Below, piece after piece: positions 1 to 52,070 of a stretch of 52,070 bases of DNA; positions within the stretch are counted from its first letter, which is position 1, and every line of letters begins with the position of its first letter. Both the position numbers and the translations under genes were made by a program. The stretch is from the NCBI GenBank assembly GCA_001938485.1, contig MQRK01170126.1:1-52070 (forward strand). Reading direction: 5' to 3'. The DNA is from Girardia tigrina (lineage: Eukaryota). The notes under the pieces were generated by a model. That model saw only the letters and a list, made by a program, of their open reading frames with translations. It was not told the origin of the DNA and ran no database searches.

Positions 1-239
1 GATATTCTGCTTCCTTGTACCTTTAAAATCAATGTGCAAATTGTGCAAATTTGTACATTATGCTAATTATAGAGAAAAGTAATCAATATATGAAAATTCT
101 AATTGCACATTGAAATAGATAATCAAAATGTGCATCAAACACATGATATCGATTTATGACACTAGCACTTTTAAAAAATTTTATGTATTGATTTTTGCAC
201 TTTTGCACATGTGCAACTGGAAAAGCACTGTGCTAGCAC

Positions 240-373
240 NNNNNNNNNNNNNNNNNNNNNNNNNNNNNNNNNNNNNNNNNNNNNNNNNNNNNNNNNNNNN
301 NNNNNNNNNNNNNNNNNNNNNNNNNNNNNNNNNNNNNNNNNNNNNNNNNNNNNNNNNNNNNNNNNNNNNNNNN
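240..373. other. Assembly gap (further gaps at 771-880, 3903-3952, 9947-10087, 32942-32956, 47858-47907)
   Basis: Runs of N. Confidence 1.
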
Positions 374-559
374 TCACATTTTTCGGATTCAGCACATCAA
401 CTTGTCCCGGCGTGCCAACTTTCAGCTCTACAACATGTATGGGAGCTGAGATATAAGCGATTTTCTAAAATTTTTGCACTTAGTTACGGTGCAGCTCATA
501 GTTACCGTGGGAATTTGCCTAGCAACCCATAGTAATAAATACTCCTTAGCAAGAGGGCT

Positions 560-1105
560 ATCCAATGGAGCAATAAAAAGGCCCTTAGCAACGGTTGCCA
601 TGGTAACGGTCACCTAGTAACCGAGATCAGGTTACTGGCCCTTAGCAATAGTCCTTTGGTTACCGTTACCCAGTGACCCGGAACCGTTACCAAGTGACCC
701 GGAACCGTTGCTCGGCGGCACTGTGGGCATTCGGCCCCACATGCACGTTTCTAAGGTGATCGCGACCGTTNNNNNNNNNNNNNNNNNNNNNNNNNNNNNN
801 NNNNNNNNNNNNNNNNNNNNNNNNNNNNNNNNNNNNNNNNNNNNNNNNNNNNNNNNNNNNNNNNNNNNNNNNNNNNNNNNCCAAGGTGATCGCGACCGTT
901 GCTAGGGACCCGGCGGCCAATCGGAAGCGTTGGCAAGGCGATCGCGACCGTTGCCATGGTAACCGCGACCGTTGCTATGGTGATCGCAACCGTTGCCATG
1001 GTAACCGCGACCGTTGCTTTGGTGATCGCGACCGTTGCCATGGTAACCGCGACCGTTGCTATGGTGATCGCGACCGTTGCCATGGCAACCACGGTAACTA
1101 GTTAC
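560..1105. repeat. GC-rich 21-bp minisatellite (42-bp dimer) containing GTTGCCATGG(T/C)AAC palindromes, interrupted by an N gap
   Basis: Units ggtgatcgcgaccgttgccat / ggtaaccgcgaccgttgctat repeat from about 937 to 1090. A 21-bp period is also seen at 664-708 (cgttacc.agtgacccggaac twice). The array ends in the palindrome gtaactagttac (1094-1105), followed by C9G9 (1108-1125). Confidence 0.9.
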
Positions 1106-1849
1106 GACCCCCCCCCGGGGGGGGGTTGTGTGTCGAATGCCCATTTTTCCCCTACTCATAAAAACTTTAATTCATAGGGAAATCATATTTTTTAAACATA
1201 ACTATTTACCTGATTTAATTACAAGTTTTTATTGTTAAGACAAGTAATTTTAAAAAATAAAGTTTTACAATGTTTTTCTTTAAAGTTTTTATTTAAATTT
1301 CAAGTCTTAAAAGATCAACCATAATTAAAAGAAAGTTATTTCCCTAAAATAAAATTGATTATTATTAATGATTATAATATATTAATGATTATGATATAAA
1401 TACATTAAATTTAGAATTTCGATTTATCCTCCAATTTGTAAAATTTGTGTTTTATTGTATTAAAGATATTTTATAAGATTTGTATTATTAAGTTTAAATT
1501 ATTATTAAATAATGCTTTATCTTAAAGTTTAAATGATAAGTAATATTTTTTTTAATAATGATATATAATATATATATAAATTTTTTTAATAAAATGAATT
1601 TTAGAAAATTAATGTTTAATGAAAAATATAATAAATTAGGTTTAAATTAAACAGATTAGTTTTACAAATAGTTTTATTAGTTTTTAAACCTTGAAATGAA
1701 AACTTTTAAACGAGTTATTAGAAAAATATTATTATAAAAAACTTTTTAAAAAAAATAATAAACATTTTATTCAAAAAAATCAAGAATTAATGTAAAAAAC
1801 AGAAAAGCATTTAATTAGATTAAAATTAAATTAATTTTTAGCAATTGTT

Positions 1850-2060
1850 TAAAATGTTTATTATTTTAATTTTTTATAAAGAAATGGTAAAAATATTATT
1901 TTTAATTAATATTTTCAGAAATTAAATATTTTAATAAAATTTAAAAAAATCGTTTGAATAATCATGATTAAAAATATAAATAAAAAAAACAATTAAAGCG
2001 ATGTCAAACGGTGAAAGATCTTCTGAGAGTCATAATGACTCTAAATTTGATAATAATAAA
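1850..2060 (+). repeat. Dispersed repeat with an AGAGTCA-taa-TGACTCT hairpin; inverted copy at about 34800-35010
   Basis: taatcatgattaaaaat...gaaagatcttctgagagtcataatgactctaaat matches the reverse complement of atttagagtcattatgactctcagaaagtctttca...ttttaatcatgatta at about 34810-34900. Confidence 0.75.
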
Positions 2061-3558
2061 AATTATAATGAAAATTGTCTCAATGTGCTTAATATGAGGC
2101 ATGGAATACTATGACAATTTTGAAAACCATTGGTTTCTTTATTTCTGGGCGAATAAAATAATATTTTTATTTTAGAATAACTGCAAATTTTGCAATTGGA
2201 CTGACTTGAAAAAAATTTAAAGAATAAAGGATTTGTTTTCAAATTAGAAATTAAATGAGCACAATTTTTCAAAAATAAAAAATATTATCAAACAAACTGA
2301 AATTTTATTTGATTGATAATTAACGAATATGAAAAAAAACAATAAAATAAATTAAAAAATTTTTTTATTAAATAACACTGGGTATCTAAAAAAATATTTT
2401 TTGAAAATTTTCCAAGGTTTTCGAGCTGAATTAGACTAATGATGCTCTTAGTCCGCAAATGACCTTGGTTTTGCTCAATCATGTCAGGTTTATTTGTTAC
2501 AGAAACTTTTAAAAAATCGATTTTTCTTAAAATAAAATATCTGCGGATCATCACCTGAGAAATCCCTGACAATTTTTTTCGTTTGCCTTAAGAAAAATAG
2601 TCCACGTATCCAAATTCATTCAGTCTTTATTTAGTCCATCAAATGTGATAAGCATAATTATACATAATATTAGTATAATAAGAAGCGTAATCGTGGCACA
2701 AAAGTTCAGAATTCACGGCATAAATCGGCGTTTCTTCGATTCGCGTGTGTGAGCAGCTGCTGGGTTGTCTCTTTTCAGCATCCAGCAGTAGTCCGTTATC
2801 ATGACTGCGTTCCATCTCCCCTGTTACCTCTCCTCTATTTGGCGTATGTCCTGATGGAATTTTTCTCCCTGCTCGTCGCTCATCATCCCAAGGTTTTCAG
2901 GAAAGTTCTCCATGTATACTCATCAAACAATCGAGTTTTTAGAAGTCCTCTATCATGCTGCTGATGATTGTGGTGTGGTTTATTGCCTTCGTGTTTTACA
3001 AAAAGTTGTTCACCACCGACACAAACAATTTCTACGCGGCTCACTCTAGCGTGTTCATGGAGTTTTGGAATTCTGTCTCCTTTATGAGCTGCCGTATCTG
3101 TGGACCATCGAAAAGCCCGGCCGTCAGCTTCTCAATGGTCAGTCGAGGAAAGCCTAGGCACAAGTAGTTGAAACACCTCCCATGCTTGTCCAGAGCGTGC
3201 GTTAACTGTTTCATTAACCAAATCTTCATGTATTGCGGTGGGATCAATATCCAATCCCGGTCAACAAAAGGTTCATTTATGATGTTTTTCACCTCAGGTA
3301 ATAACTGCTCTCGCGCTGACCACTATTTATTTACATAGTGCTGGACTCTGTCTCGACTGTACACGTACATATAAAGCATGAGTACCTCGGTAACTCGGAC
3401 TGCTGACAAAGTAGAAAGTTCACCATCTTTAAGTCGACACTGATCATCCATTTGGTGCTTCTAATATTGGATTTTGTCGAGAACGTATTTCACCGCTTCA
3501 TATTTGAGAGTTGTGGAGTTAGGCAGAGGGATTGAAACAAACTGGTTCCCGTTGTGGA

Positions 3559-3560
<2 letters not shown>

Positions 3561-3614
<54 letters not shown>

Positions 3615-4020
3615 TATTGAGTCTTGTGAACGCAAGTTTAGTATTTCGAAAATATAATTTGATTAAAGCTTTTTTAATACAACTATTGGACATGTTTCGA
3701 TGTTTATATATATCATCATCAGCAATTTTCTATTGAATTGTTTGAATAATACAATTTTTCACAATTTTAATAAATACAATTTACTCATCCATTTCAAAAG
3801 ATGAGTTTTCTGTTCTACAAAAGGGTTTTGATTCACATTACGAACGACAGTTTTGTGAATCTCTACTAATAATACACTACAACCCATCAATTAACATTCA
3901 GANNNNNNNNNNNNNNNNNNNNNNNNNNNNNNNNNNNNNNNNNNNNNNNNNNGATGTATGTAAACATCGAAACATGTCCAATAGTTGTATAAAAAAAGCT
4001 TTAATCAAATTATATTTTCG

Positions 4021-4070
<50 letters not shown>
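3561..4070 (+). mobile_element. 5'-truncated Penelope-like element with inverted pseudo-LTR, nested in Chapaev3 and flanked by (TA)n
   Basis: Inverted arms at 3643-3730 and 3953-4024. The spacer encodes SISKDEFSVLQKGFDSHYERQFCESLLIIHYNPSINIQ (about 3785-3901), a GIY-YIG endonuclease C-terminus pattern. (TA)n runs at 3561-3603 and 4024-4070. Confidence 0.8.
3685..3726 (-). ncRNA. Minimal type I hammerhead ribozyme (Penelope pLTR type)
   Basis: Minus strand reads ATTG-CTGATGA-T-GAT(atatataaac)ATC-GAAAC-AT-GTC-CAAT: core CUGAUGA/GAAA, GUC cleavage triplet, stem I AUUG/CAAU, palindromic ACAUGU stem III. Confidence 0.75.
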
Positions 4071-4073
<3 letters not shown>

Positions 4074-5618
4074 AGGTAGACCTATGGCTGTATCTCAAAA
4101 CGTTGACCTGATAGAGCAAAACCAATGAGATATTCGGACTCAGAACCCCAAAATTAGTCTAAATCGACTGAGAAAACCCTGATAATTTTTTTGGCTGTTA
4201 GCCAATGTTATTAATTAGGTAATGTTAAGGATGGTTTTCTTTATTTGTGTAAATTCCAGGTTTGATTTTAAATTTTATTTAGTTTTTATATTTTCCATAA
4301 ATATTATTAAAAATGAAAACCGATTTATTAATTATCAATCAATTGTAAAGATATAGACCACTGTCATTGAATTCCGGATGTAATTTTTTTCAAAAAATAA
4401 AGTACACATTATTCAACATTTCAGATAAATTTCGGTTGTTCCTTATTCCGTAAACTATGTAAATCTTAAAATAAGGAATCGTATTGGGCAAAAAATAAAA
4501 GTAAGATAAACATTCTTCTTAGGAATAAGAAAATACCATTTAAAAGTTTGTCTATTGGAAAACATGGGAATAGATCTTTCCGGATAATCCTTTAGATTTA
4601 ATGAACCAAAGTAAATATTTTTTTCATGCTACATAATTTTACTTTGTATTTATTATTAGTATTTTTTAATTAATTTATTTAATTGATTGATTAATTGATT
4701 AAATTGATCAAATTAACCATTTTTTTTATTTTTTTTGTATTATGATTTATATAATTGTGAAACTTTGTTATCAGTACAAATATGGATTTATCATTTTCTT
4801 AAAATAAAAATATAATATTTCAAAATATATGTTATTATATTTCCTAATGAACATCATATTTAAGTATTACACAGTGATCATATAATTAAATATATTAAAT
4901 GTACAATGTAAATAATAATATTAAATTACTATTATATTATTTTTATTAAAAATTCTGTTAAATATGAAAATAATTCAATTTTCTTAAGATAGTTCATTTA
5001 ATTTACTTATCTTCGTCTATTTAATTTATTCTACGTTATGAATGTTCATGTAAATTAATTGACTTTTACTCTGTAAGAATATACAAAAAAATGGTATCCA
5101 GTCGTCTTTAGAAAAGATATTTGACAGAATAAAACAAATTAATATCTGAATTAATTATGCTGACCTTTACCTATAATTCCTTCAACGATATTCCTAATAT
5201 AATATTTTTTGGTACATGAAAAATGTATAAATCAATTAATTAGCGTCATATTAAACAATACTTTGTCTGCAATTTTAACACTGTTGACGATATAATTACC
5301 CCAACATGTTAAATTTTAGTCAGATAAACATAAATTAATATTCAATAAACAAGTTAATATAATAATAAAAATTCAAGAATCGATATTTAAACGAAATATA
5401 TATATATATATATAAGCTTATTTTTTTGAGAAACAATTTGTTTTATAAATCTTAAACCGATATTAAAAAAATACTTATTATGTTACTATTTGATTTTATT
5501 TTAATTTTATAAATCAATTTTAAATTACGATGACATTTTAAAATATTTAATCGTTTCGTTTACTTTTATTAATTTTTAAAAACGTTGCACATTTAAAAAT
5601 TATGCATTTTAATTTGTA

Positions 5619-6438
5619 TTGGGTTAGCCAAAAAGTCATTGCGTTTTTTACTAAAATATTTATTATCAAAAAATGACATGGATGCACAAATATTTTTACA
5701 CGATATACTGTTCATTATTTTCAATCACTTTCTTCCACCTTTCCGGTAGCTTCATTATTCCTGATTCATAAAAACCTTTGCCTTTGTCAGCAAAAAAGCC
5801 GTCTAGGAACGATTTGATGTCATCATCACTGGTGAATGTTTTTCTGTTTAAGGAATTCTGCAGTGATCTAAATAAATTTGACCAAATGAATTTCTTTCAG
5901 TTCATGTGGTAACCACATATCGAGTTTACTGACAAATCCAAGTTTCTTTAAATGACTTCCAACACTTGATTTTGATATTTCCAGAGTCTCTGCAACTTCT
6001 CTTGTCGTCATATGTGGATTAGATTTGATCAGTGCTGTTATTTTGTCGCCATCAACTTGAACTGGTCGACCGGAGCGTGGTGCATCTTTCAGATGAAATT
6101 TTTCAGAACGAAATTTAGAAAAACAGTATTGACACTGTCGAAGTTTTAAGGAGTCACTACCATATACAAAACATATTTTCTTATGAGCTTGCACAGTGGT
6201 TTTCCATTTGCGAAAATAATGCAACAAAACATGACGAATATGTTCATTTTGATTTTCCATTTCGAATTGACGGTAAAGTAATAAATTAAAACAAAATCAA
6301 TTAATATTTTGTATAAATAGTCTGAAAATTAAGGTTTCAGAATATATAATTGAATTTAAATTTTATCACATCGTTTTATATTTTCAAGCTTTTTATTAGG
6401 ACGTACTCAAAAACGCAATGACTTTTTGACCAACCCAA
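5619..6438 (-). mobile_element. mariner (mellifera-subfamily-like), both TIRs present, catalytic core deleted
   Basis: TA|ttgggttagccaaaaagtcattgcgttttt ... aaaaacgcaatgactttttgaccaacccaa|TA. ORF 5868-6260 has the HTH region, RSGRP and WLPHEL; sequence then jumps directly to the LFRSLQNS 3' part. Confidence 0.95.
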
Positions 6439-6580
6439 TATATTATATTTCAGACTATTTCCAAAAGTCTTAATTCTGAACAGTTTAATTAGATCTTATT
6501 ATTTTAAAAATTTCCTTTTCGAACTTTACATATTTAAATATATCTAAATTTTAATTTTTATATGTTTAATTTAACCTTAT

Positions 6581-7015
6581 TGTGAGGAATATTTGGTGTG
6601 TTGATGTTTTTTTGTAGTGTTTTCATGTTCAAATGTTGCATGTTGATTTGGGATTGTGCCTCTCCTAATCAAATTGATGATTGTTATTTTAATTCTTTTA
6701 ATCTGAAACTCATTTATTCAAATTTTTAATATTTATTATTGTAAATTTTAAATAATTTTAATGATTTTATTTTTGTAAATTTTTAAATAATTAAAATCAA
6801 ATTAATGTTTCAAAATGATTATAAAAGTAATTTTATTTTAGCCAATAAAATATTTTAAATAAAATTATTTTCTTCAATTTAGTTCAGATTGGAATGAGAA
6901 GTATTAAACATTGAGTGATTAATTTAAGTGAGAGCAATACTATTGATTGTCATAGAGATGATCAAAATTATGAATGCAATAAATGTTCTATCAAATGTGT
7001 CAGTTCTCTTAGCAC
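6581..7015 (+). repeat. About 450-bp dispersed repeat with TGT...(AC)A ends, solo-LTR-like; inverted copy at 48143-48607
   Basis: tgtgaggaatatttggtgtg...gggattgtgcctctcctaa...caataaatgttc...gttctcttagcac matches the reverse complement of 48143-48607. Partial copies at about 18039-18200 (+), 26870-26930 (-) and 35110-35200 (-). Confidence 0.75.
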
Positions 7016-7339
7016 TTATTTCAAAAATTTTTCCTAACATTTTTTTTAATTCCTAACATTTATTATTTTCATTGCTCCGGCCAATCTATTAGTTCCCCCT
7101 GAAGATCAGACGGTGGTAACAAAGCGCTCGGAGTTATTTAAATGAGGAACTCGGTCTCGGCGCGCTGGGCCCATTGTGATAAGGTTTTGTTTATCGTAGA
7201 GATCATATTTTTTCAAGTCAAATTATATCAGAATTTATTTTCAAGAGAATAATTGGAGACAATACACAGAATTAAACTTTATTTCAGATATTCAAATCGA
7301 CAATAATAACTATTTAACTGACAAAATCTTTAACGAAAT

Positions 7340-7636
7340 TTATTCAAAAAGTTTTAAAATCGATAAAATTATTTGACAGATAATTTCAAAATCATCAAAT
7401 TGAGAAAATATTTTAAATCCTAAAATTGTGGAAATTTTATTTTCAAATAAATAGTGAGAGATATTAATTTTCTCCCGTGCCACTATTGGGCAGCCAATCA
7501 GAGCAAGTATTTCATTTAATTCGAATCTCTCTCTCCAAATACACTGGCGCACAAAATCTAAATACTCGACACACACACTGGCCGTTTCAGAAATGTCTTT
7601 GACACCCGAAACAGAGAAGCAAGTCAAATGATTCAT
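7340..7636 (-). pseudogene. Possible highly diverged LTR-retroelement RT N-terminal remnant
   Basis: ORF contains VKDISETASVCVEYLDF..RERFELNEILAL and ILGFKIFSQFD, loosely resembling KKDGSxRxCVDY..RERYPLPxI and GAKIFSKLD. Weak match. Confidence 0.3.
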
Positions 7637-8579
7637 TATGATATTAACTGAGTTTAACTCATTTTATTTAAATTTTATTTAATTTTAATTCTTTTTAATT
7701 ATTTACTCCTTTCTTTCTTATTTAATATATACAGAAAGCAGAAAAATTAAGCAAATCCGAAAACAATAAAAATATCAGCGAATATCATTCATAAAATTGT
7801 TCGTTTGAATTATTTTGCTTGTCTTTGACAAGAGACGTGATGGTAGAAGAATTATTAATAACAATAATATTTGTAAATGAAATAATTGGAATTTAAATTC
7901 CGAACAATTATTATTATAATTATCATTATTTATTATTATTATTTAATTATTTTATTATTATTATTTTTCTTATTATAATTATAATAATAATTATTATTAT
8001 AATTGTAATTGAGAACATTGGTATATAATAAAATAATAGTATTAATAATAAATGAAATGTATTAATAATAAAAACATCCTTGTTATTTACCCAGGTAAAA
8101 TGATGTAACTGTGTTAAAAAATATTAAATGTAAAAACAATTTTTTAACATTTGAATAAATTTTTCATTTTTATATTTATTAATAAATGATAAAATTATTT
8201 CATTATTTGTTAAATATTATATTTGTCAAAATACGTTATCATCATTATCTCACACAAAAGCCTCTTTTAACATTCATTAGCAAGAAAATACTATCCAAAG
8301 TACTACTCCATCAGTAATCAATATTTCAGTTGGGAAACTAATCTTTTAATTGTTATTTTAAATGATAATTAATTTTCTTTAATGTAAGCAATTAAAAAAT
8401 AATTTATTTTGAAATTAAAAATTGCAGAACTGATAAACTGTCGAGTTGATTATTTCTATATATGTTTAAAATACAACACGTGGAAAGAATGAATTAGAAT
8501 ATTTTTTTCTGAATTACATTATAAATTATCTATACTGTAATAATTATTTATATTTCTCTCTCAATCTCATCCGACACTC

Positions 8580-9600
8580 AACAGTCAGTCCCTGCGCCTC
8601 TTCGCTTTACCTCGCTACCGCTGCACTCGCCGGTGCCTTCACAAAATTCCGATTGTCGAACGCGGACCTCAAACAAATGACATCGCGAGAAATCGGTTTA
8701 ATATTAAAAAGTTTCGAGTAGAATTTTTTGCAATAGAAAATACTAAACGCCTTCTCACACAAATGATAAACATGAGAAATCAACTCGATATTCAACAATT
8801 TATTTTTAATTGAATTGAAAATCCTCTACGATGCTTTTTTGTTGTGATCAAAATTTACTGATCATTATATAATAATTTTGCTCAAATGAAAAAAAAATCA
8901 TATCAAAGATCGCGGTTAAATCGTTTATTCAAACAGCAGTAATTTATTTTTATTTCCAATATTCAATTTTCAAAATAATAATAACATGTCACAATCTTTT
9001 CAAAACAGCACAAAGAAACTTGTTTTTTAAATTTACATAAAATTTTAGAAATTTGAAAATTATTTTCTTTAAATACTTTTCTTCAATTTCAGTGACAGAA
9101 AAATTTTCAACCCAGGTTTAATACACAAAATCAATTTTTAGTCAAAAACATAAGGAGTATTCTGTAATTCCAGTCTTCTACGAAAATATTCTTAAGTCTA
9201 GAAAGGAATTTGACAATGACTATCTTAACAATAACTTTGATATCTTTTGGACATTACAACGTTGAATCCTCTATGCTTCTTTCTTGCTTGATGATCAATA
9301 TTTAAACTTCTGTTAATTATTATTTGATATATGTTCGTTAAAAAGTCATTTCTATTTACATTATACAATATCGTGTAACGGTTAACCTGTAAATAATATT
9401 TTACATTCATTCTCTACTAAACACCTACATACCAATTAGTCATATGAAAAATTAAATACATATATTGCTATGAAATATTAAATTTAATCAAAATAAAGCT
9501 ATCAATTCCCGATTCAACAACTGTAATAACTGTATTTTAACTTATATCTCAATAACCAGAAACTTTAGGAACATAAACCAAGTAAAATGTAAATAAACAA
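8580..9600 (+). mobile_element. Decayed Penelope-like element (C-rich leader plus RT remnants)
   Basis: Frameshifted fragments NPGLIHK, LISF...NVES.YA and LLFDICSLKSHFY resemble Penelope RT motifs PGxxYGxPKxHK, SFDVESLF and LLxLCxxxSHF. Confidence 0.4.
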
Positions 9601-10829
9601 TTATAAAATATCTTTAAGTTAGAAAAAATACAAAAATAATATTAATAAAAAGTTGAAAATTATTCTGAAAATAAAAGAAACTTTACGATTGATCTTTTTA
9701 TTTATTTTAAAATTCAAATATTAATGCCAAATTTTTGTCCAAAATTAATAAAATTGTTATAAAATTATAATAACCCAAAACATTTAAAATAAAGAAAACT
9801 AATAAATTAGTTTTTCGGTATTTCTACATGACAAACTGACAGCTGATTTAATTATTTTCATTCTAAATAAAATAAACATAAACCACCATAATATCATAAA
9901 TATATTTTTTATTTATTTACTTTTGAATGTTCTCTTGTATTTACCANNNNNNNNNNNNNNNNNNNNNNNNNNNNNNNNNNNNNNNNNNNNNNNNNNNNNN
10001 NNNNNNNNNNNNNNNNNNNNNNNNNNNNNNNNNNNNNNNNNNNNNNNNNNNNNNNNNNNNNNNNNNNNNNNNNNNNNNNNNNNNNNNTATAGAAAAAAAG
10101 GACTGTAAAAACAACAAATATTTAATATTACACAAATAATCTACTATTAGGAAATAATTAATAGAAAGTTAAAATAAAATAATGTATTCTGTCAAGTAAA
10201 CACTGTTTTAAATTGCTATTTTGAGTGTATTGTTCTTGGACAATATTTTCGAAGAAAAGATTGTCAAAGATTTTCTTGATTATAAGGGTATGAAGCAATC
10301 TTGGAACAAAATTTGAACCATCCCAAAGCTGTGAATCACACTGTTAGTTTGAACAATATTAAAATTTAAAATTCAAAATCAATAAATTGAACTAAAGTCA
10401 ATAAAATAGTTCATAATAAAGTTAACATAATGTTGTCCATTGAATAACATTAAAGCATAAAACATAATAAAGTTACCAACACCATTATATATTAGGTGAC
10501 AATTTAAGGATAGATTTTCTAAAATGACTTTTCATATTAATTTTAAGTAACTACTTCCAAATGTTTAGGAATTCTTTTCATCAAATCCAAAGTTTTTGAA
10601 ACGAAATTCTACAGATATGTTATTAGTCTGTAAAAGGTCTTCTTTTTTCAACTTTTTCTTCTTTAACGTTTTTCCGGCATGATAATATATTGCATATTAT
10701 ATAATTATTAGAAAAAAACTAATAAAAAAATAAAAAAACAATAAAATTTAGAATCTAAATATTAAAATTATTTTGTATGTTATTATTTTTTATTGTTTTT
10801 TTTTCTAATTATTATTTAATATATGATAT

Positions 10830-12245
10830 ACATGCGGTCCATTTGAAAACTTTTGCGGCCCAATCGAAGTTTTATTCTGTCTATCTTTTTGTAACTGTAA
10901 AAAATTTCAAGTTATTTTTGTTAAGAGAACTCTCATTTTGTACAATTTATTATTATTACAGTTTGGATTATTTTCTGAATAATCCGTAGTAATACTTTCA
11001 TATATCCATATCGTTCTTGATTGAAAATAAATTAAGTGTCCTTTTATCTCTTCTTATTCGAATAAACCTTTTCATTAAAATATATAATAGATTTTTCATT
11101 TTAATAGTAATAATAATTTAAATATGAAATAAAATTCAAAGAATACAACGTACAGAATGTTTCGAAATATTCCTCAAAATTAATAATCAAATAACAATTT
11201 TGATTTTGTTTAAATAAATTAAAAAAAAACTGTTTGCGAAAAATTTGAGTATTCGTTTAATAATTCAAAAACGACAATTAATTGGAAGTTGTCACTGTAA
11301 TTAAAAACAGTTCATTGAAGCATTGTAAATTTTAACAATATCTTAGTGAACTCGAATCTGAATATGGTGAACTTTTTATCATACTCAAATTCGGTGGTTA
11401 AGTCGTAGAAGCTGCTTATTGCGTTTTTGGAAATTAAGAGTAGAAATTAAAACTTTCATGAACAATAATGGGTATAACATAAATGAACTTTCGGATGATC
11501 AATGGCTTCTAGATTTATGTTTTCTAACTGATATAACAATTAAACTAAATGCACTACATCAAAAATTACAGGTGATTTTAAATTTTTTGTAACAAATCTT
11601 CAGCTTTATGAAAATCAATTACGATCAAACAATTCGATTCATTTACTATTATTGAAAGACTATAAGAGTGACCATAAAAACACGTTCAAATATTCTACTG
11701 AAATAGCGAAATTACTTGAAGAATTCAATACAATACAATTCAATTCTCATGCATGCAAAAGTATTAGGAAATGTTCAAAATATTCGTAGCTCCACTTAAT
11801 GTAGAGGTGGAATCAGCGCCTCCAAATTTGCAAATGGAGATAATAGAATTACAATTAAGCATCGAGTTAAAATTGATGTTCGAAAAGCATAAGATTGAGT
11901 TTGATCAGAAATATATCCTCGAAGATTTAAAATGATTGGTAATGTGCATTACATCTGCATTTGGAACTACTCATTTCTGCAAATCATTTTTTGCAAATTA
12001 AACGTGGTAAAGACAAAGTATCACAGCAGGTTGCTCGATGACAACTTGACCAATCAACTACGATGTGTGTCGACTAAATTATCCGTTGACATTAAAAAAA
12101 TCTCAAGTGATATACAAAAACAAGTGTCATATTAATTGTACTATAATAATATATTTTGTATAATTTCTTCTTTTATTTTTTTTATGTACCTCAGCTCAGT
12201 AATTTTGTTTTTGGCCTGCCAAACGATTTTTGTTTAGCACCCCTG
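10830..12245 (+). mobile_element. hAT (Charlie/Buster/SPIN-like) transposon remnant with intact right end
   Basis: YHTQIRWLSRRSCLLRFWKLRVEIKTFM...DQWLLDLCFLTDITIKLNALHQKLQ (about 11378-11571), and dimerisation-domain remnant SAFGTT..KLNVVKTKYHSRLLDDNL (about 11950-12050). Right end ...gcacccctg followed by atttagat (central TA). GCGGCCC subterminal motif at about 10855; left TIR not found. Confidence 0.85.
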
Positions 12246-12699
12246 ATTTAGATCCTCATAAATATTGTCAAAAAACGTTTGAATAATAAGTAAGTAAACG
12301 ATAATAATTTAATTATTTAAAAATATCAATTTAACTTTATTTATTTAATAACTATATTTTATATATTTTTATTCCTTAAAGAAAAGATTTCAACAAAATA
12401 TTTTATAATATGCATGAATGTTTATCTCGTAATTTTTATAAATCTTGTTTATTTAAATGTCACGAAATTATATAAATATAATTAAAGAATTAAGTACATT
12501 GGGTCTTACAGTGAAGCATTTAGATTATATTTTTTCCTATCAAATATCTGAAAATAACGGTGTTTATTGACACTTTTATATTTATATAATAATTATTATG
12601 ATCTTAATTTCTATTATTATCAAAATCTTATATTAATTTAATCTAAACAAAATTAACCGCATAATATTTTGTTTTTGATGTACATTTTTTAAAAATTAC

Positions 12700-13580
12700 T
12701 TTCTATCTGAAATCCATAAAGAAAATGGTAATGGTAAATATCCTACAAATATTATATAAAATAAATTTTTACTAAAAATTCTGAACTCATATTGCATATG
12801 GGTCTTATCGTAGGAAAGGTGACACTGATTCATACACATCACCAGACAGTTTTTGGGAGTCTAGATATAAAAGAAATATGATCAAAAGTTTGCTATTTGG
12901 TTGTAGGTCTCTTCTTTAAACTTTTATGAAATCTAATAAAGTACTGAAACATTGGATCAATTATTAACTACTATTAGTTTTTTATTAAGAAAGAAACTCG
13001 TGAAACTATAGACAAAATAATTAAAAGAAAACAAATTAAGAATGTTCATTCTAATAAGGCAACTAATTTACCTAAGGATTAAAAAGAGCAGAATAAAGTG
13101 GAGGAGGTTCTTAAGATTAAAAATTCTTTCATACAACTTTTTAAATTGAGTTTACCTTATTTAGAAAAAAAATTAAAAATCCAAAGAATTTTTAAAGCAA
13201 CAAACTATAGTTTAAATTTAAAATTATATCTCAGTCATTCAAAGTTGAAATTTCATAAAAAAACATGTTGAAGTTTTATAATAAATCATCTACTTCTTTG
13301 AGTTGGTGTTTGTAAGGTGTTTATATTGTAATCTTGCTGAACAAAAGAAAACTTGTAATTGTAATTTGAGTATAAATGATTTCAGAATTCTGTGCCAAAA
13401 TTATTGGAAAAAGGTGTCGCGTCAAACTTTGTTAATAAAACCTCATTATTCTAAAATCAATGTTCAAACGGCATTCTCAACCAATTTGTTAATACTCCAG
13501 TATTAATTTAACGTAATAGATCACAGAATCATTAATTTATAATATTTATAAGCAGTGATCTGAAGATGACCGTTAAACCT
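12700..13580 (+). mobile_element. Decayed Penelope-like element (RT thumb, GIY-YIG tail, partial hammerhead core)
   Basis: YRRKGDTDSYTSPDSFWESRYKRNMIKSLLFGC (about 12806-12905; cf. YRKxTxTxxYxxxDS..xKYKRxxIxxL), LSLPY, and SINDFRILCQ...TLLIK...KINVQ (13303-13506). CTGAAGATGACC at 13560-13571. Confidence 0.75.
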
Positions 13581-14838
13581 TTAATAATATAAATTTTGCG
13601 GTTAATTAAAATTTGTAAAGAAATAAAATATTTTAATATCGAAATTATATTTTTGTCGAATTCTACGAAATTTGTTATACCAACAGCTTCACTAACAATA
13701 TGTATTCCTGAAAAACGTTCTTCAAACTTCTTCAAATTCTACAATGATCATTTTATTATAATATACCCTGCAATACATATTATCAAAGATTTTCCATTTC
13801 AAAAAAATAAATATAATTCATCCTTAAATTATTATAAATTACTACATATATTATTTTAATGTTATTTGTTTTGTAAAGATTATTTATATAATATAATTTT
13901 TTTCCCAATTAAATGTAATTGAGTAATAAAAAAAGTAATAAAAAATATTTTTATTTAATGAAATCTTGAATTTTAATTTATCAAAATTATTTTTGTACTC
14001 ATGGGAGATGCCCTGTTGCCATCATTGGACCCGGTTTTATTTCAACAGTCATTTGTGAAATATGGTAAACAGGACCAAAAAATATTTAAAGTGCTTTTTA
14101 ATTAATTTTCGGATATTTAAATATTTGTAAATTTTCATCAATTATCTAATTTAACAATCAATTAAATAAATTGAAAATAATATTAATTTTTAGTTTTATT
14201 TTACTATCTTTTTTTCAGGAATATTAGTATAAATTATAATTGTATATTTATATTTATATATATTTATATTTATATATTTATTTAATTAAAATTGAAGTAG
14301 CCCTACTCTGCCGTTCCAAATGTTTATAAATAACCTTTTAGATCTGATCAATAATGATTCACAGAATCGTCCATCGTAGGGAAATAAAATATGTTTAAGT
14401 TTTACTCTTACAAAACAACGAAATATATGTTCGATTAAATTTGTTTATTTAATATTTTTAATTAATTAAGATTAAGTTGATGTTCGTTGATTAAATTATT
14501 TTTTAAATTTAAAAATTAAATTTAGTATTTGTTTTTTTGCCTTTTTCCTTTCAATTTGCGTTTGAGAAAGTAATGTTAATCAATTGATTCTGCGTAGTAC
14601 AGTACAAATTAAATATTTTTTTTTGTCTTAAATTGTTGAGTTTTTTTGTGAATCAGGTTGGATTTTTGTATTTAGGGATTTACACGCATGAGAATTGAAA
14701 ATGAAGAAATTTAGTTTTATCTTTGATATTGAGAGTAGTTGCGCAATTCCACCCGCAGTGATGCCATCTTATTTTGTCCTATCCTGCTCACACCCTTGTC
14801 TTGGGCCAATATATAGAAATACTATAGTACTTTGCTCT

Positions 14839-14892
14839 CGCTCCACTCTGAGTTTCGAACTCATTGGGTTTAGGAACCCCAACTCCATGGCC
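14839..14892 (-). pseudogene. tRNA-like fragment (Arg-CCT-like anticodon arm plus T arm; no D arm or variable loop)
   Basis: Minus strand: TTGGGG-TTCCTAA-ACCCAA directly followed by TGAG-TTCGAAA-CTCA (B-box/T loop) and gtggagcg. The acceptor stem does not pair. Confidence 0.35.
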
Positions 14893-15399
14893 CCATATAT
14901 CGGTAGGTCTCCCATTTGTATATTGATACTCTCATAAAGAATTTCCATTTAAATTTCAGTCCCAAATTCAAGTAAATCTCGAAAATCACTACGATTAACA
15001 ACCGACATGATTTATCAGTCTACGTGCACTTCAAAAAAAAGTATTGAATACGAAAAGAATTTTAATTTTTCATCGATTGATGAGCGAATATTCTTACAAC
15101 AACAAAAGTTTACTAATTTAATTTTTATTTCACCCAAATACCAATTTTCTGCAGTATTAAATTTTACTTTCAACCACATTTTATTTTCTTTCCTTTCAAA
15201 AATTTAAAAAAAAACAAGATAAAAACCATTAACTGTCTTTATTCATTTAATTTATTTCCATTTAATTAAGTTCTGTTTTTTACAATCAAGATGTTTTCTT
15301 CAAATACACTCTATTAACTTTTGATCAATTCAAATACAAAAACCACAATAAAATCAAATCATTTAAAATGACCATAAATACATCAATGTTCTTCTTAAA

Positions 15400-15580
15400 G
15401 CCTTTCGAGCGTGTGAGGTAGTTCTAGAATCTTTTGAGACACCGACAATGGTCAGGAAACATATTTTTACCCCACCAACTATGATATCTCTTTTCTACCA
15501 AGCGAATGTTCTGAGGAAACCTCTTATTCTGTTCCTCACTGACATTGCCACAGTTTTCGGGGAGGTATTCTAAACGAGAG
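15400..15580 (-). pseudogene. Second Chapaev3-type transposase C-terminal fragment
   Basis: LEYLPENCGNVSEEQNKRFPQNIRLVEKRYHSWWGKNMFPDHCRCLKR, cf. LDxFPENLGxVSDEQGERFHQDI..MEKRYQGxW..xMLADYCWxLKR. Confidence 0.8.
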
Positions 15581-15604
15581 CTAAGGATAGCGACGTGCGG
15601 TGTG

Positions 15605-15656
15605 TACAAAGGACAGAAACGTAATCAGCGCAAGCTAGTGACTTGCGCTTACTAGG

Positions 15657-15697
<41 letters not shown>
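15605..15697 (+). mobile_element. Helitron/Helentron-type 3' end (hairpin plus CTAG) followed by (TAA)n
   Basis: agcgcaag-ctagtga-cttgcgct (15627-15649), CTAG at 15652-15655, (TAA)n at 15658-15697. Confidence 0.45.
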
Positions 15698-16540
15698 TAG
15701 AAAATATTTCATTAGAAAATATTTGTACGACATTGAACTTAATTTATTTATTTAATTATTTATTAAATGAATTTTAATTTTTAGACTCCGGTAATCCTAA
15801 ACTCGAAACCTTAATAACGTTTAAAGAAACATTAACAATTTAAATATTTTTAAAGTAATTTTAATTAATTAAAAATGTTTTTGTTATTAAAAAAATATTT
15901 TTTACTCACAAAAAAATCAGTCGTGATGTTTTTAAAAACAATAAACACCTTTTGATAAACGAGTTTCGTTTCAGTAAAAAAAACTCTTTAATAATTAAAT
16001 GATTTTTCTTTTTTTATGGAAATATAAATTAGTCTATTTGTTTTTTTTTATTTTAAAATTTTATGATAAAATGAATTTATTAAAAAAATAGACAAAAGAA
16101 TATCCAGAATCTGCAAGCTCCATTAGATTTTTATCCCCATGTCAATGGAAAATTGTTTCCCCAACACATATATATATATATAAATATTCTATTAATAATT
16201 ATTGAACATTCGCATCAGTTATGGGTGATTATAATTATATATTTTATAATTAGTTAGAGAAAATTAACTTTTTCAATTATGTTAAATTATTCTTTTCAGT
16301 AAAATTAGATACTTTTTTTAATAATTTCAAATCGAATGTTTTTTTCATTTCGTTAAAAAATATTTTTGATGAAAATTTAAACTAAAATAAATGGTTAAAT
16401 TTACGATTTTGAACTAAAGCTTCCGATGTAAGTAATGTATTAAAATGAATTATATTAATTGCATAATAAATCTCTTTTATAATAATTTTTGAATTCAAAT
16501 CATTATTGAATTAAAACGTTAATAGAATGATTATTTAACC

Positions 16541-16894
16541 TGCACAGTAGAAAACCAAAGGATTTTATGAAACCAAAATGAATTTTACCAAACACGTGAT
16601 AAAGGCAAACAAATTATATTTATATAAATAAAACCCAACGATTTTATTTATTTAATTAAGCACGTTATAAAGGCGTGATTGACTGCTTCTGATTGGTTGA
16701 TATTTCTGTTCTATAAATATATGGCATATTAAATATTTCATTTTTTTTATTTATTTATTTTATTATTGATGAAAGACATTTTGAACAACACTGAACAACA
16801 AGCATATTTATGCAAATATAATTTGTTTGCCTTTATCACCTGTTGAATTAAATACACTTTTATTTCATTAAATCATTTGGTTTTCTACTGGGCA
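16541..16894. mobile_element. MITE / fold-back element with about 80-bp imperfect TIRs
   Basis: tgcacagtagaaaaccaaa...gtgataaaggcaaacaaattatattt is inverted to aaatataatttgtttgcctttatcac...tttggttttctactgggca. No ORF. Confidence 0.8.
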
Positions 16895-17299
16895 CCCAGT
16901 ATTATTAAAATAAATCTTGAAAACTACAAGGCTTCTTAACCTTTAGAAATGTTTCAAGGATGTCTTAAGAACAACACAGAGCATGCAAGTTGAAACTCTT
17001 TCAAGAAAATTCAGGAAATTAAAGACTTTATTGATTGTATAGTATGTATTTCGACTAATATTGAAAATGTTGAAAAACAAGGACAAAGAATTTGTTTTAA
17101 ATATTTTCCACAATGTAAAAATAGTACAAACTTTAACAAAAGTAATGTAAGCCACTACCAATTAAAAGATATAATGAATGCGAAATATGTTTTAGTTAAA
17201 TAATAGTCTAGTTTAATTAATGACGCATAGGGAGTGCTTTACCTGCGATATTAAAGAGAAGACATTTTCAAATATTCATAAATAATATCAATAATGTAT

Positions 17300-17560
17300 T
17301 GATTATTCATATTTTTTAGATTATTCCTATTTTTCCTGTTACTTGATATTTTTGGAACTTTATTAATCTTAATAGGATTGTCTACTTCCCATGTTCTAAG
17401 CACTTGTTTGATGTTTCTAAAACTAAGCAAATATTCGACAGGAACACTATCCATGAGACCAAGAAAAATAATAGAGAAACCGAATCTGGTTTACAAATAT
17501 CTTAAGAAAAGTGTCTTACCTGTAATCATATAGATAATTTAAATATCAATAACTAAAGGT
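17300..17560 (+). pseudogene. Possible Penelope GIY-YIG N-terminal remnant
   Basis: RKIIEKPNLVYKY (about 17462-17500) resembles EKSNVVYKY; the YIG part is not recognisable. Confidence 0.3.
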
Positions 17561-18321
17561 ATACAAAAGCTATCATTTGTTATTTTCAAAATCTCTTAAT
17601 GATATTTCTGAACTTATAAAAGGAAATTATTGCTATTTCCAGTATTAGTGTCTTTTCTGACAGTTAAATATCCGTAAAATGAAAGTCATAGAAAATTCCT
17701 TAATGATTACTTTTTTTGTGTTTCATTGAAGCAATTTATTAAAAAAAATGTTATTTTAACTTCTAAATATTGATATCTTATAGACTGTCTATTTGAAAGA
17801 AATGCTTAATGTTAAATTGTTTTTCAACTAATTTATAGTAAAATATATCTGGATTCAATTTAAAATAGTTTTTAAGGTTTTTAAAAACTTAAATCCACAA
17901 TTCAGATGTCCTTCTGGTGAAGTCTCTATCTCAAAAATAATATAATCTTCCAAAAAAAGCTTTTAATTTTTTAAATAAACATTAAACCAAACCATATTTT
18001 TTTCGAAATAAATGGATTTTTGATTAATGATATGCGATTGTGAGGAATATTTTGAATGGTATTTATTGTATGTTGTTTTAGGATTGTGCTTCTGTCACCC
18101 AGATGGAAGATTGGTATTTTAAATATTTTAAAACGTGGAAGTATTTATTTAATTTTTAAATTTAAATAACCATTTTTAAAATTAGATTAATATATCAAAA
18201 ATAATATATTTAAAAAAATTTTTAACATAACTAAAACTATTTTTTTGTAATTTATATTCTAAATTATTTTGATTTCGAATTATAAATAAATTGTGATTTA
18301 AATTTATTTAAATAATAATAC

Positions 18322-18325
<4 letters not shown>

Positions 18326-18359
<34 letters not shown>
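18326..18359. repeat. (TA)n microsatellite (others at 22260-22292, about 24995-25032 and 25389-25406)
   Basis: Directly visible dinucleotide runs. Confidence 0.95.
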
Positions 18360-18361
<2 letters not shown>

Positions 18362-18624
18362 TTTGATTTAACAAATATATAGATCAGATATTCACTTCAG
18401 TATTGTATTTTTGTCATTCGTCTGATCAGGAATAAAATAATGTTGTATTTCTTTTCAAATTTGAAATTATAAAATTATTTTGTATTTGTCAGGCCTACAT
18501 ACAAAAGCCATTCATAAATTTCATTATCCTTAAAACTGCAGATAAAAAACAACTCTTAGGAACTTTAACAATCCTAACTAACTTCTCATCTTTGACCTTC
18601 GGTTATTTTGGGATTTTAATTATA

Positions 18625-20302
18625 TAGGGTTGCCTCATAAGTTTTGTCGCACACATTTATCTATGTTAACTGAAGATATCCTTGCATCGCATAAATAATT
18701 CTTGTATATTTGCAATCCATAATAAAATGCGAATTAGATAAAATAGCATTTGTGATCTACTTATGTCCAATAATTTTTATTTATGAATGTGTGAAAGGTG
18801 GATTTCCAATTTTCATGAAAACAACTTTAACATAGACGATCAAGTCCGCAAAGGGCGGCCCTCTATTGACATACACGAGAAGATAATCGAGTTTCTGACT
18901 GAAGACAAACGTGCAACAACCAGGAACATTGCAGAGGGAATTGATCAGGATAAAACCACGGTCTGCTGGCACTTGAATGCGACTACCTGAATGCGCTTGG
19001 ATTCACCGTACCACCTTATCCACCATACCCCCCCCCGATCTTGCGTCATCACCGACTACTATCTATTCTCTCTAATGAAATGTACACTTAGAGGGAAGAA
19101 TTATGCCAGTGTCAACGAAGATCTTCTACATTGGTTTGACAAGAAACCGTGTTGTGAAGGTCGGGCTCAATTTCAAAATTTTTGAAACAAACTTAAAATG
19201 AAATTAATTCGGAAATAATGAATTTTTAAATAATTGATTTACAAGAAATATATAAAGACAAGGATAATGATGTTGTACTAATTTTAAAAGTTATTCTAAA
19301 AAATAAAATAATATAGAAATAATATAATATAGAATAATATAATATATATAAAATAATATAGAAATAAATATTAAGACTTTTATCATTAATGTACCGTAAT
19401 AATAATAAAAATTTGAACATTGTAAATTATTTTGCTTTATTTAAATCGTATCTAAAATTTGTATGGTATTTAAAATAATTGTAGGTATAAAATGCTTTTA
19501 AACTGAAATATTGATAATAAAAAAACATTAAAATCTTTATTAATGTTTCACAAAAAAAGAAATAACATTAAACTAATTCTAAAATAATAAAATAATAGTA
19601 TTGATACTTGATACTATTATGCTTAATAAAATAAATTATTTTTATTTTTCATTATTCTATAGACATTAATAATTAAGAAAATCTAGAAGATTGCTTGAAA
19701 ATTTATTTTTTAATTTTTTTATTAGTTATATATTAATTCTTAAAAACATAAACTGTTTACAAGTACTTGTCTAGGGAACCATATATGATTACACTTGCAA
19801 TTATTTTAAAAACATCTTTATTTTCATGGAAAAAATATAAAGAAATGATAATATGACTATAAAAATATGTTGTATTTAATTTTTTTAGTGGAATGTAAAT
19901 TTTAGAAGTAAAATTTTTTCAATTTTAAAATAACTTATCACTTTATTTATATTTATAATTTCATATTTTTATATAAAAAATCTGGTCAAAAAGAAAACGA
20001 AAAAGTTCCTCGACAAAAAATCTTTTTATTAAAAAAAATTGTTAACTAAAAATTGTTTGAATAATTGTTAATTGTGTTATTAATAAATTTTTGGTGTTAA
20101 TGAATTATAATCTTGATCAAGAACCCAACACGCGTGATTTTTTTCCAAAATGGGATACGCAGCCTCCTGGGTATCGGCTGAGATATATTGAGCACAATGG
20201 CGACTAATTTTCGCATTTGCATGACGTAGACGATTGATAAAATATTTTATATTTTATTGTATTTTGGTGTTTTTTTGCGACAAAACTTATGAGACAACCC
20301 TA
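18625..20302 (+). mobile_element. mariner, both TIRs present, internally deleted, interrupted by a 981-bp insertion
   Basis: TA|tagggttgcctcataagttttgtcgc ... gcgacaaaacttatgagacaacccta|TA. CERWISNF..DDQVRKGRP..ATTRNIAE (18787-18990), TDYYLFSLMK..LRGK..WFDKKP, then after the insertion RDFF.NGI...IEHNGD. Confidence 0.9.
19150..20130 (+). mobile_element. Non-autonomous AT-rich element with TGTTG...CAACA termini, inserted in the mariner
   Basis: Interrupts mariner codons K-P-R (aaac[cg]TGTTG...CAACA[cg]cgtgat). Related copies at about 21765-22008 (+) and 32480-33070 (-); the latter shares the terminus tgttgggttcttgatc. Confidence 0.8.
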
Positions 20303-21764
20303 TAAAACATATTTTGAATAGAATCTAAATTCACGAAATCAAGAACAATAGTAAGAGAAAGCGTGTTTTAAAGGAAAATCGACTACCCCCTATACTTTGA
20401 AGTAAACATTTTTAAATGTGTAATAAATAATATCAATGTGATATATTGAATATTCATATTATTTAGTTTATTCTTATTTTTCATATTATTTAATCGTAAT
20501 AATATTCCATAAATATTTCAGTGTCATATTTTAAGAAAATATTATTCATACATTTGGTTAAAAATATTACTTATATATTGAAAATTAAGTCACAACAAAC
20601 ATATTATGTTTTATCTTTAAGGTTATATAAATTTTGAAACCTTTTTTTCAATTATAACAAACTTTCAAAAATAAAAACACAAACTTTTATAATTATAGTT
20701 TAATCAGTTTTTTGACACTAATAAAAAAATTATTATGGAGAAATGATAATTTATTTATATATTTTGATGTAAAGGAATAAAAGAATTCCATTTGTAAAGT
20801 GTTTGAAAATATAAATTTAAATTTAATATTTTAATGAAGAAAAATGTTCGAAGTCCTAAGAAAACTTTATTTTTGAGATTTAATCTTTGATTTATTAAAA
20901 TTTAGAGTCAAAAGTGTCAGTGATATTCAATTTTTTGTTTTCCTATAAAAGTATTTTAATTTTCTATTTGTTGGTAGATCATCACAAATTGTAAAATCTT
21001 TTGAAGTACGAGATTAATAATAATAATCCTTCTAAAAAATTATTTAAAAAAAATCGGTGTCTTCTTCGGTAACCTTATTTGAAAATTGTTTTATATTTAT
21101 TTATATATTTATTTATTATTTGGCTACGTTAAAATTTTTATTTAAAATGCAACTTCTATCTCCAATGAGGAATATTCTAAAATTAATAAAACACGGCTTT
21201 TCATAAAAATAGAGAGTAAATAGAGCGTTTTTAATTTATTATTATAATTGTTATTCTTCAAAAAATTAAATTATCAGAAAAAAAGTTTATTTTTAATAAA
21301 TAATGACAAGCTCATATTTTATTCTTATTTAAAACAAGTCAATATTTTTCATAATTATTTTATAATTATGTAAATGAAAATTTATGAAAAATTCCTTAGC
21401 TAAATTAGTAGATAATGTTTTGCTTTCAGTGTTATAGACTTTAAAATATTTAAAAATTACCTACAATTTTCAACGTGTTTTGCATATGTCCATAATTCAA
21501 AGGGTCCTTTGAAATATGAACGCATTTAAAAGGATCGTAAAAGCAAAGGTTTCGGCATAAGTGGTCTAAAAAAGTGATAATTATTGTTTTTAAATGTTTT
21601 TGGGACACATTTTAACTCAGAAAAAGAATTCATTTTATCATGTTTTTACAGAAATATAAGCCATGTTTATTATAACTGAGATACTTGAAATATAAAATGT
21701 ACGTTTAAATTAAGATGAAAATATTAAATATTTAAATAATTGACTAATTAATACTTCATTATTA

Positions 21765-22008
21765 TTGATACTTGATACTATTATGCTTAATAAAACAAAT
21801 GATTTTTATTTTTCATTATTCTATGGACATTAATAATTAAGAAAATCTAGAAGATTGCTTGTAAATTTATTTTTTAATTTTTCTATTAGTTATATATAAA
21901 TAATTCTTAAAAACATAAACTGTTTACAAGTACTTGTCTAGGGAACCATATATGATTACACTTGCAATTATTATTTTCATTTAATAAATATAAAGAAATG
22001 ATAATATG
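21765..22008 (+). repeat. Partial copy of the 19150-20130 element
   Basis: ttgatacttgatactattatgcttaataaaa...gtacttgtctagggaaccatatatgattacacttgcaatt is nearly identical to 19601-19802. Confidence 0.9.
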
Positions 22009-22253
22009 TAAGGATAGAAGTTATAATAATCGATTATTGTATTTAAATTATATTTAATTATTATTATATTTATTATATTATTATATTATGTCAATTTTTG
22101 TAAATAATTTATCAAACAAAATACATAAAGATTTTTTTTAAAAAATAAGGAAAATTAAAAGAAAATTTGTAAAAATAACTTCATTTAATATTTGGACTAA
22201 TATGCAAATATGAAAATCAATGATTAAAAGAGTTGCATAATTTAGAAAAACAT

Positions 22254-22297
<44 letters not shown>

Positions 22298-22806
22298 TTT
22301 GTATTTTTCATTATCTTTAAATATAAGCAATGCATTTTGAAGCACTTTATTTTCCTTTCAACAATTAACTTTGGAGGAATTAGATCCAAATTAATAATAT
22401 CTTTTTCTTGCCATAATGAGCAAAATATACATTAAAAAACAATTCAAAACATTTGCTTAAAAACATCAAACAAATATCAAAATAATCGGCCTAAATCATC
22501 AAGTTGGAGAAAAAACAGTGTTGAAGAGTTTCTTTTAATAAACAAATTACTTTAAATATATATAATTACTTTCTTTGAAAATGTAAACAATAAAATTAAA
22601 ATAAAATTATTTAGGTCATTTTCAAAAATTCTCTAACGAAAAACGGTTTTCATACAAAATTAGAGCAACATAAAACATATTGGTTAAATATTTCTTATTT
22701 TAAAGCAAAAGAAGAAAATAAAACGCTTGTAAATTTAAGTAAAATTTTCCTAAATGTTCTTTTAAAAACAATTTTCAAGTTATGTTACAAGACAAATGAG
22801 GAATGT

Positions 22807-22908
22807 ACCACACTCTTACAGAATACCACTCGTATTGAACCACACTCATACAGAATACCACTCGTATTGAACCACACTCATACAGAATACCACTCGTATT
22901 GAACCACA
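22807..22908. repeat. 32-bp tandem repeat, about 3.2 copies
   Basis: accacactcatacagaataccactcgtattga starting at 22807 (one substitution), 22839 and 22871, partial at 22903. Confidence 0.95.
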
Positions 22909-22959
22909 TTCACATTATTTTAGTTGCTTTTAGATATTTTCTATTGTTTGCTTCTATCA

Positions 22960-25900
22960 CTACTTTGTCTTGTTTTCCGCGTATTGCCCATACAAAATGG
23001 TTATTAAACTAAATGCAGGCACGTTTCCGAACGAGTCTGAAAAGGCCTCATGTTTCAGTGATTTAAAATCTACCTTTGTCGCGCTGACGGCAAAGTGTTC
23101 AGTTCTTCGAGGAGAGTCAACTAGTTGCTGGTGACTACGTGATGTTAAGTAGTACCTTTTTCTTTTTCTTTTTGATTTTTCGGTTTGTGACTGGTGAACA
23201 GAGCATCGGGTCAAGTTCACCTTCGTCAGTTATTTGCATTGTAGTATTTTGCGAATTTTCGATTGTTTCGATTTTGGTTGCAAATTTTTGGCTACCAGGG
23301 TTATTTTCGGGTTTGTCGTTAGTGCGTTGGTGGAGGAAATTGATATATTCCTGCTCAAGTTCAGGATAAGCCCAATTTTCGATTCTTTCGATTTTGGATG
23401 TGAGTCTTTGGCAACCAGTGATATTTTCGGGGTTATCCTTAATGAGTTGCTGGAGGAAAAGGACATATTCCTGATTAAGTATAGGATCAGGAATATACCA
23501 GTCATCAGGATTTGATTCCATTGGTGGTGATGGAGGAGGTGTGTTGGAAATTTCTGAGTTTTTGTCTTGTTTCTTTTTCTTTTTTGTTGTTCTTCCTTTT
23601 CCGTGGTTGTGTTTCAGAAGGACTGTTGGATTCTCCATATGTGGAAGTTATGGAAGATGTTTCAGGATCTGGTAGTTTCATCTTTTTGGCCGGTGAGGGT
23701 ACCGGAAAGGATTGAAGAAGAAAGTTATGAGAAGGTTCGTGGGTTGCAGAAGAGGATATCAATTATTGTATATCAATTATTGACTGAAAGTTTATACCAT
23801 TGATATCGTTCATTGAGTCATTGAATTTTTTTCGTTTGCCTGCTATTGAACTATGCTATATTGCACATCTGTCTTAGCTGTCTAGGGGGATAATCCTTCA
23901 TTTCTATTACGTTGATGGTTTCTATTACGCTTGTGGTCGCTTCGTATTGTGAATAGTTTGTTTGTGAGTATACATTTGGAATATTTTGTTCATGTATTTT
24001 GAAGTTTTGTAAGAAGTAGCCTAATGGTTTATTTTTATTTTAAATCATTTGTTCTATGACTGCCTTTATTGACTGATGGGACCCGCCTGTGGTTAGGAAA
24101 ATATCTCCTGCGTTTTGTAGCATATACATTGTATATTATACACGTTTTGTAGGTTGTTAAGGGTTTTCCTGATGTTTTCTATAGTTAAGTGTTGTTTTGG
24201 ATAGCTTTTTGTCATTTCGTTTAATAAACCTTAAAGGTTCTAACACTTAGGTATGCATTGATGGTATAAGTTTATCATCCTTATTAATTTCTTTAAATCG
24301 ACGATTGTTTCCGATATTTTTATTTCTTTATTTGTTTGATTTTTTCTTTTCTTGGTTAGATGTGACTTTAGTTCATACCTAGGGATTCTATTTCTTTTTG
24401 ATAGAATTTACATTTGTTAATTTTTATTTTCAATTCGTTGTCATTTAGTATTTTACAAAGTTCTTTTAAATATTCATCATGTTTTTACTGTCCTACTTCC
24501 TATTAATAAATCATCTACTTAAGCAATCGTACTTTTTGTCTTTATCAGTATGTTGTTCAAAATTCGTTGGAGCGTATCGGCTGCGTTTTTAGGACCAAAC
24601 GGAATTTTGTTGTTTTTTAATATTATCTGGTTTCATTTGAATTTCGGGGTACGCCTTTTGTAGGACTCTTCAGAAAATGCTAGCTTCGTTTAGTCTACTG
24701 GTAATTTCTCTTATACGCGATAGTAAATTCGAGTCATTGATCGTTATGTCGTTGGAGTATCTTTATTCTCCATAGCAACATTATTCTCCATCCGATTTTT
24801 GTTTCATCATTAGTGTTGAGGATCTCTCTCATGTTGAAGTGGATAATATATCTGTTTCGATCATATCTTTAAAGTTAGCTTCGACTTTTCTAGTTTTTCG
24901 AGCTTAGGTCGTCTGACTTTGACGTATAATGGAATTCATGTAATTATTGTAGTGACCCAGTCAATTATTATATATAAATTATATATAGTAAATTATATAT
25001 ATATATATATATATTAAAAATTATATATATATAAAAACAATCGATAAAAACAATTATTAATATTACTGTTTACAATTATACTATATTGCCTGCGGGGCGT
25101 TTTCTTGTAAAATCGGTTCGTAAAGGAATTTTCAGCAAACTAATTTATCAATATTCCCCTGAAAGTGCTCCTCTTCATGTGATCTATTTTCTCAAAATCT
25201 CGTTGTGCAACCGAATGATACTCTGACGTTTCCATCGATATTGTTACAACAGAAGATCGTTCCTTGAAACCATTTAACAACAAACACAAATCGAAATCGA
25301 GATTTATCTGTGCCGTTCTCTCTCTCTCTCGTATGTGATTTTTTTCTGTTATATATGTTTATTTATATTGTATAAAATTAAAAGTTTTATATATATATAT
25401 ATATATTTATCTTTATTTTTTTACGTTAAAGGAGTTCACTGAAACACGTTTTCAGTTAGCTCTTTTACAATTATTATCTTGTGAGTTACTTTCGTTTTTG
25501 ATTACTGATATGTTTCTCTATATCTGGATATTTGTCTAGTATTTTCTTGACTTTTGTATTGGTTATTTCCGTTGATTTAATTTTTTTGAAGATACCTGTT
25601 TAGTTTTCTGTATTGTTTCTAGGTTATATATGGACTTGCACTGTGTTTTTCTTCTTGGAAGAAATCTCTGTACTTTGTTTCTCGTTGTGTGACCACAGCA
25701 GATATAGTGTCTATTTTCTTTTTTTTCTTTCTTTGCATGCTGATATAATTTGAATTTTATTTGAGATTACCTATTTATTTTTGCAGTCTTCTAGAAGGTC
25801 GTAGTGGGCGGGTAGTCGGCTCCTGATATTGGTTTATTTAAATCTCCTAAAATGAAATTCCATTTATATATTTCTTTATTAACAATAATTTTGATGTTTA
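22960..25900 (-). mobile_element. Decayed Ty3/gypsy-type pol (protease-RT-RNase H) followed by a low-complexity ORF; interrupted at about 24960-25420
   Basis: PISGADY..YDLLEDCKNK (about 25775-25833, protease C-terminus), KIPFGPKNAADTLQRILNNIL (about 24548-24610), VDDLLIGS (24495-24518), KINKCKFYQKEIESLG, IFLTTGGSHQSIKAVIEQ..KPLGYF (about 24015-24105, RNase H), FTIRSDHK (23930-23953). Confidence 0.8.
23135..23638 (-). CDS. Open low-complexity reading frame with an internal 40-aa duplication, downstream of gypsy RNase H; product unknown
   Basis: 167-aa ORF; 120-bp tandem duplication at 23254-23373 and 23374-23488 (QEYVLFLQQ..PEN..G.Q..KIERIEN / QEYINFLHQ..PEN..G.Q..KIETIEN); K-rich runs. Confidence 0.4.
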   Translation of the reverse strand: MENPTVLLKHNHGKGRTTKKKKKQDKNSEISNTPPPSPPMESNPDDWYIPDPILNQEYVLFLQQLIKDNPENITGCQRLTSKIERIENWAYPELEQEYINFLHQRTNDKPENNPGSQKFATKIETIENSQNTTMQITDEGELDPMLCSPVTNRKIKKKKKKVLLNIT

Positions 25901-28251
25901 TTTAGCATTATTTTTTCTGGTCCACCCGATTTCAGCTCTGTAATTATAAGTTATCTGGATTTGAAAAAAAATGTCAAGCAAGAAAGAAGGAAATACTTTA
26001 CGTAAAGCATAGAAGAAAATAAATCCCATTACGTGTTAAATTGACTTCTTTGGTGAAAGCTGGACTAAATATCTATCAGTTAATTCCAATGTTTTTGGAT
26101 GAAAGTTTAATTATTTTTGAAAGAAAATTCAAAAAACTCATTAAAAATTTTGCAAACAGATGTTTAGTTTGTCATCCAAATCGAAATTTAAGTAATACCG
26201 CTATTGTCAGGATGAACAAACTGCACTACCCATAATCCTAATTTCCGATCACTCGACCACCGATTTGAATTAACTTAGAAGAACAACATGTTATATGAAT
26301 CAAAAAGTCCTAAAGAACTAAAAGACTCTCCCTCGCAGATTATGGACAAAATAAACATCAAAATTCTACAAACAACCGTCAAGACTATCATTTATAATTA
26401 AGAAGACTAATTTGATTTTCAATACTTGTATTGACATCACAATTCGAATTGCACCCAGGAAGATTCTCAACGGAACTTTCGTAGCTAATTATATTGTTCT
26501 TGATTTATAAATATTAATTCTGTTTCTAAAATTCTTATTATTTGGAAAAACATTAAATTAAATTTAATTTTCGATTTAAATTACAAACTAATTTTACAAT
26601 ATTTTAATGGATCTTTTTTTTATTTTTTAAATATATTTTATTTGAAATATATTATTTATTATTTAAATAATTAAAAAATATTATGTAATCATTATTATTA
26701 TTATTTAATTATTAATTATTATTTAGATATATTACATTATTAAATATATTTCTAAAATATATTACTAACTATATTTATTCTCTAGAATATATTAATTTAA
26801 TTTTAAAGTTATTATTTACATTTTTAAATTGTTCGAATGACCAGATGGTTAAAAACATTCAAAATATCAATTTTAGATCTTGTTAGGAGAAACACAATCG
26901 TAAAAACATACCAAACACAGCATACAATATAATTTATAAATAATAGTTTAAATAACAAGTTTATCATTTATTTATAACAAAGTTTGATATGGTCATAAAT
27001 AATCAATTACTTTTAGACGGGGAAACCAAGTTAAACATTAATTTTGTTTTAAATATTTATCAAATTCAATTTTTTTCAAAACCAGTTTTTTTTTCCAAAC
27101 CAGTCATCAATATTTCACATTTTCTAAATTAAATTTTAATAAATTAAAAAAATTAAATTTACTAATTAATTTATAATCTATAAAAAATGAATTAAAACTA
27201 ATTATTAAATTAACAAAGAAAACATTTTTCCCGGGGAAAATATTTTTTAGCACCTAAAAATAAATGGAAAAAAATTTAAAATGGAAGTAAGTATTTTCAA
27301 TTCGAAAATCATTGATAAAGATTTTTTTATTTGTATTATCAACAGTTGAAGTCATAAATAACAAAAATAATCAATATTATATTATACACAAATTCATACA
27401 AATTTCCTTCAATGTTTCTTAAATTAATAATAATTTCGCCGATAATTTGGTGCTAGAAGGACGGGTGACGTCGCGTGGCTACGGCACTCCTGCGTCGGTG
27501 ATGACTTCCTGTGTAAGACACAGATCTGTTGGCGATGGTGCAATTGTTTTTAGATTTCTTTAACCATTGGAAATTTTGTGATTTTTTTAATGTTCGATTA
27601 GATTTTGAATAAATTTTTATATGAGTTCCTTTTTTTGATGATTCTTCTTTGTAATTCAATCATCTCTGTCTATTAGATCCATTGGTTTTTCAATGAGAGA
27701 GAAGGACACTGTAGAGATGCTGGTAGGGATGGCTGAAGAAGAGGTATAGAAATTATAGGAGGCTAAGAAGATGTTGGACTTATTTCATTTTTGGAAGACA
27801 TTAATGATTTTGATTTACTTAATATTTTAACATTTTGAAAGTCATAAGCAACTTAGATAATTTTTTAATCATTTGAAGTTTCTTATATTCTTTGATTCTT
27901 TCAAAAGTCTTTTTAGATTATCTTTGTTGGGGGTACCCCATCTCAGGGTTGTTCGAACATAATATTTTACGTTTCCTTTAAAATTTTTAAAAAAAATAAA
28001 TTTTAAAATTTTAAAACAATTTTGTGACCTTTTCATTGTTTTGAATAATAGTTATTCAGTGAACTCACTTTTGACACTAAATCAAAATAAAATAATATTA
28101 ATTAAATTTTATTGACTAATAAACCAATAAATAAAAAAAAATGGTGAAACGATTTTTATTTATAGAAAAGAAGCGGAAATTTTGTTTGAATTAGTGTATA
28201 TTAATATATTATTTTTTGCTATTAATGACTTTCTCTATTGATATAACTAAA

Positions 28252-28428
28252 ATGGCGACTACCGATACAATGGAGATCTTCACGAATCAATTTTTACTCG
28301 TTTAGTCCAGGAAAGACGACAATATGGCGATGTTTTTTGAAGAATACAAAATATTCTTTAATTTTGCAGGGATCACGAAATTCCAACATGACTATATTGT
28401 CCTCTGTCTTATGGGACATTTGACATGA
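28252..28428 (+). pseudogene. Possible gypsy gag N-terminal remnant
   Basis: MATTDTMEIFTNQFLLV*SRKDDNMAMFFEEYKIFFNFAGITKFQHDY; the F..AGIT pattern is gag-like. One internal stop. Confidence 0.25.
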
Positions 28429-29589
28429 TTTTCTTTTTAATTAAAAATACTAATTAATTTGAAATTTTTAAAAAGTAATTTAAAAATTTTAATTAAAATA
28501 ATAAAGAAAAATGTTTTCCCATAAAAGATGACTTTTAACAATTAAAAATAAATGCAAAAAATAGAACCAAAAATTAAAGTCAGTATTTTTTTTTATTTGA
28601 AAATCATTGATAATAATTTTATAATATAAAATTTTTTAAGTACAGAGAAAAAAAATATTAAAAAAAACAACATACATATGAATTTTTCTTTGGAAAAATG
28701 AAAAAGAAAACTGTTTTCTTTTCGAAATCGAATTTCCTCTCAAAAAATATGCGACGGTGTTCTGCCATTTTACCAATTTTCGCCTAAAGGTCCTTGATTA
28801 GCTTGTTGATAATGACAGATAAAAATATGTCTTTATTTTTGTATATTTCACTACCATTTGTCACATGGAACTTATTTGATGATAAATTCTTTAATCATTC
28901 ATCTTTATTGTCAAGCTAAAAATTTATTAGATATTAATAATTAAAAGAAAATGATAGAAAACTAAAAATAAATCAATTCGAAAAAAAGAAACGATCATTT
29001 TTGAACACTAAATTATGATTTTTATCATTTAATCAATATTTTCTCATTAAATAATAATTAATTTTTAAATTAATAATAAATATAATTACGTATAAAGAAT
29101 TGCGCAAAATATGTGTAGAATATTTGATTTGTATAATCAAATTATATTTTATATGTATTTCTTTTATAATCTTATATTTTATTATGTATTATTGATCTTG
29201 TATAATAATTAGATCAACAAAAATAAACTGTTTTTAATCCGAAGTCGGTCTTTGGAAACTAATTCCAAAAGATTAAAATTCAATTATTTCATTTCCGGTC
29301 AGATTTATTTTCCAAATATGTCATCAAAAACCAAAATTTATTTCATCAAATTTATAATTTCAATCATTTGTTTCAAGTAATAAAAAATGTAACATAATAT
29401 TCACTAAGAAATTAAAGTATAAAAATTAATACTCAACTTATTATTAGTTATTGTTATACCCTAATTGAATATAAAATGAAATTTTTATGAAGAAAACAAG
29501 AACCAGAACTTGTATTAAGTTCAATAAAAGAAAATAAATAGTAATAATATTCTTTTTTAACATTATATTATTCAATTCAATATGATATA

Positions 29590-30170
29590 CGTGGTGCGTT
29601 CAATAAGTACCGGTCAGACGAAGGAAACGATTTCCGTTTTTACAGCACAAAAAGCTTAACAGATGTTGGCATCATTTCTAAACATAATTTTCATTTCGCT
29701 CGACACACTTCTTCCTACGAATAATCCACTCAGAAAACGCTTTTTTAAAAAAATTTGGGTGGCATTCAGCAAAGAAATCTTCCACGGCAACCTTCAAATT
29801 GTCTTTAAATCCAATTTCGATGCATCTTAAATGCTTTTTGAGGTGTCTGAAGATGTGAAATTCGATTAGTACCAAATCTAGGCTGTATGCTGGTTGATGC
29901 CCAAGCACTAAGCCAGCACCTGTCTGAGAAATGCCCGATGTGTTCACTGCAATTTAATAATTTAAACCATAATGATGTGTTATTCTGCTTCCGTCTCTTT
30001 TTTTTGGTGGTTGCCACGAGTTTGCTGTATTAGGTAGTGTTGATGGTTATGCTTTTATCCGCAAAATCTATGAAAATATCACCTTTATGATCCAAGAAAA
30101 TGGAAACAGTATCGCTCGTCCATGACTTGTCCACGTTTGCATCTTTAAAGATGGCTTTTTTGGACCTCTA
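29590..30170 (-). mobile_element. mariner 3' half (irritans-like TIR), decayed
   Basis: TA|cgtggtgcgttcaataagtacc TIR. ORF 29678-29947 reads HQPAYSLDLVLIEFHIFRHLKKHLR...FFKKAFSEWIIRRKKCVERNENYV; upstream remnant TVSIFLDHKGDIFIDF. Confidence 0.85.
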
Positions 30171-31189
30171 TCCAATTTTTCATTAGCTGTGTCAAAATTT
30201 TCTTGTGGCTGCTCTGATATTTTTGATCAAAAATCATCGCACTGATGAAAATTTAAAATGTCTTATTAAAAATTTTATTGCGTTTTATAAAAAAACAATT
30301 ACTGACATTAAAACCTATATTAAAACCTAAAATTGGCTATAACATTTTTTACCTTCGTTTTTGTACTCAATGAACGCATCACATAATTGTACTTTATAAC
30401 AATATAATATTTTATATTATAATAAAATTTTATAAAATCGAAAATTATATGTTTACAATGTAACAAAACTTTTTTGATATATTATCAAATTTTCTAGTTT
30501 TTTTATATAATAAAACTCATTTCTTTTTAAATTTTTAACTGTCAAATGGAAAATATAAACACAAATTTGAATTTTTATAAATTAATATTTAAAAAAAATT
30601 TATTAAAGAAATTTAATTATTTGTTTTCTGGTTTCATATTTATTTAATATTTGACAATTTCTTTCTGTAATTTAACATTTTTGTTCAATTTATATTTATT
30701 AGTTGTTTAATAAAATATATTTTATTTCAGTTGATATGGTTTTTTTTGTTTTTGATAAAAGTTTTTTTAATGATTAGACAAATATTTTAGGTAAAAAACA
30801 TTTTTTTTCTAACAGAATTGTTAAGAATTTCTTTTTTATAAGAAAAAAATATATAAATTTTATTTGTAAATGTTACATAAATGTTTTCTTTCAAACATTG
30901 TATAGTCTTTTTATTTAACCGTTCCAAGACATTGCTAATTATAAATAAATAATATATATTCTGGAATGGCATGTATTTTATTTTATATTTTTATATGTAT
31001 ATAGTTTAATAATTCTTTTAATTTTAAAACTCTACTTTTTTGAATATTTCTTTTATGGACTTTTTAAGGATTTCTTTTTTATTAATAAACGTATCATTCA
31101 AATTGATTGAATTTTAGGTTTCATATATTATCAATTCCGAAATTCTGTCATTTTTTATTTTTTATCATAATTGAAGCAATTTATTAAAT

Positions 31190-31290
31190 ATTACCTAAAT
31201 ATTTTCAATTTTTAACATATCATCTTGAAACTGATGAGGGAAGCCCTGCTTGTTGATAATTATAAAACCAGTTTAAACTCTTTCAACACC
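31190..31290 (+). pseudogene. Penelope GIY-YIG C-terminal fragment
   Basis: LKLMREALLVDNYKTSLN (about 31225-31278), cf. LxIxEALLIxxxKPSLN. Confidence 0.45.
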
Positions 31291-32479
31291 CTTTAAGTGG
31301 CAATACTGAAGTGACACCATTTAGCATTGATAATTATTACAAATATGGAAATATCGTTTCTGTCAGTGAGAATAATTTTATTGTCTCTTCATTCTTATTG
31401 AACTTTTTCGTTTTTCTCAGTTATAAAAATATACTTCTGCTTTCTTTCTTTTATTGATAAATGTAGTTGTGATAAAATAAAATATAAAATATGATTTAAA
31501 TATTTACAAGGGGTATATAAATTGTATTTAAAAATGAAATATTATTAGAGACATTATTAAATGATTAAGAATTTTAAACATACTACCTAAAATTCATATA
31601 ATAATAAACAATAATAAATAGTAAATAATACATAAAATATAATAATTTATTTTAACATAATAAAGGTTTAATGAGATAAGGAACAAAATGTATAATATTA
31701 AAATTGTACAAAATGATAAAACATTGACAATATAGTTTTAAAACTGTTTTCTATTTACAATTATCATTTTATCTGAGTGTTATTTTATATTCGTATTTTA
31801 TCTACACTTTGTAACTAAAATTATTAAAAACATATGTCTTTTTAAAAATAAAAAAAAGTCATGAAAACCAATCTACAATCTTGAGATAGTTTTATATGCC
31901 TATCCAACAAACAAATAATGTTCCATAATATAAAACAAAGTCAAAAGTTTGTTGGATCACCCGAGATTTTCATAATAGCATGGATATATCCAGGCATGAA
32001 CAGAACCAAACGCTTCAAGTATCCAAAAAAAAATTCTTGTCCCCAACAGTTCGATCCGTGGTCACATCATAGCCTTCAACAAAATTCCCTGACTGCTAAT
32101 GTATGTTTTAAGAGTGACAGAACCTTTTCCAAAGGATTAGAAACTGATCATTATGGCTGTCAATAAAAAAAAAAAATTAACTTAAAGCTCTTAAAACCAA
32201 TTTATTGTCTAGCATGCTTATTGAATTGTGTTTTTGCAAAAGGAGATTGTTTTACTGCCTGAGTATCACATATAATTTGTGTATCAGTAACTATACGTAG
32301 GCATGCTCATTGAGAAGGCCCAAACTTTGTACCTTGAAAGCAATCATAGTATATCAGCTTAGGACAACTACAATGGATCTTTATCTTGTTTTAGTAAACG
32401 TTTGTAGATAAAACTAATCGTGTTAATCGATATTTATAGACACTTAAAGGGCGTTATATGGAAATGTATAATTCGTATC

Positions 32480-33070
32480 TGTTGGGTTCTTGATCAATAT
32501 TATAATTCATAACACCAAAAATTTATTAATAACACATTTAACAATTATTCAAACAATTTTTGTTGTAATAAAAATTGTTGTTTTTAATAAAAAATTTTGT
32601 AGAGGAACTTTCTATCGTTTTCTTAATGACCAGATTCTTATATAAAAATATGAAATTATAAATATAAATAACTGATAAGTTATATTAAAATTGAAAAATT
32701 TTAATTCTATTTATTTGAAAATTTGCATCCTTATTTTTAAATTAAAAACCAACAAAATTTTGTAGTCATATTTTTTACTAAATTAAACATAATGATATTT
32801 TATTATTTTAGAATTAGTTTAATGTTATTTCTCTTTTTTTTGAAACATTTCTAATTAATAAAGATTTTAACGTTTTATTTTTTCAATATTTACAAATTTT
32901 ATTATTTTTATGATACGTTAATGATAAAAGTCTTAATTAAANNNNNNNNNNNNNNNTATTTAGAATAACTTTTAAAATTATTACAACCTATTTTATCATT
33001 GTATTTATATATATTTTTTAATCAATTATTTAAAAATCCATTATTTCCCAATTAATTTCATTTTAAGTTT
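32480..33070 (-). repeat. Inverted partial copy of the 19150-20130 element
   Basis: tgttgggttcttgatcaatattataattcataacaccaaaatttattaataacac is the reverse complement of 20075-20130; similarity continues to about 33070. Confidence 0.85.
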
Positions 33071-33380
33071 TTTTTACACTACAAATAAAATTCGATTATT
33101 CTCGAAAATAACTTTTTAAAATTAATTGGGATATTTTTTACATTATTAGAAAAACTTTTGATTTTAAATATTTACTTATTTCAAATATTATTTATAAAAA
33201 ATTATTTATTCAAAAATTTAAAGGATTATTTTTCACATGAGTCCTTCACAGTATCCATACATAATAGGTCTTTTATATTAATAGTGATAATATTTTGTGG
33301 TTCTACTTTCATTCTACCTTTTAAAGAATAGATCATAATGGTACAACTTTCATTGTTTCTGATTCTATAATAAAATTTTA

Positions 33381-33625
33381 TTGGGTTGGTCAAAAAGTCA
33401 TAGTGTTTTTGAGTACAATAATATATACTGAAACCTTAATTTTCAGACTATGTTTATACAAATATTAATTGATTTTGTTTTAATTTATTACTTTACCGTC
33501 AATTCGAAATGGAAAATCAAAATGAACATATTCGTTATGTTTTGTTGCATTATTTTCGCAAAGGTAAAACCGCTGTGCAAGCTCATAAGAAGATATGTTT
33601 TGTATGTGGTAGTGACTCCTTAAAA
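33381..33625 (+). mobile_element. 5' fragment of the same mellifera-like mariner as 5619-6438
   Basis: TA|ttgggttggtcaaaaagtcat TIR and MENQNEHIRYVLLHYFRKGKTAVQAHKKICFVCGSDSL from 33509. Confidence 0.95.
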
Positions 33626-36600
33626 AATCGACTTATCGGAAAAAGGTTACGACTAACGTTCAGGTATATGTTAAAATTATGAATAAAATGAGAAAAAAAA
33701 TACAATTTCTTTATTAAATATAATTTAATCACCACTTGTTTATTTAAAAAATAAATAAAAAATGTTAATTTATAAAATACATTTTAGAGAAACACAAAAG
33801 CAAAATTGATTTAAATGATAAGAAGAAACATTTTTAGTGATAATATAAAAATCAAATATTTTAAGAGCACTTTACAAGTCTTAGCACGAAATTTTATTTC
33901 AGGTTAATATTTCAATCTCTTAAAAGAAATAAAATAAATGAACCAACCTGATCGTCACGAACATCTCTGTGTGATTCTTGAGGATTCAGGAAAAAATTGG
34001 ATTTGACATTTCTAAAAATAATTAATTCAAAGAAACATGTTTATACTTATTTATAGTTTATACTAACTTATGTTTTGAGAACTTATTGAACAAATAATTA
34101 ATACCTTTTTTAAAGAAGTATAAGACATTTTTATATATTAATATATATTTCATAAAATGTGTTTTATAAATATAATAATTACTTCTTACGCATTAAAAAG
34201 ATGGTGTTTAATTGTGAATATTTCAAATAATTAAAATAAATTACTGAATAATTGAAATATAATATTAAATAACCATTTATAATATGTCTTATTTATTAAG
34301 AAAAAGATCAATAATGCGACGGCGACTATTGAATCATTAAAATAATTTTAATATAATTAAAATATCTGAAAAATAATTAAAAATAAATTTCATTATTTTT
34401 TAATTGGAATTTTTAATTTTATTACGAATAATTATTTATAAAAATATATTTTTTGATAAATTCGTTATTTTTATTTAGAAAATTTACGTACAGAAAAATC
34501 TTTCAAAACTTTTAGTTCATTAGAATCTAATTAATATAATACGTTTTTAATACTGATTTTTAATATTAGTTCTTTCGTTTCGATGATTTTTGTCAATGAA
34601 ATAAATCCAGAAAGACTGTCACAATATATTTATGGCTCGAGCAATATGACGTGATTCATAAAAAATAATTATAAAAAAAATTATATTTGAAATCTAAAAG
34701 ATTTATAAAGTTTAAAGTGAAAATTAAAGAACAATATTTCTACCCGATGATAAATTGATATTATTAAGAACATTTAGACAAGTCGCGTTTGAATGTTTAT
34801 TACAATCACATTTAGAGTCATTATGACTCTCAGAAAGTCTTTCATCGTTTTCCATCGTTCTAATTGGTTTTCTTATTTCAGTTTTTAATCATGATTATTC
34901 GAACAATTTTTCTAAGTTATTTTTTAAAATATTTAGCCTCTAAAAATATTAATTAAAAAAAATAATAATTTTTACCATTTTTCAATATATCTTAAAATAA
35001 TAAAAATGTCATCAAATTATTAAAAATGCATTTAATTTAAATTTTACTAAAAAATATTAAACTTAATTTTAATTGTGTTCGAATAGTCAATCACTTTAAA
35101 CTTAATAAAAAAATACCAATTTCCATCTGGGTGGAGAATCACCATTCTAAATTCAACATATTTAAATCAACATACAGTATCAATATATTCACACATTCAT
35201 ACAATTTAAAATATTCCACACAGATATAAATATTTAATATAAACATTTATTAAAAATAAAATAATATTTAACGTTTTAGAATTAAAAAAATATATATTTT
35301 TTCTAAGCTGATATAATAAATAAAAATTAACGTTATTTTAATAAAGAATAATCTTATGTTTTTAAAGTTCAGTAATATTACTACTTCCACTTGATTGTCA
35401 ATGCTTACGAAACATTTTACATAGAAAATGAACCGTTGCACTCATTAAGCTCAAATTTATAAAAATGATCGTAGCACAAATGTAAAATTAAGTCCAGAAT
35501 CTGTTTGGTTTTGAACTTATTTTTACAATAATTAACGTGAAACAAATACCTTCGACAATGTTAGTGGAAAGAACTTATTTATATGTAATGATTTCGGAAT
35601 TAGAAAAATAAAAGGTTTTTTTAAGTATATAATAGTTGTATCAATAAACTTTATAACTGAAAAAAATAACGAAGAAAATTCAATCACGAGTAAAATAGAA
35701 AGTAAGAGTCATGGGTAAAATAGATAATAAATAGAATTACTGTTAAGGATAAAAAATATTTTGTGATACAACTGTCACAATCTTCGAATTGGAAAAAAGG
35801 AATGTCCCTTGATTGGATTTTTAACGGTATAACCTCCACCTTGTCCATCGCTCGACCTATCGATGATTTGTTAGGTTTTTCGTTTGGGCGTGGTCTCAAA
35901 AAGTATTTGAGTTGGATGTTAATTTCTTGGTTTTCTTTTTGTTGTTAATATTCTTTGTATATTACTTTTTAAATTACTTTTTAAAATTTTACCTTTAAAT
36001 TTTGAATTTCCCAAATTTCGCTTTTTTTTCTTTAGTTGTTTCTTTTGGTACGTGATTTTCCTTTTTGTAGGTTTTTTAAATGTTCGCAAATTCCATTACC
36101 AACATCTCCAGAAAATGGTAATTTTTGTTTCAATATAAAATTATTTTTACCAACTATGGCAATATCAATTTTATATTGATTTTTTAAATATTACATTTTT
36201 ATTTTTATATATATTTTGGTTTAATTAATTGAGGGAATTTTCCCAGTGTAAAAGATAATTGTAAAAAAGTTAACTGAACAAATTAAAGTTCAATGAAATC
36301 TTTTAACTATAAAATTAAATAAATAAAATTATAAGAAATGAATTTTAATACAACTATATAATAAAATATTATACCAAGAATAAACAATATATGCATCAAG
36401 AATAATGGTTTTGGATATCAACAAGTTCTGTGCGATTTAATTGATCGAATTGTTAGTTGCTAATCGAATTCAAAATTCTTTGGATAATAAATTGTTTGGT
36501 TAATTGACTCTCAGTTTTTTCACTGAGGATATTGTGAATTTTATGTTTTTAGATATGATTTTGGAGTAATATTTCTAAACATAGAAAACACTGTAAAACT

Positions 36601-36762
36601 AATGTTGGAATAAATAATTTATAAGTTATGCATCAATTTTTAAAATTATTGGGTTTTGTGAGAGGCATTAATAATTTAATCGGATAATTTAGCAATTAAT
36701 TTCCAATCAAGTGACTCATCAACTTTTTGGAAAGTGTTTACGTGAAATGGTATTACATAAGT

Positions 36763-37184
36763 GCACCTCAACTCCTGTCGAGTATTAAGCCTGAGGCTTT
36801 ATAGGAGGCCTGGGACGCTGATGGTTCTCAACAAGCACTAACCCAATGTTGGGGTCGAGCATGCTTTAGTTTCGCCTGTCCGAAGATGCAACGACGTCAT
36901 TACAACACCCTTCACCGGGATTTATTCATCCCAGATCATGAAGATGCAATCCAACCATCGACAGCGAGGTCACTACTCCCCACTGCCTTCACACCCAGAT
37001 TGTAAAGCGAAGCCTAGTGAATGGATTGCTGGCCCATTCCTGAATACGATACATTGCCGGCTGTTTCCTCAATGAAAGGCTAGCTTTCGGGCACTTTAGC
37101 CTAGAGACGGAATCAAACTCTTCATCTAGTTTCTCAGGGATACTACGTAGAAGTATGCCCACTGGCCGCACAGATGATCCCTGT
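36763..37184 (-). mobile_element. 422-bp GC-rich non-autonomous retroposon (RTE-like 5' UTR) with a 10-bp TSD
   Basis: Direct repeat ttacataagt at 36753-36762 and 37185-37194; abrupt GC step; no TIRs; HDV-like fold at the 5' end. Confidence 0.7.
37089..37183 (-). ncRNA. HDV-like self-cleaving ribozyme (candidate)
   Basis: Minus strand: P1 CAGGGAT/ATCCCTG, P2 GGGCAT/GTGCCC, P3 ACT/AGT, L3 TCTACGT, P1.1 CT/AG, P4 CTAGA/TCTAG, J4/2 GCTAAA (putative catalytic C at 37099). All elements occur in canonical nested double-pseudoknot order. Confidence 0.75.
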
Positions 37185-37499
37185 TTACATAAGTAATTAC
37201 ATAATCACCATTAAACAGATAGTATCAGGAATATCTTGTGATAACGGATATTCAGTCATAATATATGGCCTTAGTAAAATTTATAAATAAATTTAATTTA
37301 TAAAAAACACTTGCCTTTTTAAAACACTGATTTTTTTATTCTTATTTTTATTTATTTTATTTTATAATTTTTATCATTATATTATCCAATTAATAAAATA
37401 TTAAAAAAATTAATTAAAGAAATATGTATCTTCATATTGTAGTACAGAGTAGATAAAGATCGTTTTAATAAGTTCCCTACTCTTCTATGAATTCTTTTT

Positions 37500-39290
37500 T
37501 AGATTAGTTTCGAGCTCCTGCTACCTACGCCCAATACGAGTGCATTGTACATCAAATCTACAAAATTACAGTCACTCAAATATCAAAAAATTCGTACGGA
37601 AAAACAACAAAAGAAAATCAATTTTAAAACTATTATTTAAACATCAATAATTACATTTAATATTTTTTTCTAAACAAAACAAATTTATTAGAATTTTTTA
37701 ATATTTATGTATAAAATTAATAAAAAGATTATATTTTGTTTAGTTTATCAAATATTTTTATTATGATTTATGAAAATGTATTATCAACTTTTTTTAAATA
37801 AAATTTAAATATTTTAAAAATTTCTTTAAAAACTGAATAAAGTGCAAGAAGCTATTACCTTTTTTTAATTGTAAATATTTACATACATTTCGTTGCCTTA
37901 AAACCAGAGGTAAACTGAATTGTAACTTAGGAGAGTAGGATTATAGGATTATGAGTCTATGAAATATGAGTCGGTCACACATCCGCATTTGTATTCACTC
38001 TATAGAAAACGTAACTCTATTTTTTATAAAAAATATGTTTATGAAACTGAATATTGAACTAATTTTAAGATAGCTTTGATTTTAGGTGGGAGTTAACTGC
38101 ACTTTTAGCTTCTGTTCGTAGCCCAAAAGGACATTTAAAAAAATTATTTGGAAAGGGATACTTATGGATATGCTCACCTTCATTGATGAATCCTATCAAA
38201 GCAACCGAACGAAGTAACTCCATTTCCTTAGACAGTATGATCATTGAAGATTCGTCGAGCAAAGTCGATATGAAAGTGTCTGGAATGTTCTGTAATATTT
38301 TCTTATTTTCTTATTAAAAATAATTTTATTACCATTAATAAATATAAAACATATGATTTTAATAATATTTAGTTTTCGCTTGTCTCAATCATTATTCTAT
38401 TTATAAAAAGAAAGCCGAATTTGTCAGAAAATTATGGCAAAAATCATTAATAAAATTGATTCATTACTTTGAAGAAACTTTTCCTCCCAACAAAACTGAC
38501 TTAATGAATCGGATTCTACCAAAGAATATCTGTTCTCAAAACAATTCGGTATGGAATTGGGGTCAGAGATTATACCAGTAAATTTTAATTGAGCATTTAT
38601 GTTTTTGGAAAATAAAATGATTAATGTATATGATATATTTATTACTATAGCTGGCAACAGGATAATAATTTCTAGGGAAACTTCTTAGGAAAACTTTTAA
38701 CCGTCAAATACTTTTGCCGAACCAATAGAAACAGGGATAAATTTTTATTTGTAGTTGGAAAATCAGACTCCTGGAGTAGAGGGAGCTGTAACGTATTGCT
38801 TATCAATATTATAGATTTAAAAAAATAGGTATCTAAACTATTATGAAGCACAACACTGTACAACTTTAATATTGTAAAAAATAAAAGATTCACTTCTTTA
38901 TATTTTTATTATGATGAATTTTTTAACTATAAAGCGAAATTGAGCTAAACAAGTTTACCAAACGGAAAGTGGTTTGATGAACTTGTCCAGGGTTATGTAT
39001 AGAGAAATGACAAAATAAATCGACAACCAGAACGGAAACTATTATTTCGAATTCAAACTGATAACCGTATAGCTCGACAAAAATTACTCCCTAGAATACA
39101 CAGATTGTTAACGATAAATCAGTCAATGAAGATAGGGATATTTTTCGGCAAAACTGGAATGTCTTCTGTTAATAGATAGAAAATGATTAATATTCGCCAA
39201 TATTCGGTTGATGAATTGTAAATAAGTGGACGGCAAATAATGTTATTTCCTTCTGATAATTCCTTAGTTAGCGATAAGTAATTGTAATTA
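37500..39290 (-). mobile_element. Old, decayed Ty3/gypsy-type pol (protease-RT-RNase H)
   Basis: FIVNNLCILGSNFVELYG (about 39065-39120, protease ILGxDF), LLDES..ILSK...EHIHKYPF...KCPFGLR (38115-38270; cf. EDIHKTAF..MPFGLR), LMYNALVLGVGS (about 37519-37555; cf. LTTDASxxGIGA), in the expected order. Confidence 0.5.
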
Positions 39291-40483
39291 ATATTTATTT
39301 GTGCATTGATTTCAATTTTTATCTAAATTCATAATTGAAATTCCTATACTAAATATAATTATCTTTTCTTCCTCTCCTTTTTCTTCTTTATAAATAAAAT
39401 TGATCTTCTTTTCCTTTTCTTAAATAATTTCTTGGGAACAAAATAAAAATAAAAATGTATATTTACAGTAAGCATAATATACGACACATTCCATAACATA
39501 TAAAAATTAAAAAAATGTGCATTTACAAATATCATATAAAAGGGAAGGATAGGTATCTAATTATTTCACATCTTTCCTAATTTTCATGATAATCAGACAT
39601 ATTGTTGCTATTTTTTTAAATTTCATTCTTATAAAAGGTGTACCAAAGTTTTTGAAAACATTAAGAAAAAAATAAAAATAAGAAAAAAAATTAAGAAAAG
39701 AAAATAACAATGAAAGATAAATAATTTATTTGCATACCGTGATTATAATGCGTGGTTAAAAAAACGCAAGTCAAAAAACTTGTCAACATTGAGGCTGGAC
39801 ATTTTGTTGACAAATCAAAGTCGTTAAAAGAAGGTGTTCTCTCTTTAATTTATGTTATCATTAAATTAAATTGTTTCTTTCAAGATTTAGAAATTAGCAA
39901 TTAAATAATAAGTGCATTTAATTTCAAATCGAGTACTCAGTTAACGGTGTCTACCAATACTAAAAAGTTGATTTTCTGTCTGTCCTTTTCCAATTATCAC
40001 CGTCATGAGATCCGACGGACCCTTAAGACGATATTTTTTAAGTATTACTTTCCTGTTAAAAGTTGAAACGGTAAAAAGTGCTTGAGGTTAATCCATGTCG
40101 TCAGAATCACGACATATCTGAAAATAAATAAATTTGTCGGATTGATGATTGCATAGATTCCGGTAATACTTTTAAATGTTTTAGGCCTATTTCGTGCGTA
40201 TACGCGTTATTAGAGTGCAAATCGAACCCCAGAATTTGTTACATCTTTCAGTTTTGTTACATTTTCACATTTCAAAAACACAAATAGAGTAATGTTTTGT
40301 AGATCTTTAGATAGACAAAATATATATGAATAGAGTTTAAAATATTAGGGAAATAGAAAACAGATTTTACGAATATTTGTTTCATAACTTAATTGTTCTA
40401 CATTAATTAATAGAAATTTGTATTGTTACGAAATAGAATAGCACATTTTTATTAAAGAAAAAAATTGATATTAAAATTTTATA

Positions 40484-41214
40484 TTGGGTTGACCAAAAAG
40501 TCATTGCGTTTTTTACTAAAATATTTATTATCAAAAAATTACATGGATGCACAAATATTTTTACATGATATACGGTCTATTATTTTCAATCACTTTCTTC
40601 CGCCTTTCCGGTAGCTTCATTATTCCTGATTCATAAAAACCTTTGGCTTTGTCAGCAAAAAAGCCGTCTAGGAAAGATTTGGTGTCATCATCACTGGCGA
40701 ATGTTTTTCTGTTTAAGGAATTCTGCAGTGATCTAAATAAGTGAAAATCCGATGGGGCCAAGTCTGGGAGAATACGGTGGTTGCGGCAAAACTTCCCAAC
40801 CCAGTGATAAGAGTTTCTGGCGAGTGGTCAAACTTGTTTGCGGTCTTGCGTTATCATGCTGAATTACTACTCCTTTTCGATTTGCCAATTCAGGACGTTC
40901 CTGTTGAATTGAATGAGCCAATTTCTCCAGCTGACCACAATATCTGTCTGAATTGATGGTTTCATTCCTCAGAAGGAGTTCAAAAAACACAATTTCTTTA
41001 AAATCCCACCAGACGGAAAGCATAACCTTCTTTTGGTGAATTTCTGCTTTTGGGATCGTTTTGGCAGGCTCACCACGTTTTGTCCACGATCGTCGGCCTT
41101 CCACATTGTTGTAAACAATACATTTTTCGTCACCCGTAATCAAGCGCTTCAAAAATGGATCACTTTGTTCTCGCTTCAAAAGGGAATCGCAAATTGTTAA
41201 ATTTTGTCAAATGC
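40484..41214 (-). mobile_element. 3' half of the mellifera-like mariner with DD34D catalytic domain (frameshifted)
   Basis: TA|ttgggttgaccaaaaagtcattgcg TIR; ITGDEK, HDNARP, PPYSP/(D)LAPSDFHLFRSLQNSL (ORFs 40733-41179 and 40561-40761). The 3' end is near-identical to 5619-5875. Confidence 0.95.
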
Positions 41215-41479
41215 AACATATGAAATATGCGACTGATTTAAATTGTTCTATCAGACCCATATCGAAGCAGTCAAAAATAAAGTTGACATTATTTAATTCT
41301 AGCAAGATGTTCAATTCAATTTATCTGTTGACAATGTTAGAGGAGAGAGAGTGAATCTCGCCAAATGGCACTGAATACGTGGATTTTAATTTATAATACA
41401 ACATATTAAAACTAAAAATATCTTTAAATTTCTAAACTGATATTATTTAGAAATATATATTTAATGGGTGAAATGTCAT

Positions 41480-41900
41480 TAACATTTTAGTTAGCAAATT
41501 CAATAAAATGGTCTAAAAAAGAGTAAAAGTAATTTAAAGGGTAATAGTAAATTTTGTAAAGTGATAATTTTAGGATTGTCTTAGTATTGAATTATTAATG
41601 CAAGAGAAGTTTCATTTAAGCATTATTTTTCAAGTCAGGTTATCCTAAAATCATTGTTTAAAATGCAATTTCTAGCAGGTTATGATTCTTAATTAGCATT
41701 TATATGCAGTTAAAAGAAAATATGAGCAATTTTATAATAAGGGTCGATTCTTCGATATGTATTGTGAAGTAAAAGTACAATTTAAATCGGATCAGTTTTA
41801 TTTATTTATATATAATCAAATTTAAATCTTAAGCCTAATCATAACTTGTGGTTGCATTCTGCTGAAAACTCAGATGAGACGTTTTCGAAACAGTTATTTA
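41480..41900 (+). mobile_element. Decayed Penelope fragment with degenerate hammerhead
   Basis: KSGYPKIIV (41632-41658; NGYP motif); CTGcTGA-AAAC...GTTTT-C-GAAAC at 41859-41891. Confidence 0.45.
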
Positions 41901-43007
41901 ATATAAACAATACAACATAATTTATAAACCAATAATATCAAATTAAATTGAAAATATAAAAATATAATTTAACTAAATGTAAATTATATAATTTTTGAAA
42001 TCTTGTATTTTAATTTTTAAAAACTATAATAAGTTATTGAAATCACTTTTTAAATATTTTTATATTTTTTATTTAACATAACTTAATATTTAATTTTGTA
42101 TTTTTAACATTGTATTAATTTGGAAAAAATGTTTTGTTAGATTTTAATTCAAAAATTGAGAAGAGTTTCCCACACTCTCAGTTACAATAACTTCCATGAC
42201 AAGAATGCATCAGAAAATAATTCATGTAGTAGATACTCCTGCTTATTAATGAGTTTGGCGTTAATTTAGATTATATGATATCTTTTCAATAAATAAATGT
42301 ATATAAATTTCATAACAATTTTCTTAGATTTATTCAGATTTCCGTTTTAATAAAAAATTCAAATAAGTGTTAATTAATTTAAAGAAAATTGTTTAAAAAA
42401 ATGTTGAAATATTGAGATTTCTAAAATCCAAGGAAAAGTATTTGTTTGAAAATAAATTAAAATTTTATCAAAAATTAATTAATTAAATCAGAAAATTTGA
42501 GAAAAGAAATTAATATATGCTTATCAAAACTGTTCTCAAGTAGCTGAAAGAAAAAATCTCCAAGAAAAAATGTTACTTATCCTTCAGATTAATTTAAGGA
42601 AATATTGTAACAAATGCCTACGGTAATTATATATTCTTAATCCTACTTCAAATGTTTTGATATTTAATTGCAAAATATTTGTTTTTTATGAAAATTATTT
42701 CATGATTTTTAAATTTGTTTAATATGATGCTGAAATTCAAGTAGCCTGATAATTAGTCTTTTGTATTAATAATAAAGACACTCTTGATTTAAGGAATAAT
42801 AAATTGCTTTCATTATCAATATGATGAAAATTTATTCCACTCCCTTTTAAGATTGTGAGACCACTCTAACTTGGTGATATGACTCTTTTTATTCACATTA
42901 TCAATATTTTCATTAACATGAATACACTTATTAATAACATAAACGTAAATTCTTTAACAACAACTCTCAGTTCAAATTTCAAGATGTGTCATTTTCGCTT
43001 ATTTATA

Positions 43008-43641
43008 TTAGGTCGGGAAGTATGAAATTTGTAGAATTAAAGTCAAAGATTATTAATAATTTACATAACGAATTATTATGTCATGCATAAGATCAGGTAC
43101 CCATACCCAAGAGCGGCTGCTTGTTGAAGCCATTTCAAAAAATATTTGGTGGACGAAAATCTTTAAATTCTTCAAAACCATTTTTTCGACATCTTCGAAA
43201 TTGAATCTTTTTTCCTATATAAAGTTTTTCAAATGGAGCATGATACAAAAGATACAACTAAAGTTCCCGTTGTTCTGTCCCGGTCTTAAGTGCAGTATCT
43301 GATTTTGGATTGTGGTGGATCAAGATGTGAGTTAAATTTTTTTACAAAGTTCGGCTGTTTTTCTTTGAGTTTTCGCATCATATTTTCCAAGGGATTGCAG
43401 TAGACATCTGCCGTCATCGACGAAACAGGTTTAAAGAAGTAATAATATATTAAACCTGTAGCAGACCACCAAACCCTCACCGTCATTTTCTTTTGATGAA
43501 TGTTGTACATTGAACTGTGCTTTCGTGCTTCATTCATATTGCAGTAAAACAAAAAACTGAAAAAAATGTTAAATCATTGTTAAATATACTTATTTAAATT
43601 AATTGTAATCATGCCTACAAATTTTATACTTGACAATCTAA
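43008..43641 (-). mobile_element. mariner (cecropia-like), both TIRs present, large internal deletions
   Basis: TA|ttaggtcgggaagtatgaaatttgtag ... ctacaaattttatacttgacaatctaa|TA; IHQKKMTVRVWWSATGLIYYYF..MTADVYCN.LENM (43286-43552). Confidence 0.9.
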
Positions 43642-43769
43642 TAATATTAACATTTATATTATCTCAACTTATTTCAATCGCTTCGACAGAACCAGTTTCC
43701 CAAAAAGGAAGATAATCCACACAGATAAAATACTAAAACATAAAAACATAAAATAATTCATAAAGTTGC

Positions 43770-44335
43770 TCGAATCCAACTATTAACATTGGAAATTAAA
43801 AAAAGTTCTGTACTTTTTAGGAATTCAGAAATGTTTTGGCAATTTTGTGAAAGAATTTTAAAATTATTTAAAGTTACTTTCACTTTCCTTACGACTGTGT
43901 TCCTGGATTCTCTTACAGAAATGACGCAAAGTCACTCCAATGTATGTGGCATTATATTCATTACATGTATATTGTTAAATGAAATCCTAACACAATCCTA
44001 ACGGCGTTGGAGATTTATTACTTAACATACTTTCAAATTTTTGGGTACGGAAAATTATTTTTAAAGTTATTGTGTCATCTACTGCTTTTAAAATAGAATT
44101 TAAAATTTTTTAAAACCTTCTGAATAAAGTACGGTTAAATCATATCCAAGTTCTAAACTACTTTTATTAGTATTACAAGATTGATCTTGATCTTGAGCAT
44201 CTGTAAGATTATTGTTATTACTTTTTTTCAATTAATTTTTCAATAGTTTCTTTCGTTAGTTTATCAACTATTGATTTTGGAAATCCATTATCATATAATT
44301 TTGTTAATTTATTAAGAATTTCATCACAACAAAAA
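43770..44335 (-). mobile_element. Penelope-like element 3' part: RT C-terminus plus GIY-YIG endonuclease
   Basis: LYDNGFPKSIVDK (NGYP-like, 44278-44289), then QYTCNEYNATYIGVTLRHFCKRIQEH (43897-43974) and NNFKIL; contains internal stops. Confidence 0.85.
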
Positions 44336-45085
44336 AATAAAAAATACAAACTATTAACAGCGAAATTCTGACCACATCACAACTAGAATCTCCAAACAAA
44401 ACGGTGTGTGTTCTGTGACGTTATTACAGAGGGTTTTATTGGGGTTTTTAAATGATTTACTGATGACGTATTGATTGCATTATCATTACCGGCTGTTTGA
44501 TGCTGAGTGAGGGTCTGGGTGGCAGATGCCAGCCTGGGAATGGCGGTCCGACAGGATCCGAGTGGAGTGGAGACTATTGCCGACGCATTCGGTGAGAGAG
44601 GCACTGGCAACGACGATTCCAACGGGAAATTCTAGACCGTATTTTCTATATTCGATTGTCAAATCTTTCATTAATTCAATCATATTTAAATTTATGTCGA
44701 TTATTTCCCGCGAATTTTCAAAATTCAAATTTAAATTCAAGTTGTATCTGTGCTACAAGAAAGTAATCGATAGATAAAAAATCTGTTTTAATCGACGAAT
44801 TTGTGCATCCGTTCTGTTATTTCAAGAATGCAACAACAAGAAAGAGAAATGGCAGCTCGTATCACTCAACAAAAACAAATGATGCAAATAAAACAATATC
44901 AACAACAATTTCCATATTCTATGCAGCATCAACATCAACCGACCATGCAAACTGTAGAAACGTCAAATATGAATCACCAATTTCCTCACAATATCTCTCA
45001 GTTTACAGCTTCTCAAAATGAACAAGGAATTAATATGGAATCATATGGTATTTATCCACTGCCAACTCAATATCTACAAAATTAG

Positions 45086-45580
45086 AAGCCCAAAGATCCG
45101 AATAATCCTACAAACACTCAAGGTTCATGGTACAATAAATACAATGAGAATTGTTGGGTCTACTTTGACAGATTGAGATACGAATATTCCGAGGGATATA
45201 TCACTTGTGTTTTCTCTCAATATGGAGAAACCGCCAATTTGAATCGCATTCGCGACCGACACACCAGTCGATCGAAGGGATTTTGTTTCATTTGCAAACT
45301 ATTAAATAACAAACTACCGGCTCTCGATAAAGATGAGAAGGACGTGTAGAAGATGTTCTATGAGCATGGATGAGGACCCGAACACGATGAAATGTTAAAA
45401 CAATTACAAATTGAATCGGGTGAAATCAAATGGCGATTGGATTTGGAGGTCGATAAGTTCCAATTGAAGAAGAAAGAGCAGGGTGAGCTTCGATTATTTT
45501 CCCCCCGCAGTCCACCCCCCAACTCTGGGACGCCGCCACCGCGCTGCGCCCGCTCTACCACCAACACCGGCAGTATATAA
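45086..45580 (+). pseudogene. RBMX2: Intronless disabled RBMX2/Snu17(Ist3)-like RRM fragment, in frame with an upstream Q-rich ORF (44801-45085)
   Basis: 45125-45295 translates to [57 protein letters not shown], versus remembered human RBMX2 [57 protein letters not shown]. The RRM C-terminal part is deleted; in-frame stops at 45083, 45347 and 45371. Confidence 0.8.
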
Positions 45581-45702
45581 GTACCTTTTTTAAAAAAATC
45601 AGTTGTCCTAAAGATGACGATTAATCCGTCGAAATTAATAAAAAATTTTAATTAGCTTTCCAATTTTGATTTTAATGAATTGCCAATTTTTAAAAATTTA
45701 TT

Positions 45703-45747
<45 letters not shown>
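45570..45747 (+). mobile_element. Penelope pLTR-like end: TATATAA, degenerate hammerhead, AATAAA, then (TA)n
   Basis: tatataag at 45574; CTaAAGA-T-GACG-attaatc-CGTC-GAAA at 45608-45634; aataaa immediately after; (TA)n at 45707-45747. Confidence 0.55.
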
Positions 45748-45749
<2 letters not shown>

Positions 45750-48142
45750 GAAGAAAATGTAAAAATAGAAAATTGGATGTACATAATATGATAATATTTG
45801 TGAATGTTAATCAGCTCTCAGAGGAATATTAATAAGAAAGAATTACGTGTATTAAAAACTTTTCTGAGTCTGAAAAAAACTCGAAAATAAGTCAGCCAGC
45901 AAAAAGAAATATGTATTATTCAAAAATACAAAAATAGAAAGTATAATTCGAAACAATATTCTTTCATTCACTGAAATAATGTCTATGTCCACTTAGATAT
46001 TAATTAACAATGATTATGAATATCAAATTATTTTTTAACATCATTTGTCGAGTTAAATATTATTTTAAAATAAAGATTCATTTTTAAACATTAGAAAAAT
46101 CTTCATTTATTAAACAAAATTTGATCTTTAGTGATGAGATATTTCTTGGAAAATAATTTATGAAATTTGAAATTCTTTTTAAAAAAATAATTGATATTCT
46201 TATTTAATAAAAAACGTAAATAAATTCGTTTGTCATTAATGTGTAACATAATTATTGCATATTTCGAATATCGGTGTATGATGTCCATTATTCATAGTTC
46301 CAAGGGTCAATTTATCCTTCCCTAAATTCAGACGCTTTTTCTACATATTGTTGTACTTAGTTTAGAGCTTATTGCGGTTTTTAAACTAAATTTAATATTA
46401 CAAAAATAATAACAGCATTTAACAAAAACATCTTTAAATGATTATTTTTGAACACATTTACAATCTACTTCAATTATTGCTTCCTGTTTACCTGGCAAGT
46501 CAACGTGTCGGCCAGTCAATTCAATACATAAAGGAGTTGCTATTCTCGGAGACAAACTACACCAACAAGCTCTAAAGAACTAAGGAACATGATTGTTGGA
46601 ACGATAGAAGAATATAACGGTTTAGAAAGCAAATTTCAACTCATATGAACGAAAGATTGTACGACACGACTCTAAAAATTGTGATTCAAAATGATATCAT
46701 TCGGTTTGCGTGATCTTTTAATCTATTAGGTTGAGGAATATGTTCCCGCCGTTTTTAGGTTGGAACTTATTCTTCAACCCAATAAGTTGTTGCATGAATA
46801 TAATTAAATTGAGCTACTCAGACATTGTTTTTATATTATATTACTTTTTATTGTTTGAGTTGCATCAGTAGATTATCAAATTATAGATTTAAGTAAAATT
46901 AAATATTACTTTTAGTTTAAGAACATAAAAAATTAAAGAAAGATAAGTAGGATTTTAAAATAAAGATTAATAGACATAAATCTTTTTATTTTAAGATTAG
47001 AATTAATTAGAATAAAATTAAAGATTATTGAAATAATTTAAATCGGCGAATCGATTGTTAATTTAGTAAAATAAATATAAAATTAATTCGAATTTTATTT
47101 TCCTTATATTTTTAATTCTTTATTAATGAATTCTGAGATTCATAGTAACAAACAATTTCTATTATTTTTCTTAAATTAAAGATTTGCAAATTATTTTTAA
47201 TATTTTTAATTTTTTGTTTTTGCTAACAGAAAAGAATACATTAAAAATATATCTTCAAATAAAATAATATATTAATTTCGTTTTAATTTACGAAATAAAA
47301 GTCTATTGATTTAAACAAAAAATCTTCATTTCATCATCGTTATTTACGCACTAATAATTTGCTGCAACGGATGACTGATTCGTTAATTACGCTTATTTGC
47401 TAATACTCTTCCCGGATTAGCCGACATTTGACGTGTCGTGCAACAAATGTTTCTTCATGTCCGATATTTTATTTTCTTTAATTTTTTTATTGTCGATTCT
47501 GAAAAAAAACGAATTTCTGCTGAAATATGCTTTATTACTTAAATTTTTAATAAAAACAATGTATAAATATGCAAATATTTGAAAATTGATATACAGTGTT
47601 TATTGATTTTTAATATCCTTTTGTTGTATGAATATAGTTATCTCTTACTTTAATGAAAAAAATGTAAAAATAATGTAAATATAAATAAAAATTTGGGAAT
47701 TAAATATAAATTCCTTATTATATGTATGAGGGGTTAATTTTAAATTTTTATCTCGCCAGAATAGTTTATTATTTTTTAATTTAAAGGGTAAAATATTTTT
47801 ATGTTAATTTGCTTATTAAATATTTTAAAAAATTAAAAATTATATAATAAAAGAAAANNNNNNNNNNNNNNNNNNNNNNNNNNNNNNNNNNNNNNNNNNN
47901 NNNNNNNTAAGCAATTTTAAAAATTGATTTTGAAAATAAAGTTTAAATAAGTTTTTGAAATAAATTTTCGAAATAAATTTTCAGGATTTTAAAAATTAAA
48001 TCGAAAAGAATTTAATAGATTAATTTCTGTCGAGATAATTAAATTAAATTAACAGGAAAATTTGTTTTAGAAATGTGAATTGTTATATTAATAAATTTTG
48101 GTGTTTTAAAAAAAATGAATTCTGCAACCACTTCTCACAATA

Positions 48143-48607
48143 TGTGTTAAGAGAACTCGCACATTTGACAGAACATTTATTACATTCACATTTCTTATCA
48201 TCTTTATGATGATCAATAGTATTACTTTCACTTAGATCCATCAATCAATTTTCAATATCTCCCATTATAATCTGAACTATACTTGAGAAGATTATTTTAT
48301 TTAAAAATATTTAATTTAAATTTNATTGGCTGAAATAAAATATTTTTATAGTCATTTTTAAACATTAATTTGATTTTAATTATTTAAAAATTTACAAAAA
48401 TAAAATCATTAAAATTATTTAAAAGTTGCAATAATAAAAATTAAAAATTTGAATATTAAATCTAAATTTGAATAAATTAGTTTCAGATAATAATTATTAA
48501 AATATTGATCATCCATCTGGTTAGGAGAGGCACAATCCCAAATCACACACAACATTTAAACATGCAAAAACTACACAAAAACATCCACACACCAAATATT
48601 CCTCACA
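48143..48607 (-). repeat. Inverted copy of the 6581-7015 solo-LTR-like repeat
   Basis: Minus strand TGTGAGGAATA...CTCTTAACACA aligns with 6581-7015. Confidence 0.75.
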
Positions 48608-48610
48608 ATA

Positions 48611-49659
48611 TTAGGTCTTCAAGTATGAAATTTGTAGGACTAAAGTCAAAATTTATTGATAATTTTCTAATACAAATATTTATGTCATTCATCAAAGTAT
48701 GCGCCCATATTATCGATTCACTTTTCAGATTTGAGCGGCAGCTTGTTGAGGCCGTTTGAATAGAAATTTGTTGGGCGAGAATCTATAAATTCCTGAAAGG
48801 CCATATTTATGGCCTCCAGAATTGAATTTTTTTCCCATCAAGAAATTGTTCAAGTTGAGGAAGAAATGGTAATCAGTTTGGGTTACCATTAGGTCCGGTG
48901 AGTAGGGAGTTTGTCAAAGTTATAACTCAAGTTCCTGTAGTTTTGTCATGGTCTTAAGTGCAGTATGTTTTTTTGCGTTGTTAAGAAACAATATGGGAGG
49001 AGACAAGTTTACCAAAACGCTGATGTTGTTCTTTGAGTTTCCGCATCAAATCCCATTGGTTGCAGTAGACATCTGCTGTAATCGACCATCCAGGTTTCAA
49101 GAATTCAAAATGGAATACGTTTTTGGTAGACAAACAAACACTACCGTCACCTTCCTTTGATGAATTTGGTGCTTTTGACTGTGTTTTTGTCCTTCATTTG
49201 TGTCCACCGACCTTACTGAACGTTATCATATTGGATCCACGTTAAATTACAAGTGACGATTCACTTTTTCTTCCGCTTTCTTTCAACTCCTGTTGAATTA
49301 ACTTATCAAACTTCTCCACTTTATTAACTTACGCTGAGTGATTCAATATTGTTTGCTTTGTCGAATTTTTATATCAATTTGAGAAAGTCTCCTACGGAGT
49401 AGCATTTTATCTTAATAAACTATTGATTTTTTGCATGGTGTCTGATGCTGTTTTCAAAGTACGAACTTGTACTTTATAATATTATTGAATTTTAAAAAAG
49501 TTATCAATCTTTTTAATTAATTTAACTGAACTGTTCAATAGCCAAGATATGCAACAATCAAATAAAAAAACTGAGCAACAAAATGTTAAGTCATTGTAAA
49601 AGTATAACTATTTGAATTTATAGTAATTATGCCCACAAACTTCATTCTTGACAACCTAA
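48611..49659 (-). mobile_element. mariner (cecropia-like, same family as 43008-43641), both TIRs present, decayed
   Basis: TA|ttaggtcttcaagtatgaaatttgtagg ... cccacaaacttcattcttgacaacctaa|TA; remnants IHQRKVTVVF and ITADVYCNQ. Confidence 0.85.
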
Positions 49660-50581
49660 TATATCATTATTTTAATAAAAATATAAAATATTATATTTCA
49701 ATTAATACTCAGCCTTGTGAGATTATATTTCATGTTTAATTATATTTAGAGATTAAATTTTCAACAGGACTTACAAAACGTATTTAATAAATTATTGTTT
49801 AGTTTTAAATTTGAAATATTAAAACTAAATTAATATAAATATTTTTTGATAATAAAAATAGTAATTCGCATAATAGATGAATAAAAAAGTGATTTCTTGA
49901 ATTATTTATAGCGAACATTTACTTTTCATTATTATTATAATTATTTTTATAATTTTTATTATGATTATATAATTAAGAAAATATCTTTTGATAATCAATG
50001 TGACCCCATTATATATAGAAATATAAAAATGAAGAAAATTATGTTCATTAGCTTGACAGATGAATCTATGGAAATAATTAATTTATTTTATGTCAATATA
50101 ATCTCATTTGTTACACAGAAATATTTCTAGAGATCTAAATAAAGGATAAATTGAATTACTTTTCAAATTATAAATGGCTATTTAATTCTTAGCTATTTTG
50201 TTTTAATGATACCTACGATATTTCCTATAGAATAAACAAGCAAAAACTTGCATTTACAATAACTTTTAGTTTTTAATATTTGCAACTAAAATATGTTTTT
50301 AGTTAATAAAAGTTGAAGAGAAATATAATGAATAGTTTTTTTGGTTTTCTTATTGAAGAACTAATTATATTATATTTTGAGTCGTAAAAGACAAAATAAT
50401 TTATATCTGGAAAGTAATATGGCTAACCGAACGTTGAATGGTAGATGATGCCTCTTATCTTTAATATAATGATAAAGCGTAAATAAAAATATGAGTTTAT
50501 ATTACACCAAATATAATAATATAAAGTGATAGAACAACGTAATGATAGAAAACAAAAGATCAAAATCGATCGACAGGAGCG

Positions 50582-50617
<36 letters not shown>

Positions 50618-50654
50618 GAAAATATAATTTGATTAAAGCTTATTTTATATAATT

Positions 50655-50696
50655 ATTGGACATGTTTCGATGTTTACATACATCATCATCAGCAAT
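50655..50696 (-). ncRNA. Minimal type I hammerhead ribozyme, intact core
   Basis: ATTG-CTGATGA-T-GATG-tatgtaaa-CATC-GAAAC-AT-GTC-CAAT. Confidence 0.8.
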
Positions 50697-50772
50697 TTTC
50701 GGATGTTTAATATATGAATATTGAATACTAAATACTAATACAATTCAATATTTATATACTAAACATCCGAAA

Positions 50773-50814
50773 ATTGCTGATGATGATGAATGTAAACATC
50801 GAAACATGTACAAT
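50773..50814 (+). ncRNA. Minimal type I hammerhead ribozyme, intact core (GUA triplet)
   Basis: ATTG-CTGATGA-T-GATG-aatgtaaa-CATC-GAAAC-AT-GTA-CAAT. Confidence 0.8.
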
Positions 50815-51913
50815 AATTATGTAAGAAAAGCTTTAATCAAATTATATTTTCGAAATGCTTAACTTGCGTTCACAAGTATCTTCAATATATCTTCTTACTG
50901 AGAAACGACACGATACGATAGAGTTTCCTAATTGAGAATGAATCTTCTGTTCTCGAGTGTATCGGTACTGTCTTCTGTCTGAATTCGTATGAGCAGTTAT
51001 GTTGGATAAGTAAATCGAAAGATTAGTGATTGATTGTTAGTCACTGATAAAAGTTCTGATATGACAAATATGACTGTCAGATATTGAAAGCGTCAATATT
51101 GTACAGTGTTGACCGAGCCGAGGTAATATCACTTGGACGTTTGTAGAAACACTGGTGACAAAACTTATGATTTTCGACGATTGAAAATGGAAAGTAGAAT
51201 CGTAATTGTTGATTTTAATTAATAATTTTATTGATTTTTTAAAATATCAATTTTAATTTTTAATAAACAACTATGTATATATTTTATTTATAAATAATAA
51301 AATAGATAATTACAATAACCATTAAAAATATATTAACCTTAAGTAGTCTGTCCGTTTGTTTGTAACATTATTTTAACATTTTAATGTCTGGTTTGAACAA
51401 TTTATTTGAACAATAAAAATGTAACTAAGAAATCCTTTGAAACTAAATCAAAAAAATGGATTAAAATAATTATTTTCTTGTGATTTAACATTTTCTCAAC
51501 GATAATTTTGAAAATTCGAAACAATTTTTTTTGATATTTCAAATAAAAATTTGGTAAAAAATATTATTTTTTAACTTCATGAAATTGTAAAATTAGATTT
51601 AATTTATTGATAAAACATATCGGCGAGTTTATAAAGGGATAAAAATTTCATTATTAGAAGGTTTAACATTTACGAAGGGAGAGAGATAAAAGAATTATCA
51701 GTTGTTAAATAAACATTTTATATGTTTATTAAACAAATGAAAGATTAATTTGTTTTTTTTGTAATTTATTTTTTATTATATAAAGAGAGGATATCTATTT
51801 AAAAGGAATATATAAAACAGCTTTGCAAAACAGTATAATTAAAATATTTAGAAATACATGGCATTACGAGCAGAAGAAATGAAGAAAAAAGGTAAATGGT
51901 AAATTATATATAA

Positions 51914-52020
51914 CTAGCGCGCTCGGCCCGCTTCGCGGCCCTCTCTTGCCGGGGGTTCAATTTTTTTTATATTATAAAAGCCCAAGTCACTCACTGCCTG
52001 CCTCACTGCCTCACTAATGC
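51914..52020. mobile_element. Helitron termini: 3' end on the minus strand and a 5'-end-like segment on the plus strand
   Basis: Minus strand gggccgcgaagcgggccgagcgcgCTAG|t (hairpin plus CTAG, 51914-51941); plus strand tatattataaaagcccaagtcactcactgcctgcctcact (51968-52020). Confidence 0.6.
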
Positions 52021-52070
52021 TGTAAGTTAAATTTTTGAAATAATAACAGAATTTTTCATAATAAATTGAT

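Follow-up and report, generated by a model that had tools for sequence, protein, structure and literature searches.

The window, by which we mean the whole 52,070-nt stretch of Girardia tigrina DNA analysed here, contains one complete member of an abundant family of non-coding retroposons. The element is real and its kind is known, but the system to which it belongs has an unusual targeting variant. The family carries a predicted HDV-like ribozyme head, is likely mobilised in trans by a zinc-finger retrotransposon of the RTE group, and, like that partner, inserts preferentially at sites of the form GTG-N10-T|AC. As a single cycle in which ribozyme-headed RNAs are moved by the partner's protein to this common target, we put the reading at a probability of roughly 0.78.

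The element occupies 36763-37183 of the window on the minus strand, is 421 nt long and begins with a C at 37183. Its GC content is 49.6%, compared with 23.1% and 21.6% in the flanks. An exact 10-bp duplication, TTACATAAGT, lies at 36753-36762 and 37185-37194, and the 422 bp between its two copies consist of the element and one extra A (37184), which is either non-templated or a mutated 11th base of the duplication. The 422-bp GC-rich island and the perfect 10-bp duplication of the original prediction are both present in the sequence, and its statement that no credible ORF is present also held, as the element is ORF-less in the window. The features are as follows.

37206..37208, minus strand: the motif's GTG, at -14 to -12 relative to the first base of the duplication
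37196-37195, minus strand: TT completing the GTG-N10-T|AC motif
37185..37194, minus strand: 5' copy of the target-site duplication (ACTTATGTAA, element strand)
37184, minus strand: additional A separating the duplication from the element, at position -1 of the predicted cleavage site
37089..37183, minus strand: predicted HDV-like ribozyme head, from its helices and their covariation across families
37159..37168, minus strand: A-box-like stretch CGGCCAGTGG in J1/2, a lead only
37108..37118, minus strand: degenerate B-box/T-loop-like stretch in the P4 loop
37099, minus strand: predicted catalytic C
36809..37088, minus strand: non-coding body, common to the sister family SINE-B
36763..36808, minus strand: 3' tail homologous to the end of the RTE partners' 3' UTR, with an AGCC/GGCT hairpin
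36753..36762, minus strand: 3' copy of the target-site duplication
36662..36752, strand not assigned: host dispersed repeat entered by the window copy, resuming after 37194

Two further claims about the body fared less well. The remainder of the element had been called hairpin-rich, and whole-element folding proved no better than that of shuffles (z = 0.21). A VPGLL.KP-like coding remnant had been read near the 3' end; the bases concerned align to the partners' non-coding 3' UTR. The 3' end of the element has neither a poly(A) nor a microsatellite tail. A DNA transposon or Helitron was considered and rejected, with no terminal inverted repeats seen by eye and a duplication that varies from 7 to 14 bp. 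The host repeat is itself dispersed (1332 first-look candidates in the genome), and its paralogues at 11 loci besides the window are without the element; in one of these (L312) a single duplication-like unit leads directly into sequence that matches the right flank of the window.

When the element was searched against its own genome, 1948 first-look candidates were obtained. All 40 candidates that were scored match, 39 of them being other copies at 92-98%, and the copies studied here are the best BLAST matches rather than a random sample. A duplication is present in 59 of the 71 full-length SINE-A and SINE-B copies (SINE-A being the window family), with a length of 7-14 bp and a mode of 11 bp (32/59). 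The duplications differ between copies, which is the outcome that the proposed search for copies with different target sites had anticipated, and the description of a full-length, non-autonomous, ribozyme-headed element was supported by a full-length multi-copy family with an HDV-like head and an RTE-group partner in the same genome. SINE-B has its head in common with SINE-A and is 69% alike over the whole element, and SINE-C and further variants likewise carry the same head. Contigs of two metatranscriptome runs and of two runs of guessed type hold the family, such contigs being of a kind that cannot show transcription, strand or ends.

Several observations concern the other families. SINE-C (L236-L245; L051 from 5075) is non-coding and longer than 600 nt, with the same head, a different 3' end, a tRNA T-arm-like hairpin in P4 and many T runs, and it sits at both the 28S and the Penelope sites described below. 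Three loci (L357, L361 and L369) hold another non-coding family at the 28S site, which starts GGGACAC or GGGGTAC and has a distant complementary strand; this start is possibly a rearranged HDV-like head. At two SINE loci (L026 and L138) the 3' flank is the Penelope target while the 5' flank is not, which may reflect either recombination or 3' transduction.

The head is predicted to fold into a nested double pseudoknot with P1, P1.1, P2, P3 and P4 in the right order, and every helix that had been proposed was found at its position on the minus strand. P1 pairs 37183-37177 with 37141-37135, its first pair being C-G, and is followed by J1/2 (37176-37161); P2 pairs 37160-37155 with 37094-37089, and P3-L3-P3' lies at 37154-37142. 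P4 spans 37129-37101, with its base formed by 37129-37125 and 37105-37101, and leads into the J4/2 sequence GCTAA (37100-37096). In P1.1 a CT within L3, which reads TCTACGT, pairs with the AG at 37134-37133. J4/2 contains a candidate catalytic C at 37099, the equivalent of C75, and L3 contains U20 and G25. The HDV descriptor search that had been suggested returned one match in the 52-kb window, at the head of the element; the same descriptor, which was written after the sequence had been seen, matched none of 5000 resamples of the element's composition and matched once in 60 resampled windows.

The companion suggestion of a search with Infernal HDV-family models gave no match for the window copy at E ≤ 10, and no Rfam HDV model matches the SINE head. 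The head of the partner family RTE-1 does score, at E 0.0047 and 32.9 bits against Rfam HDV_ribozyme, under the gathering score of 50, and at E 0.036 against HDV-F-prausnitzii (Rfam RF02682), again below gathering. The consensus of the latter resembles the SINE head in its L3 (UCUACGU), the AG after P1 (which makes P1.1 a U-A and a C-G pair), the GCUAA junction and a non-wobble first pair; it differs in that its first pair is G-C rather than C-G, and the SINE head obtains no score against the model.

Covariation had been put forward as a check, and P1, P1.1 and P2 do covary across the sister families. The commonest forms of P1, by family, are CAGGGAT/ATCCCTG, CGGGGAT/ATCCCCG, GGGATAC/GTATCCT and GGGATCT/GGATCCT. 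P1.1 is CT/AG in the SINE heads and CC/GG in the RTE heads (and, by eye, in L321), while P2 varies in the further SINE variants yet stays paired, also by eye. Because the search pattern for heads demanded that L3, P3 and P1' be intact, pairing within a family is there partly by construction, and it is the helix changes between families that constitute the evidence. The predicted catalytic C is kept in 50 of the 51 SINE-A heads in which J4/2 was found and in 23/23, 7/8, 28/28 and 28/28 heads of the other families. In RTE-2 heads, P3 has a T-T mismatch at its base.

The original prediction had attached two caveats to the head, and each can be made more precise. The U in L3 where C22 is typical is real, and this U22 pairs with A38 as part of CT/AG, as in the HDV-F-prausnitzii consensus. 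Of the two registers offered for P1, the 7-bp one with C1-G37 is right, since the copies begin at that C, and the 6-bp register with a first A-U pair falls away. C1-G37 is fixed in three SINE families (47/52, 18/23 and 9/9), and the whole 5' strand of P1 is kept in 46 of 52 SINE-A heads. The G1:U37 wobble is thus absent from the SINE heads, which have C-G, and the RTE heads have G-T or A-T. In the available part of the text, a change to either base of G1:U37 lowers activity and A at -1 ranks below U and C (PMC1874588), and a G1A change in CPEB3 is given as leaving very low activity in the section at hand of another study (PMC8233481). The fixed C1-G37 pair counts against activity of the SINE heads, and the window copy also has A at -1, whereas HDV cleavage is favoured by G1:U37 and by a pyrimidine at -1 (PMC1874588, PMC8233481).

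The junctions offer a complementary view. For R2, an excerpt from earlier work has 5' junctions tracking the cleavage site (PMC3774820). No base intervenes between duplication and +1 in 44 of 59 copies here, the remainder having mostly T. T at -1 is found in 29/46 SINE-A, 14/21 RTE-1 and 12/22 RTE-2 junctions, and as it is equally common before RTE heads, it is a product of the junction and lies outside the element. In our judgement the SINE family heads probably cleave themselves, and the predicted ribozyme of the window copy may well do so, though with somewhat less assurance. The SINE families offer a naturally occurring system in which to ask how an HDV-like core copes with C-G as its first pair.

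The head could also be mainly an internal Pol III promoter joined to a weak or leader-trimming ribozyme, so that the transcription start sets the 5' end while RTE mobilisation and targeting are unchanged. A strict B-box-like motif, mostly at +63, is present in 27/52 SINE-A and 9/9 SINE-C heads and in 0/57 RTE heads and 24 of 20,000 shuffles, and an A-like motif in 50/52 SINE-A heads. TTTT is absent from 26/28 SINE-A and 17/18 SINE-B full copies, although a quarter of shuffles likewise lack it, and a promoter would explain why C1-G37 is tolerated. Yet the window copy is not among the 27 SINE-A heads with an intact GGTTCGATTCC-type B box, its own being degenerate; SINE-B is abundant without both box motifs (1/23 each); and SINE-C, with the best B box, has TTTT runs in 8/8 copies. 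As for a tRNA-derived SINE2 head, box-like motifs are confined to SINE-A and SINE-C and ARAGORN finds no tRNA gene in five loci. In addition, the catalytic C and P1.1 remain conserved, and the copies start with C, an unusual Pol III start that counts against this account. We consider it improbable, and keep to a head that is predicted to act as a ribozyme.

The integration sites were tallied with the duplication as anchor, and the 59 SINE copies fall into 31 at unique sites, 19 in Penelope, 7 stacked and 2 in 28S. No single target thus holds most of them, about half of the sampled copies being at unique sites, and the targeting of the element is a preference. The context of the unique sites is A-rich, with GTG at -14 to -12; T predominates at -11 and -2, and a further T at -1 precedes the AC. 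Across the 31 unique sites GTG is at -14 to -12 in 24, T at -1 in 30 and AC in the upstream copy in 30; the whole GTG-N10-T|AC motif is present in 23 of 31, as against 9 sites in 103,138 window positions. The window copy fits this motif. Among the 8 unique sites without it in full, L236 is a misfiled stacked site and the 7-bp duplication of L149 is doubtful. On the bottom strand the motif would be equivalent to a nick at GT^AA.

The 3' junction begins with AC in 54/57 SINE-A, 25/25 SINE-B and 34/43 RTE copies. Two copies (L014 and L286) have AC at the 3' junction and an upstream copy without it, a pattern that is expected if the AC comes from the RNA. Five RTE-1 heads (L110, L111, L119, L125 and L126) start with A, giving an A-U first pair, and tend to GTG-N11-AT, which is seen in 4 of 21 RTE-1 heads; they may form a subfamily whose RNA ends differently at the 3' side. 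Neither a target-specific RTE nor a description of this family was found in the literature searched (Repbase lay outside that search).

An autonomous RTE partner had been proposed as something to look for, and probable RTE-group elements encoding APE, RT and C2H2 fingers were found in the same genome. Longer elements with an HDV-like head of their own lie downstream of several copies. At one locus (L051) the order is a SINE, a complete 3.86-kb element, a SINE and a SINE-C, separated by ACCACAGGGAT, inside 28S. This 3.86-kb element has APE, RT and three C-terminal C2H2 fingers, the third read by eye, and one stop codon; another partner copy has an open frame of 1241 codons. At least two partner families (RTE-1 and RTE-2) are present, which are about 40% identical in the C-terminal part and have a common 3' tail and target. 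As in RTE elements, APE and RT are encoded in one ORF, and the partner lacks both an ORF1 and an RNase H. Two loci (L328 and L292) represent further RTE families at the Penelope site, with a new head that has a G-C first pair and a third C-terminal type.

The partner RT groups with P0004 and P0005 at support 100, inside a 99-support group that holds DUF6451-bearing proteins, in a quick tree of 76 rows with no named references, among which no CR1, Jockey, R1 or Vingi rows are known to be present. DUF6451 is an RTE marker; the domain was looked for in the partner protein and was not detected. The partner likely belongs to the RTE group, a placement that comes from this quick tree without named references. 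The partner is 27% alike to P0006 over 902 columns. Among the best 150 representatives, 14 have matches that extend at least to profile position 1120, so that the partner lineage is wider than this genome. A metagenome scan for the lineage gave 80 loci at 20-34% identity, none of them close.

Only the head and the last ~50 nt of the SINE resemble the partners. The SINE tail aligns with the RTE-1 and RTE-2 tails at scores reached by 0-1 of 2000 shuffles, though the tails are only ~70% alike, and in its hairpin an A-U pair of one group is replaced by G-C in the other when SINE and RTE rows are compared (7 rows). The head aligns with that of RTE-2 at a score that none of 2000 shuffles reaches, and weakly with that of RTE-1 (11/2000). 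Both ends are thus homologous to autonomous LINEs of the same genome, the head to RTE-2 and the tail to RTE-1 and RTE-2. The ~245-nt body gave no match to the two RTE copies tested (104/200 and 6/200 shuffles reach the score), and the internally deleted derivative that had been supposed is, in the strict sense, not supported. Elements beside the 3'-end matches were only short or partly masked copies, with no long element ending in the SINE tail.

A different driver would be another element, such as a restriction-like-endonuclease element of the NeSL clade that targets the 28S region. In the section of PMC4640811 that treats it, LIN9_SM inserts within a few bases of the 28S site used here, and the ~70% likeness of the tails leaves room for another source. 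However, the same part of that paper gives LIN9_SM the opposite orientation and a T-run junction, whereas the SINE agrees with the RTE families in orientation and exact junction, in the length of the duplication and in tail and head fold, whether at 28S, in Penelope or at unique sites. Such a driver is extremely unlikely, and the SINE is likely mobilised in trans by the zinc-finger RTE-group retrotransposon.

Two targets are used again and again at one fixed base. The first lies in an RT-bearing element, read as Penelope-like, at the codons for the YIG motif in a domain of GIY-YIG type. This label has as its basis ESM Atlas (0.97, GIY-YIG clusters, a lead), an RT-bearing homologue and the YIG motif itself; Pfam did not detect GIY-YIG on the Penelope frames. 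With copies ranked by the upstream flank alone, and with the query and four duplicate rows dropped, this one base is filled in 16 of 27 distinct non-query copies, empty in 10 and unclear in 1. At the second target, in 28S, a recognisable family member is present in 11 of 25 loci, again with the query and four duplicates dropped. None of the 25 reads through intact: the others are masked, end with their contig or are interrupted by unrelated-family sequence, and these loci may be dispersed 28S fragments rather than working rDNA. Several 28S fragments (L348-L350, L353-L355, L366 and L371-L374) are broken at the site or a few bases upstream of it and could be LIN9-like antisense insertions.

The upstream motif survives insertion, so that new copies stack at the same site, and 7 of 59 SINE copies lie directly behind another family member, with four elements in a row at L051.

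These hot spots might be thought to reflect passive amplification and assembly bias, with only the short motif being recognised. Four SINE-A copies (L007, L008, L009 and L021) have the same Penelope duplication and flanks, no intact 28S occurs among the 25 loci, and empty identical repeats collapse in short-read assemblies; the assembly used here is fragmented and may have merged Penelope or rDNA copies that are empty and identical. But the families or 5' truncation points differ among the 16 filled Penelope sites, which therefore stem from independent insertions. Of the 10 empty copies, a single one carries an insertion anywhere else within the following 260 nt, and ~250,000 motif sites genome-wide (a rough figure, scaled from the motif density of the window) against ~20,000 first-look candidates fall far below the 59% occupancy of this base. 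Passive amplification is thus a highly improbable account, and a real preference for the two hot spots is the reading retained.

These observations can be arranged into a cycle. A donor copy would be transcribed by read-through from its host, and the ribozyme would cut just before +1 and set the 5' end, as copies starting at +1 suggest. The RTE protein would bind the common 3' tail, which the homology points to, and, from the junctions, would recognise the GTG about one helical turn upstream and nick the bottom strand at a T^A step, possibly with a role for the C2H2 fingers in targeting. The RNA end ...AC could then anneal to the freed ...GT-3' and prime reverse transcription, and a second nick, mostly 11 nt away by the observed duplication lengths, would give the duplication. 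Donors within Penelope or 28S would carry the target at their 3' end, further favouring both sites. More tentatively, and at slightly less than even odds, the zinc-finger RTE would have evolved sequence-directed integration independently of R1 and Tx1, with hot spots at a conserved 28S site and at the catalytic YIG codons of a rival Penelope endonuclease, which it would disable. Its ribozyme-headed SINEs would then feed a loop that reinforces itself: insertion preserves the target, copies stack, and the ribozyme of the next copy cuts the joint transcript, leaving an upstream RNA that ends in the 11-nt target and is thereby led back to the same site.

Ribozyme-headed non-autonomous derivatives of LINEs are already known from the accessible portions of three reports (PMC3414825, PMC5786205, PMC6765202). 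SIDEs are alike in being non-autonomous, with an HDV-like head, the partner's 3' end and the partner's site with a duplication. They are rare and confined to 28S, whereas candidate copies of the present family number in the thousands, its partner is of the RTE group, its motif sites are dispersed, Penelope is a hot spot, and its body is unlike the two RTE copies compared. In the pertinent sections of PMC5786205, RTE is among the clades with ribozyme heads and bipartite derivatives, and ORF-less RTE derivatives such as RTESINE1/2, MAR4_MD, WALLSI3 and Bov-A, as well as the trypanosomatid NARTc/RIME, likewise join LINE 5' and 3' ends. The 3' part of such derivatives includes a poly(A) or microsatellite tail, and only R1, R2 and R4 are given as target-specific in those sections; here there is no such tail, and the target motif is strong.

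The closest precedent for the motif is the split insertion signature of the RTE clade, which in the portions at hand of PMC6007223 and PMC13295347 is a T-stretch ~10 nt upstream of a duplication that starts with T. In both, recognition takes place upstream, one helical turn from the nick, and the bases with which the duplication opens are linked to the 3' end of the RNA. Here, however, the upstream element is a GTG whose distance is fixed, the duplication opens with AC, and the motif is specific enough to produce hot spots and stacking. According to excerpts of PMC4640811 and PMC5035012, the APE elements with target specificity are R1 and Tx1, and the former paper assigns the majority of the target-specific families reported to the early-branched, Tx1 and R1 groups. 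R1 and Tx1 elements and planarian NeSL elements (LIN9/24/26_SM; PMC4640811, same excerpt) are alike in inserting into 28S and other repeats. LIN9_SM is there NeSL-related with antisense insertion, while the partner here has a single ORF, APE, RT, C-terminal C2H2 fingers and an RTE-type grouping.

RTE-1-based gene writers are described as random integrators in the available part of PMC13708176. Given a compact single-ORF protein of the RTE group whose motif is defined and which has a hot spot in 28S, one can test which part sets the site (endonuclease, C-terminal fingers or RNA 3' end), and the Penelope hot spot may be one retroelement repeatedly interrupting the endonuclease gene of another.

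The window also contains other repeats. A piece of the same Penelope-like element, from downstream of the target site, lies at 3785-3902 (94%). Transposase fragments that appear Mariner-like by their motifs lie at 5868-6296, 29678-29953, 40561-41206 and 43286-43573, and a short frame at 45086-45349 resembles a fragment of an RRM protein.
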